Part shown: one piece after another, positions 1 to 64,000 of the stretch
Layout of the letters: every line of letters begins with the position of its first letter
How positions within the stretch are numbered: the first letter of the stretch is position 1
Assembly (NCBI GenBank): GCA_050273025.1
Contig: CP158635.1
Span: forward strand, 16,802,001-16,866,000
DNA: 64,000 nucleotides
Source: Cenococcum geophilum
Taxonomy: Eukaryota
Direction of reading: 5' to 3'
The notes under the pieces: generated by a model
What the model saw: the letters and a program-made list of their open reading frames with translations, nothing else
Told to the model about the DNA's origin: nothing
The model's database searches: none
Program-made: the position numbers and the translations under genes

Positions 1-94
1 AAGCTCCTTGCCCTCCCTTAGAAAGGATATAGAATAACAATTATTATACTATCTACGAACCATAGCTACGTAATATTACCTTATGTAACTAACA
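1..94 (+). mobile_element. 3' part of a Copia-type LTR (element extends left of the window)
   Basis: agaataacaattattatactatctacgaaccatagctacg...aaca closely matches the ends of the Copia LTRs at 30580-30774 and 36363-36557, and ends in CA. Confidence 0.8.
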
Positions 95-1404
95 CCTAAT
101 TTACTTTTTATTCTTAATATACTATAGATATATATTCTTTAGGTATTCCCACTACTATTATTTATTAAGCATTCTTCTATAAGGAATCTTTTTAGTTAAA
201 ATATTAAATCTTATAACTCTTTAACTTCTACTAGATACCAGCCATAGATATACTTAGTATTTTTTATACTATTACTTATCTAGCGCCTAATATATCCTTA
301 TAGGGTACTTCTAATTTTTTTCCTTTAGATTTTATATATATTATATATATTATTTATATATACAATCTATACCAATATATAATACGCTAGGTGCTTTAGG
401 TTAACTCTTAGCTCGTCTTTATCCTTAAGTTTAAACCTTTATCTAGCTAATCTAAACGTTAGTCTCTTATTTATAGGTACTATAATTTACTTCTTACTTC
501 TCTAGTCCTCTAATCTTTCTTCTAGATTTCTTAATATTATAATTAACGCTCTTTTAATATAACTTATACGTCTCTCTATAATTACTTAGTTTTAAATAAC
601 TCTCTTATCTAGCTATATATAAAAGTCTTTCTACTTATTATTATATCGCTGCCTATACTACTTTTAGTATAGCTCTATAAGCGTATATAATCTATCTATA
701 AGGAAATATTTTATTATTACTATATTATTATAATCTTTAGTATACCTTTCTTTAAATCTGGTTAGAACCCCTAGGTCCTCTTCTTATTTTAGTTCTTTAA
801 GCTACTTTACTCTTAGCGTGCCTATTCTTAGCCTATTAGTAATTTTTTGCGTAGGTACTTTAACTCTTAGTTTACCTAGTGTTCTTAACCCTTAGTAGCC
901 TCTTTATTTTTACTATGCTTTAATTTAGTTTTTAAATTCTTTTTAATCTTTTCCTAGTTTGCGTCTAGCTATAAAATCCATTAGATCTATAAATATTGGT
1001 TATATAGGATAACTTACTAATAACGACTACTCGAGTAGGTTACAGTAATGTTAGTAAATAAAGCTTATTAATTGGAATAAGGAAGGGCGAGGAGCCTAAA
1101 TCTCCTCGTTATACTAGTGCCGCACTATTATATAATAACCGCTTGCCTTATTCCCGACACTAGCAACTCTTCTTTTATAGTTGCTATCTATATATAAATA
1201 CTACTTAACTAGCGTAACAAATATCAATCCTCCTTACTTACTATTGCTATTATAATATAAGTCTCGCTGTCCTAAAATTTGCCTTTTAGCACGTAGTGCT
1301 TTCTTGCTTAAAGTTGTAGGTAAATATTATATTAGGGCCGCCAAGTCGCTAGTTATAAGCGAGCCAATAGCGATTTTCCATACCGGGCATGGAAAATCCT
1401 AATT

Positions 1405-2630
1405 TTTTTTTTTTAGGTCCATTGTATTATACTACGTACAATACTGCGCATGCAGCCTCTAGGCTATGGCGCTATAGCTCTATATACATGAATCCTTCTC
1501 AGGCAGCTTAACATATACTAGTAACTATGTCCTAGTAGTTTATAGCTACTTAGTAAAAATACTAGGTTACTAATAACTATTAGGTAATAAGAAAACAATA
1601 GAAAAGATTCTAAAAAATAAGAAATCCTAACGCCTGTCCCTGTCCTTTTGTAAATTATTTCTGTCCTTTTGCTCCCTATTATCTATCTACTAGGAGCCTA
1701 GTAGGAGTTACCTCCTTCTAAAGATCCTACTGCTATTAGCCACTTTCTAGTAACTATTCCTGTCCTGTCTAGGAATAGAAAAAGAGCTTCTCTTCCTTTC
1801 TTTGTGCAAAATAACTTCTTTAGAGAGAGAGAAGAGCCTAGTTGCCTTTGTATATTCTTTCTCTCTTCTTTATATAGGCTGCAGTCTAGTAGTAAGTGCT
1901 TAGGGGTTTATACAGCAGTATATTCTCTAAAGCATCTACCTTCTTTGTCCTTTCCTATTGTTCTAGAGAAGGATTTAAAGAAACCCTTTCCTAGTTTTAG
2001 CTGGAAGAAAGCTGATTATAGCTTTTTAGGATATCTATCCTTAGGTGCTTTAAGAGAAAAGGAATAGCTTCCTTTACAGATCCTAGTATAGTGTTTTCCT
2101 TTATTCTTGTTCTGTTGCCAATTGTTTTTCCACTATTCTAGTATCTTTTCTCTTACTACTCTCCCTATATAGGATAAAGAAGTATAAGAAGACTTTATTT
2201 TTCTTCTAGAGAGACCCTTTTTAGCTAGTTTATCTGCTATTTCGTTTTCATAAATTCCTAAGTGGCTAGGAACCCAATAGAAGTTAATAGAGATACCTTT
2301 ACTAGCTAAATAGGAGCAGCTTTACGTAATTTTAAAGACTAGTTCTTGCCCTCCTATAAGAGAATTTAGTTATAATCTTTTAATAGCCGCCTGGCTATCT
2401 ATAAAGATAAAACCTTTTTCTCTTCTAGTCTTTGTTGCTTTAGGTGTTCTAGGGCCCTATAGACTGCGTAGAGCTCTGCGTCCATAATTTCCATATAGGG
2501 TCCTAGGTTCCAATTTGTTGCATATTTAATCCTATTTCTCTCTCCTATTTTATATACGGCTGCCGCACTTAATTTGCTATCTTTAGAGCCATCTATATAG
2601 TATATATCTACTAAATCCCACTCTAGAGAA
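1405..2630 (-). mobile_element. 5'-truncated LINE (Tad1-like): RNase H, C-terminal zinc-knuckle region, 3' UTR and poly(A)
   Basis: Poly(T) at ~1403-1414 and a 13-bp TSD GAAAATCCTAATT (1392-1404, 2631-2643). Minus-strand motifs are YIDGS (~2590), WVPSHLGIYENEIADKLAK (~2220-2280) and HLLLDC (~1880-1900). Confidence 0.9.
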
Positions 2631-2956
2631 GAAAATCCTAATTAATTAGTAGAAGTTAGGGTTAGTAGAATATAACGGAATTTAGCAAGTAGCACGCCCT
2701 AGGAAACTATGTTGTTAAAATAAAGTTATAGAGCTAGTAGAGCGTAACTAGATACGGCTAGCTTAAGCAAATAGGAACGACAGTTAACCAATAGGGATAC
2801 TCTTAAATTGCCTTTATTATCGCATCTACCGGGTTATCTTAGCTACTAATCTATTAAATTCTAAAGAGTTCTTAATACTTACAGGATTATTAAAGTGCCA
2901 TAATATTAATTATAAGGCGCTTCTCCTTTACGGTACTTCTGCTGATTATTTCAAAA

Positions 2957-3160
2957 CGAACCTCTATAAGGACCTCCGCGAGAACCTCTACAAGGACCTC
3001 CATGAGGACCTCTACGAGAACCTCCGCGAGGACCTCTATAAGGATCTTCACGAGAACCTCCACGAGGACCTCCGCGAGGACCTCCACAAGGACCTCCACA
3101 AGGACCTCCGCGAGGGCCTCCACGACAACCTCCACGACGACCTCCACGAAGACCTCTACG
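2957..3160 (-). repeat. 17 x 12-bp tandem repeat, reading RGGP-like units in the Copia gag frame
   Basis: The unit is aggacctcc(a/g)cg, whose reverse complement is CGT GGA GGT CCT. The frame is fixed by alignment to the gag at ~32340-32440. Confidence 0.85.
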
Positions 3161-4972
3161 ATTGCTTTATAGTTGACATTGATCGTACTCTCTACCGTAT
3201 TCCAATTCCCCGCTAAACTTCTTTTCCTGGTCTAAATAGAGCCTTGTAAGCTCTATAAGTAACTTTAGGATGCCTCCGAGTAGCGCTTGCATTATAGGCT
3301 GCGGTAGGGATATAGAGCTTAATAGAACAGGGCGTGGTACCTAATCTTGCTATAGTAGAGTTCGAAGGTTATTAAATCGCGAAGTAGGGGGATCTTGCGC
3401 TTAAGGAGCAGTAGTCGAAGTTGTGGGTTAAATTAGTAGATACTAGGGAACTAAAGACGGAGGTAAAGGTAATAGATACTAAGGAACTAAAAATAGAGGT
3501 AGAAGCGATGGATGCGGAACTAAAGACGGAGGTAAAAGCGATAGATATAGAACGGAAGAACTTGTACCTAAAGTAATGGAATTAGGACACGTCTCTAGTA
3601 GTATATTACTTAAATTCCATTATAAGCTAAGCTTCTTTTAGTGCTTAATCTCTTATAAAGTCCATTTGTGCTCCTCCCTTATGTTAATAACATGCTCCTA
3701 AATATTATCTCTAATAATGCCCCCATCTATAGGGATAAATACTCTATTTTCCCAAAGGAAGTTACGGAAGTTTTATACAATAACCTTCTTCATAAGAGCC
3801 TATATTTCCTTTATCCATCTAATAAAGTCCTCCTTTATACAATACTATAGCATAGTATCCTCGTATTCGCTGTCTTTATAATATACTATACGGTATAATA
3901 GGAATCCATTTAGGTCCTATTGCTTAGCAATTATAGGGTTAATATCTCTGTTTTATATCTCTGGGTTAATATTATTCTCGTACTTCTTTGGGTAGGTTAA
4001 CACTATAGTAGGTATAGAATTAACGAGGTGTCGTACGTTAAAGGTAGGTAGGATTTTCGGTTTTATAGGATTTCGTAGGTTTACTGTTAAGAGGTAGGCA
4101 ATTTAAGATATTGTTTAACGCGTTTTAGACGTCGTTTAACGCGTTTTAGACGTTAACTTAAGACCCTAGGTTTAGTAACACTTCTAACCTAAAGTATAAC
4201 TAAATCTTTATAAACGCGATTGTTCTGTATAATAGACGCAACTTAGTATCTCCTAGTACTTAGTAACACTTCTATTACTAGTTTTCCGTAAGTTTAAGGT
4301 AGCATAATATCGCCGGAATCCATTCCATATAAGCGCATATAGCACCCCTATATAAGACTATCTCTTTTATTCAAAAACCTAGCTGCTCTATAGTTAACTG
4401 TATATTTAACCACTAATTAGTATTAGTTATATAGGGTAACTTATAACGGAACCTTGTAGCAAGTACTATAATAGGCTTGTTAATAGGCTAGGTATATAAG
4501 TAATGTAAATTAAAGTTAATAATGTAATAATAACTGGTAGAGTGGTTGCCTAATAGATTAACTCTAATTGTATTCTAAGAATTACTATAAGGAAGGAACT
4601 ATCTAGGTAGGGACTAAGGGTCCTTAAATACACAACCGTACTCCTATAAAATCCTCCTTATATATAATATACGTATTATACGTATTATACGTACGTTTCC
4701 TTTATATACTGCGTATATTATATATAATATTATATAACCTTAGCTACTATTCCTTATTATATAGTTTTATTAGCTCTATCCTAGACTATACCTAAATTAA
4801 CTAACTAGCTTTCTCTAACTCTTCTTTAAGTAGTTATAATATTATACTTAAAGCGTCCGTAACACTATCTCCCTCCTTTTTATCTTTATCCTTAAAGATT
4901 CTAAATATCTCTAAGTTATTTACTAGAGGTATAATATCCGTCTAATTAATTTAGTTAATATTGTTATTTATT

Positions 4973-5657
4973 ATACCTAAAGCTCTCTCTTCCTCGCAAG
5001 CGCAACGTCGTACTTATACTATTGCTATGATATTATCTCTTAGTAAGATTATATTATCTCCATATTCTCGCTATTTAAAAAAGGGGTTAGTTTATGTTAT
5101 ATTAGCGAACCTATCTTTATAATAACCGTCCTTTTACTTAAAGTATATAAAAGCAAATATTTGTTTATCCTATAACGTTCGCTCTATCTCTAATGCTAAA
5201 TATACGCAACCTATTATCCTTAATAGTCGTCTAGTTTTCTAGTTAATTTGCCTTAGGGTTTTATATTTAATCTACTACTATACAGCTAGATAGTAAACTA
5301 TCTTAGGCTCTTACTAAGTTAGAATATTCTTATAACGTAGAGTAGAAGGCTCTTAAAGCCTATATTACGGCGTCCGCTTAATTACTCCGTCTTAAAAAGG
5401 TTTATAAAAAGGTCCGCTTAAAGAAGTAAAAACTTATAAAATAAGGTCTATAGGAACTTAGTAATAAAAGAATAGATTCTCCTCTAACTAAAAAGGAAAT
5501 AGATCTAAGTAGCTCGGCAACTACTCTTCTTAGGTCCCCCTTAGGTAACTTATTCTTTAGTAATCCTTCTTTATTAACACTGCCTAACCTAATTTCTCCT
5601 AATACTCTTATACCTTTCTTATAGCATTCCTTAGGTTCTCTAATAGTTTTTAGGTAA
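4973..5657 (+). pseudogene. RIP-degraded antisense accessory gene of Gypsy A (Zn2Cys6-like plus coiled coil; inferred intron 5202-5256), copy 1
   Basis: Aligns codon for codon with 62807-63491. The start ATA, the Tyr codons at Cys positions and the internal stops are all RIP-type changes. Confidence 0.7.
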
Positions 5658-8600
5658 TCTCGTCATAGCCTATCTACTTTACTTTATACTATAATTTATC
5701 GTTAATGTCCTCGTAACTAACAATCTTTAAAACTTACTATTTATCTTCTTCCTATCCTTTATATGTGTCTGCTTTATAAACTAGTAGCTTAATATTCCCG
5801 TATATTAGCTCTAGTATTATAATATACTATATAGGGTAAATTTTTATTTTAGCTAGTAGGTTTAACTTAAACGTAACTAGTAAAATCCTTTATTTAATTT
5901 TAAAAGGTCCTAGTCTAATATAGTCTAACTTTTTACTTAGTCGTTAACTCTTAAAGTTTTTATATAGTAGCTACACTTTATCTCCCTCCTTAAGATCTAG
6001 TCCCTTAGATCTTCTAGCGTTATAGTACTTCTTTATTCTTTACTATACTATTTTTACTAATTCTATAAGGTTTATATAAAGATTTATTAACATCTTTATT
6101 CTTTCTTTAGCTATACTACTTATTTTCTTTACTTACTATAATAATAATGATATCCTTAGCTTGTATCTATAATTTGCCTTAAATAGTAATATACCTATTC
6201 CTTCTTATAGTATTATATTATATATAAACTATATAATTAGTAATAATAATACCCAATTATTCTATACGTAATTAATATAGTGCCTTAAATACTACTCTAT
6301 TGTCTAGTTTAATCTTTCTATTTAGCTATCTATCTGCGGATAATATATAGTAGAAGTTACTGCTTTAACTTTTTGTTCCGCTAAGAATACCTCTTAAAAT
6401 ACTATTATAAATCTTAAATCCCTATCCAATATAATCTTATTTAGTGCTCTATATTTTATAAACACTTCTTTAATATAAATTCTAGTAACATCCTCTGCTA
6501 ATATTTCTTCTATATATGCTATAAAGTATCCCTACTTTATAAGCTTATCTACTATTACTAAGATCGCGTTATAATCTTATCTAGTAATAGGATCTTTTAA
6601 TTTTAGTAACTTAATAATAAAGTCCTATAATATAACCTCCTATAGTCTCTCTAGTATTTTAATAGGTTATAGCCCTTTATACGGCTTATGCCTTATTAGT
6701 TTATTTCTTTAGTAATTTAAATATTCTCTTATAATTTTTTATGCTAACCCCTAGATTCTATTAATAATATATTTCTCTTAGAGTCTTAACACTAAGCCTA
6801 TAGCTCTATTATGTCCCTAAGTTATTTCCTTATAGAAATCTTCCATAAAATACTCTACTATACTTTTTAGGATATACTTTACTTCTTAATTTTCGTATAT
6901 ATCCATTTATAGATCTTCTAGTTATACTTTTAGAATTCTTTATATCTAAAAGCTCTCTAGTAACTTATAAACTTTATCCAGTTCTTCTTATATTACTATA
7001 ATTTTTAGATAATTATATCTAATTAATCCGTCTATATCTTTTCGCAGTAAAGCCCCTAATAGCTTTTTATTATTTTATAGTTTAGCCTTTTAACTTAGAA
7101 TATCTGCTTATATATTGTCTATACCTTTAGTATACTAAATCTTAAAATAGTATTTTATAAGTATCTCTGCCTATTTAACCTATCTCTAGTTAAGTTCCTT
7201 TATTATTAGGAATCCTATTAGGTTTTTATAATCCATTTTAACTATAAATAGTTTCTCTATACCTTATAAAAATGCTTTTTATTTCTTTAGTACTATAACT
7301 ATACCTAATAACTTCTTATTATAAATGTTATAGTTTAACTCTAGTAGTATTATCTTTTAACTATAATATGCCACTAGGTACTATCTATCTTAATATTTCT
7401 ATATAAAGTATACCCCTAGTATATAGTCTAATATATCTATTTCTATAACTATCTCTAGTCCTAATTAATAGATCTTAAGAACTAGCTCCTAGGTAAATAA
7501 CTCTTTAACTTTTTTAAAAAGTTCTTACTATTCCTCTCCCTATATCTATAGTTCTTCTTTCTTTATTAATTACGTAAATAGTTTAATATCCTTTAACTAC
7601 TACGCTATAAACCTTCTATAGTAATTATAAAACCCTAAAAATAATCCTATCTGCGTAATATTCTCTAGTTCTTACTAATTTACTATAGCCTTAATCTTCT
7701 TTAGATCTATACTAAGTTAGCCTAGTTTAATAATAAATTTAATAAAATTGGTCTTCCTAGTAAAGAACTTGCATTTCTTAATTGCTACTAATATCTATTC
7801 TTCTTATAGTCTCTTTAAAACCCATTTAACGTGTTCTCTATATTCTTCCTTAGTTATTAAGTAGATAATAATATCGTTAAAATATACTATAATAAATTTA
7901 TCTAAGTATTCTCCTAATATATTATTAATGCGCTTCTAAAATATTACTAGTGCGTTTATAAGCCTAAATTATATAACTAATAGTTTATATAGTCCTTCCT
8001 TTAATTTAAAGGCTGCCTTTTATTTATTACCTTCCTTAATCCTAATTTAATAGTACGCCTATCTTAGATCTATCTTTATAAAGATTTATACATTACTTAT
8101 CCTATCTTAGATTTTGCTAATTAAGGGTAAAGAATACCTATCCTTTCTAGTAATGCTATTTAACTATCTATAGTTAATATATAATCTTAGTTTACTATTC
8201 TTCTTTAGTATAAATAATACTAGATAGCCCGCTAATAACTATAATAGTCTAATATATCCCTTTTATAAGTTTTCTTAGACAAACTCCTTTAATGCTCTAC
8301 TTTCTTCTTTAGTAAGCTTATAGATTAAAAAGAACCTTAAACTTATTCCTAGTTTTAATTCTATCTTATAGTTTTATACTATATACTTTAATAGCTTTTT
8401 ACTTTCTGGTAATTATAATTTCTTATTATACTTATAGTATCTCTTTAATATATAGCTTAATCCTTTTTCTATCTCTTTATAGGTCGCCCCTACTTAGTAC
8501 TATACTAACTTAGCCTATTATTGTATTTTACGGCATTAAGTATCTCTAATATTAACCTAACCCGTAATCTAATTAATTCTTAGATTATATTCCTATAACT

Positions 8601-11600
8601 AAGGCATTTCTAGTACTACCTTATTATTCCCCAATAGTAATATATTAAAAGACATCTTAATTTATCTTCCTTTAATAGTTAACTAAATAGGTCCTATTGT
8701 AAGATTAATAATGCCTCCTCTATAGGCTATTAGGTCTTTTAAAATTATTACTAATAGATAAGGATACTCCTTTTTCCTATACGGTAATCCTATTTTTTTT
8801 AACTGCTGCTAGTAAGATATAGTTCCTTATTGCTTTACTATCTATTAATACTTTAAACTGTTAATCTTGCCACTTAATTTATAAATTTAGGTGCTATTTT
8901 TAAATTCCTTTAAGGGTTTAAGGCTCTACTATTAGTTCCCTTTAGTTTTATAGGCCTCTACTTTTCCTAACTATTAGCTACTTAATCCTATCTATACTTA
9001 GTCCATCTTTAGCCAATACTTAGTTCGCTTTTTATCTTTAATATACTATAGACATATATTTTCTAGGCATTCCTACCACTATTATCCATCTAGATATTCT
9101 TCCATAAGGAATCTTCCTAATTAAAGTATTAAGTCCCCTTAGCTTTATACTTCTACTAGGTGCTAACTATATATATACTTAACATTTTTATATCTTACTT
9201 TATCCAGTACCTAATATATCCTTACTAGGTACTTCCGGTTTTTATCTTTAGGTACTTTATATATATTATATATATTATCTATATATACAATCTATACTAA
9301 TATATAGTATACTAGGTGTCTTAGGTTAACTCTTAGCTTATCTTTATTCTTAAGTTTAAACCTTTCCCGTATTAATCTAAGCGTTATAACTTCGTTTATA
9401 GGTACTAAGATTTACCTCTTACTTCTCTAATCCTCTAATTACTCCTTTAGATCCTTTAACATTATAATTAAGGCTCCTTTAATATAACTTATAGCCTTTT
9501 CTATAATTAGGTAATCTTAAATAACTTTTTCGTCTAACTATATATAGAAATCTTCCCACTTATTGTTATATCGTTACCTATACCACTTTTAGTATAGCTC
9601 CTTAAATATATATGGCTTATTCATAAAGAAGTATCTTTTTATTACTATATCGTAACAGCCCTTTATATGTTATTCTTTAAACCTAGTTAAAATCCCTAAA
9701 TCCTCTTCTTATTCTAGTTTAATAAGCCACTTAGCTCTTAGTATGCCTACTCTAAGCCTATTAGTAATTCTTTATATAGGTACTCTATTCCTTATACGAC
9801 CTAGTATACTAAATCTCTTATTTAGTTTCTATTCTTACTATAAGGTAATTCTAACTCTAAATTCCTCTATAGTTTCTTTCTTTTCGCGTTTTATAAGTGG
9901 GTCCTTAAAGTCTTCTTACTTCTTAACCTTATTAATAGCCCTTATTTATATCTTAAAGTCTTAATTTTATAGAATTCTTAATTCTAAGCTTGCTTTTATC
10001 TTAAGCTTTACTCCTACCTTAATCTAATTAGGCTTAAGTATTCTTATCTTATCTTAAAAGTCTTAAATCTTACTTATCTCATCTTAAGAGTTTTATGCCT
10101 ATAGGAAACTCTATCCTAAGCTTATTTATATATCTTTAAACTAAGCTATTACTCTACTCCACCAATTCCCGTCTATTATAGGTCCTTAGGTATACCTTAT
10201 CTTATTTTAAGAATCTTAGTTATCTCCTATCTTATCTTAAAAATCTTAAGCCTTTAGCCTTTTGCCTTTATTAAGTAATAAAGTAGCACTAGTAGTTGTC
10301 TGCTTGCTTAGTCTTTATAAAACACTTTTCCTTTTATCTTATAAAGCGATGGATGCCGTATTTAATGGTATTATAATTCCTATTACTAATCCTTACTTTA
10401 TAGCGGTCTTAGTCTCTACTTCTAATATAACTTTTTTAAGTTTTATATATTCCTAGTAAACTACCTTTATTACCTCGTTATCTGTAAATATTTCGCCTTT
10501 ATTAAACTTATTATCTTTAATATTTAATCTATATAATAGTTTATTGGTTCCCTTATATTCTAAAGGTTTTAGCTTTTATAGCTAATAGCTTACGCTATAC
10601 TTAGCGTCTTTATAGATTTAGTATGCGTTATTATAATAAAACGCGAAACTTTTAATTAAACATTTTTTTGTTCCTTATAGTATACTATTATCCCTCTATA
10701 TATATATATCTTCTACTAGTCTAGTTCCGTTTATTATATAGTAACCCTAACTATCTTTATAATCCCTTATAAAGTAACCTTATTTCCTATAATTTATATA
10801 AGCTCCGTCTTTAAACTACTAACTTTATTATAGAGTCCGCCTAAACATCTTCTGCTACTAAGATCCCTAATTTAGCCTTTACTCCTTAATCCTATAATTA
10901 CTAAATCCTTAACCTCTAAGTTTTTATAGTTTCTTACTCTATCTCTTATAGGCTTCTTTAGTACTACTTAGGTCTATTAGCTCTACGCTATACCACAGTT
11001 TTTAACTTAGCTTTAGTTATTATATACTCTACGTCTTATATAACTATAAAACTCTATCCTAACCTCTTTTAGTCTGTTTCCTTTAGTAGATCTAATTATT
11101 AATCTTAATCGTTTAATCTATTAAATCCCGTAGGGTATCTATATCTTTTATTAAAATAATTATATCCTAGATTTTAGCCTTAAGTCCTTATTTATACTAT
11201 ACTATAAGCGCCCTATTATTTTACTTAACTTATATAGCTAATATCTAAAATTATATTATATACTTAATTACCAAGGTTTATTATATAATGTCCTAGAGTT
11301 TTCTTTCCGCTATAGTTACTACCTCTAGATCTTTAAATATTTGCGTAAGTTGTTTTATAAACCCTTCCTAGCTTAAGAATATAAAACCACACCTCTTAAT
11401 TAGTGGTCGTTATCCTATTTACCTATATTTCTATAAGGTAAGGCTTAAACTACTTAAGTGCCATTCCTAATAGGAATAGTCCCGCATATACTATTCGATC
11501 TATAGGTATTAGCAGCTTTACTCCTTCTTATATAACTTTAAAATACATTTACATAAGAAATCCTTTAAGCTTTAATCTTTCTCCTAAGTATCTCTTAATT

Positions 11601-12156
11601 AATAGTAGCTTAATCTTTACTGCTCCTATTCTATTAACCCTTTCTTCTAATACCGCATTATTTATTATTAGTTAGTTAACTATCTCTTATAGTTATCTAA
11701 CCGTTATAGGTTACTATAAGTTAGTATCTATTATACTAGTATTACCTCCTAACCTTAAAGTAGTTGCCGCCGTTAATGGCGTTATAGTAGCTACTTTTAG
11801 TAGTATATTGTTTAACTTTCTATATTTAATACCGTAACTAGGTAGTAATTATATAACAGAACCTTGTAGTAAATACTATAATAGGCTTATTAATAGGCTA
11901 GGTATATAGGTAATATAAATTAAAGTTAATAATATAATAATAACTAATAGAGTGGTTACCTAATAAATTAACTCTAATTATATTCTAAGAATTACTATAA
12001 GGAAGGAACTATTTAGGTAGGGACTAAGGGTCTTTAAATATATAACCGTACTCCTATAAAATCCTCCTTATATATAATATATGTGTTATATATATTATAC
12101 GTACGTTTCCTTTATACACTGCGTACATTATATACAACATTATATAACCTTAGCTA

Positions 12157-13174
12157 GCCGTTGAAAACGGACTCTGCACCTATACGTGGTGACGGCTACA
12201 AACCTAGTCTTCGAAGTTTAGATCTAGAGCCAACGCAGAGACGTCGCACAGCGTGCGGACAGGACCTGGTGGTGGTTGCGGGCGTTAAGGGCGGTGGTGA
12301 AAAAATTTCGGATGGTGAGATCTTAAAAACCACTACTGTTGGCCCTCTACAATACGACGACTACTACTATTCTCCTATCTAGGGCACCTGTACGATCCGA
12401 CATGGATGCATAGTATTTGATAGCATCCCCTGACCCCCAATAGAAAGCATTAACAACCTCTTATATTAACGAACGAGCGAACGTAAGCGAGTAAACGAAC
12501 GAGCAAATATACGGCCCCTTTTAACCCCTAGGGCGATCGCCCGCGGAGCATGCGGTTACTCGCCGTACTGCCGTAATACTACTGAAGCGACAGCCGGATA
12601 TAACCCCGTATGGTTTTCCTTGTCTCCTCTTAACGGAGTAGTGCCCCTAGAGAGGGCCTAGTGACTAGGGCCTAGGCATAAAAGATACCCAGGTACACAC
12701 ATCCCGCTTTTAGCTTTTAGTATTAGAATAGTAAAACGGATGAATCCCCCTTACGCCTTCGATAGGCCCTAGGGGGGGAAAGGCATGGCGTATATGGCAA
12801 TGGTTAAATAAGAGATAGTATATAGGGGATAGCCAAGATATTAGAAATAATAATAATACAGCAATTAATTAGCAAGGCCTAGCTGGGACGTAGTGAACCC
12901 TAGCTTAGATAAGCTAGAGAAGGAAGTAGTGGTTCCTAAGGAGTTCGAACATCTAAGGAGGATAGGATGTAGCCGTAGGCCCGCAGGGCCGCCGCTATAG
13001 ACGGATATAGCAAATTGGGGTTTTTTATCCTACTAAGGTGGCTTATAGGGTTTTTCCTCCCCTAACCTAACTGCAGGGTTTTCTTTATGTAAACTATAAG
13101 TTTTCCCCCTATGACGGAGTAGTCTGCGTAGGCCAGATAGGATCCGTATTAGACGTTAATTAAAGATCTACTAC
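12157..13174 (+). mobile_element. ~1.02 kb non-coding, non-LTR retroposon (SINE/MINE-like) with CTA tail, copy 1
   Basis: 16-bp TSD TATATAACCTTAGCTA (12141-12156, 13175-13190) inside the Gypsy A LTR. It ends in ctactac, and a second copy lies at 40762-41783. Confidence 0.88.
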
Positions 13175-14910
13175 TATATAACCTTAGCTACTATTCCTTA
13201 TTATATAGTTCTATTAGCTCTATCCTAGACTATACCTAAATTAACTAACTAGCTTCCTCTAACTCTTCTTTAAGTGGTTATAATATTGTACTTAAAGCGT
13301 CCGTAATATAACTTACTAATAACGACTACTCGAGTAGGTTATAGTGATATTAGTTAATAAAGCTTATTAATTGGAATGAGGAAGGGTAAGGAGCCTAAGA
13401 CTCCTTACTACGCTAGTGCCGCGGCGTTACGTAACGACCGCTTGCCTTATTCCCGTTAGTAAACTTTATAATTTTAGTATTAACTATTTAACTCTAAGGC
13501 TAAATACTTTATTTACCTATTATAGAACTCTTTTCCTTTATTACGGAAGTTTTATCTTTTTAATTTTCTACTTTAATCTATCCTCGTAGATAACTAGCTT
13601 ATACTCTTATCTTTTTTTTTAGAATCTTAAGCCTTTAGCTTTTTGCCTTTATTAAGTGCTAAAGTAGTTTACTATTTTACTTCTCTTATATCTTATAAAG
13701 TAATAAATATTATGTCTAATAGAGTCTTAATCCCTATTATTAATCTATCCTTTATAGTAGATTTAACTTCTACCTCTATTATAATATCTCTAAGGTTTAT
13801 ATACTTCTAGTAAGCTGCCTTTATTACCTTATTATTACTAAATATTTTACCTATATTAAATTTATCGTCCTTAATATTCGATCTATAAGATAGTTCGTTA
13901 GTTCTTCTAAACTTTATTAATTTTGGCTCCTATAGCTAATAGCTTATACTATACTTAACGTCTTTTAAATTTAGTATATGTTATATAATAAAACGCAAAA
14001 CTTCTAATTAGACACTCTTTGGTTCCTTATAGTATACTATCGTCCCTCTATATATATGTGTTGTTTACTAGCCTAATTCCCTTAACCATATAGTTACTCT
14101 AACTATCTTTATAGTCTCTAGTAAAATAACCTTATTTTCTACAATTTATATAAGCTTCTTCTTTAAACTATTTTTCTTGCTATTAAGTCCGCCTAAATAT
14201 CTTCTGCTATTAAGATCCCTAGTTTAGCCTCTACTTTTTAAACCTTTAATTACTTAAACCTTATCCTCTAAGTTTCTATAGTTGTTTTATTTATCTCTTA
14301 TAGGCTTTTCTAGTACTATTTAGGTCTATTAGCTTCACGCTATACTATAGTTTCTAATTTTAACTTTATTAATACGTACTTTGCGCCTTGTATAACCATA
14401 GAACTCTATTTTAACCCTTCTTAGTCTATTCCCTTTAGTAGATTCTATTATTAATCTTAATCGCTTAATTAATTAGTTCCCTTCGGGTTTCCATATCTTT
14501 TATTAGGATAATTATATTCTAAACTTTTACTTTAAGTCCCTGTTTATACTATGCTATAAGTACCTTATTATTCTATTTAACTTATATTACTAATATTTAA
14601 AACTATATTATATACTTAATTAATAAAATCCTTTATACTAGGTCTCTAAATATTTGCGTTAGGCGTTTTACGAACCTATTCTAACTAGTAAACATATACC
14701 GTACCTCCTAATTAGTAGTTGCTATACCGTTTTCCTATACCTCCGTTAGATAAGGCTTAAACTACTTAAGTCCCTTTTCCGTTAGAAATAATCCTATATA
14801 GGCGACTTAGTCTATAGACGTTACTAACTTCACTCCTTTTTACGTAACCTTAAAGTGTATTTACGTAAGAAATCCCTTAAGTTTTAACTTCTCCCCTAAG
14901 AATCGCTTAA

Positions 14911-15125
14911 TATAAGGGGATCTTATAGACAGGGCTATAAGGACACGATTGTGGAATAGGATAGATTGGTAAGAGAGACAAATCCTTAAGGGGGTAAGGC
15001 CTCTGGGATTGTGAAGACTATATACTACGGGCACGTGCCTCTGGTACGTGACCGGTAACTATTTAAGGGGCGTCTAAGGGTTATCCTAAGGGCAACCCGA
15101 GGTGTCCGCAATAATATCCCTTACA
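14911..15125. mobile_element. Solo LTR (215 bp)
   Basis: Termini tataaggg...cccttaca (RIP-altered TGTAAGGG...CCCTTACA) with TSD CTTAA on both sides. A homologue lies at 23577-23791. Confidence 0.88.
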
Positions 15126-15861
15126 CTTAATAGATAATAGCTTAATCTTAGCCACTCTAATCCTATTAATCTTTCCCTTAAGCAACCTATTATTATCTAT
15201 TATTTAATTAACTATTTCCTATAGCTGTCTAACTGTAACTAGCTAAGAGTTAGTATCTACTATACTGGTATCGTTACCTAATCTTAATATAGTTACTGCC
15301 GTTAACGCCGTTATAACTACTACTTTTAGTAGCATATTATTTAACTTTATTAATACTATAACTAGGTAGTAAATGTATAATAAAGCCTTATAGGAAATAC
15401 TACGGTAGACTTATTAATGGGCTAGGTATATAGGTAAATAAGAAGTTAATAATATAATAATAACTAGTAGAGTAGTTGCCTAATAATTAACTCTAATTAT
15501 TTTCTAAGATTTACTATAAAGAAGAGAACTATCTAGGTAGGGACTGTAGTCCTTTAAATATATAATACTGCGCCTAAGAAATATACTAAGTATATTAGTA
15601 CGTTAGTATATCGGTATATTCTATATTCCCACGTTCCTATATTCCTACATTCCTATATTCCCACATTCCTATATTCCCACGTTCCAAACTTATAACGTAA
15701 CTAGTTACGTAACTTAGCTACCCCTTATCCTATTGCTCGATTGATTCTAGCTTCTTTTATACTATCTTAACCAACCTATTTATATCTCTTCTTAGTAGTC
15801 GTACTACTGCCGATATAAGGTCTGTAATAGCGTTTATATATAATACTTCGTCATCGTAACA

Positions 15862-16207
15862 TTTACAAAAGGTTTAATATTCTTTAACTACTATATAATA
15901 AATCCCCTATAGTAGTTATAAACCCTTAAAAATAATCTTAACTGCGTAACGTTCTCTAGTTCTTATTAACTTACTATAGCTTTAATCTTCTTTAAGTCTA
16001 TACTAATATAACCTAGTTTAATAATAAATTTAATAAATTTGGTCTCTTTTATAAAGAACTTGCATTTTTTAATTACTACTAGCATCTATTCCTCTTATAG
16101 TCTCTTTAAGACCTATTTAACGTATTCTTCGTATTCTTCCTTACTTATTAAGTAGATAGTAGTGTTATTAAGGTATAATATAATTAATTTATTAAGGTGT
16201 TCTCCTA
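15862..16207 (-). pseudogene. Gypsy reverse transcriptase fragment
   Basis: Colinear with ~7575-7915 (RT YxDD region). It is preceded by a 32-bp stub ending gtaaca (15830-15861), possibly another LTR end. Confidence 0.8.
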
Positions 16208-17065
16208 TCTATATAGACTATAATTTAGGACCGTATTAAACATTAATCAAGAACAATATATATATTGTGTTTAATATATAAATAAGCTTATTAATTTTTT
16301 TCAAGTTATGGATAAAGTTTTAATTTTATAATTTATTCCTATAACATGTTTTACTATAGCTAAAAATAGTAATTAAGATTATGATATAGTCTATTTGTAT
16401 ATTTAATCTAATATTTTTTTTATATTTTCACTATATATAAAAGGGTAGTTTTTTAGTTTATACTATAATATTTTTATATTAATAGCTATTATCGATATTT
16501 ATTTATAAGTATATTTTAATACTATCCACAAGCTAATTACGTATATAAGTTAGCTAAGTCTTTTATTCTTCTTATTATTTAATTATAGTCTTTGTATTCG
16601 ATAAGCCGTATTTAAATTTCTATAAATTTCTATTACAAGGTTGTTAAGTTATTGGTAGTGTAGGAAGCTGTATTTGGATATTTAAATAAGGAAAAGCGAG
16701 CACGAGCCAGTCGGGTGCACGAGCCGATCAAAACTTCCAATGGATTCTACTACTTCATAACTAAAGTGCGGTCTTGGAATTTCAAAGGCCTTCTTTGCGA
16801 GGGCACGAACTCGATAGAAAGGATAAAAAGGATAGTTATCGGTGGATGTAATGGAGGTAACGTTGAGGATTAGCAAGTGAATTGGTTGCATACTTTAGGG
16901 CGTGATGCATTTGGTTTATTTCGTGCTGTGGTTGTTTTCTTTAGCAGAGCGCAGCGCCGTTGTGAACTTTGGTAGAGGGGTATGACTCCTCCTAAGCAAC
17001 AGCTAATTAGAGCCACGGGTGAGCCTGCAAATTTTTTTATCGCGCTAGCTATAGAGATGGATGCC

Positions 17066-17147
17066 TTAACATTAAGTCATAGCGCGTTAACATTGAGTCA
17101 GAGCGTGTTGACATTGAGTCAGAGCGTGTTAACATTGAGTTAAGTCA
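17066..17147 (+). promoter_or_regulatory. ~3.5 x 21-bp tandem repeat carrying TGAGTCA (Gcn4/CpcA/AP-1-type) sites
   Basis: The unit is ttaacattgagtcagagcgtg. Exact TGAGTCA occurs at 17094-17100 and 17115-17121, with TAAGTCA variants flanking, ~90-170 bp upstream of the ATG at 17234. Confidence 0.55.
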
Positions 17148-17233
17148 GTGGGACTGCAACTGTTAAATATCCTTCCCCAAGAGCTCGTTCCTAGTACATT
17201 CGTAACTCACTCACCGCCACAGGTTTTACAGCA

Positions 17234-18453
17234 ATGACGAACCAGACCACAATGCCGTACTATCCAACGAGAAGCCCGGAGGAATATCGGGGCAAATATC
17301 CCAATGCTGGCGTAACACTTGAGCTAAAACAGAAACATCTTCACCTCCTCCCCGCTAGCAAATGGGGAAAAGAGCATCTCATCGCTTGTCGTCTCATCCA
17401 GAACACCGGTGGCAAAATTCTTCCCGTCTTAAAAGAGTTCGCTCCGGAGCCAAACGATCTCGAAGAGCACAAAGAATGGGATAACATCAAACGTCTCGTC
17501 GACGGGCCCCAGAAGCAAGATTTGATGTATAAATCCAGCTTGGAACTGGATCAGGAGAACGGTAACTTGGGATTACTCTGGTCTATGCTGGCGGAATGTA
17601 TGGCCCTGCGCCAACCGTCTCAAAAGTCCTACCTAGCTAGCTCTTCCAATGGCGAAGGAGTCTACAATGGCGAGCACACAGACAGGACCGAGCCCGACGT
17701 CCTAACAGCCAAACTTGCCGGGGCCTTTATTCGATATGTACTGAATTTCTGTGCGGGACAGGAACCGAGAAATGAAGCTATGCTGGAATTCCGAGAGGAT
17801 CCAGAACGAGTGCGCCATGATCTGCCTTTGCTAAGGCTCGACGCTACGGACGATGGCGGCATCTGGACAGTGGAGACGAGGGAGTGGAATAAATATCCAT
17901 GGATGTTTGTAAGGCGACTGGCATTGCTAGATGCTAAGAAGGCATTTCAATGCATTGATGACGACAATCAGCCAGTGGTTTCCGACGCCCATTTGTCGCA
18001 GTATACCTGCGAGGCGCTGACGGCGTGTCTGAATTATCCATATGAAGATGAGTAAATCTACCCTTCTCTCCCCATCTAATCTTAACTGCTAACGTTTGTG
18101 CCAGGGTGTTTGTTGTAGCTATAACCCATACGTTTATGCGCTTCTTGCATTTTCACCGGACCAAAGATTATATGGAGTACCTTTACTGCACCGATGCAGA
18201 GCAGCAGAGAGCATCAAACGCCTACCTACATATGACAGAGACCGAGTTCTTCGCGCTCGACAGTGAAGTTGGTCGGAGACACGCTGTGTGCAATCTTCTA
18301 GGGTTGGTGAAGTTCTGGGAGAAGCAGCAGGAGCGGCAAGTCCAAGACTGGGAGGAGGCAGAGGGTAGCGAAGAGGATGTGGAGGGCGAATATGCTGTCG
18401 GCGAGGCTGTTAGCGGGGAAAACGACGACAATATCAATGGCGATGATCTGTGA
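17234..18453 (+). CDS. Intact two-exon hypothetical protein, 388 aa (exons 17234-18051, 18105-18453); probable PD-(D/E)xK nuclease-like fold with acidic tail
   Basis: A 53-nt intron GTAAAT...GCTAAC...CCAG (18052-18104) joins the 273-aa and 115-aa ORFs in frame (GA|G = Glu). Base composition is balanced with no RIP signature. Motif pattern: DDGG...LLDAKK...LSQYTCEAL. The gene structure is firm and the fold is inferred. Confidence 0.85.
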
Positions 18454-18676
18454 GGAACGAAGGAGACTCCGAGATAAATGCTGACTACCGTAACAATGAG
18501 GATAATAGTGAGGAAGAGACGTTCTTCTTAGAGTCTATCCTCTACCCCCCACCTACACTCGAAATAGAAAAGGCATTTGGGCGTAATTCCGGAATTATGA
18601 GGGGAAGACTAGATAGAGTAGAGTTCCTTAAATTAACGGAGTCTCCGGGCACAATTATCCCATACAATCGTAATTA

Positions 18677-18995
18677 AACCTTTACCGCACATGTAACCTT
18701 ACCAAAAGGTGGCGCCGTACTCCAAACTTACGCATACTCATCTTTCTATCAAAAAACATTGTTCTTCTAGCTCCTAAGACCCAATTCCGCCTACTTAGCA
18801 AGCTAGAGGTAGACTTATTCTGCTAATTACCCCCTTTCTCTATAGTAGGGGGCTTAGTAAAAAGGGGCCCTAGCTTATAAGCGGGGTAGAGGTAGGAATA
18901 CTAAAACTACAAAATATAGACTTTTCCTAGGGTTTTCTTCTATAGAAAGTAAAAGTCTAATAAAATAGGAGGTATAGGTATTTTTCTATATCTCC
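18677..18995 (+). mobile_element. Fragment of a LINE-like 5' UTR
   Basis: Aligns with ~58749-59118 (aaac.tttacc.cacatg.aaccttac...tttctatatctc). Confidence 0.65.
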
Positions 18996-19040
18996 TTTAA
19001 ACCCGGGCCCTTAGAACTCGGCGACCCCCTAAACTGGACG

Positions 19041-19700
19041 ACTTAACTAACCGAGCCCCACCACTTTTAAAGCCATCTATAACCAATCAAATTAATTTAA
19101 TCATCTACCCTTACGCGCTATTTAGTATATCGGCCCTGTTTCTACCTAGCGCCTATTAAGGCTTTTATTTTAGCTCCTTTCCCCCTTTTTTAGCTTTTAT
19201 CTCCTCTAACTTCTCTATAGCTTACTTAATCGAATCTATATTTATAAATTTTATATTTAGATCTATAGCTATATATTTAAGCGTCTTTATATATAGCCTC
19301 TATAGTAAGTCGCTTAAGTTATTGACCTACTTTTTATAGATGTAATTAAGCCTTTTAATTAAGTATATGCTCGTTATAAAGGCCTTAAACTATTTAATAT
19401 ATATTATAAGGCTTCTTTAGAGTAGTCATAATACTAAACTAATCACTGTTAGTTTATTTAAAGCTTAAAGTTTCTATTAAAGATTTATTTTTAGCCTATA
19501 AAGTTTTAAGGCCCTTATACGGATTCTATAGATAAATACTAAAGATATATTACCTAAATATGGTTATTTTTACTGTAAGGCCTTCCTTTTAGGCCTTATA
19601 GTAACACTTAATAAAACGGTACTTCTTAATTAAAGCTATATTATTAAGAAATATAAGCTTTATAATTTAGTCCTAATACTTTAATTTAATAAAGGAGAAG
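19041..19700 (-). pseudogene. Heavily RIPed, internally deleted pogo/Fot1-like transposase 3' remnant
   Basis: The minus strand gives ALIKKYRFIKCYYKA*KEGLT and TTLKKP..., resembling the post-DDE region of Fot1-type transposases. Boundaries are approximate. Confidence 0.45.
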
Positions 19701-21045
19701 TATAATAGATTTAGGGATTACTATATTAAATACGGTAGTAGAAGAACAAGCTATATATTATTCTATTTATATTTTAATAAAAACTTAACTATATAGTGGC
19801 TTATATAGCTATTAAAAAAATAGTTAAGTTTTATTACTAAATAATTTGGTTTTTAATAAGAAAAGACTAATAAATTACTTATGTATATATTTTCTTTTAA
19901 AAAGCCGCTACAGTAGTAGAACACGCCTACTACTTACCTAATAAAGAAACTACTACTCCTAATTAAATCTATAGCATAATATGCCCTAGGACTAATATAT
20001 ATGGTATAGTTAGAAAGCCTACGCGATATAGGAGGATTATAGTAGACTTAAAGGTGGGCCAATATATAGAAAAACGCGACACTACAATAAACCCAATAGG
20101 GGGCGATCTAACTATAATAACTAAAGGACAATAACTAGAAATAGCAGAAACTTATAAATATCCTAAAAAAACATTAAGGAAAATCTAGGGAAGGGAGAGG
20201 ATAAACACCTACACGTAGGGGTGGCGTGTATAGCCTAATAGGCAGAATAAATTACTTAGGAACTCTAGGTATAAGGTAACCCCCAAAAAGGCCTTGGTCT
20301 TAGCCTAGTTATAAAAGATTTTATTTAGCCTAGATTAAGCTCTATTGGACCTAAATCTACCCCTAGAGGTTTTTAATATATTTATTAGTAGTTTTCTCCC
20401 GTATAGCTTCCCAATATCCTCTTTAAAGAAGATTAGTTTAGGGCTCCTAACTTCTTAGGCTTAGGCTTAGGGGAACTCCAACTATAGGGGTTATATTAGC
20501 GCCAGTAGTTAGTATAAGTTACCCTATACAGCTTAAGTATTAAGTTAGTATTTAGGTTAGATTACCTAAAGGGGTATCCGCTTAGCTTATAAGCGGTCTA
20601 TATATTGCTACTATGCTAATTACAAGCTAATAGTCTTTCAGAAGGGTTTTGGTTAAATCCCTAATTAAATATATTAGTATATTCCTTTAGCATTTCCAGC
20701 TTAGGGGAAAATCTTAGAATTACCTCTAGCGCTTAATCTTTTAATTAGCTTAAGTAGGGCTAAAGGAGTTCTAGCTGCTTTTTAGTAGCGTTATAGCCGT
20801 TATAAAGGGCATTTATATTTTCTTTAGCGTTGCTAGTAATCGTAAGTATATAAAAGTCTTTAAGCTTTTAGCGTATCTAGGTATTAGGGCTTATTTAGCT
20901 ATCTTACCTAGAGGTTTATATTATTGCAATCTCTTGCTATTAGAGGGACCTTTCTACCTTAAAGTAACGGCTATCTATAGAGTATCTATAGGGTTTTCAT
21001 TTAGGTTATTACGAGATTTTTTTTTTAAAAAAAATAGTAGGTGTA

Positions 21046-23503
21046 ACGTAGGTAATGGGGTTTTGACTACACCCTAGGTTATAACCGTCTAAATATTAAA
21101 ATTCGCCAAAATGCCAATGTAGTAGTAAATAACTAGTAAAAGCCATTATAAGTTATCGCATTATTAGTAAGAAGTATAAAAGCTATAAGTATATATAATA
21201 CAGTCTATATAAAGTCGATTTTTAGTATTTTATAGTTTAAATAGCCACTAAGTTAACCCCTAAATGTCCTTATCCAAAGACTCTTTATCGCTTAAATTAC
21301 TTATATTATCGTCCTCCTACCCTTTTTATAGGCCCTCTAGTAGATCAGCTTCTTCTACTACCTTCTTAGCGGTCTCATAAAGCTACTTAATAAGAGTAAT
21401 AGCTATAAGAGCGGCATTAGAGGAGTCTTCTACCCGCTTCTTAAGCTTATCCACAGTTAACTATTTTAATATTGCATAATTAGCTGCTATATTAGCCACT
21501 AATTAAGCCTCTTTAGTGTGCTTTCTATAACCTATATTAGCGGCAGTAAGGGAGTCTTTCTGCGCCTTTTTAGCTACCTTTCCTGCCTCCCTTACCTCCC
21601 TATAGTAAACCTTGGCTAGCTTCTTATATTAGTAATCCTTTTTTAGGCTGCCTTTCTGGCTTAGGCTTACTCCTTAGTAAGCGCTACTACCACCTAACAA
21701 TCCTCCTTAAGCTGTTTCCTAGTAAGCTTACTCTTTAGCCTTCTAAGCGGCCTCTTTAGCAGTAGTAAGCTCCTTTATTACTTCTAAAATAAGAACTAAT
21801 TTGGTAGAGAGTATATTCTATTTACGCTTCTTCTTAGCCTTCCTCTCCTTAGTATATTGCTAAAGATTATTATTTTTAACTTATATAAGCTTAAGGCCTT
21901 CCTCTAAAGACTATAGGTATTATATTAACTTTAAGACAACTGCCTCCATTACCTACGGCATAGTTTCCGGATAAAGAATTATATACGTGTACTAAGCTTA
22001 AGCATACTTGTTACCTAGTAGGGGAGAACATATAGGGGAGGATAGGATCGTCGCCTCTATATAAGGTAGAGGTGTAAATAGCTTAATAAATATAGGCTGT
22101 TTAGAGCAGCGCATAAGGGCTTAATTTAGGTTAAAGGGAAGAGGCTTATAGCCTTAAAGGCGCTCTTAATTAACTCCGAAGTATATACTTATAGCTAAAT
22201 CTTACTAAGTATACGTAGAAAGTAGTCTCTATTAATACCAGTAATACTATAAGCCGTAAATTTATTAACTTTAGAAAAATATAAGCGCTTAAAAACTAAA
22301 AATATAACTAAATCTAGTGGCTATAGGAGGTGGGTAAAATATAGGGGGAGGTAGATTAGTATAATCTTCTTTAACTAGCAGAACTTAACAAACTTAATAT
22401 TAATATGGCTACTATAGCCATCCATAATTAGGAGTTAATAGCCGTTATATTTACCATTGGTTTTATCTTTAGTTGCCTTCTATACCTTAGTTTATTAGGT
22501 ATAGCGCTTAAAGTACTCTAGCTATCGTACTCCAAGTTCTGAATTTAACTATCTATTTTTGCTTATTACAATTATACACTCGCCTATAGCCTTCTCTACT
22601 TCCTGTCATAGCGATTCTATATATTAGCATCCTTTAAAAATAATAAACGGTGGAATCGTTTGCCTATATATACTAATTAAATCAATCTACAAAACCCACT
22701 CCCTTAAGCCGTTAATTGTCTTAAAATTAATAATATTACCTCTTAATATAACTACTTTGGCGCTATAAGCGGAGCCTATAGTATAGCTAGTCTTATCCAT
22801 ATTCTATACGTCTGCGTTATTAATATTATACTAAGTCTTAGCCCTAGAGTTTTTAGAAAAGAACCTTATAATTAGAGTAGGATTATTACTAGCAATAGCG
22901 CGTTCTAAGCTAATTAATTATATATAGTAAGTCCGAAGCTCTTCCTGGCGTTTAAAAAAAGATTATATCCAATTTTTACCTAGTAGGGCGACTTTGTAAT
23001 AGTAAGGAAGGTTAGAGTTTTCCCGCCAAAGAATAAGGGAGGCAATTGTCCAAATTATATAAAATCGATATGGAAACCTAGCTTTAGTAAGATATATATA
23101 GTGTTAAACAATCGCCGCCTCCCTGGTCAGAGTTATACGATATTAGTTTATATAGGCGACTTAGTAAGATTAGTGTTTACTATAAAGTCGTTTTTAAAAA
23201 GTAGTAGGAGGAACTCTATGGCATTCGCGTAAGCTTAGGGGTGGCAATATAAGCCGCTTACTTGCTAGGCAGTAAGAGCAGCTTATATACAATCTTCTAT
23301 ATCTAGTGCTTAGGGCTAGCAAGGCATAGACGTAGATTAGCGGTATATTTGTAGAGTTAAGGTATAGAAAAGTAGCTAAGAAAGTTAGCTATTTATTTAT
23401 AAAGCAGTAGTATACTTCTTTAGGCAATAAGCTAGCTATAAAAGGAAAGCGGTCTGCTAGCGCAGTTATAACTAGGGTGTAGTCAAAACCCCATTACCTA
23501 TGT
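21046..23503 (-). mobile_element. Fot1/Pot2-like (pogo) DNA transposon, full length, RIP-inactivated
   Basis: TIRs of at least 32 bp (acgtaggtaatggggttttgactacaccctag) with TA on both sides. The transposase starts at ATG 23327 and carries NMD(E)T (~22795), LLIMDG(H)SSH (~22420) and HLL(Q)PLD (~22325). Confidence 0.92.
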
Positions 23504-23576
23504 TAAACAAAAATATAAATAAATAATCTAGTTCTTAAGCTACCTACCCTTTTAAATAGACTAGGAAGGGTTTAAA

Positions 23577-23791
23577 TATAAGGGAACTTTATAGATAGGG
23601 GGCTATAAGGCACAATTATAGAAATAGATAGATTGTAGAGGAGACGAATTATTAAGGAGGTAAGGCCTTTAGAATTATAGAGACTATATACTACGGGTAT
23701 ATACCTCTAGCACGTAACCGATAACGATTTAAGGGGCGTCTGGAGGTTGTCCTAAGGGTAACCTAAAGTGACCGCAATAATATCCCTTATA
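23577..23791 (+). mobile_element. LTR of the same family as 14911-15125, probably a 3' LTR
   Basis: 215-bp homologue. The flanks differ (no TSD), and the purine-rich aggaaggg just upstream resembles a PPT. Confidence 0.7.
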
Positions 23792-24684
23792 ATAGGTAGT
23801 TAATTATCTCTTTTTTAAAAAGGAAGAGGCCTACTAAGTCCTAGGCGTATCGCGGACATAAATATATCTATATATCCCTATAGGTACAGCTAAAGATATA
23901 GGCTATTTTAGCTTATTAACTTTAAGCTTATTTTATAATTAAAGCTTCTAATTATAAACATAGGGTTAGTTCCATCTATAAGCAATAAGGGGTCCATAAT
24001 CTTTATAGACCGAAATAATACTAATACTATATATTAGGTTAGGGCCTTAAGGACTATAGTGAGTCTCTAAGTATTTAATAACTTATTACTAAATATAGGA
24101 GTATCTCTAGTTTTAAGCAGTTCTTAAAGTTAGTTAATTTTAGTATTAGCTGCTACAAGCTCTAACTAGGAGTTTAAGTTAGTTACTATTTTACTATTAG
24201 GGGTAGTTAAGGGTCTTATAGCTACTTTACCAGCTACTATATTTCTTAGTATAATAGTAGGGGTATTTAAGGGTTCTCGTCTATATAGGCCCTTTAGGTT
24301 ATATTATATATATTCTTTTAGTTCTATCCTATCCTTAGGGTCCTATTCTATTCTTATATATCCTTTAGGTCCGTTTTTATATCCTTATCCTATTTATAGT
24401 CCGTAGATATATTTAAGTTTCTTTTTAGAAAGAAAGAGTAGTAATAAGCTTTAGATAATATTAGCGACTTAGTTAATTAAGGCACTAGCACAGCAATATA
24501 ACGCGCGCAGGCCTGTATAATTAGTAGTCTATAAACGAGGATCTAAAGCTAGAGAAAGGAAAGGAGAAGGAAAGCAGCGCCGGCCGAAGTAGGGTTCTTT
24601 TATACGGTCCTCTAGTTACGTGACCGTAAAGTTCTGCCAAGTTCTGCCGACCAAGTTCTGCCATTTTCTGCTAGTGCCGTGACA
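23792..24684 (-). mobile_element. Gypsy 5' fragment (D-like): LTR 24497-24684 plus start of gag
   Basis: LTR termini tataac...gtgaca. The minus-strand gag motif DP..L.DGTNP...(W)KL(Q)L(Q)NKLKVN resembles 58510-58620. Confidence 0.7.
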
Positions 24685-27600
24685 GTACCTACTTATTAGT
24701 TTTTAAATGGAAAACTAATGCTATAAGGTATAATACTCTATCCTCGTTATATTACGATAGGATGCCTCTAGTAATATAGTTAGACGAATTAGCTTCTATA
24801 ACACTTATTTAGTTTAGGTTAAAGTATTAGAGTATAGGCGCGGTAGTAAATATAACCTTTAAATAAGTAAAGGCCTTTTTATATTTCTTACCGAAGATAA
24901 AGGCTTTATTCTTTTAGGTTAGAGCTATAAGGGGAAAAACTAGGGCGGAGAAGTTATTAATAAACCGTTAGTAGAAATTAGTAAATTCTATAAAGGCTTT
25001 TACGTCCTTAACGTTCTTAGGTTTTTGCCAGTTTATAATTACTTTAACCTTCTTTAGGGCTATTTATATACCGTTTATAGAAATAAGGAGTTTAAGGTAT
25101 AAGACTTCCGTTTTATAAAACTCGTATTTATCTATATCTAATTATAGGCTAGCTCTGTATAGGGCTTATAAAATAAGGTTAACGTATTTCTAATATTTAG
25201 TTAGGTTATTACTATATATTAAAATATCGTTAATATAAGCAGTATAGAAGATGTCTAGGTAGGGATATAGGGTATTATTTATATAGTGTTAAAATAAGCT
25301 TAGAGTGTTTATAAGGCTAAAGGGTATTACTAAGTATTTAAATAATCTATACCAAGTACGGAATATAGTAAGCTATTTATCTCCTTTTGTAATATAGAGG
25401 CGGTTAAATATAAAGATAATATTAAGCTTTATATAGTAGCGAGCCTTACTTAGTTAGTTTAGCGTCTCTTATATTAATGGGATCGGATATTAGTTTTTAA
25501 TGGTAATGGCGTTAAGAGTATAATAGTCTATATAGAAGCGTAGACTGCTACTAGGTTTCTTAATAAAGATTACTAGTATAGCTATAGGCGATAAGCTTGC
25601 TCTAATAAATCCTTTACTTAGATTCTCGTCTAAATACTTTTATAGCACTTAGAGTTTATTTTAGGATATCCCGTATAAGGGTCTATATCTAGGCTACTTT
25701 CCTTCTTTAAGTATAATCTTATAGTTATATAATTAGTGCTCTAGTAGCTTATTGGCTTCCTTTATAAGAATGCATCTAGGCGGTAATAATACTCTACTAG
25801 TGTGGTGGGGTAAAATGGACCACTGCTTAGTGGCTTAGCATGTTCCTGTATTTATAGAGCCTTCGGCTTCTCTCCTTTTCGACATCACGACCTACCGGAA
25901 TACATTCTTTCCTTTCTTCTTACTAACTGCTTTCCTACTGATTGATTACGACTGATAACCGACCGACTAACCGACCGACCGACAGATAGACAGCATTGTG
26001 ACTTCCTATCTGAGAGGGACCACGTCCACCACCACACTAGTACCTTTGTAGTAGGGTTAGTATACTTCTTTAGTACTAAGGCCTTCTTAATATCGGCTAT
26101 CGTAACAGTAAAGATTATATATTTAGGTTTCTTAGCAAGTTACGCTAGTAGGGTAGTTCTAATTATACGGATATCTAGGGTGCTAAGCTTGTTTAGATTT
26201 TCTATAGTTTCTTATTTAGGTTTAGGTTTAGTATTAGGTACGGAGTTATTATTAAATTTAGGTTTGGGTTCTTTAAGAATCCTTTTTATAGTAGAATACT
26301 AGTCCTTCTAGTATTTTTATGTATTAAGTTTAAGCTTCTGCTTAGCTTAGGGCGGTGTAGTAGTTAGAATTGGTTCGTAGGGTTTAGTGGAATTTTTAGA
26401 TCCTTAATAGATATTGGTGGAAGTCTTATAATAGTAAAATTCGGTAGAATTCCTAGGCTAGTAGAATTAGGTAGACTTCTTAGGTATAGGGTAGATTTTA
26501 GTAGATTTTTTAGATTTTAGTTTTAGGTCTAAGTAATAAGTTATAAAGCACTTCTACTTATAGCGGGAGGCGGTAAATAGAAGCTTAAGGTTGTTCTAAT
26601 TAATAGTTACCTTATATAGCTTTATCTAGGGTTGTTTAAGGATTACTAAGTAACCTAAGGTAGTAACAAAAAGTTTAATTAATTTTTTGTGGTTTAGGTA
26701 TTAAAGTCTTAGGAATACTATATAGGTAATATAGCCTAAAACAGTGCGTTTACTATTAAATCTAAATATATTAATATACCAGTTAAGGGGGGTTAAGGTA
26801 AAACTATTATCTTATATAAAGATCTTATTAATAAATCCTATGCTACTAGCTCCTGTATTAATTAAGTCTTAAGCATTAACCTATTAATTATTCTATTAAA
26901 GATAACAGTTAACGGTTATACTATAATTCTAAAAGTTAGAGTTTATAATATCTAAAGCATTTAACGAGATTCTAAGGCAGAGCCGTTTTGGAGAGCGACT
27001 TAGCTTTAAGACCTTCCTTTTAAAGGCAATTAGGGTAAAGTTCTTATAGCGTATTAGTTATAGCTTTATCCTTATAAGTAGTGTTTACTAAAAGACGAGT
27101 TAGAACTGGATAATAACCGGGGTTGGTGGATGGGGCTTGGTTAAGGCGATCGGTTGCTTATACTAGTTATTTATTTATATATTTAGAATAATGGGACAAT
27201 ACCTATACCCGTTATTTGTATATATATTTAGGGTAGTAGGATAGAGTAATAACTTAAGATATAAGCGTCGCTTCTATATTTAAAATAAAGGCTATATTTA
27301 ATACGTTATTTATATTTAGCAGATCCTTTTAGGGCGTATAAGAGGGTTTTAATGTTAATATTTATAGTATCTAGGTTTTTACGGGTCATAGGTAGCTAAG
27401 GGGCAGTATATTAAGGTGTATATTTTAAGGTAAGGCGTAGTATATTGTTATATAAGCCATTAATAACATTAGTATAGGTAGTAAGGGTATCTAGCAGCTT
27501 AACTCCTATAAAGGAAGCCTTTAGTTCGGAGTTTAGGGACTCTATTAGGCAATTAATTAAAGCGGGTTCGTTCTATCTAGTTTCTTTAGCATAATGGTAG

Positions 27601-28558
27601 AATTTAGTGAAGTATAATGGGAAGCTCTTAGAGCCTTATATTATCTTATTTAGTTTTCTTTATACTCTAGCAATTCGGTTGGGGTCGCTATAAAATACTT
27701 CTAGTATAGTAACTAGTTCTTCTATAGTGCTCGGCTAAAATAGGTATATAGTTTCCATGGCATCTCCTATTAAACAAGTAGTTGGCTATTAGGGGTAAAG
27801 TAGCGATCAATATTGTTATTTAGTTTGTTCTTAAGTTAGTTAAGAAAGGAGTATAGTTTACTCCTTTTGCCTAAATAGGCGGAAGGATTAGGGAGACGTT
27901 CGGTTAACTTCTTTATAGGGGTACTAGTTAACAAATTTAGGGTTAAGGAGCTAGTTTTAGATATATTCTCTCTACCTAGTGTTTATGGGTTAATACTAGT
28001 AGGGGTAAGTAGGGGTAACAGTGTGGTAGACGGTGGGTTTCGGCCGATCTCTTTAATTTCCTTTTTTTTAGAGATTTAATTACTTATAATGTTGGGCTTC
28101 TTAATAGGTAAGGGTATCCGCAAAAGCCTATTATAGAGTCTCCATTTATTTGGTAAATATATTATATAGGTCTTTTATAGATATAGGGGCTTCTAGGTTA
28201 TTTTATATACTAGTTAGGGCGGTATAGGGTATAGATTTAATGCAATATAGTGTTACGGAGTAAGTATAAGCGACGATAATATATAGTAGAGTAGATATTA
28301 TTAAGCTATATATATAAACTGTATAATAAGATTAAGACGTTATATAAGGAAAGAAGGTAGGAAATAGGAAGAAAAAGTATATATTATGGACTTAGTTGCT
28401 TAGTTAATGCGTATACGGAGTAGAATAGGATTTAGGTGATGGTCCTAGTAGAATATAGCAGATTGCCGTTAAATTGCCGTCTTGTGGTCAGTTTTTAGTT
28501 GCTAAGTTAGTAGAAATAGGTAAACGTATATAAGGTGTTACGGAGGTGTCCTGTAACA
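24685..28558 (-). mobile_element. Ty3/Gypsy family C (MAGGY-like), 5' part: LTR 28251-28558, gag, protease, RT, start of RNase H
   Basis: The LTR tgttacggag...ctgtaaca is homologous to 46244-46643, and pol is colinear with ~42920-45030. It is cut at 24684 by another LTR. Confidence 0.87.
25801..26036. mobile_element. Solo LTR (236 bp), little RIP, 4-bp TSD
   Basis: Inverted termini TGTGGTGG...CCACCACA with CTAG on both sides. The empty site is visible in the paralogue at ~44034-44050. Confidence 0.85.
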
Positions 28559-28822
28559 TTTACCCTATATAATATATTACAATACTAAAGCTAGTGTATG
28601 GAGGTATAAAGCTACTAGTTTATAAAGTAGATATATATAAAGGATAAAAAGAAGACAAATAATAGGTTTCAAAGATTATTAGTTATAAGGATATTAATAA
28701 CAAAATATAGTATAAAGTTAAGTAGATAGTTTATAACAAGACTACCTAGGAACTACTATAGAACTTAAAGAACGCTATAGGAAAGGTATAGGAGTATTTT
28801 AAAAAAAAATAGGTTAGGTAAT
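28559..28822 (+). pseudogene. Gypsy A-type integrase end and chromodomain fragment
   Basis: Reverse complement of ~5580-5840, with degenerate YEVKW...TWEP. It is interrupted by the family B LTR at 28823. Confidence 0.8.
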
Positions 28823-30579
28823 TATTACGGACCTTATATCGGCAGTAGTATAACTACTAAAAAGAGATATAAATAGGTTAGTTAAGATAGTACGGGAGGC
28901 ACTAAAACCAATCGAGCTATAGAATAAGGGGTATTTAAGTTATATAGCTAGTTACGTTATAAGTTTAGAACGTAGAAATATAGAAATATAAAAACGTAAC
29001 GTACTAACGTACTAACATACTTAGTACATTTCTTAGGCGCAGTATTATATATTTAAAGAACTATAGTCCCTACCTAGATAGTTCTCTTTTTTATAGTAAA
29101 TCTTAGAATATAATTAGAGTTAATCTATTAAGCAACCTACTCCACTAATTATTATTATATTATTAACTTCTTATTTACCTACATACCTAGCCTATCAATA
29201 AGTTTACCATAGTTCCTACTATAAGGCTTTGCTATATATTTACTACCTAGTTATAATATTAATAAAGTTAAATAATATGCCACTAAAAGCACTAGTTATA
29301 ACGCCGTTAATAGTAGTAACGACTTTAGGAATAAGTAGGGATACTAGCATATAAGATACGGATTCGCAGCTAGTTATAGTAGGTTAGCTATAGGAAATAG
29401 TTAATTAGTTAACAGATAGTAACTAAATACTTAAAGAATAAATTAATGGAATTAGAGCAGTAAAGGTTAAGTTACTATTAGTTGAGCGATTCTTAGGAGA
29501 AAAGTTAAAGCTTAAAGGGTTTCTTGTATAAATGCGCTTTAAGGTAATATAAGAGGGCGTAAAGCTTACTATACTAATAGACCAAGTGGTCTACGTAGGA
29601 CTATTCTTATTAGGGAGAGCACTTAAGTAGTTTAAACTTTACCTTACTAAGGTATAGGCGTATAGGGATATAACTACTAACCTAGAGGTTAAATATATGT
29701 TTTTAAGCTAGAATAGGTTTATAAGCCAACTAATATAGATATTTAAAGACCTAAAAGTAATAACTATAGTGGAATAAAAGCTTTAAAACCTAGTATAACG
29801 AACCTTAGCAATTAAGTACACAATATAGTTCTAAACACTAGCTATATAGGTTAAGTGGAATAATAAGGCGCTTATAGTACAGTATAAATAGGGACTTAAG
29901 GTAAAAGTTTAGGATATAATTATCCTAATAAAAGATGCGGATATACTTAGGGAATTAATAGATTAAGTAATTAAGATTAATAATAGGATCTATTAACAAG
30001 AATAAACTGAAAAAGGTTAAGATAGAGTTCTATAGTTATATAAGGCGTAAAGCACGCATTAACTAAGTTAAAAACTATAAAATGGTGGACCAGAGCTAAT
30101 AGACCTAAGTAGTACTAAAGAATATAGGAATAAATAACTATAGAAACCTAGAGGATAAGAATTAAGTAATTAAAGGTCTAATGAGCAGAGGCTAAACCAG
30201 GAATCTTAGTAGTAGAAGACGTTTAGGCGGACTCTATAACAAGAAAAATGGTTTAAAAAAAGAGCTTATATAAATTGCGGAAAATAGGGTTATTTTGCCA
30301 GAAACTATAAAAATAATTAGAGTAACTATATAGTAAAAGGAACTAGACTAGTAGACGATATATATATATATAGAGGGACGATAGTATACTATAAGGAACT
30401 AAAAAGTATTTAATTAAAAGTTTTGTATTTTATTATAATAATATATACTAAATTTATAAAGACGCTAAGTATAGCGTAAGCTATTAGCTATAGAAGCTAA
30501 AATTATTAAAGTTTAGAGGAACTAATAAAATATTACGTAGATTAGATATTAAGGGCGATAAATTTAATATAAGTGAAAT

Positions 30580-33500
30580 TGTTGGGAATAGGGTAAATTG
30601 CCGCTATGTAAGGCAAATTGCCGTCACGTAAGGCAAGTTGCCGTCACGTGTTGCCGCGGCACTACCGTAGCGAGGAACCTTAAGTTTCTTGACCCTTACC
30701 ACTATCTAAAAGAATAACAACTATTATACTATCTACGAACCATAGCTACGTGATATCCCCTTATGAGTCCAACACTGATTAGTGGTTAACTTTACTGTTA
30801 TACTATAGAGCAGCTAGGTATTCCACTAAGAAGAGATAAGCTACTATACCAGTGTTACTTGTGCTAAAGGAAGCTGTCCTTTAAGGTTAGAACTGGTCCT
30901 AAACCTTAAATAGAACTCTTCTACGAATCTAAGGATCTAAAGGCTAGAACTGGTCCTGAGCCTTTCTAAGATTATAGATTTTTACGTCCATTACGCAGAA
31001 CAACACGCTTTATAAGTCTTTATAATTTAAGGCCAGAACTAGTCCTAAGCCCTGTAATCGCAAATATACGTTATGAACGCGTACTAAACGACAATCCCTA
31101 TACTACTAATATTCCCTTCCTCCAAAGATATAACTATGGCTACTCTAAACGACTGGAGAGACTTCTTACTACTAGGGGTAGCTATATACGCGAAACTTAT
31201 CGATGAAGATTAGGACGTATTTACCTTTAATGTAATAACTTATACCGTAAAATAAGTTAACGGCTTTCTCCTATACTATATTTTATTCTACCAAGATAGC
31301 TATTACGCTGATTTATAGTTATGGGAATACTTTAGGGAGGATTTTATAGGATGGACTGCCGACACCTAGGCACTTGGCAATATTAATATTATTTAGGATT
31401 TTTAAGACTCCCTCCGAAGGAATAGGGTGTATATTACTAAGGACGGTAACCTAATTACTAGTAATATTTACGCCGTTTTTACTAGTATAAAAGAACTAGT
31501 ATGGACGGAAGCTGAGATTATACGTTAACTACGGAAACCTAAAACCAACCTATATTCTTTGGAAGGCAACTTTAATTCGGAACGAAACCCCTAGAATGCT
31601 ACTCTCCTACCTAGAGGTGCTCTCCTACCTAGAGGTGCTTTTCCTCTACCTTTACTATTTCTAACTCCTCTATCCTAGCCAACCGATAAGCCTCTATCTT
31701 AAGAAGTTACAAATCTAATAAAGGTATATTTAGACGAAGAGAAGAAGTTTGGAGGAGAATTGTACGATATACTCGGAGCAAAACTATAGGTCTTTTATAA
31801 TTGCTGCAACAAGGTCGGAATTTAACGCCACTAGTTCTATTATGCTTTCTCTGTTATATTAAAGGGACGGGCGGTAACGTTCTATTATAACTATATTATA
31901 GGTAAAAACTATAGCTTTAATGTAATGCTTTAGCTTATTAGAGCCTACTTTAAAACTAATAAGAACCGCTAACTCTATATGTCTAAATAGCGGGAGACTA
32001 TATTTTAGAGAGTTATCGCTTCTAACCTAATAATGACTTACCTAGAGTGTCTTTAACTACTCTTTAATAAACTTTAGAAAATCTAATATGGTCTTACCAA
32101 AACCTACTAAAATAAGAATAGTCTAAGGGACTAGGTTATCTTAGTATACCGTAGCGTTTTTAAGTGTAACTTAGCGCTATATAAACCTGTAGATATATTT
32201 AAAGGAGTATATACTAAACTACGCTCTGCTGTAGGCACTGTAATATAAATACAAGAACCCTAATAATTCTATACTAAAAACCCTATTTAAACCGGGATTC
32301 TAGACTAATATAATTATAACTGGACTAATTAAATATATGGTGGCCGGAGTAGGGGATACGGTAGAGGGTATAATTAATGTTAACTATAAAGTAATTATGG
32401 AGGTCCTTATAGAGGTTTATTTCGGAATAACCGTTAGAAGAAGTGCTACGTTTATAAGAAGCTAAATTACTAGTTAAATAGACACTCTCTTAACGAGCGA
32501 AAGGAGGTATATAATAAGTTCTAATAAAGTATAAGAAATGTTAGAAATTGTAAGGTTACTGCGGCCTACTTCTAAAGCTTTTTGGTCCAATATAAAGGCA
32601 TAGAAGACCTTAAGGATAAGGTTAATAAGGCCGAACAGCTCCTTATGGATATAGACATTAAGGACTACTTTCCCGACCAATACTTTACTAAGTATGGTGA
32701 GGTAAATGGCACATAAACCGTTGCTATCCTTAATAACTAATCTACGTTCCATTCTGTTATAAAGTTAGATATCTTTAATAAGCTAAAGGAAAGTTCCGCG
32801 TTCTCCTTTAACGACAGATACTTGGCGAACGTCTTCTATAGTATTATACCAGATACTAGAGCCGCAGGAGTATCCACAGTAGGAGAACCTTAAGTTTAAG
32901 CTCTTTAGTAGCTTAATAGCTTTGTTTAAATTAACTAATTAACAGCAGGCCAATATACAATTCGCTTTGGTAAGGGTACTATAATATCTCTCGGCACAAT
33001 TAAGGTCCAAACCCTATTAGGATATATTACCTTCCACATTATTCCCGTAAATACCCCGTTCCTATTCTATATCTAAGATATAAATAAATTAGGCGTTAAG
33101 CTTAATAACCTTAAGAATATGCTTATTTAGGGAGATAATTGGGTGCCTGTTGTACGTAAGTGGGGTTACCCTTAGTTACTCCTCTAATAACTAGAAAGGA
33201 GCGTTGCTTAGAGTTACTTAACTGAGTTAGAGCTACGTTAACTATACCGTCGTTTTAGCCACCTATTCGTTTACTAACTACTTAAGGTTCTTTAACAAGC
33301 AGGTTATAAAGTTGAGGTTAAGGCAATTAAGCATCTTATAAAGTACTGCTATTACTACTAAATAAACTAGAAGTCCCCTAGCCGATTTAAGTTCACCCTT
33401 AAAGATAACTACGACTTTAACTTCTATATTATTATTAATATTATATATCTTAACGGTAAGCCAGTTCTCTAAGCTGTTAATTTATTAACCTCCTTCTAAG

Positions 33501-36500
33501 CCGTACATTTCTTAAGGGATATATTAGCTAGAAACGCATAGGATACCCTTTAGTTGTGCTGGATTAATGTTTACCTAGGACCCCCTAATTAAATTATTTA
33601 CGACGTAGAAAAGAACTTCTTATCTATAGAGTTTTAATAATAGGTAAAAGTAATGGCAATTAAGGTTAAGGAAGTCCCTATTAAGGCATATAATAGTGTT
33701 AGAAAAGTGGAGCGATACTATACGCTATTACGCCAAGCATATAAGATTATTTCTTTAGAACTAGAGGACGCTAGCAAAGAAATTATCTTATAGATGGCTG
33801 TTAAGGCCGTTAACGATTCTGCTGGCCTAGATGGGCTCGTACCCATATTACTAGTCTTTAGCGCCTACTCTTAAATAACTAATAATTCTCCACTATCTCC
33901 CTCTATTGTGTAATAAGCTAAGGCTATTCGCAAAGCAATAAAGGAGGTATAACGTCTATACGCTACGCGCTAGGTTAATAACGCATTAGGAATAAGAAAT
34001 GGCCTAAATACCTTAACTACGCTTAATCTGCCACTTTAATCTAAAGTACGGGTACGGCGTGAAAAGGGAGGATGGTTAGGCCTATATAAACTTATTACAA
34101 TTAATGGTTAAACTTGCACTCTTTAGATGCCCTATAGACCTACTTAATTTTATTTAACCGTTATTAGGCCCTACTATAAAGATAATAGTTCCGAGCCTTT
34201 GCAAGATGCCCTAAAAAATACCCTAGAAGATGCCTTAAAGGAGAACCACGATTAACGTGCCCTAGAAGGCGACTGTGATTCTAATATAATTGTAGTAGAC
34301 GTGCTGTAACCATAACGCGGTAGAGGTCGCCCAAAGGGATTACGAAATTACTAACATCTTATTAATTTTAAAGAGCAATTTGTTGCTGCTATAAAGAGTA
34401 GAGTTAAGTTGTTAATGGCCTTTATAACAGCTAAAGAGAAGGCTGACTTTAAGCTTGTAAAACAGCTCTAAAAGGAAGGTCGTATTATAACTCTAAGAGC
34501 TCCTTTCCAAGCATCTAATAAGTAGGAAATCGACAGTCTTATTACAAGAGGAGTCTTTAAATTTGAGAAATATAACCCTACTAAGTTTGATGGAGTTTAT
34601 ATCTTTAAGTTAAGAATGGTTAATGAGATTAAGGGCAAAGCTACTAACGCCCTATTTAAGAAATTAAGGCTTATTATCTAAGGTTATAACGATAATGGCA
34701 AAGAGATAATTCTTATATAATCTCTCACGATTTAACGAGCTAGTTAGCGAGTTATTGTTGCATTAGCTCCCTCCTTAATAAAGAATAGAATGGCAGTTTA
34801 TTTGCGAGATATTACTTAGGCCTATACCTAATTAGAGACGCGCCTTTAGCGCTTAATACTGGCATACCTTTTAGAGTAAATTCGCCACTAATATCCCGAA
34901 GATACGATTATAGTTGTGCTTAAGCCACTATATAGAATTGCAGAAGTAGGAACTTATTGGTGGGCTACCTATAGCAAGCACCATAAAGAGAAGCTTTTAA
35001 TGACTACTTCTATATTCGATCCCTGCTTTCTTATTATAACTACAGGAACTTTATTTAGAATTATTGGCAAATAAACTAACGATATAATTATCTTAGGAGA
35101 CGACCAATTCTTAGCTCTTAAAGAAGACGAGCTAGTAAAGGCAAATCTTATAATAAAGCCAAAGGAAAAGCTTAGTTTAATAATACTATTACTCTTTAAT
35201 GGATACATCCTCTCCCTAAACAAGGATTCTATTGCTTTACGCTAGAAGGGTTAAGGCAAGAAGATCGACGTTATTAACGCTAATTCTCTAAAGCAAGGAT
35301 ACGTGGAGTAACGCGCTCGCGGAGCTTATATTACTTCTATCTATTAACCCAAGGCTTTATTTGATCTCTCTATTACCGCCTAATACTAGGAACTAACTAA
35401 GGACGATATCCTTGCCCTAAATAAGCGTCTTTTCTAGCAAATAAACCATCTTAATTAGGGACTACTCTACATGCCTATTAATCTTCCTACCGCTAAGCTC
35501 TTTGTATTTGTTAATAGATCGTTTATAAATAATAAAGATTTTAGCTCCTAGTTAGGATATAAGATTATTATCGCGAACGAATTTACTAGAGAGAATAACT
35601 TTATAATCTATAGCAATCTTATCTATTGGAGCTTAACTAAGAGTAAGCGCGTTACCCGAAGTATTTTGGCGTTAGAGATATATAGAATAGTTGGCGGAGT
35701 TAATATGGCAATTGCAATTGGAACTACCCTAAAGATAATTATAGATTGACTTAAACTTTCTGTTATCCCTATAATCGTATGCACCGACTTATATTCCCTC
35801 TACAAGTGTTTAGTTAAGCTTGGTACCACAAAAGAGAAGCGCCTTATAATTGATATTATGGCACTTCGGCAATCCTATAAGCGTTAAGAACTTTTTAAGA
35901 TTTAATAGATTAATGGCTAAGATAACCTGGTAAATATAATAACGAAGGCGAACCCAAACAAGGCACTAGAGGCGTTTATTAATACGAATACTCTACGTGT
36001 ACGAGTTGAAGGTTAGGTTAAAAGGGAGTCCCTAGAAATTTCTTAGTTACGTAAGGTCTTAAGATATCTAGGAACTTTAACCGGCGGTTAAAGTTGTCTA
36101 ATTAGTCAGATTCTCTTACCAAGACTTTTTAGAGTATAATATTCTGCAGACCCTAACTTAATCTAGCTAATTAGGATTTTCCATCCCTGGGATAGAAAAT
36201 CGCCATTGGCTTGCTTACTGCTAGCGCCTTAGCGGCCTACCCGTCTTTGCCAACTACTACATTGTCGCATAGTGTTTGGTCTTGTTGTATACTATCTGGT
36301 ATTATTATATCCTATCTGTTTATATATATATAAATAGCAACTATAAAAAGAAGAGTTACTAGTGTTGGGAATAGGGCAAATTGCCGCCATGTAAGGCAAA
36401 TTGCCGTCACGTAAGGCAAGTTGCTGTTACGTGTCGCCGCGGCACTACCGTAGCGAGGAACCTTAAGTTCCTCGACCCTTACCACTATCTAAAAGAATAA

Positions 36501-36557
36501 CAACCATCATACTATCTACGAACCGTAGCTACGTAATATCCCCTTGTGAGTCCAACA
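30580..36557 (+). mobile_element. Full-length Ty1/Copia (GalEa-like) element 1, RIP-inactivated; LTRs 30580-30774 and 36363-36557
   Basis: 195-bp TG...CA LTRs, TSD GAAAT and a PPT. Domain order is gag-PR (DT.AA)-IN-RT-RH, with KSKRVTRSILALE and KEKRL(M)ID motifs. Confidence 0.95.
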
Positions 36558-37021
36558 GAAATATTTAGCGATAATAAGGTAATAAAGGTAGCTTACTAGG
36601 AGTATATAGACCTTAGAGATATTATAATAGAGGTAGAAGTTAAATCCACTATAGAGAAAGGATTAGTAATAGGGATTAAAACTCTATTAAATATAATATT
36701 TATTACTTTATAAGACGCAAAAGAAGTAGGATAGTAAACTACTTTAGCACTTAATAAAGGTAAAAAGCCAAAGGCTTAAGACTTTAAAGAAAGGATAAGA
36801 GTATAAGCTAGTTATCTATAAGAATAGATTAAAGTAGAAGATTAGAAAGATAAGACTTCTATAATAAAGGGAAAGAGTTTTATAAAAGGTAAATAAAGTG
36901 TTTAGCCTTAGAGTTAAGCAGTTAATACTAGAATTATAGAGTTTACGGATCTAAAGGATCCCATAGCTAGACGCAAACTAGAAGAAAATTAAAAAAGATT
37001 TAAGAATTAAATTAAGGTATA

Positions 37022-39071
37022 CAGTAAACCCTCTTTAGTACGATATGGGGTATATAACGATATTATTTATATTACGATCTACACCTCTTAATTAAGCCCT
37101 TTTGGTGTAATATTACAATAATCTAACTTTTATTAATATTTTTAAGCACTTATTACTAATATCAGTATAAGCAGATTTTAATTTGTTAGATTTAGCCTTT
37201 GCTTACTATAAGTTTAGCTATTAAATCTATTATATAACAATTAAAATCCATTAAAATTACCTTTAAATCTTACTCTCTATACCTAATTCTATCTTATTTA
37301 TTATAGTAAGACATTAAAATCCTATAAGGCGACGCCGTTATAGCTTTACTAATTATAAGCGCTAGAAAATACGCACTTACTACTAAAAACACCCCAGTCT
37401 ACTATAATTGGAGGTTGCTTACTAGGTAAGCAACTTCCTCTATTATAATATTAATTAATCCTTAATATTAGAAATACTAAGCGATAAATTCTAATAGCTT
37501 AATTAAGCTAAATTATAATATAGGTAAAGTATATAAGAGCAAAAAAAAGCTGCTAAATATCCTCTTCTAGAGAAGGCTCTTTTTAAGTAACACTAGCGCC
37601 TATAAAACTTTTGTGTTCCTATTACTGGCGACCTTATATATACTGCCGCTACTTAATTATAGCAATAAATACCTATACTAGCGATAATAATTAAGCTAAA
37701 GTGGTTGCTTAGCTGGTTGAAAGGCTTTAAATCTTATAATGGTATTTATAAGAGAAATTAGTACGGTAAGGCTGCCTTAGCTAAAATAGAGGGAGCAGAA
37801 AATCGTATAGTAGAGCTTTAAGCAATTATTATACCTTATTTATTAAAGGATATTTATAATATAAATAATACAGGGTTATTTTAGAAGGCTATACTAGATA
37901 CTATATTAGCTACTAAGGCTCTATTAAGAATAAAGAAGTAAAAGGTATAAATCTCTTTAGGTAATTACTCTAATATAAATAGCTTAGATAAGCTTCCTCT
38001 CCTTATAATTAGCTTATTATTAAAGCTATATTACTTTATAAGTAATTAAATTAATATAGCCTCTATAAATATTATATAGGGGTATAATAAAAAGGCCTAG
38101 ATAATAACGGTAATTATACTTAAGTAGCTTACCTAGTTTAATAAAAGGATATATAGCAGGAAGATACTGCTTTTAATTAACGGCTTTAGCGCCTATAAAG
38201 CAGCTATTTAAACGCTTATTAAGAATAGCTCTCTTAAGAATATATACGTAAAGGTCCTTCCTACTAATTATACCTTATTATATTAACCTCTTAATTAAGG
38301 GATAATCGCAAACTTTAAGCTGCTCTACTAGCGATACTAGCTATAATATAGTAGAGCTCTTACTTTAAGATAAAAATCTAATTAAGTAGATATACGTCTT
38401 ATAGGCAATTTAATAGTTAATTAAAGCTTAAAAGGAAGTTACACTATAGATAATTAAGAATTGCTTTATTAAATCTACGTTATTTAGCTCTTATATAAGC
38501 CTATAGCCTCGCCCTTAAGATTATCTAGATCCTCCTATAGTTAATAAAATACAGTAAATAGTAGAGCAACTACTTATAGTAGAAAGAATTTGCGTTGTAA
38601 TAAATATTTAGAATTTTATTAAGCTACTAGGTAAGTAAATAGAGGATTTATTAAGGATCTTATTAAGTATATAGTAGAGCTTTATATAGGGCCTAATTAC
38701 GATATGGAAATAAATAAAGAGGTTATTAAGTAACCTCAAATTAAGCTTAATATGGCGCTTATAGCCTTATAAAAGCTTTATCTTTATAAGGAGTAGTAAA
38801 GCAATTCTAATAGAGACGTAATTATAACTCTATTAAGGCACGAGCGTTAAATTTAAGGCCAATGACCTTAAAACACTAAGCAGCAATTAATTGCGATATA
38901 TTTTAGTATAGTTAATCACTTAGTTACGACTTCACGCGTGTAGATATATAATATTATTACCTAATTTTAATTTTGAGTGCATTTTATATACAAGTATATA
39001 ATATAACAATACCTTTAGTATTACGATACGCTCGGCTAAGCAAACCGTATCATACTAAAGAGATTTTACTA
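37022..39071 (+). mobile_element. pogo/Tigger-like DNA transposon (CENP-B-type HTH plus DDE_1), RIP-inactivated
   Basis: 24-bp TIR cagtaaaccctctttagtacgata with TA TSD. Degenerate motifs SWLKGFK, N(MDE)TGLF(W), LLI(D)GFSA(H) and (Q)PL(DQ)GII. Confidence 0.9.
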
Positions 39072-39587
39072 TAGTAAGAATAAAAAGATTACCTAGGGTT
39101 AAGAATACTAGGTAGACTAAGGGTTAAAATACCTATATAAAAAATTACTAATAGGCCTAAAGCAGGCACGCTAAGAGTTAAATAGCTTAAAGAACTAGAA
39201 TAAGAGGAAGATTTAGAAATTCTAACTAGATTTAAAAAATGGTATATAAAAGGTTATAATAATACAGCAATAATAAAATATTTTCTTATAAATAGATTTT
39301 ATACGCTTACGGAACTATATTATAAGTGATATAGATAGTAATATAATAATAAGTAGGAAGATTTCTATATATAGCTAGATAAGAAAGTTATTTAAGACTA
39401 AGTAATTATAGAAAAATATATAAGTTACATTAAAAGAGCGTTAATTATAACGTTAAGAAATCTAGAAAAAAGATTAAAAGATTAGAAAAGTAAAAGGTAA
39501 ATTATAGTACCTGTAAACGAAAAACTAATATTTAAATTAGCTAAATAGAGGTTTAAACTTAAGGGCGAAGATAAATTAAGAGTTAAC

Positions 39588-42500
39588 TATTATAGAGTAA
39601 GTATAAGCGGCAATAATATATAGCAAGGTAGATATTATTAAGCTATATATATAAACTGTATAAGGAGGTTAAGACGTTACGTAAGAAAAGAAGGTAGGAA
39701 AATAGGAAGAAAGGGTATATATTATAGACTTAGTTGCTTAGTTAATACGTATATAAAGTAGAATAGGATTTAGGTAGTAGTCCTAGCAGAACTTAGTAAA
39801 ACTTAATAGAACTTAGTAGAATATAGCAGAATACGGTAGGTTGCCGTTAGATTGCCGTAGATTACTATTAGATTACTATCTTATAGTCGGTCTCTAGTTA
39901 CTAAGTTAGTAAAAATAGATAGATATATATAAGGTATTACAGGGGTGTCCTATAATAGTACCCCTCTTTAAACTTAAGCTTCTGCGAGATAGGGCTATAG
40001 TAGTTTTAGGTAGAGTTTATAAAAGTCTTCTATAGTTTATATAAGTCCTATAGAGTTAACGGGTTCCTATAAAGGCTTAGTAAAGCCTCTCTATTTTATA
40101 AGATATATATACTAGCGTTTCCGTTTATTATACTTAATATTATTAATTCTTTTAATAAAGTACTTATTCTTACTATCTACTTTAATTAGTAGGGGAGGGT
40201 TTTATATCTATTTAGGCAGGGCGTCTAATATAAAAGTAATAGGGTAAAGGACTGACATATAGAATATAGGGTGGATTTTAACCGTATTAGGGAGCTTTAG
40301 TTAATAGGCGTAGGAGGAGACCACTTTCTTAACCTTATAAGGGCCAGCGTTCTTCTAATTAAGCTTCTTAGTAGGTTATTTTATATTTAAATCTCTTATA
40401 TTTAGCTAGACAAAGTTACTAATTTAATAGGCTAGTACTAGGGTTTATTTCTTATTCGCTACGGCTTTATAGATAGATTAAGCCCATATTATTTTATTAG
40501 CAAGAAACTATTATAGTTCCTCTATCTTCTCTATAAATTTATTTACTTTTATAACTTATAAGGCGTAATAAATAGGGCAAGGAATATTACTAAAGGGTTT
40601 AAAACCTATTTATAAATACTAGCCGTAGTTAGCTAGAAATAGGGAGACCTTTATAGTTTTTAAGACGGAATTGTTTATAGTAAACTTAGTAAATTATAAG
40701 CTAGTTAATCTAGTTATCTTATAAGTATAATATATATATCTAAATATATTATTCTATTATGGCCGTCGAAATCGGACTCTGCACCTGTACGTGGTGACGG
40801 CTACGAACCTGGTCTTCGAAGTTCAGATCTAAAGCCAACGCAGAGACGTCGCACAGCGTGCGGATAGGACCTGTGGTGGTTATAGGCGTTAAGGGCGGTG
40901 GTAAAAAAATTTCAGATGGTGAGATCTTGAAAACCACTACTGTTGGCTCTCTATAGTACAACGACTACTATATTCTCCTATCTAGGGCACCTATACAATC
41001 CAACATGGATGCACAGTATTTAATATCACCCCCCGTCCCCTAGTGGAAAGCATTAACGACCTTATATTAATGAATAAGCAAACGCGAATAAACGAACGAA
41101 CGAGCAAATATACGGCCCCTTTTAACCCCTAGGGCGATCGCCCGCGGAGCATGCGGTCACTCGCCGTACTGCTATAATACTACTAAAAGCGGCAGCTGGA
41201 TAACCCTATACGGTTTTCCTTATTTCCTCTTAACGGAGTGGTGCCCTTAGAGAGGGCCTAGTGACTAGGGCCTAGGTATAAAAGATACCCAGATATACAC
41301 ATACATACATATCCCGCTTTTATCTTTTAGTTTTAGGATAGTAGAACGGATGAATCCCCCTTACGCCTTCGATAGGCCTTAGGGGGGGGGAGGCATGGTG
41401 TATATGGCAATAGTTAACAAGAGACAGCATATAGGGGTAGTTAAGATATAGGGCACAACTATAAGCACACAGCAATCGATCGGCAAGGCCTAGCTAGGAC
41501 GTAGTAAACCCTAGCTTTAAATAAGCTAGAGAAGGAAGTAGTAGTTCCTAAGGAGTTCGAAACATCTAAGAAGGAGGACGAGCTATAGGCCCGCAGGGCC
41601 GCTGCTTATGCAGGCATAGCAATTTGGGGTTTTTTATCCTACTGAGGTGGCTTATAGGGGTTTTCCTCCCCCCAATAGCAAGGGGTTTTTCCTGTTAATA
41701 TTACTTTCCCCTTATGTACGGAGTAGTCTGCGTGGGCTTAGATAGGATCCGTATCAGACATTAATTAAAGAATCTACTACTACTATTATTCCATTATAGT
41801 ATTTGACGTTCTATTTAACTATCTATTTCTAGGTAGTATGCTATAAATAACAGTGCTTTAATATAGAGTTAGGTAGTTAGTTCTTTCTAAAATATAGAGA
41901 TAAACTAGTTACCTTTATTAGAGATAATTGTTTTAGGGAGTTTATAGAGTTTCTATATATAATCTAGAAACAGTTAGGCGATAGTAGGTATAAATATATT
42001 AGGGTAGGCGATTAAGTGTCTTATCTTAGATAGTTAGTCTATAACTACTATAATATTTATATAGCCCTTATTTACGGGGAGGTTAATAATAAAGTTAATT
42101 AAAATATCCTTTTATCTTTAGTCTGGAATAGGTAGTAGCTTTAAAAGGCCATTATACGTCTTATATAAGGTTTTAGCTCGTCAGTAGATATAGCAGCTAA
42201 AGACGTATCTTTATATTATATTATATATATTTAGCTAGTAATACTCCCATTAAAGTAGCTTTAGGGTTTTTCCTTAGCCTAGGTAGCTAGCTACTAGTAG
42301 GTTATATATATATTTAAGAAGCTTAAGCTTAAGTTTATTATAATTAGGGATAACTAGACAGTTTTAGTAATATAAGTAGTTTCCGCAAGCTTTATATTTA
42401 CTTAAAGAGATCTTTTTAGAGCGTCTAACGCTATTATAGATTAGCTTAAGCGTCTTTTAGATAAACTTATTATTTGGGTATTTATTAATTATAATCTGTT

Positions 42501-45500
42501 TAATTAATTAATTAGTTATTTTAAGGACGTATACTATAAGGTCTTTAGTAAAAGGGTTAAATAATTTAGGATAAAGTAGGGTCTGGTTTTAGTAAGAGCG
42601 CGCTTTTTTTAATACTAGCGCGTCTTGTAAGCGTTAGGTTAGAGTGTTAGGCTTTTAACCTTAAACGCCTAAATAGTATATAATTAAGAATTAGAAATAG
42701 GATAAATATTCTAGTTAGCGGGCCTAATAATAGCTTAGCTGTTTTATGGTTATAAAGTACTATAGATTTTTATAGTCGCTAAGGACCTTAATTGGAAATC
42801 CGGTGCCTTCTAGTTTAGGTTACTATTATTTAAAATATCTAATAATAGCTAGTAACTCCTTATTGTAGATTTTATAGTTATATTTGGCTAGGCTTAATTA
42901 TTTTAAGTAGTATACTATAGGATATAATACTCTATCTTTATTATATTAAGATAGAATACTTCTAGTAATATAGTTAGATAAGTTAACTTCTATAATACTT
43001 ATTTAGTTTAGGTTAAAGTATTAAAGTATAGACGTAGTAGTAAATATAACCTTTAGATAAGTAAAGGCCTTATTATATTCCTTATTAAAGATAAAGGCTT
43101 TATCTTTTTAGGTTAGAGCTATAAGGGGTAAAACTAGGGCGGAGAAGTTATTAATAAACTGTTAGTAGAAATTAGCAAATCCTATAAAGGCTTTTATATC
43201 CTTAACGCTCTTAGGTTCTTACTAGTTTATAATTAGTTTAACTTTTTTAGGTCTATTTATATGCTATTTATAGAAATAAGAAGCCTAAGGTATAGGATTT
43301 CTATTTTATGGAATTTATATTTATTTATATCTAATTATAGACTAGCTCCTTATAGGGCTTATAAAATAAGATTAACGTATTTCCGGTATTTAGTTAGGTT
43401 ATTACTATATATTAGGATATTATTAATATAAGTAGTATAGAAGATATTCAGGTAAGGATATAGAGGATATTATTAATATAATTAGTATAGAAGATATCTA
43501 GGTAAGGATATAGAGTATTATTTACGTAATGTTAAAACAAGCTCGGAGCGTTTATATAGCTAAAGGGTATTACTAAGTACTTAAATAATCTATATTGGGT
43601 ATAAAATATAGTAAGCTATTTATCTCCTTTTATAATATAAAGGCGGTTAAATACAGAGATAATATTAAGCTTTGTATAGAAGCGAGCCTTATTTAATTAG
43701 TTTAGTGTCTCTTATATTAGCGGGATTGGATATCGGTTTTTAATGGTAATAGTGTTAAGAGCTTAGTAGTCTACGTAGAAGCGTAGTCTGCTACCTAGTT
43801 TCTTGATAAAGATTATTAATATAGCTATAGGTAAAGAGCTTGCTCTAATAAATCCTTTACTTAGGTTTTTATCTAGGTGCTTTTATAGCACTTAGAGTTT
43901 ATTTTAGAATATCCTATATAGGGGTCTAAATCTAGGCTGTTTTCCTTCTTTAAGTATAATCTTATAATTGTATAGTCGGTATTCTAGTAGCTTATTAGCT
44001 TTTTTCTATAAGAATGCCTCTAGGCGGTTATAGTACTCTACTAGTATCTTTATAGTAGGGTTAGTATACTTCTTTAGTACTAAGGCCTTCTTAATATCAG
44101 CTATAGTGACAGTAAAGATTATATATTTAGGTTTCTTAGCAAGTTATACTAACGAAGTAGCTTTAATTATACGGATATTTAGGGCGCTAAGCTTATTTAG
44201 ATCGTCTATAGTTTCTTATTTAGGTTTAGGTTTAGTATTAGGTATAGAGTTAGTATTAAATTTAGGTTTAAGTTCTTTAAGTATTCTTTTTATTATAGAG
44301 CACTAGTTCTTCTAGTAGTTTTATATACTAAGCTTAAGCTTCTGCTTAGTTTAGGGCGGTAGAGTACTTAGTAATAATTTATGGAATTTAGTAAAATTTT
44401 CGGATCTTTAGTGGATATTAGTGGAATTCTCGTGTTAGTAGAATTTAGTAAAATTTCTATGCTAGTAGAATCTAGTGGATTCCTTAGGTGTAGAGTGGAT
44501 ATTAGTGGAAATCTTAGGCTAGTAGATCTTAGTGGATTTCCTAAATTTTAGTTTAGGGTTAGAGTAGTAAGTTATAAGGCACTTCTGCTTATAATATGGG
44601 GTGGTAAATAGAAGCTTAAAATTATTCTAATTAATGGTTACCTTATATAGCTTTATTTAGGGTTATTTAATAATTACTAGGTAACCTAGGGTAGTAACAA
44701 AAAGTTTAATTAGTTCTTTATGGTTTAGGTATTAGAGTCTTAAGTATACTATATAGCTAATTTAGCCTAAAACCGTGCGTTTACTATTAAATCTAAATAC
44801 ATTAATATGCCGGTTAAGGGGGGTTAGGGTAAAACTATTATCTTATATAAAGATTTTATTAATAAATCCTATGCTACTAGCTCCTATATTAATTAGGACT
44901 TAAATATTAGCCTATTAATTATTCTGCTAAAGATAATAGTTAACGGTTATACTATAATCCTAAGAGTTAGAGTTTATAATATTTAAAGCATTTAACGAGA
45001 TCCTAAGGTAGAGCCGTTTTAGAGAGCGACTTAACTCTAAGACGTGCCTTTTAGTAGTAAGCGGGAAGGGGTTCTTATAGGACGTTAGTTATAGCTTCGC
45101 CCTTATAAGTAGCGCTTACTAGATATAGGGCTGGAACTAGGTAAAGATTAGGGACAGTAACTAGAAGATTAATGCGGTAAACGGTTACTAGTATTAGCCG
45201 TTTATAAATTGTATTTAGGTATAAGGATAGAGCAGTAATTAAAGAGGTGGGAGTCACTTTTATATTTAAAGCAGAGGCCTAGCTTAATGCGTTATTCTTA
45301 TTTAAAAGACCCTAGTAGGGCGTATCCTAGGGTCCTAGTGTTAATTTCTATAGCGTTGGGGTACTTAAGCTAAGATAACTTATTAGATATTTATAGGGCT
45401 GTCGTATTATATTAAGGAGCGCGTTTCGGTATTAAGCGTAGTATATTATTTTACCGTTTATTAATAATGTTTATGTAGGCATTAAGGGCTCCTAATAGGT

Positions 45501-46643
45501 CTACGCTTATTAGGGAGGTTTCCAGTTTAGGGCTTAGGGATTTAATAAGGCTGTTAACTAGTGCAGAGTTATTTTAGCTAGTTTCTTTTATATAATAATT
45601 AAATTTAGAGAATTATATTAGGAAACTTTTCGTTCCTTAAGCTATATAGTTTATTTTCCTCTAAGTAGTGGCTTATCGGTTTAGGTTACCGTATATAGCT
45701 TTAAGAAGTATAACTAGGCTTTATACTAAGTTCGGCTAAAGAGGTTTAATAAGGTTAGCTACCTCTTTTTTTTGTTAACTTAGGGCGTAATAAAGTTAGT
45801 TAGCGTTACTAGTTAGCTTATTTTTAAGCTAGCTTAGAAATAATTAGAGCTTTTATTATTTATAAGTAAATACTAAGGGATCTAGTAGTTATTTAGATTG
45901 TTACGGTATAGTAGTTAGCTTAGGGTAAGAGACTGCTATAGGTTTAGGGCTTATATTCTGCGTATTTATTTTTAGAGATAATGTTTAGTTTTAAGGTCCT
46001 AGCGTAGGCATCTTAAGGGTACGGATTTCTTCTTAGAGGTCCTTAATTAATTGCCAGTATTGTACTTCTTATTCGGCTTATTATTAATTTAAAATGGCTT
46101 AGTTTTATATAAGGGCGTTTATAAAAGACTTCTATATCCCTACTAATTATTTTTAAAGTGCGGATATAATGCCGGCGGCCATTATAGGAGTTTTAGGTTC
46201 GTTCTATATATTAATAGTAGTATAAATAGTTAATATAACGTAGTGTTACGGAGTAAGTATAAGCGGCAATAATATATAGCAAGGTAGATATTATTAAGCT
46301 ATATATATAAACTCTGTAAGGAAGTTAAGACGTTATATAAGGAAAGAAGGTAGGAAAACGGAAAGAAAGGGTATATATTGTGGACTTAGTTGCTTAATTA
46401 ATACGTATACGGAGTAGAATAGGATTTAGGTAGTAGTCCTAGTAGAACTTAGCAGGATTTAGTAGAACTTAGTAGAACTTAGTAAAATGTAATAGAACCT
46501 AGTGGAATATAGTAAAATACGGCAGGTTGCCATTAGATTGCTGTAAATCGCTATTAGATTGCCGTCTTGTAGTCGGTCTTTAGTTGCTAAGTTAGTAGAA
46601 ATAGGTAGACGTATATAAGGTGTTACGGGGGTGTCCTATAAAA
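39588..46643 (-). mobile_element. Full-length Ty3/Gypsy chromovirus family C (MAGGY-like), RIP-inactivated; 3' LTR 39588-39957, 5' LTR 46244-46643
   Basis: Paired LTRs with TSD TTAAC (39583-39587, 46644-46648) and PPT aaagagggg next to 39957. gag, PR, RT, RH, IN (GPY ~40340) and chromodomain (~40050-40170) lie on the minus strand. Confidence 0.93.
40762..41783 (+). mobile_element. ~1.02 kb non-coding retroposon with CTA tail, copy 2
   Basis: ~14-bp TSD TATTATTC(T/C)ATTAT (40747-40760, 41784-41797). It has the same 5' start GCCGT as copy 1 and ends ctactactac. Confidence 0.88.
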
Positions 46644-48336
46644 TTAACCTAAGATACTTAGTATATTATATATTAGTATAGATTATATATATAGATTATA
46701 TATATAATATATATAAGAATCTAAAGAAAAAAGAATTAGAAGTACCTTATAAGAATATATTAGGTATTAAATAAGCGGTAATATAGGAATACTAAGTATA
46801 TATATAGATAGCATCTAGTAGAAGTTTAGGAGTTAAAGAACTTAATACTTTAACTAGGAAGATTCCTTAGATAAATAGCAGTAGTGGGAATGCCTAAAAA
46901 ATATATACCTATAATATATTAAGGATAAAAAGCGAACTAGGTATTAGCTAAAAAAAATAAGTTAAGTAAAATAGAATTAAATAGCTAATAGTTAGGAAAA
47001 GGCGAAGCCTATAAAACTAGAGGGAGCTAGTAATAGAGCCTTAGACCCTTAAAGGAATTTATGGATAATGCCTAAATTTATAAGTTAATTAGTAAGATTA
47101 ATAGTTTAAAGCATTAATAGATAGTAGAGTAACCAGAAACTATATCTTACTAATAGTAGCAAAATAAATAGGACTACCTTACAGATAAAAGGAGTACTTT
47201 TATCTATTAGTTATAATTTTAAGAGATCTAATAGCCTATAGAGGAGGCATTATTAATCTTAAAATAGGGCCTATTTAGATAACTATTAAAGGAAAACGAA
47301 TTAAAATATCTTTTAATATCCTACTATCAGAACGAGGTGGGGAAGTATTAGGCATACCTTAGTTACAAGAGTGTGGTCTAAGGATTAATTAGATTATAGG
47401 ATGGGTTAATATTGGAGATACTTAACGATATAAGGCGTAATAATAAGCTAAAATAGTATAGTACTAAGTTGGAGCGATATACGAGGAAACTAAGAAAGGG
47501 TTATCTTATATACTAAAGAGATATTATAAGTACGGAAAAAACTATAGAGTCTAGAAAGTAAAAAGCTGTTAAAGTATATAGCATAGGACTATAAAATAGA
47601 ATTAGAACTAAGAATAAGTCTAAAGTTCTTTCCAATTTATAAACTAACTAAAGAAGAATTAAGAGCACTTAAGGAGTTTATTTAGGAGAACCTATAAAAA
47701 GGGTATATTAGACTATTATAGTTATTAGTAGGTTATCTAGTACTATTTATACTAAAGAAGAATAGAAAACTTAGACTATATATTAACTATAAATAGTTAA
47801 ATAGCATTACTAGGAAGGATAGGTATCCTTTACTCTTAATTAGCGAAATCTAGGATTGGATAGGTAATGCGTAAATCTTTACAAAGATAGATCTAGAATA
47901 GGCGTACTATTAGATTAGGATTAAGGAAGGCGATAAATAAAAAGCAGCCTTTAGGTTAAAGAAAGGACTATATAAGCTATTAGTTATATAATTTAGGCTT
48001 ATAAATATACTAGTAATATTCTAGAAGCAAATTAACAGTATATTAGAAAAATACCTTAATGGGTTTATTATAGCATATCTTAATATTATTATTATGTACT
48101 TAATAAATAAGGAGGAATACGGAGAATACGTTAAATAGGTCTTAAAAAGACTATAAGAAAAATAGATGCTAGTAGTAATTAAAAAATACGAGTTCTTTAT
48201 AAGGAAGACCGATTTTATAAAATTTATTATTAAGCTAGGTTATATTAGTATAAACCTAAAAATATTTAAAGCTATAGTAAGTTGGTAAGAACTAGAGAAT
48301 ATAACGCAGTTAAGGTTATTTTTAGGGGTTTGTAAC

Positions 48337-51300
48337 TGTTGGTATAATATTCTGCAATATTCGGTATATTGCGGCGACATTGCCGCAATATGCCGCATAT
48401 TGCCGTTCTGCCGCCCTACTCTACTGTTGGCTCGACCACTACTAGCGCCTTGGCAATTGGCTCCATATACACTCCCCCTTTTTATAGAATAGAACCTCAA
48501 GAATTCAACTATATACCGCACTGCACGTACACTACGTCTATTGCACTGTGTTAAAGTATCCCGACACTAATCAGTGAGCGCGCACAGATTAGGAGACACG
48601 TAGATAGCTTAGAAGACAGTTATACTGTCCACCTTGTAGCAGATTAGAAGATAGTTATACTTATCCACCTTTTGTATCAGCCTATTTCAGTTAAAGAGAA
48701 GAAGAGAAACCACCTAGAAGTACTTGTCTGGTATCCACGACGACTACTAGACTTTTCGTTCTATCTATTTCAGAAGACTACTGCGCAGAATACCTTATCC
48801 TTAACCGCCTCCTTAACCACCTACTTAAACCACCTCAACCTTTCCCCTACCTTTACCTTACGAATCGAAACATCTCACCCTACTTAAACAACTCGAACTA
48901 TCCCCTTAACCACCTCCTTAACCGTCCCTCTACCTTTACCTTACAAACACCCTTACCTACCTAAATAATAACACAAGATGTCAGGAACAGAGAAAGACTG
49001 GGAGGAAGAAGTAGCTAAATGGGAAGATGGAATTAACCTAACAGAAGTCACCAAGGACGAGCTAACTGACTACGTATAATGCAAAATGTACGTATATATG
49101 GAGATACACGACTAGCTAGACTTAATACTCTAGGAATCGTTTCAGGGAGATTTTAAGGACTTTACGGTTGATATCTTTACAAAAATCCACTTATACTGGC
49201 TTTAGAAACTGCGTAACTATTTAAATATTAGAGGAGTATGGGTTAATACCAACTATAAACGAGGTAAATTACTCCCTTAGTCTTTATACGATATAGTACA
49301 AGAAAAGGACTAAATGGAATAGACTAGAGAAGAAATAAACGCACTTAAGAAAAAGTTTGGTACTAATATTAAGTTAAGAAGTATTGAGTATTATAAGACA
49401 CACGGAACTTTAGAGGAGTACTAAGTAAGACGTTCCTTAGTGCCTATGCTTTCTACTATACCTTAATCTATAATTACTTCTACCTTTACACCATCTATTA
49501 CGCCTTAACCTATAATAATACAACAACCTTACGGACAACCTACGGATAAGGAGAACCGCCCTGTTACTGTGACTGGCTATAGTAAAGAAATTGCGAATGT
49601 AGCCAAGATATACACGGAAGAGTAGAAATATGGTGGCATAAACGAAAGCCTTAACTACAAATTGATAATATTCTACGACATCTGTAACCGAGCGGACGTA
49701 CCCCAAGAAGCTTACCTTAAGGCATTCCCTACTATGCTAAAAGGACTAGCTTTAGACCACTTTTACATAAATTAACTGTCCCACCTATTATTTACTAAAG
49801 CTTGCGAGCACCTTTAGAATTTCTTTAAAGGATTAGGATTTCAACGCAAGAACCTAGATAAGTGGAATACCATTATACTTATAATAGTAATGGCAGGAAA
49901 TACAGATAAGTTTATAAGTGAATGCCTCCAATTATTAATCCATAGACTCCGTTAACTATAGTATGGCCTTAAACCTACCTTACAAACTATAGACTTCCTT
50001 TACAATAAAATCGTTACCTCTTGCTAGGGAATGCCAGTATGTAGATATGTAGTCTCTAACCCACCGGATAACTTTAGAGCCCTTATTAATAAACTCCAAT
50101 TATCTATTATAGTATACGAGAAAGAGCATGCGGAGAAGATATAAGCTTTCTTTACGGACCGATAATTTTATAAAAGAGATAATAACTATGACCGTAATAA
50201 CCGTAGTAACCGTAGTAACCCCCCGTACAACCGCAACTGACAGAAACTACGCTGCTTCGTATGTAATAAGGAAGGATATTACTTATAGAAACATACTAAG
50301 GAGGAGTAAGAAGATTCTAAGACTAAGTTTAAAGATAAGTTTAAGAACTACTTCTAGGAACAAATGAAGCAATATATTATGGACTATGAAGGCAATAATA
50401 ATAAGGACAACGACTTAGATGACGAGATCACCGACGCATTTAACGCCCTAGTAGTTGATATAGACCCTAGCACTCTATTAGACGAGGACAACTAGACTAT
50501 AGTATACTATACTTTATACGGTGAGATCGAACTAGATAATGCAACCGCTATAGCTTTAGAACTGGCTAATAGAGCATATAGCCACGCAGTCATAACCATT
50601 AACACTATAATAGATGCATCCCCTACTAATACAGACCCGTTTGCGTACAATACGACCTTATACTATACCTCTATAAAGTTTATAGGTATAATGATCGACA
50701 CTAGAGCCTCTAAACGTTCTATAGTAGGATATAGCCAATTTCTTGCGCTTTAGAAGATTAATAAAGTATAGTTAAATAAGTCCACGAGAGGTACAGTTAG
50801 TATACAGTTTGGAATAGGCTCTATATCTTCTATTGGTTTTATTAAGGTAGCTACACCAATAGGTATAGTAGAGTTTCACGTTGTTAAAGTTGACACCCCT
50901 TTCCTGCTTTGCCTAGCAGATATGGACAAATTACGAGTGTACTTTAATAACCTAAAGAATGTCCTAATAACCCCTTTAAAGACCGTACCAGTCGTACGCC
51001 GATTTGGACACCTATTTCTACTATAGGACACTTTATTGCACGTGTTTATTACAGAGTCTTTTGACTAAAACCCATGCTATTTAACTGATGTAGAATTGCG
51101 ACGCCTATACTGACGCTTTGGACATCCGTTAGTATAGCGACTTAAGAGAATATTAGATCGCGTAGGCTATGAAAACGATGCTAATCGCAAGACCCTCGAG
51201 CATATCACCCGCTACTGCTCGTACTGTCAAAAGCACGGAAAGTCACTAGGCAGATTTAGATTCACCTTAAAGGATAACGTTAATTTCAACTACTGCATTA

Positions 51301-54177
51301 TTGTTGATATTATGTATATTGACAGTAAGCCCGTACTCTATATCGTTAATAAAGGCACCCGATTTTAAACAGGCAGATAGTTATAGAATATTAGCGCTAA
51401 ATATATATGGGATATGTTACGAGCGTACTAGATTAATATATACCTAGGCCCCCTAGATATAATTGCATATAATGCAGGAAAGAACTTTATTAGTAGAGAG
51501 TTTAAGCAATATACGGTTAACATGGGCACCACTATAAAGAGCGTACCAGTCAAAGCTTACAACTTAATTAGTATGGTAGAGCGTTACCACGGCCCCTTAC
51601 GATGTATATACCACATTATTACTTCCGAGATACTAGAAATTAATAAGGATATGGCACTGTAAATAGCCTTTAAAGCAATTAACGACTCCGTAGGACCAGA
51701 CGGCCTAATACCTATACTACTAGTATTTGGAGCGTACCCCCGAATGACAGAGTCCGATATACCTTTACCTACAGTGATATAGCGTGCGATTGCATTTAAG
51801 AAAGCTATAGAGGAAGTAAAGAAGATATAAGCGGAACGCTAAGTCGTAGACGTACTTAACATGCGTAATGGCCCTAGCATTACCGCAATTCACAACTTAC
51901 CCCTTAACTCTTTAGTACTGGTCTGGAGAGAAGGCAATATAGGACAACCTAAATACTAGATAGGACTATACGAACTACTAAATGTTAAAGGAGAATTGTG
52001 TATTGTTAACCTACCTGGCGGCCCTATAAAGTTCTATAGCACAGTTATTAAACTATACTTAACAGACCCTGAATATACTCAAGTTGAAGACATTTAAGTT
52101 AACGGCACCCAAGTTAACAACATTTAAGCTGACGAAACCGTTTCTATACAGAAACTGTCCCTTACTAGAACTAAAGAAACATAACCACCTCGCCGAGGAA
52201 GAGGAAGACCCCGCAAGTACTCTACTTACGTTAATACCGCCGACATTACTGTATTCTTGCAAGAGGATAGCAACTATAAGCAGTTTAAGACGTCTCGCCA
52301 AAAGGAAATTATAGGACTGATTAAAAAGGGCGTATTTAAGATAATTAACCCTTAGGACGTACCCGCAGGAGCCAGAATCTTTAACTCACGATTTATAGAT
52401 AAGATTAAGAACCCCGGCACTGATAAAGCCTTTAAGAAATTAAGACTCGTCGTCTAAGCATATAATGATCTCAAAAAAGGCACCATACTAACCCAGTCAC
52501 CTACTATTTAATGAGTTAGCCAACGCCTTATCCTATGCATCGCAGCAATATTATGAGGTAACGGCACACAGCTATACCTACGAGATATCTCCTAGGCGTA
52601 TGTTTAGTCTTTTATAAAGCTGAATCAAGACTTCTATATCCAATCACCTTACGAGTTAGGAAACCAACTAGGTATTAAAAAGAACTTAATCCTAAAGGTA
52701 ATTAAGCCTCTATATGGCGTTCCAGAAGCAGGTAATTACTGGTTTATAACCTACCATAATTATTATACTAAGGAGTTGGATATAAACTCATTAACGTATA
52801 ACCCTTGCCTCTTATAGAGCAACACTTCTAACTACTTTAGCATCGTTGGCCTTTAAATTAACGACACCCTTTTCCTGGCTAATACCACCTTTGCGGACAT
52901 GGAGCAACAACATCTAGAAAAGGCTCACTTTCTCGTAAAAGAGCGTGAGCAACTTACGGTTAAGCAGTCACTTAAATTTAACGGATGCATTATTTAACTC
53001 TCTTAGGAAGGCAATATTATAATAACCTAGGAACGCTAGTGTAAGAACCTAAACACAGTCCACTTTAGTAAAATAGCTACAACCACGAGCTTAAGAGGCA
53101 TTGTCCGTAATGCACTGACTATAAAGGAATAATACGTTGCATAACGTGCTAGAGGTGCATATATTGCCTCTATGTGCTAACCTAAAGCCTCTTTCGACCT
53201 CTCCTTTGCTGCCTAGGTAATTAACCCTAAAAAGAATAACATTACAGCACTTAATAAACGACTATTATGGCAAATCGATAACCTAGCGAGAGGCCTTATG
53301 TACGTTAAGCTGGACATTAATATACTACGCCTACTTGTGTTTATGGACGCCTTATTTATAAATAATAAGGACTTCTTATCGCAAATAGGCTATATCCTAG
53401 TATTAGCAGACATAACGAACAAGGCTAATATCGTGCATTAGTCCTTAATTAAGTGTAAGAGAGTCACTAGGAGCGTACTAGCATCTAAACTCTACGTAAT
53501 GGCCCATAGATTTAACATTAGAGCCGCAATTAAGGCAATAGTTGAACAGATCTTACAGATCGAACTTTTACTCGTCCTCTGCACTGACTTAAGATTACTC
53601 TATAACTGCTTTGTTAAATTAGGTACTACGTAAGAGAAATGACTTATAATAGATATTATATATCTTCGCCAGTTATATAAGCGCAGAGAGATTACGGAAG
53701 TTAAGTGGATTAATGGTAATAGCAACCCTGCTAACTTAATGACCAAAAGCAAGGCATCTACGGCTCTTAAGAAGTTAATTAATACTAATTACTTAGAACT
53801 ATAGACTATCGAGTGGGTAGAACAGAAGGATATTTAATAGAGAAGGGAGATTCAACATAAGGAAGTTAAAAGTAATTATGTGTTAAAGCATACTTACTTT
53901 TATAAAAGAGGTTCTATTAGTTTTCTAGCATTTTAGAGAGTTGCCAGTGTTAGTATAATATTCTGCAATATTCGGCATATTGCGGCGATATTGCCGCAAT
54001 ATGCCGCATATTGCTGTTCTGCCGCCCTACTCTACTATTAGCTTGACCACTACTAGCGCCTTAGCAATTGGCTCCATATATACTCCCCCTTTTTGTAGAA
54101 TAGAACCTTAAGAATCTAACTACACACCGCACTGTACGTACACTACGTCTATTGCACTGTATTAAAGTATCCCGACA
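48337..54177 (+). mobile_element. Full-length Ty1/Copia (GalEa-like) element 2, moderately RIPed; LTRs 48337-48566 and 53948-54177
   Basis: 230-bp TG...CA LTRs with TSD GTAAC. The broken polyprotein runs from ATG 48978 to ~53837, with DT.AS, RRFGHP and KCKRVTRSVLAS motifs. Confidence 0.95.
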
Positions 54178-55088
54178 GTAACTACTATAGAAGGTTTATA
54201 ATATAGTAGTTAAAGAATATTAAACTATTTATAAGGCTTATAAAAAGGAAGAACTATAAGTATAGGAAAACGAGTAAAAAAAGGTATTTAAGGAACTTAA
54301 GGAATTATTTACCTAGAAACTAATCCTTAAAATCTATTAACTAGAGCTAGAGACGGTTATAGAAATAAACGTATTAGACTTTATACTAGGAGTATACTTA
54401 CTATAAAAGTATAAAAATATATAGCATCTAGTGGTATACTATGGTTAAAAGATAACACTACTGGAACTAAACTATGACATTTATAATAAGGAGTTATTAG
54501 GTATAGTTATAGTACTTAAAAAATAGAGAGCATTCTTATAAGGTATAGAGAAACTATTTATAGTTAAGATGGATTATAAAAACCTAATAGGGTTCCTAAT
54601 AATAAAAGAACTTAACTAAAAATAAGTTAGATGGGTAGAGATGCTCGCAGAATACTATTTCAAAATTTAGTATACTAAAGGAATAGAGAATATAAGAGCA
54701 GATATATTAAGTAGAAAGGCTAAACTATAAAATAACAAAAAACTATTAGGGGTAATACTATAAAAGGATAATAACGGATTAATTAGATATAATTACTCTA
54801 AGATTATAGTAACTTAGGAGCATAAACTACCGGAAAGCAATTAGACTAAAAGGATTTAAGAGGTATAATCTAAAGACCTAGATATAGAGTAGTATAAAAA
54901 TTAAGAAGCAATATATATACTAAAGGGTATTATAAAAGAATTTATTAAAAAATTCTATAAGGGAATAATATAAGGATATAATAGAGCTATGGGCTTAGTA
55001 TTAAGACTTTAAGAGAAGTATATTATTAATAGAATCTAGAGCTTAGTAAGAGAAATTATAAAGAAATATCTAAATTACTAAAGGAATA

Positions 55089-57138
55089 CGGAGGACGGCC
55101 CAGAAAGAAATTTCTCCTTCCTTTTTGGGAAAAGCGCGGTTTTAGCGCCAAGACCCCACCAAAATATACCAGATTTTGACTTCGAGCAACTCTACACCGA
55201 CTTTTTAATAAAATATTTTCACTTAATTGCTTGCAACGACCTTTGTACACCTTCTACTATTTTTTAAGCCCAAAATGCCTTACTACGGCCTTGCAACGAG
55301 GGCGCAGGCCGTGGTAATAAAGGCCCTAAACACTCCCCTAAAAGTGATCACTTAAATTACTGGAATTAGCGGCAGATACATCGGCAACCTAGTAAAAAAG
55401 GCAGTAGAGAATGGTTGGCGTACAGATTGGGTTCTCCTTAATAACCACCTTAAGAATAAGCCCCGCGTAGGGCGTATAAAAAGAATTACCCCTAATATAG
55501 AGTAAAAAGTTATTAATGCTGTCACATGTAATCGTTATGGGCGTGAAAAAAGTAGTAAAAAAATCGCTCGCGAAATAGGTATCTCTGTAGCATCCGTTTA
55601 AATTATACTTAAGAAGCACGACTTCCGTAAGACAAAGCTAATAAAGAAGCCTGGATTAACTGCAGCTATAAAGAACAAGCGATATAGATTTGTATTAGCT
55701 TATCGCCATTAGATGCTAGAAGATTAGAAGGCTGTAATTTGGTCAGATAAGACGAGTATCATTTTGGGCCACCGTTAAGGGGGCTATTAAGTATGGCAAC
55801 AATCGAATGAGGCCTGCGTACGTAGCTGCGTATAAAAGCGGTAGAAGAGGTACTCCGAGTTTATATTTTAGGGTTGCTTTACATACAACTTTAAAGGCCC
55901 CTACCATATTTGGAAGCCCCAAAAAAAGAAAGAATTTAACGAATTAAAATCTATTATTAAGATCTAGAATTAAGCTCTAGAGCTAGAGGTATATGAGGCC
56001 TAGAAGAAGAGTTAAGCCGCTAAAAGGAGCTTATACGAACTACGTTATAAGAGGCGTATAAGGGGGCCCCCTACTAAATGGAAATTTACGGCGTTATACG
56101 GAGCTTTGACTCGATCAGATGGAGGTAGAATTAACTAGTAGCGATATTTAACGAATATCTTAATACCAAAACTTCTTCCGTTTGCCCAGAGCCTTATATA
56201 CTTAAATCCTAATACGATTATATAGGAAGATAAGGCTACTTCTTATATCGCAAAGATTCACTAAACCTACTTTAACGCTTGCGAGATTTAGCGTCTTCTT
56301 TGGCCAGGTAATTCGCCTAATCTAAATATAATTAAGCCCTATTGGAGCTACCTAAAACGGATTACTATAAAAAGAGGCCCACTTACCTCCCACGCAGCTG
56401 CAGAGAAGGCTTAGCTTGGAGCTTGGCAAGATCTTAAGCAGTAGCAAATTCAGCAGTGGATTAAGAGGATCCCTTGCCATATTAAGAAGGTTATAGAGCT
56501 TAAAGGAGGCAACGATTATAGAGAGGGAGCAGACGAAAAGCAGTAAAGCCGGAAGCAGCTCCGTAAGGAAGCTAATTATAAGCTCTCTATAATTGCTGAG
56601 GTACTTAAAACGGGCTACGAGATATTGCGCAATCACTGTAGTCTACCTAACGCCTATCTATAATTCTTCCTTCCTACGCAGAGCCGTGAGGAAATTAAGG
56701 AGATTACTGAGGAAGAGTGGCAGAAATTAGCTGATTTGGTTGTTCCAAATCGACGTCAAAACACTCAAGGCTCTGGCTTGATTGCAGATCGACAGCTCTA
56801 TAACCAGAGACTTCAAAGAAACAATCGTAATCAAATAATAGAACGGGCAGAGAGACAGCCAGAGAGCCAGCCAGAGAGCTAGCCAGAGAGCCAAGAACAA
56901 CAAAGGCAATTAAGGCCTCAAAAACCTCGAAAGCCTATAAAATATAAGGTGCGGTGGAATAAGGTTAACCAGGTAAACGCCAGACACTAAAACACCACGT
57001 TTTAGAAGCTATATAGACAATATACTTGTATCAAAAGCTTCAATCAAGCTGATTGAGTTGATTTTGGTGGGGTCTTGGCGCTCAAAACCGCGCTTTTCCC
57101 AAAAAGGAAGGAGAAATTTCTTTCTGGGCCGTCCTTCG
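55089..57138 (+). mobile_element. Tc1/impala-like DD34E DNA transposon, RIP-inactivated
   Basis: ~78-bp TIRs with TA TSD. The ORF starts at ATG 55275 and carries WSD(E)T, (Q)EDKA.S(H) and WPGNSP(D)LN.I(E), with 34 residues between the second D and the inferred E. Confidence 0.93.
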
Positions 57139-57316
57139 TAAGCTGATGAGGTATAGGCTATATAGAAAGCTACAGCCTATTAAGATACTAGAACGTCTAT
57201 AGGAGATAATATTATAGAACTTTGTTATAAAGTTACTAAAATTAAAAAATCCTATTACTAAATAGGAGTATAATATAATCCTAGTAATAATAAACAAGTT
57301 AACTAAATAAGGCTAC

Positions 57317-57504
57317 TGTTATAGTACGTGCTGACTATCGGGGTACGATGTATAAAGTGACCGTATATAATTGACAAACGATGTTATATAAGGATCTATA
57401 TATAAAGGCGAGGCGGTATATATACGTGTCGCTTAGGGGTTAGGTCCGTGCTTATATATACGCGTATATAAGCCATAATAACGCGTTAGGTCAGTGCCGT
57501 AATA
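57317..57504. mobile_element. Solo LTR (188 bp)
   Basis: Termini tgttata...ccgtaata with TSD GCTAC/ACTAC. The host integrase sequence resumes on both sides. Confidence 0.82.
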
Positions 57505-58748
57505 ACTACTTTATAGTATATATAGAAGAAATCTTAGCAGAGGATGTCGCTAAAATCTATATTAAAGAAGTATTTATAAGATATAAAGTACTAAGCAAAA
57601 TTATATTAGATAGAGATCTAAGATTTATAGCAGGATTTTAAGAGGTATTCTTAGCAGAATAGAGAGTAAGAGTAGTAACTTCTACCGTATATTACCCACA
57701 GATAGATAAATAGATAAAAAGATTAAATTAGACGCTAGAATAGTATCTAAGATATTATATTAATTATGCACAATGTAACGGCGCTATCGTACGTTACCTA
57801 CCAAATTCTGCTATATTCTGCCGACCTACGATTAGCTCGCCTGGAGCTAGCGCCTTAGCGGCTTACCTTATATATTTATTTACATCGGTCCTAGTAACCC
57901 CTTTTTCCCTTCTCCTTAGCTTAGTATCTTTATAAGATAGTATTCTATAAGCTTTGGTTTAGAGGCATTTATATAAGCCGTTATATTATACTAAGCTTAC
58001 CCTACCCTGCCTAGGAAGGCCTTAATAATATCCTACCCCAAAAGAAACTTCGTCTGTAATAACGCGTAGATACGCTATACTTAGATACTAAAACAACTCT
58101 ATATTGCCTAGGAAGGCCTAGATAATATCCTATCTTATAAGCTAGACAGGACTAGACCTATACACCTAAAATTAAAACTAAAGCGTATAATACCGATAAA
58201 CCTTAGGAAGCTAATAATAGTACCTAAAGTAAGCTTATTTAAGAGGAACCTAAGATCTAATTAGGATTAGAAATTGAAGATAATAATAACGTCGTAGATA
58301 TACGCGAGTAAATTCGCGCCCTTATAGCTAGCTAGGAAGCCGATTGTTTTAAAGTAAGAAATATATAAGAGACCCTATAAGAGATCTTAGAAAGCCTTAC
58401 GGCCCTATAAAATAGCCTAGCTTCCCCTTTTTAAAGCCCTAGCTAACCTGTTTACTCTACTAAATAGAATATACTAGGGAGTATAGATATAATAATAAAG
58501 CAATTAAAGTCCGTTAAGCTCCCTAACCCCCTACTACTATCTAATAGGATAGACCCTACCTTTAAGAATTAGAGGATTTAAGTATAAGGAAAGCTCCGTA
58601 TTAACTATAACTATTTTCTTTCTAAAGAAGCCAAAATACTCTACCTCTTTAGTTAAACTACTAGGGACGCCTAACGGTACCTTTAAGCCAAGTTTAAGGA
58701 CGAGTCCCCTATCTAATTTATATCTATTAATAAAAAAAAATATAAAAA

Positions 58749-58979
58749 AAACTTTTACCACACATGCAACCTTACTAAAAGGTAGCACCGCACTTCCAAA
58801 CTTACGCATACCCATCTTACCATCAAAAACTATTGTTTTCCTAACTCCTAAGACCTAATTCTGCCTACCTAGCGAGCTAGAGGTAGACTTGTTCCCCTTA
58901 TTACCCCCTTTATTCTACAATAGAGGCCTTAGCAAAAGGGGTCCTAGCGTATAAGTAAAGTACGGACAAGAATACTAAA

Positions 58980-59019
<40 letters not shown>

Positions 59020-60200
59020 ATACTAAAACTATAAAATATAGACTTTTCCTAGGTTTTTCTTCTATAGAAAGTAAAAGCCTAATAAAATAGGGGGTGTAGG
59101 TACTTTTCTATATCTCTTTTAGTTAGACTTTCCTTAGTAAGAGGAGGATTGCCTTTAGGGCTTTTCTGCTAGCAAAAGCCTAACAAGTCCTTTTTTTTAG
59201 TAGTTTTTTCTACTTCTAAAAGGAAAAGAAAATAACTACACTAGTCTTTTTTAGCTAGTTTTTCTACTACCTTCTAGCCTAGTCTCCCTAGAAGTCCTCT
59301 AGTAGGATTAGTAAGGAGAAAAGGTAAAAAATAATAGTATAAACTAGTAAGGCTTTTTGCCTAGTTTTTTACCTCTAGGATTAGGAGATAAGAGACCTAA
59401 GGAGGTTATTATCTACTGAAAAAACTAGGAAACCCCCTATAAAATGTTAAAGAATCCTTAGGCTACTAAGCCTAAAAAGCCTTTTAAAGATAATAATATA
59501 GAGACAAGTGATAATAAATTCACTTTCCCTTTCCCCTCTTACTCTAGCCTATTTGGGATAGGAGAACCTTAGGCTACTAAGCCTTTTAAAGGTAAAGACA
59601 CTATAGAGATAAGCGAGGATAAACTCTTAGCTACCTTACCTATCTTACCTACCTCCTCTTCCTCTTCTCTCCCGCCCTCTCCCTGCCTATTTAGGGAGGA
59701 CGTGGAGAAAAAGAATAAAAGGAAAAGAAGGTAATCTTCTTCTGAAAATAGAAAAGAGAACCAAAACTAAAGAAGAAGGCTACTAATACCTAAGCCTATT
59801 TCGGCTAGTATACCTTCCTCTACCTCTTCTCCAAAACAGTACCTATAAATAGCTCTATATAACCTAAACCAGGCCTATATAGGGTTAAAAGAAGTGTAAG
59901 AAAAAGAGTAAGTTAAATTACTAGGGGACTACGTATAGAGTGTCCTAGTAGGAGAAAATCCCTTTATAAAAGAAAAGGAAAGAAAGGAAAGAGATGTCCT
60001 AAAAGGACTAGTAGAAGAAGTAAGAGCTCTCCGTAAGGAGGTAGCCCTAAAAATATAAACCTACGCAGAGAAGCTAAAGAAGGGCCTTTCTTCTTCTACT
60101 TTTGCTCCTTCTTCTTCTACTACCTCTTCCTCTCCCCCTCCCTCTTTATCTCCCCCTACTAGTTCTACTAGCTCGGTTAAGGAGGTATAGCGCTAAATAG
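58749..60200 (+). mobile_element. LINE-like 5' part (long 5' UTR plus start of ORF1); 3' part deleted
   Basis: It interrupts the D gag after an A-run and is repeated at 18677-18995. ORF1-like coiled coil EEVRALRKEV...TYAEKLK at ~60010-60080. Confidence 0.6.
58981..59019 (+). repeat. (CTA)13 microsatellite flanked by a direct repeat
   Basis: AATACTAAAACTA occurs at 58971-58983 and 59019-59031, but only once in the paralogue at ~18897-18909. Confidence 0.9.
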
Positions 60201-62272
60201 AGATTACCGACCTTATATCTAAACTGGCCCCCTTTATAAGGGAATACCGTAAGTAGATTAACGGAGTCCGGTAAATAGGCTAGGACATTAACCGACTAAA
60301 GGCCGATAATAATTAGGTATTAAAGATACCCCTAGGTATCTATTACAGCGTTATATGCTATATTTGCTTTAGGAAGGACGCTATTAACACTAATAAGCTT
60401 AATAAGGTGTTTGCTTAATATATCCTATTATAGGCTAATACTAGAGCTCCCCGCTATAATGCTGTAATAGTATAAGAATATAAGTAGGTAAACGATAGTC
60501 TCTATAGCAATAAAGTAGGGAGGCTTTATTTGCTACTTATAATCTAGAATACTAGGCAATTAGATAACGAGGGTAAATACCTAAAATATGCCAGTGCGTT
60601 AGTAGAGACCCTTTAAGTTTATAATAGTGGTAAGATTAATATAAGAACTAGAATGCTTAAAGTATAAAGTATAAAGCTATCTAATAGCAGGACGAAATAT
60701 ACGCTGGATGCCCTTTAAATATATAATATTAACTATATTATAAGGCCTATCTTACTTATATTAACGAACATTAACATTATAAACTATTTCTTTGTAAATA
60801 ACTATAGTAATTAGAATATATATAATACTATATATAATAAAGACTTTAAGCAAATAAATAGGGTATAGGTTAATATATATATATAAGGAAATAGGCTTAC
60901 ACTAGGCGGTAAATAAATACGACTTAACTAAAATAGTAGTAAGTTATAACTAGCAGCGCCGGATTATAATAAAGGGGTAAATTACTATAACTATAATAAA
61001 CTAGAACATAACACTATTACGCATTACCCTTTACGCGCTAGTTACCCTTTACATCCTATATACTGTACCCTCTACCTTAAGAGTAGGTAAATATCGCGAG
61101 GAACTAGGCTTCTACGCGGCATAGAAAAAAAATTATATAAAGTAGGACCCTATGCTATAATAAGGTAATCTAATCGCCCTATTATAAAGCCTAATAAATA
61201 GTTAGGCCGCCCTCCTAACTTATTATTATAAGTTAGTTAAGGCTTCTTTCTATTTATACTTAATAAGAAAACCCTAATTTATACTATAAAAGTTAAATAG
61301 GTTGTTATTTAAAGTATATTAGGTATTAGACTCTAGACTATCTAGCGTCTCCTAGGGAAGTAAGGTATATATAAAAGCTAAATAGTTCTACTAGACTAAT
61401 ATACTTATCCTCTACCTATCCATAAAAAAGTAAATAAAGATACTATAAGTTAAGTAGTAGCTCCCAAAATAATCTAGATCTTAAAGGGGATAATATTAAG
61501 CTCTATACCATAATTATCTCTATTAAAAGGCAAAGCTATTATTAATATTATTATATGCTACAGTACAACCTATTATTGTTAATTTTAATAACATTATCCT
61601 AACGGACAGTCCTATTCTTATTAGACGAAAGCCTATAAACCCTAAGCGACCCTAAGATATCCAAAACCTATACTTAAAAGAAACGTATGCGTTACTTAGA
61701 TAAATAACTACTATAGGATAACTTTGGACAATATACAAAGTAGCTACTTAGCCTAGTTAATATAAAGATATACAGTATTGCTTAAATACGTCTTATTATA
61801 TAAGTAATAACAGGCTCTATACCTAAAGAGCTTTATCTCTTTCCCTAGCTGGAAATAAATATAAGCGGTTTAAATATATTAATAAAGCAGATATAGAAAA
61901 AGGTAATTGCTATTATAAACTATTATAAAGGCCCAATAAATGGAGTATTAAGTATACTACTAGGGCTAGCGGTACGTAAGGTTCGTAGTCCTTAGATTTA
62001 GTAGTACTATATTAACTAATTTTCTAGCTATATAACTAGCTTAGCGTGTTTTAGTATACTATAATGAATATAATACGCAATACTATTGCCAGGAGTTATA
62101 ACTGCCTTAAATTAGATACTAAGGCCGTAGTAAAGAAAGTAAAGGAACTACTTAAGGATAACTGCTTTATACTTAGTGGCCTAGTTAGTACTCTATCTTT
62201 TACTATACCTAACTAATTAAGGCTAGGATAGAGAGATAAGATTTAGGGCGCCGATTATTGCACTATATATTA

Positions 62273-64000
62273 TATAACGGAACCTTGTAGCAAGAACTAC
62301 GATAGGCTTATTATTGGGCTAGGTGTGTAGGAAATATAAGTATAAAAGTCAACAACATAATAACAACTGGTGGAGTGGTTGCCCAACAGATTAACTCCAA
62401 TTATATTCTGAGAATCACTACAAAGGAAGGAACTATTTAGGTAGGGACTAAGGGTCCTTAAATACACAACCATACTCCTATAAAATCCTTCTTATATATA
62501 ATATACGTTTTATATATAAGGTACGTAAGTTCCTCTCGTTCCTTTTATTTAATACGTAGCATATTATATAACCTTAGTTACTATTCCTTGTTATATAGTT
62601 CTATTGGCTCTATCCTAAACCGTGCCTAAATTAACTAACTAGCTTCTTCCGTCTCTTTTCTAAGTAGTTATAACATTGTACTTAAAGCGTCCGTAATACC
62701 ATCTCCCTCCTCTTTATCTTTATCCTTAAAGATTTAAAACATCTCTAAGTCGTTTACTAAAGGTATAATATCCGTCTGATTAATTTGGTTAATATTATTA
62801 CTTATTATGCCTAAAGCAATTTCTTCTTTATACGCCCAACGTCGTGCTCGCACTATTGCTGTAATATTATCTCTTAGTAAGATTATGCCGTCTCTATATT
62901 CTCGTTACTTAAAAGAGGGGTTGGTTTATATTATATTGGCGAACCCATCTTCACAACAACTATTTTCTTGCTTAGAGTGTACTAAAGCAAATATTCGTTT
63001 ATCCTATAACGTTCGCTCTACTTCTAATACTAAATATACGCGATCTATTACTCTTAATAGTCGTCTAGTTCTCTAATTAATTTATCTTAGGGTCTTATAT
63101 TTAATCTACTGCTATGCGGCTAAATAGTAAACTGTTATAAGCCCTTGCTAAGTTAGAACGTTCCTATAACGCGGAATAAAAGGCTCTAAATACTTAAATT
63201 GCGGCATCTACTCGTCTGCTTTATCTTAAAAAGGTTTATAAGAAGGTTTGTTTTAAGGAGTAGAAACTTATAAAATAAGGTTTATAGGAACTAGGCAATA
63301 AAAGAACGGACTTTCCTCTAACAGAGAAGGAAACAGATCTAAGTAGTTTAGTAACTGCTCTTCTTAGATCCCCCTTAGGTAACTTATTCTTTAGCAATCC
63401 TTTTTTATTAATACTGCCTAACCTAATCTCTTCTAATACTCCTATACCTTTCCTATAGCGTTCTTTAAATTCTCTAGTAGCTCCTAGGTAGTCTTAGTAT
63501 AGCCTATCCACTTAACCTCGTACTATGTTTTATTGTCAATGTTCTTATAATTAATAATCTTTAATACTTACTATTCGTCTTCTTCTTATCCTCTATACGT
63601 GTCTACTTTATAGACCGGTGGCTTAACATTTCTATATACTGGCTTTAGCATTGCGATATACTATATAGGGTAGATCTTCATTTTAGCTAGTAGGTTTAAC
63701 TTAAACGTGACCGGTGAAATCTTCTGCATAATTTCGAAAGGTCCTAGTTTAACATAGTTTAACTTCTTGCTTAGTCGTTAACTCTTAAAATTTTTATATA
63801 GTAGCCATACTTTATCTCCCTCCTTAAGATCTAGTCCCTTAGATCTCTTAGTATTATAGTACTTTTTTATTCTTTCTTATACTTTCTTTACTAATTCCAT
63901 AAGGTCTATATAAAGATTTATTAATATCTTTATTCTTTCTTTAGCTATACTACTCGTTTTCTTTACTTGCCGTAGTAACAACGATATTCTTAGCTTATAT
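62273..64000 (-). mobile_element. Ty3/Gypsy family A copy 2: 3' LTR 62273-62698, 3' region, chromodomain and integrase; continues beyond the window
   Basis: Colinear with 4442-6165. Confidence 0.93.
62807..63491 (+). pseudogene. RIP-degraded antisense accessory gene of Gypsy A (Zn2Cys6-like plus coiled coil; inferred intron 63036-63090), copy 2
   Basis: The ATG is retained. The pattern Y-x2-Y-x6-Y-x13-C-x2-C-x8-Y uses TAT/TAC, the RIP products of TGT/TGC. After removing a 55-nt (G>A)TACGC...CTAAT...TTAG intron, the frame continues into a heptad-like region. Confidence 0.72.

What the first reader, a model, noticed from the sequence alone, without database searches (positions are those of the whole stretch)
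17234..18453. Lone intact, RIP-free gene with a PD-(D/E)xK-like motif inside dead transposons
Seen: this is the only intact gene in 64 kb, 388 aa with one canonical intron, normal CpA/TpG content and a D/E-rich C-terminus. The segment ATDDGGIW...LALLDAKK...LSQYTCEAL...VFVVAI has the D...(D/E)xK...Q pattern of restriction-endonuclease-fold proteins. Established: RIP spares single-copy DNA, and this fold occurs in selfish or toxic eukaryotic proteins (the Spok nuclease domain, Crinkler-associated REases). Inference: it is a candidate selfish gene, toxin, drive component or mobile-element cargo. It is not recognisably Spok itself.
Basis: partly seen in the sequence, partly recalled or inferred. 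Interest (0 to 1): 0.7.

Follow-up and report, generated by a model that had tools for sequence, protein, structure and literature searches.

The report
Unnamed fast-evolving fungal restriction-like nuclease
This is a real, expressed fungal gene from an unnamed family of restriction-enzyme-like proteins that is patchily spread and fast-evolving, as selfish or cell-killing genes are, although this copy looks toned down and no killing has been shown.

Summary
A RIP-free, spliced, transcribed 388-aa gene is the only intact gene found in the window. The fold call also holds: the AlphaFold model (pLDDT 89) has the restriction-endonuclease core, and the E..D..ExK..Q residues are 94-97% conserved across 181 aligned family sequences. 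No Pfam family matches. It is not Spok (no kinase) and not a Crinkler (no header).

It is not a core orthologue. The genome holds three more copies, all broken. The family tree contradicts fungal taxonomy. Close relatives also sit alone in RIP'd DNA. The recent clade keeps its reading frames while a quarter to a third of sites evolve at omega about 3.

New here: this copy is an outlier. It has D in place of E at two catalytic positions, and it has lost the basic linker and the C-terminal basic tail.

Best reading: a stand-alone conflict nuclease family, with this allele probably attenuated. Toxicity, drive, an antidote and Starship carriage are not shown.

The parts
17234..18051 (+). Exon 1: N-terminal domain (aa 1-124), shortened linker, and nuclease core up to helix alpha2
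18052..18104 (+). 53-nt GT..AG intron; same position in the six intact relatives and the C2 paralog aligned (53-61 nt)
   Evidence: (junction in an RNA contig)
18105..18453 (+). Exon 2: last strands and helices of the fold, acidic tail, stop codon
17354..17392 (+). Conserved N-terminal motif A-S-x-W-x-x-x-H-L-x-A-C-R (aa 41-53; S 93%, W 96%, L 94%, R 90%)
17696..17698 (+). Asp155 at the start of core helix alpha1; Glu in 139 of 144 family rows, Asp in 2 of 144
17840..17866 (+). DATDDGGIW (aa 203-211): the 'PD' acidic motif; D206 94%, D207 96%; aa 204-211 invariant in the recent clade
17930..17938 (+). D233-A-K235, the (D/E)xK motif at the end of a core strand; Glu in 140 of 144 rows, Asp in 3 of 144; Lys in 141 of 144
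17999..18013 (+). Q256-Y-T-C-E260 on core helix alpha2 (Q 142 of 144, E 129 of 144)
17606..17616 (+). Site of an in-frame loss of the basic, Ser-rich linker: W116 to residue 155 spans 39 aa here, median 83 in 131 rows; shared only with P0004
18449..18531 (+). A 1-nt gap ends the frame early; behind the stop lies the relic of the tail that ends in RKRKRR-type basic residues in the C2 paralog, L012, L016 and L017
17066..17140 (+). Three tandem 21-nt promoter repeats, two with TGAGTCA; the 20-nt pattern matches only here in the genome; related units in C2 (2-3) and L016 (4-5)
16745..18636 (+). Extent of DNA shared with related loci (about 490 nt upstream to 185 nt downstream of the gene); no terminal inverted repeat shared between copies

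Best explanation
The gene belongs to an unnamed, accessory family of stand-alone PD-(D/E)xK nucleases of filamentous ascomycetes. Shown by prediction and conservation: a metal-binding site built from helix-1 E/D155, D206/D207, (E/D)233-x-K235 and Q256/E260. Inferred: the family acts inside the cell as a nucleic-acid-cutting toxin in genetic conflict (killing nuclei, spores or fused non-self cells that lack control of it), like the Spok killing domain but without a kinase antidote. Control would come from the conserved N-terminal domain and linker, from localisation, or from expression. Copies arise by occasional ectopic duplication and lateral movement, survive where linked selection is weak, and die by RIP or point mutation. 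The window's copy is most likely an attenuated allele (two E-to-D changes at catalytic positions, both basic patches lost) that is still kept open and expressed.
For: Fold: pLDDT 89.3, pTM 0.87, alpha-beta-beta-beta-alpha-beta core with the conserved residues on the expected elements; best VIA matches mL65 Z 11.7 (rmsd 5.0, 219 aligned), mL37 Z 11.4 (4.8, 211), DrdV 7.0 (3.7, 134), BpuSI 6.9 (3.1, 136), then DinG-nuclease, Cas4, AdnA, RecB at Z 5.4-6.2; the 12 top rows are all of this fold. 116 of 144 complete rows keep all seven site residues. Birth and death: four loci in the genome, three broken. Incongruence: AU tests reject monophyly of 5 Eurotiomycete rows (p 2.8e-38) and 14 Hypocreales rows (p 1e-23) among 24. 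25 of 30 clusters looked up are singletons at 90% identity. Selection: recent clade omega 0.90 against 0.30 elsewhere (p 5e-11); M2a over M1a in the folded domains p 0.003 (4 taxa) and 0.0009 (3 taxa without the pseudogene), M8 over M8a p 0.0007; 1 stop observed against 14.6 expected under neutrality, 0 of 3000 simulations with 1 or fewer. Context: window, C2, L014/L015 and L016 are each a lone RIP-free island. Precedent: the Spok PD-(D/E)xK lysine is needed for killing (PMC6660238, passages) and Spok1 damages DNA (PMC9972908, passages).
Against: No experiment shows nuclease activity, toxicity or drive. No antidote domain or partner gene was found within 124 kb, yet the gene is transcribed in several samples. 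The closest solved structures are repurposed, ribosomal proteins (PMC8998825, passages). The site test is not significant with all 7 sequences (p 0.15), rests on 3-4 sequences and my own code, and could be inflated by recombination. Omega on the window's branch is 1.0, and a neutral branch of that length keeps its frame open 5% of the time, so recent decay of this copy is not excluded. Lone genes in RIP'd DNA are not rare in this species (20.57% of genes in or next to RIP regions; PMC12910237, passages). Incongruence can come from old paralogy and loss as well as from transfer.
Confidence: 0.5

Rival explanations
1. Host defence or allorecognition effector: the nuclease serves the fungus by cutting invading DNA/RNA (viruses, linear plasmids, transposons) or by executing cell death on non-self fusion, rather than serving itself.
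For: The same signatures (patchy presence, positive selection, birth and death) fit defence genes. It is transcribed in non-sexual samples. The review of CR proteins proposes that such REase domains arose against invasive DNA (PMC5289972, passages).
Against: No sensor, NLR or HET partner lies near any copy examined; no PADLOC or NCBIfam match for 6 of 6 proteins.
Confidence: 0.18
2. A decaying accessory gene: the family may once have been active, but this copy is drifting towards pseudogene status and has no current role.
For: Window branch omega 1.0; only row of 144 with Asp at both 155 and 233; shortest linker; tail lost by a frameshift; the other three copies in the genome are broken.
Against: It is spliced and transcribed; identical in a second DNA sample over the pieces laid (X5); the linker loss and Asp233 are shared with P0004, which is 81% identical and open, so the short form is old; aa 204-211 are invariant; Asp is allowed at the (D/E)xK position (established knowledge).
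Confidence: 0.14
3. A repurposed, non-cutting nucleic-acid-binding protein, as mL37 and mL65 are.
For: mL65 and mL37 are the best structural matches and span model residues 26-330.
Against: Site residues are 94-97% conserved in the family, which a dead enzyme would not need; identity to mL65/mL37 is 8-10%; patchy, fast-evolving distribution.
Confidence: 0.1
4. A self-mobilising (homing-like or transposase-like) nuclease that cuts near its own promoter repeats and is copied into breaks.
For: Both dispersed fragments (C6 and the second C1 copy) begin inside the promoter repeat block, and the C6 fragment joins an open frame at a sequence matching the repeat unit. The L015 subfamily has its own unrelated tandem array before the start codon.
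Against: Only four loci in 178 Mb; no shared terminal inverted repeats or target duplications seen; intron kept in all full copies; the uninterrupted form of the C6 site could not be found; n = 2.
Confidence: 0.06

Closest known systems
Spok1-4 and FuSpok toxin/antidote proteins (PMC6660238, PMC9972908, PMC12693581)
   Same: Ascomycete PD-(D/E)xK domain with catalytic Lys and a conserved Gln on the following helix; an N-terminal domain and a disordered linker before it; patchy, dispersed, multi-copy in Fusarium
   Different: No kinase (resistance) domain, cysteine cluster or coiled coil; 388 aa against about 750; QxxxE instead of QxxxY; no drive shown
CR (Crinkler-RHS) REase toxin domains (Zhang et al. 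2016, seen only through PMC5289972 and PMC12693581)
   Same: Eukaryotic restriction-endonuclease-fold domain with a conflict-type distribution; Atlas structural neighbours include a cluster with 17% Crinkler members (TM 0.49) and one with 94% Pkinase_fungal members (TM 0.50)
   Different: No ubiquitin-like header, NTPase or kinase; no signal-like N-terminus (1 of 120 rows); whether it equals one of that paper's numbered REase families could not be checked
Fungal Pfam families DUF7924 (PF25545) and PDDEXK_12 (PF20516)
   Same: Fungal proteins of similar predicted fold (Atlas TM 0.48-0.52 to DUF7924 clusters; feature score 0.77 to a PDDEXK_12 cluster)
   Different: No HMM match for the protein or for 59 homologues; the Atlas scores are under its bar for naming a family
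Mitoribosomal mL65 (MRPS30/PDCD9) and mL37
   Same: Best solved-structure matches, Z 11.7 and 11.4, covering N-terminal elements and core
   Different: Those are conserved, repurposed ribosomal proteins (PMC8998825); this family keeps the full site and is accessory; 8-10% identity, rmsd about 5 A
Type IIG/IIL restriction enzymes (BpuSI, DrdV), HsdR_N, and RecB/AdnA/Cas4 nucleases
   Same: Shared nuclease core (Z 5.4-7.0); HSDR_N clusters are the nearest named ones in the Atlas
   Different: No methyltransferase, helicase or Fe-S module; eukaryotic, intron-bearing gene

Membership tests
PD-(D/E)xK (restriction endonuclease-like) superfamily | alpha-beta-beta-beta-alpha-beta core fold | tested here: met
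   Model topology; the 12 top VIA rows, Z 5.2-11.7, are this fold. The model is a prediction and lacks residues 331-388.
PD-(D/E)xK (restriction endonuclease-like) superfamily | Conserved (E)..D..(D/E)xK site on helix 1, strand 2 and strand 3 | tested here: met
   placed on the secondary structure; side-chain geometry was not inspected
PD-(D/E)xK (restriction endonuclease-like) superfamily | Metal-dependent phosphodiester cleavage | not testable with these tools
   Needs an assay
Spok | C-terminal kinase (resistance) domain in a protein of about 750 aa | tested here: not met
   388 aa; no kinase family in Pfam for it or 59 homologues; no 680-2000-aa relative among 3923 candidates (weak evidence)
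Spok | PD-(D/E)xK killing domain with QxxxY | tested here: inconclusive
   Fold and Lys shared; the motif here is QxxxE; no Spok sequence was compared directly
Spok | Spore killing and self-resistance | not testable with these tools
   Needs crosses or heterologous expression
Crinkler / CR proteins | N-terminal header (ubiquitin-like LxLFLAK or helical) joined to a toxin domain | tested here: not met
   No Crinkler Pfam match; the N-terminal elements align as part of the nuclease fold
Crinkler / CR proteins | Match to a numbered CR-REase profile of Zhang et al. 2016 | not testable with these tools
   Paper and its supplements not held
DUF7924 / PDDEXK_12 | Pfam HMM score above the gathering cut-off | tested here: not met
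Starship cargo | DUF3435 captain gene at the element end, with cargo behind it | tested here: inconclusive
   Nearest listed DUF3435 hit is 167 kb away and points away; only 100 of 342 candidates scored. tblastn of two captain loci found none in 124 kb (C1), 70 kb (C2) or L014-L016, but the control hit was weak (E 5.5e-7)
DNA transposon | Terminal inverted repeats or target-site duplication shared by copies | tested here: not met
   the ends are eroded by later insertions, so old termini could be lost
Single-copy syntenic core orthologue | One copy per genome, tree following taxonomy | tested here: not met
   Four loci; AU tests

The most novel reading that the evidence does not exclude
A previously undescribed class of single-gene fungal killer or addiction nuclease, spread across three ascomycete classes, that needs no kinase or partner antidote. 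Self-protection would lie in the N-terminal domain, in losing nuclear targeting, or in RNA from a broken paralog (the C2 copy is about 30 times deeper than the window gene and unspliced in one metatranscriptome). The window's copy would be a disarmed or resistance allele, and the family a living, active relative of the fold frozen into mitoribosomal mL37/mL65.
Probability: 0.22. Interest if true: 0.82.

Novelty: new variant of a known kind. Interest (0 to 1): 0.52.

Why it matters
Few fungal killer and drive genes are known, and the nuclease-based ones have a fused kinase antidote. A kinase-free, unannotated family with an intact site, present from Penicillium and Fusarium to an ectomycorrhizal fungus, gives a short list of natural alleles that can be tested in yeast. 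It would show whether stand-alone REase-fold proteins are a general class of fungal conflict genes and how they avoid killing their carriers. The natural contrast between full-length alleles and this shortened allele makes the control mechanism directly testable. If they are inert, it is one more orphan family with an assigned fold.

Tried and rejected
Sequence searches for a named family found nothing: Pfam (four sub-threshold chance hits among 59 homologues), NCBIfam and PADLOC, PDB by sequence and by profile (best E 0.004 on the low-complexity linker), Rfam in 14000-22000. No relative in viral contigs (57 pattern hits, none confirmed). The BFVD fold search had no hit at E 0.001 or better, though many top rows are PD-(D/E)xK nucleases. 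A first metagenome scan with the single protein found 45 pattern hits and no relative. Homodimer prediction gave no verdict: score 0.58, one control 0.51. Partner-gene idea: P0151 carries an extra N-terminal region that looked like an inactive paralog, but hhalign gave probability 0.25, within 20 shuffled controls; dropped. RIP as the cause of the high omega: only 4-10 of 49-67 private changes per lineage are in RIP context; rejected. Strain presence/absence: runs X21 and X23 show no window gene, but X23 barely shows the organism on this stretch and X21 is probably RNA, so this is no evidence of absence; three listed runs with share 0.00 are likewise not counted. L018/L019 are 34-aa matches in gene-rich DNA and were left out of all counts. 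Literature: searches (listings only) showed no paper on this family; subscription papers are not covered, and Zhang et al. 2016 and its supplements could not be read, so prior description as a CR-REase family is not excluded. Searches of earlier scan findings by sequence and by words were empty.

Full report
Observation. The window is RIP-mutated repeat DNA: outside the island GC is 0.32, TpA/ApT 1.65 and (CpA+TpG)/(ApC+GpT) 0.43; in the gene they are 0.50, 0.69 and 1.31. Only 3 of 128 bins, 17001-18500, have a negative composite index, and the window is full of degenerate dispersed repeats. The gene is 17234-18051 plus 18105-18453 with a 53-nt GT..AG intron and encodes 388 aa. The product is identical to P0184, which NCBI annotates as a hypothetical protein of Cenococcum geophilum. 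A metatranscriptome contig (run X6) covers 16914-18312 with no differences and skips exactly this intron. 20 of 24 listed runs hold the stretch, 7 on record as RNA and 4 marked as a possible source. In 124 kb around the gene, the only other frame of 180 aa or more is a Tc1-like transposase about 67 kb downstream.

Fold. Pfam has no family for either exon, the whole protein or 59 homologues. A search of cluster representatives found 167 relatives, 150 listed; another found 41 close ones among 901 candidates. In an alignment of 181 sequences the motif positions are nearly fixed: E155 96%, D206 94%, D207 96%, E233 96%, K235 97%, Q256 95%, E260 88%. 116 of the 144 rows that cover all seven positions keep all seven. 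AlphaFold2 on P0003 (residues 7-330 of the protein, 135-row alignment) gave pLDDT 89.3 and pTM 0.87, with these residues on helix 1, the strand-2 turn, strand 3 and helix 2. Among 48,161 solved chains, 12 reach Z 5 or more, and the top 12 rows are all of the restriction-endonuclease fold: mL65 (Z 11.7, rmsd 5.0, 219 aligned), mL37 (11.4, 4.8, 211), DrdV (7.0), BpuSI (6.9), a putative REase, a DinG nuclease, Cas4, AdnA, RecB and DUF820-type proteins. Foldseek agrees on mL65/mL37 (E 3.6e-5, TM about 0.35). A review calls these two 'repurposed endonucleases' (PMC8998825, passages). The alignments to RecB, AdnA, Cas4 and EXO5 start at model residues 26-30, so the conserved A-S-x-W motif may match the N-terminal S-x-S element of those enzymes; that motif is recalled and residue pairs were not visible. 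The fold assignment is about 90-95% likely; endonuclease against exonuclease, and DNA against RNA, remain open.

Copies in the genome. Searches found four loci (counts are lower bounds). The C2 paralog is 78-84% identical, full length, has a stop at codon 9, and is also a lone RIP-free island, about 20 kb from the next genes. The C6 copy is truncated, carries five TAG/TAA stops in its first part, and interrupts an open frame in gene-rich DNA. A second C1 copy is a 5' fragment with stops beside a LINE. So the gene is not single-copy; it probably escapes RIP because its paralogs are near or below the identity RIP needs (inference from established knowledge). In X6 the C2 paralog appears as an unspliced 475-nt contig at depth 291 against 10 for the window gene (strand unknown, one run, depth is a poor measure of expression).

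Relatives. A metagenome scan gave 8 loci from 174 pattern hits; 6 are full relatives, and the five I aligned (L012-L016) have the same intron. The three with long flanks (L014 and L015, 92% alike and counted as one locus, and L016) are each a lone RIP-free island in RIP'd repeats shared with the window. Shared DNA runs about 490 nt upstream and 185 nt downstream, with no shared terminal repeats. All named homologues among 30 clusters looked up are filamentous ascomycetes; 25 of 30 clusters are singletons, and one Fusarium cluster has 20 members with several per genome. On 24 named rows (I left out three long-branch or unstable rows, near-copies and unnamed rows of the 44-row tree), AU tests reject one clade for 5 Eurotiomycete rows (p 2.8e-38), 14 Hypocreales rows (p 1e-23) and 3 Ophiocordycipitaceae rows (p 2.6e-32). 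Class and order labels are recalled, and the last two groups were named after I saw the first tree. Transfer and old paralogy with loss both fit; a core orthologue does not. As a brake on the 'lone gene' argument, 20.57% of genes in that species lie in or next to RIP regions (PMC12910237, passages).

Selection. With my own codon models on seven sequences, the clade of window, C2, L012 and L016 has omega 0.90 against 0.30 elsewhere (p 5e-11). Within the folded domains, M2a beats M1a with 4 taxa (p 0.003; 0.013 with F1X4) and with 3 taxa without the pseudogene (p 0.0009; 0.004), with 24-37% of sites at omega 2.6-3.0; M8 beats M8a (p 0.0007); with all 7 taxa the test is not significant (p 0.15). 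Neutral simulation expects 14.6 stops in the clade, and 1 is seen. RIP-context changes are few. Variable sites cluster in the strands and loops beside the site (aa 176-203 and 212-227) while aa 204-211 are invariant. This is the pattern of a protein kept active while its surface changes. The sample is small and recombination was not screened.

This copy. It is the only one of 144 rows with Asp at both 155 and 233. Its linker is 39 aa against a median of 83, and only P0004 shares that. A 1-nt gap ends the frame before the basic RKRKRR-type tail seen in C2, L012, L016 and L017; L014 and L015 also lack such a tail but keep the basic linker. No NLS-like pattern remains. Its branch has omega 1.0, and a neutral branch would stay open 5% of the time. 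It is therefore either an attenuated allele under selection or one that has started to decay; the open, 81%-identical P0004 with the same linker loss favours the first. Three 21-nt tandem repeats lie 100-170 nt before the start codon, match nowhere else in the genome, vary in number between copies, and contain the 5' ends of both dispersed fragments. Their role is unexplained.

Mechanism. Shown (computationally): fold, intact site in the family, accessory distribution, birth and death, expression. Inferred: metal-dependent cutting of nucleic acid, nuclear action of full-length alleles, and a role in conflict. The precedent is Spok, whose PD-(D/E)xK lysine is needed for killing and whose kinase gives resistance (PMC6660238, passages; PMC9972908, passages; PMC12693581, abstract and introduction). 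This family has no kinase and no linked partner, so how carriers survive is the open question. I put 0.5 on a selfish or killing role with this allele attenuated, 0.18 on host defence or allorecognition, 0.14 on decay, 0.10 on a non-cutting binder and 0.06 on self-mobility. Meiotic drive in particular is not supported by any direct evidence.

Known kinds and novelty. It works like the killing domain of Spok or a CR-REase but fails membership of Spok (no kinase) and Crinkler (no header), and it is below threshold for DUF7924 and PDDEXK_12. Starship carriage is inconclusive: earlier scan notes reported many dead Starships in this genome, but no captain was found near the window or C2 copies. Five literature searches (listings only) showed no description of the family, but Zhang et al. 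2016 was seen only through a review (PMC5289972, passages), and its supplements may list it. Verdict: a new variant of a known kind, interest 0.52.

Noticed in passing
G000:C2:23506446-23507839 (L006:4446-5839, - strand): Paralog with a stop at codon 9 that a public gene model (P0015) bypasses with a different 5' structure; seen unspliced and about 30 times deeper than the window gene in one metatranscriptome.
   Followed up: partly
L009:3817-4300 (G000:C6): An open frame (MPPPPPPRTT...) is cut off by the inserted gene fragment, with the junction at a sequence matching the promoter repeat unit; no second copy found in the genome.
   Followed up: partly
L030:5063-5171 (G000:C1 near 19648100): A 110-nt insertion with TGTTGA...TCAACA ends interrupts the fourth gene fragment; it looks like a solo LTR or small element.
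   Followed up: no
L038:2-895 (G000:C1:16886002-16886895, - strand): A RIP-free Tc1/mariner-type transposase frame of 298 aa (PF01498) inside RIP'd DNA, about 67 kb downstream of the gene.
   Followed up: no
window 2922-3197; also L007:3047-3615, L008:4591-5231, L006:3546-3932: A 12-nt minisatellite, open in several frames, recurs in repeats of this genome.
   Followed up: no
L015:3254-3357: A related subfamily has an unrelated 25-nt tandem array just before its start codon.
   Followed up: no
P0151 residues 1-270: A Fusarium record joins a family member to an upstream protein with a W..HL motif; no sequence-level homology found. Atlas rows 1-2 (534-aa unnamed ascomycete clusters, TM 0.61-0.64) are further unnamed structural neighbours.
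   Followed up: partly
G000, whole genome: At least 165 DUF3435 matches, nearly all with stops; one locus at C3:7969165-7970527 has a single stop in the matched parts.
   Followed up: no
L042:5062-8630 (G000:C2): A NACHT-WD40 NLR-like gene lies about 30 kb from the C2 paralog (domain names read from the sequence, not scanned).
   Followed up: no

Follow-up and report, generated by a model that had tools for sequence, protein, structure and literature searches.

A RIP-inactivated antisense gene, encoding a putative six-cysteine protein, between pol and the 3' LTR of a fungal Ty3/Gypsy chromovirus

The window, a 64-kb stretch of fungal DNA analysed here over its whole length, ends within a RIP-mutated Gypsy retrotransposon in which pol and the 3' LTR are separated by a gap. 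The question raised by this locus is whether the strand opposite pol once encoded a protein within that gap. The first-pass annotation had placed there, at 62807–63491, a spliced gene for a protein of Zn2Cys6-like and coiled-coil type, whose tyrosine codons and internal stops were ascribed to RIP acting on Cys and Gln codons. Comparison with other copies, made at the level of sequence, confirmed 62807–63458 of the + strand as a RIP-inactivated copy of a real and conserved gene, antisense to pol of a Ty3/Gypsy chromovirus. That a real ancestral gene lies dead in the window is held with high confidence. The fuller explanation towards which we lean, on balance, is that of a real accessory gene of the brtn kind, killed here by RIP, which would encode a zinc-binding protein acting on nucleic acid. 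The window holds two copies of the element, A and B, with the following features.

62273–62701, − strand: 3' LTR of copy B, ~429 bp, matching both LTRs of copy A
62702–62731, − strand: PPT-like run, purine-rich on the pol strand and pyrimidine-rich on the + strand, adjoining the LTR (direct reading)
62807–63035, + strand: exon 1 of the antisense gene, copy B (translation, 77 homologous ORFs, column and codon counts, transversion periodicity)
63036–63090, + strand: intron, copy B, 55 nt, with donor ATACGC (from GTACGC by RIP), CTAAT at 63073–63077 and acceptor TTAG
63091–63458, + strand: exon 2, copy B, with stop codon TAG at 63456–63458 (translation, tblastn, periodicity, alignment)
63418–64000, − strand: 3' end of pol, copy B, cut by the window end (Pfam, frame read with X at stops)
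4442–4868, − strand: 3' LTR of copy A (LTR comparison)
4973–5624, + strand: antisense gene of copy A, dead; exon 1 4973–5201, intron 5202–5256, exon 2 5257–5624
5585–11851, − strand: gag-pol remains of copy A (Pfam, frame read with X at stops)
11852–13308, − strand: 5' LTR of copy A, interrupted at 12157–13174 by an insertion of 1018 bp (LTR comparison)

The inner end of the copy B LTR was set at 62699–62701, the point where the 5' and 3' LTRs of copy A stop matching, the split 5' LTR of copy A restarting at 13175 and ending at ~13308. Because the LTR ends there, the ATG at 62807 lies about 107–108 bp inside the boundary, in agreement with the 108 bp originally given. The distance between the pol end and the PPT, described as ~0.7 kb, measured ~0.69 kb in copy B, and the same tract occupies the equivalent place in the natural copy L001. 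Pfam searches of copy B recovered SH3_Tf2-1 at ~63637–63819 (E 1.7e-10) and, at ~63430–63567, a weak chromodomain match under the cut-off (Chromo, E 0.092); the antisense gene's end is overlapped by the last codons of pol. Copy A retained RVT_1 (1e-15), RT_RNaseH_2 (2.3e-12), RT_RNaseH (7.1e-12) and SH3_Tf2-1 (0.0011). The presence of RVT_1, RNase H, integrase, SH3_Tf2-1 and Chromo among the window copies and the metagenome loci, together with the RIP signature and the Ascomycota matches given below, identified the host as a chromodomain-bearing Ty3/Gypsy element of an ascomycete.

The antisense genes of the two copies align without internal gaps at a constant offset of 57834. Transitions account for 165 of the 183 substitutions between them, and collapsing transitions brings their identity to 98.0%; the RIP signature was 1.64 for TpA/ApT and 0.46 for (CpA+TpG)/(ApC+GpT). 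A transition-collapsed BLAST of the window for further copies gave only noise beyond copies A and B and one short fragment, and tblastn of the window with seven natural queries returned copies A and B only. Both are dead and have no present function. The gene is inert in the window because copy B carries an AT donor and seven stops and copy A has lost its start codon, which reads ATA.

In copy B, the first frame stays open over 89 codons counted from the ATG, or 98 from stop to stop. Exon 1 consists of the start codon, a basic N-terminal stretch and the six-cysteine cluster, represented here by Y31, Y34, Y41, C55, C58 and Y67, and the motif reported for this frame was read again as Y31-S-R-Y34, x6, Y41, x13, C55-L-E-C58, x8, Y67. 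Removal of the 55-nt segment, with the donor, branch and acceptor motifs assigned to it beforehand, joins T|GG and reaches the frame of exon 2, where a long helix is followed by a basic motif, then by a Ser/acidic stretch and a conserved hydrophobic C-terminus. All seven stops internal to the joined frame of copy B are TAA or TAG, as had been claimed. The extent claimed, to 63491 and ~209 aa, was too great, given that the frame stops at TAG 63456–63458 after 198 codons; in other families it ends four codons sooner than in copy B. Exon 2 was also matched at 63156–63443 by tblastn with the natural exon-2 products of L002 and L025.

Homologues of the gene were numerous. A protein search gave 77 homologous ORFs, to E 1e-27, and 94 representative clusters were found at E≤1e-3, with a profile search giving 851 matches. 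No named or annotated homologue was present among the protein and profile matches listed, and a profile search among proteins of 320–2000 residues produced no match, a result of little weight. In the metagenome, 511 of 602 candidate stretches were confirmed by a search with a four-sequence alignment, and 77 sequences aligned out of these 511 stretches form the basis of the codon, donor and acceptor counts given below. Pol domains lay just downstream on the opposite strand in all four metagenome loci examined, so that, as in copies A and B, the homologues sit antisense between chromodomain and LTR, the arrangement that the first-pass annotation had proposed to look for elsewhere. The nearest ESM Atlas clusters were from Ascomycota, with scores below 0.9 that make them leads only. 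Comparison of these loci showed that a clade of ascomycete Ty3/Gypsy chromoviruses carries an accessory gene antisense to gag-pol, in the interval from the chromodomain end of pol to the PPT. The gene is built of two exons and one short intron, and its intact form of ~200–217 residues begins with a basic N-terminus and six cysteines spaced 2-6-13-2-8, continues with a long helix and then a basic motif, and closes with a Ser/acidic stretch followed by a hydrophobic C-terminus, the last of which is conserved and encoded by codons that overlap the final pol codons on the other strand. G+C was higher in the gene region than in its flanks; this was left without interpretation because the loci had been chosen by their match to an unmutated query.

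The ancestral state of the cysteine codons could be read from the homologues. At columns 31, 34, 41, 55, 58 and 67 of the 77 homologous ORFs, only C and Y were present, apart from one H and one V, and Arg was absent, while true Arg columns hold R together with C, Y and H. TGY and TAY codons at the six positions numbered 44/32, 71/6, 8/69, 62/15, 73/4 and 53/24 in the 77 copies. The proposal that the tyrosine codons were once Cys codons was therefore upheld by the C/Y-only columns and by seven natural copies that keep all six cysteines, the third one included. It had also been stated that a consensus retaining Tyr would count against the gene; the copies gave Cys at most positions, but the third position is Tyr in 69 of the 77, including the least mutated L001, L002 and P0275. 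That the stops had been sense codons before RIP was likewise borne out by other copies.

The type of domain formed by these cysteines was then considered. Zn(II)2Cys6 clusters have the PROSITE spacing C-x2-C-x6-C-x(5-12)-C-x2-C-x(6-8)-C, and the middle loop of the gene's 2-6-13-2-8 spacing is one residue over this range. The product resembles Gal4-type proteins (PF00172) in having six cysteines near the N-terminus in two C-x2-C-x6/8-C halves, basic residues before the cluster, and a long helix and an acidic/Ser stretch after it. It differs from them in the 13-residue loop, in the frequent Tyr at the third cysteine, in finding no sequence match in the PDB (0 matches at E≤10 in a profile search) and in being only ~200 residues long, without the fungal transcription-factor middle domain. 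The suggested Pfam comparison with Zn_clus (PF00172) left all 16 natural exon-1 products under the gathering score, the best reaching 18.5 bits against a cut-off of 21; 11 of the 16 matched at E≤1, mostly over half of the profile only, and no Zn_clus match came from the frames of the window copy, all of which were put through Pfam with stops read as X. Membership of the Zn2Cys6 family was thus not established, with Zn_clus and DUF3716 both under threshold, the third cysteine mostly Tyr and the fold not predictable.

AlphaFold2 modelling of the six-cysteine domain without metal gave a mean pLDDT of 45.3, too low for a fold, and the cysteine part of P0132 reached 48–58. The structural check that had been proposed consequently returned no usable fold for the cysteine part (pLDDT 45); it did return one long, confidently predicted helix, spanning residues 47–109 of P0132 with block-mean pLDDT of 94–98 over residues 51–110. 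Of the coiled coil claimed at first, a long helix is what has so far been seen: under a crude heptad scoring the observed occupancies were reached by 388 and 267 of 500 shuffles and were no better than these.

It is possible, if doubtful, that the gene is real and its cysteine module is not of the Gal4 type, being DUF3716-like or another zinc module with a different job. Possible jobs for such a module include integration targeting via chromosomal DNA, a chaperone or adaptor function for RNA or for Gag/integrase, and interference with silencing proteins of the host. DUF3716 (PF12511) was matched at E≤1 by eight of the 16 natural exon-1 products over profile positions 3–59 of 59, and so over nearly the whole profile, whereas the 11 Zn_clus matches mostly covered half of theirs; the best DUF3716 match (E 0.0036; P0275 gave E 0.018) had a score of 17.6 bits, however, which is also under the cut-off, here 22. 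One ESM Atlas cluster, 28% of whose members carry DUF3716, scored 0.85, although Atlas scores below 0.9 are leads only, and Zn_clus was the commonest weak match in a second set too (9 of 31). The 13-residue loop and the Tyr at the third cysteine of most copies fit a classical Zn2Cys6 cluster poorly, but neither reading is accompanied by a fold. An excerpt of PMC8232023 places the DUF3716 proteins REP9-1 and REP9-2 on a Zymoseptoria class II transposon. The likeness to these carriers, as that excerpt describes them, lies in a small Cys-bearing fungal domain on transposon-borne accessory proteins and in weak matches that span nearly the whole profile; the difference is that the known carriers are not retrotransposon genes and that scores here stay at or below 17.6 bits, against 22.

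The intron of the antisense gene ends in GT..YAG, with GTACGT in L002 and L017, and is present in 76 of the 77 aligned copies, its length being 55 nt in the window copies and 54–133 nt among the 76 that keep it. The donor of these 76 is GT in 36 and the RIP-type AT in 40, consistent with the proposal that an ancestral GT donor was changed by RIP, and the acceptor is AG in 71 and AA in five. The unspliced frame meets a stop inside the intron. With GT..AG ends, a frame restored by its removal and no internal coding signal, the segment has, as far as sequence alone can tell, the properties of a spliceosomal intron. Because it is antisense to the genomic RNA, the intron would escape splicing of that RNA and be copied with the element, and its retention in 76 of 77 copies fits the earlier proposal that an antisense intron survives reverse transcription. 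Reads from RNA run X21 matched poorly: 81 lay on the stretch, of which 80 were less than 90% alike and 78 matched only partly, and none were found at the 15 joints listed of 31. RIP-dead copies are not expected to be expressed.

Selection was assessed from the aligned copies. Transversion-polymorphic columns at the three codon positions numbered 23/76, 17/75 and 49/75 in exon 1 (p 8.4e-8) and 39/109, 38/108 and 68/108 in exon 2 in the frame reached by splicing (p 1.6e-5), with p 0.47 for the intron, and the frame of the periodicity shifts across the intron just as splicing predicts. The dN/dS between family consensuses, a calculation called for at the outset, was 0.07–0.25 for exon 1 and 0.14–0.22 for the first part of exon 2, and exceeded 1 in the four frames whose third codon positions differ from those of the gene. 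These values support purifying selection on the gene across at least four element families. A de-RIPed consensus had been recommended as a further check, and in the spliced + frame of the family consensuses internal stops numbered 0, 0 and 1. Since the de-RIP rule clears stops in all frames, open consensus frames count only by contrast with other frames, and at least three stops remained in every − frame. An intact relative with an open antisense frame, also sought from the outset, was found in L002, in which the spliced + frame runs for 217 codons with 0 stops and the − strand is broken.

Periodicity and dN/dS alone cannot discriminate between the + frame and the − frame whose third positions coincide with its own; the latter has the same periodicity and a similar exon 2 dN/dS. 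The constrained frame might lie on the strand of pol, where it would either extend the C-terminus of pol or form another sense ORF, the + ORF being its mirror image; we consider this reading very improbable. Open − frames of 85–86 codons are present in both window copies (63493–63239 and 5662–5405), and the nearly unmutated L017 has long − strand ORFs over the gene region too, its pol frame continuing ~140 codons beyond the chromodomain and exon 1 being covered by a further − ORF, of 201 codons; the intron length classes, moreover, differ by multiples of 3. Several results oppose this. The stops in the − frames of the family consensuses fall at places that differ by family, in L002 the + strand is intact but the − strand is broken, and of 68 natural copies, 65 have their lowest stop count in the spliced + frame. 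The periodicity frame jumps by one base precisely at the GT..AG segment, a segment whose opposite strand reads CT..AC. Exon 1 dN/dS is lower in the + frame for four of six family pairs and tied in two, and past the chromodomain the third positions of pol are not the variable ones (11/53, 24/52, 16/52). On these grounds the sense-strand ORF was rejected.

In the window, 23 of 11,973 stop-to-stop segments were at least 89 codons long, and the [C/Y] spacing pattern was matched once in the six frames, against a mean of 0.1 in 40 first-order random windows; the decisive evidence is the comparison with other copies. That the ORF arose by chance in non-coding spacer DNA mutated by RIP, with the cysteine pattern read into Tyr-rich junk, has next to no probability and was refuted, since, common as TAT and TAC are in RIP-mutated DNA and long as those 23 open segments may be, other copies have Cys at the motif columns, codon periodicity has p 8e-8 and 2e-5, dN/dS is far below 1, stop counts favour the spliced + frame and the natural copy L002 is intact.

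With the antisense gene retained as the preferred reading, its position has a precedent. In 2011 an antisense gene in the interval from pol to the 3' LTR was published, brtn of Boty-like elements (Zhao et al. 2011, Virology 417:248, as cited in passages of PMC8365987, PMC7264820, PMC4227169 and PMC5987419). A passage of PMC8365987 has brtn absent from standard gene annotation, and the text supplements of that paper do not mention it. As those passages describe brtn, both are extra genes that run opposite to gag-pol in chromodomain-bearing Gypsy elements of fungi, in the space from pol to the 3' LTR; the window copies differ in being RIP-dead and in coming from another fungus. By place and strand the gene would be of the brtn kind, and it is probably a homologue of brtn. 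In plants, the Gypsy elements RIRE2, Grande1, Retand and PvRetro13 are described in a portion of PMC7264820 as having additional ORFs, antisense and placed after pol and before the 3' LTR, conserved within families and of unknown role; position and orientation are the same as here, but those lineages are partly non-chromovirus and a sequence relation is not expected. The literature search found no zinc-cluster antisense gene in fungal Gypsy elements beyond the brtn citations.

To our knowledge, few LTR retrotransposons carry accessory genes, and hardly any of those genes has an assigned function. In HTLV-1 a spliced antisense gene, HBZ, is found at the 3' end of the retroelement; its transcription is driven by the 3' LTR, and its product is a bZIP nuclear regulator with a helical dimerising part. 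The gene described here is likewise a spliced antisense gene at a retroelement 3' end, by analogy only, and differs in that HBZ belongs to a vertebrate retrovirus and is a bZIP protein, whereas the putative DNA-binding part here is a Cys cluster. The product would be a zinc-binding protein acting on nucleic acid, and would most likely be a DNA-binding factor, tuning transcription, silencing or integration through the LTR of its own element or through chromatin. A DNA-binding regulator is offered as a tentative best guess. Still more speculative, and rather unlikely, is the wider reading in which this ascomycete chromovirus clade consists of 'complex' retrotransposons with their own sequence-specific DNA-binding factor, a small protein of Cys6 cluster plus long helix made from a spliced antisense mRNA, that would bind the LTR or the chromatin flanking the element and so set transcription, escape from silencing or integration sites, as a fungal counterpart of HBZ of which brtn is a member. 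Were this true, the domain make-up of brtn may have gone unrecognised in print.

Hundreds of copies from several families, with purifying selection, a conserved intron and a Cys cluster followed by a long helix, make the long-standing question of the role of brtn-type genes directly testable. For annotation, RIP-mutated repeats can hide real ancestral genes, and an antisense gene of this kind is overlooked by gene callers even in unmutated elements.

The window consists of AT-rich repeat DNA (G+C 0.24–0.39 in 2-kb steps) with a strong RIP signature (TpA/ApT 1.64; (CpA+TpG)/(ApC+GpT) 0.46). Within it, one Ty3/Gypsy LTR element is present in two copies, each with pol on the minus strand and an antisense gene on the plus strand, arranged as follows.

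4442 to ~13308: element copy A, pol on the minus strand
4973-5624, plus strand: antisense gene of copy A
62273 to window end: element copy B, pol on the minus strand
62702-62731: polypurine-like tract adjoining the inner LTR boundary of copy B
62807-63035, plus strand: exon 1 of the antisense gene of copy B
63036-63090, plus strand: intron
63091-63458, plus strand: exon 2

When stops were read as X before Pfam analysis, the pol frame of copy A matched RVT_1 (1e-15), RT_RNaseH_2 (2.3e-12), RT_RNaseH (7.1e-12) and SH3_Tf2-1 (0.0011), and that of copy B matched SH3_Tf2-1 (1.7e-10) together with a weak Chromo match below the cut-off (E 0.092). The copies are 83% identical, with transitions accounting for 165 of 183 substitutions, and reach 98.0% identity across 901 bases when transitions are collapsed; RIP therefore accounts for nearly all of the divergence between them. 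The LTRs are ~427–429 bp in length. A 1018-bp insertion splits the 5' LTR of copy A, which picks up again at 13175-13308, and this split LTR allowed the inner LTR boundary of copy B to be set at 62699-62701. The inserted sequence is a repeat with two window copies (12157-13174, inside that LTR, and 40762-41780) that are 85% identical, comparatively G+C-rich (0.46–0.47) and end in TAC repeats. The first is flanked by a perfect 16-nt direct repeat and the second by a similar one of ~14 nt. The repeat had no Rfam match and looks like a non-autonomous non-LTR retroposon.

The first-pass annotation of copy B proposed a spliced antisense gene, mutated by RIP, beside the 3' LTR. Direct reading of the sequence placed its start codon, as described there, at the ATG at 62807, ~108 bp inside the LTR boundary. 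The exon-1 frame is open for 89 codons counted from this ATG and translates to Tyr or Cys at residues 31, 34, 41, 55, 58 and 67, as claimed. The 55-nt segment at 63036-63090 begins with ATACGC, contains CTAAT and ends in TTAG, its excision joins T|GG, and the joined frame has seven internal stops, each of them TAA or TAG, again in agreement. The end of the frame required correction from 63491 to the TAG at 63456-63458, giving 198 codons. The window by itself offers modest evidence: its six frames contain the C/Y spacing pattern a single time, where 40 random windows average 0.1, and 23 of 11,973 open segments in the window reach at least 89 codons. Both window copies of the gene are dead, and it is comparative evidence from other copies that upholds the core interpretation of an element-encoded, spliced, antisense gene concealed by RIP.

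Using the 89-residue ORF of copy B as the query, 77 homologous ORFs (lowest E 1e-27) were found in public assemblies, metagenomic and other, as were 94 representative clusters at E≤1e-3, including 10 at E≤1e-10. A profile search matched 851 proteins at E≤0.01, the best 120 of which bore no name besides 'hypothetical protein'. Of 602 candidate stretches from a metagenome scan, 511 were confirmed; the scan returned 80 loci, of which 75 were aligned with both window copies to give 77 sequences. DNA sequencing runs indicated a highly repeated element family, and in run X1 both ATGs read ATA in most other copies, with 92% of the depth for 62809 and 87% for 62887.

Residue counts at the six Tyr/Cys columns in the alignment of 78 rows
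Column 31: Y 44, C 34
Column 34: Y 49, C 28, H 1
Column 41: Y 70, C 8
Column 55: Y 53, C 11, V 1
Column 58: C 49, Y 15
Column 67: Y 39, C 20

RIP converts TGY to TAY and never the reverse. Because the six columns hold nearly exclusively C and Y, the Tyr positions were formerly Cys, as had been suggested; they are distinct from the former Arg columns of the same 78-row alignment, which contain R plus C, Y and H. All six Cys are retained in seven natural copies. The third Cys (window 62927-62929) reads TAY (Tyr) in 69 of the 77 copies and TGY in eight. The least mutated copies are among those with Tyr here, and the other five Cys are for the most part retained.

A segment is present at the annotated intron position in all aligned copies except one (76/77). 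The donor is GT in 36 of these 76 and AT, the RIP product of GT, in the other 40, which supports the proposed ancestral GT; the acceptor is AG in 71 and AA in five. Donor hexamers include GTACGT, GTATGT, GTGCGT and GTACGC. Two length classes were present, 54–64 nt (46 copies) and 91–133 nt (30 copies). Individual lengths across metagenome loci L001-L080 were 54, 55, 61, 64, 91, 115, 124, 127, 130 and 133 nt, equal to 1 modulo 3 in 75 of 76, and the variants thus differ by multiples of three. Introns need no such constraint, and one imposed by the other strand may lie behind this.

If unspliced, the exon-1 frame meets a stop inside the intron segment, and most database ORFs are consequently 81–108 residues long. 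The exceptional copy, L001, is without 52 nt, having kept the first five intron bases and lost the first two exon-2 bases; as a result, the Cys part and helix form a single continuous 115-codon ORF. This intron loss is imprecise, not precise in the manner of a cDNA. In L001 the unmutated part (1020-1435, ~50% G+C) covers just two thirds of the antisense gene, counted from its 5' end, the LTR and pol flanks being heavily RIP-mutated, and the contig could be a chimeric assembly.

Transversions are not produced by RIP. Columns with transversion polymorphism, in which the minority class occurred in at least two of the 77 sequences, were counted by codon position.

Columns with transversion polymorphism at codon positions 1, 2 and 3
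Exon 1: 23/76, 17/75, 49/75 (p 8.4e-8)
Exon 2, frame reached by splicing: 39/109, 38/108, 68/108 (p 1.6e-5)
Intron: 9/19, 5/18, 7/18 (p 0.47)
Polypurine tract to ATG: 9/35, 10/35, 13/35 (p 0.56)

The phase of the periodicity shifts by one base across the intron, matching what splicing requires. Between de-RIP consensuses of four families, Nei-Gojobori dN/dS was 0.07–0.25 for exon 1, and 0.14–0.22 and 0.28–0.57 for the first and last parts of exon 2.

The alternative is that the minus strand codes. Periodicity and dN/dS have no power to separate the plus frame from the minus frame that shares its third positions; the four frames without those positions gave dN/dS >1 for exon 1 as well as for the first part of exon 2. 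Four observations settle the question for the plus strand. The jump in frame falls at a GT..AG segment, whose other strand reads CT..AC. In the natural copy L002, the 217 codons of the spliced frame contain no stop (ATG 1679, donor GTACGT 1905, exon 2 from 1966), and the minus strand is broken. Among 68 natural copies, the spliced plus frame had the fewest stops in 65, with a median of 3.0 per 100 codons against 5.9–11.5 in the other five frames. The consensuses of three families carry 0, 0 and 1 internal stops in this frame and at least three in every minus frame, at positions differing between families; the fourth consensus was left out of the counts, its frame being lost through an alignment indel. 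In addition, exon 1 dN/dS was lower for the plus frame in four of six family pairs and tied in two.

Open minus-strand frames were also observed. One of 85–86 codons is open in both copies (63493-63239 and 5662-5405) and is the mirror of exon 2, sharing its third positions, not the pol frame. In L017, a nearly unmutated locus (G+C 0.53), the minus strand at 733-1940 carries the pol frame ~140 codons past the chromodomain and across exon 2, and a second ORF of 201 codons spans exon 1 and the polypurine tract; the antisense gene there has a frame shift in exon 2.

Pol domains lie just downstream on the opposite strand in all four loci examined, so this arrangement is a property of the element clade rather than of the window alone. 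Across 54 metagenome loci the antisense gene region had a median G+C of 0.40, higher than its flanks towards the LTR (0.35) and towards pol (0.30). These loci were picked for resembling an unmutated query, and the difference may be a selection effect.

That fungal Gypsy elements can carry an extra gene, antisense and placed between pol and the 3' LTR, has been in print since 2011 (Zhao et al.), as cited in passages of PMC8365987, PMC7264820, PMC4227169 and PMC5987419. According to the same passages, BcGypsy1 carries this gene, brtn, which is absent from the current genome annotation (PMC8365987) and of unknown function (PMC7264820), and a Monilinia transcript resembles BRTN (PMC5987419). In open-access full texts and bioRxiv, nothing beyond brtn was found for a zinc-cluster antisense gene in such elements. 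The gene described here probably belongs to this already known kind.

RNA sequencing run X21 placed 81 reads on the stretch, 80 of them <90% alike and 78 only partly on it. No RNA read lay at any of the 15 joints listed out of 31. This one run has no bearing on unmutated copies elsewhere. Reads pile up on two short LTR stretches (62368-62485 and 62663-62721) and continue into unlike, G+C-rich sequence; they probably derive from related LTRs elsewhere or read-through transcripts.

The layout of the protein was deduced from natural copies. A basic N-terminal stretch is followed by six Cys spaced 2-6-13-2-8, with a loop of 13 residues between the Cys halves, and by a Trp whose codon is split by the intron. 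Next comes a helical part of variable sequence, enriched in Glu, Arg, Ala and Leu, and after it a basic motif that is conserved and then a Ser/acidic stretch. The C-terminus is hydrophobic and conserved, and its codons overlap the final ones of pol. AlphaFold2 predicted a single helix over residues 47-109 of P0132, the one natural protein in which Cys part and helix are continuous, with block mean pLDDT of 94–98 for residues 51-110 and only 48–58 for the Cys part; the six-Cys domain alone gave 45. The heptad score of the helix, a crude measure, was no higher than that of shuffles, and the coiled coil put forward by the first-pass annotation is putative. For its Zn2Cys6 assignment, Zn_clus was the commonest weak Pfam match, found for 11 of 16 exon-1 products from natural copies at E≤1 and for 9 of 31 in a second set; it mostly spanned half of the profile only and never reached the cut-off (best 18.5 versus 21 bits). 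DUF3716 matched eight of the 16 over nearly the whole profile, also under cut-off (best 17.6 versus 22 bits), and a profile search of PDB sequences found none at E≤10. The 13-residue loop and the Tyr in place of the third Cys in most copies sit poorly with a classical cluster of this type. Membership of the Zn2Cys6 family and a regulatory role are possible, and what can safely be described is a six-Cys module resembling a zinc cluster, with a long helix after it. In the passages concerned, accessory proteins of a DNA transposon in Zymoseptoria are reported to bear DUF3716 (PMC8232023), and one DUF3716 protein is said to be an orthologue of a telomeric-sequence-binding protein (PMC10776026); both parallels serve as leads.
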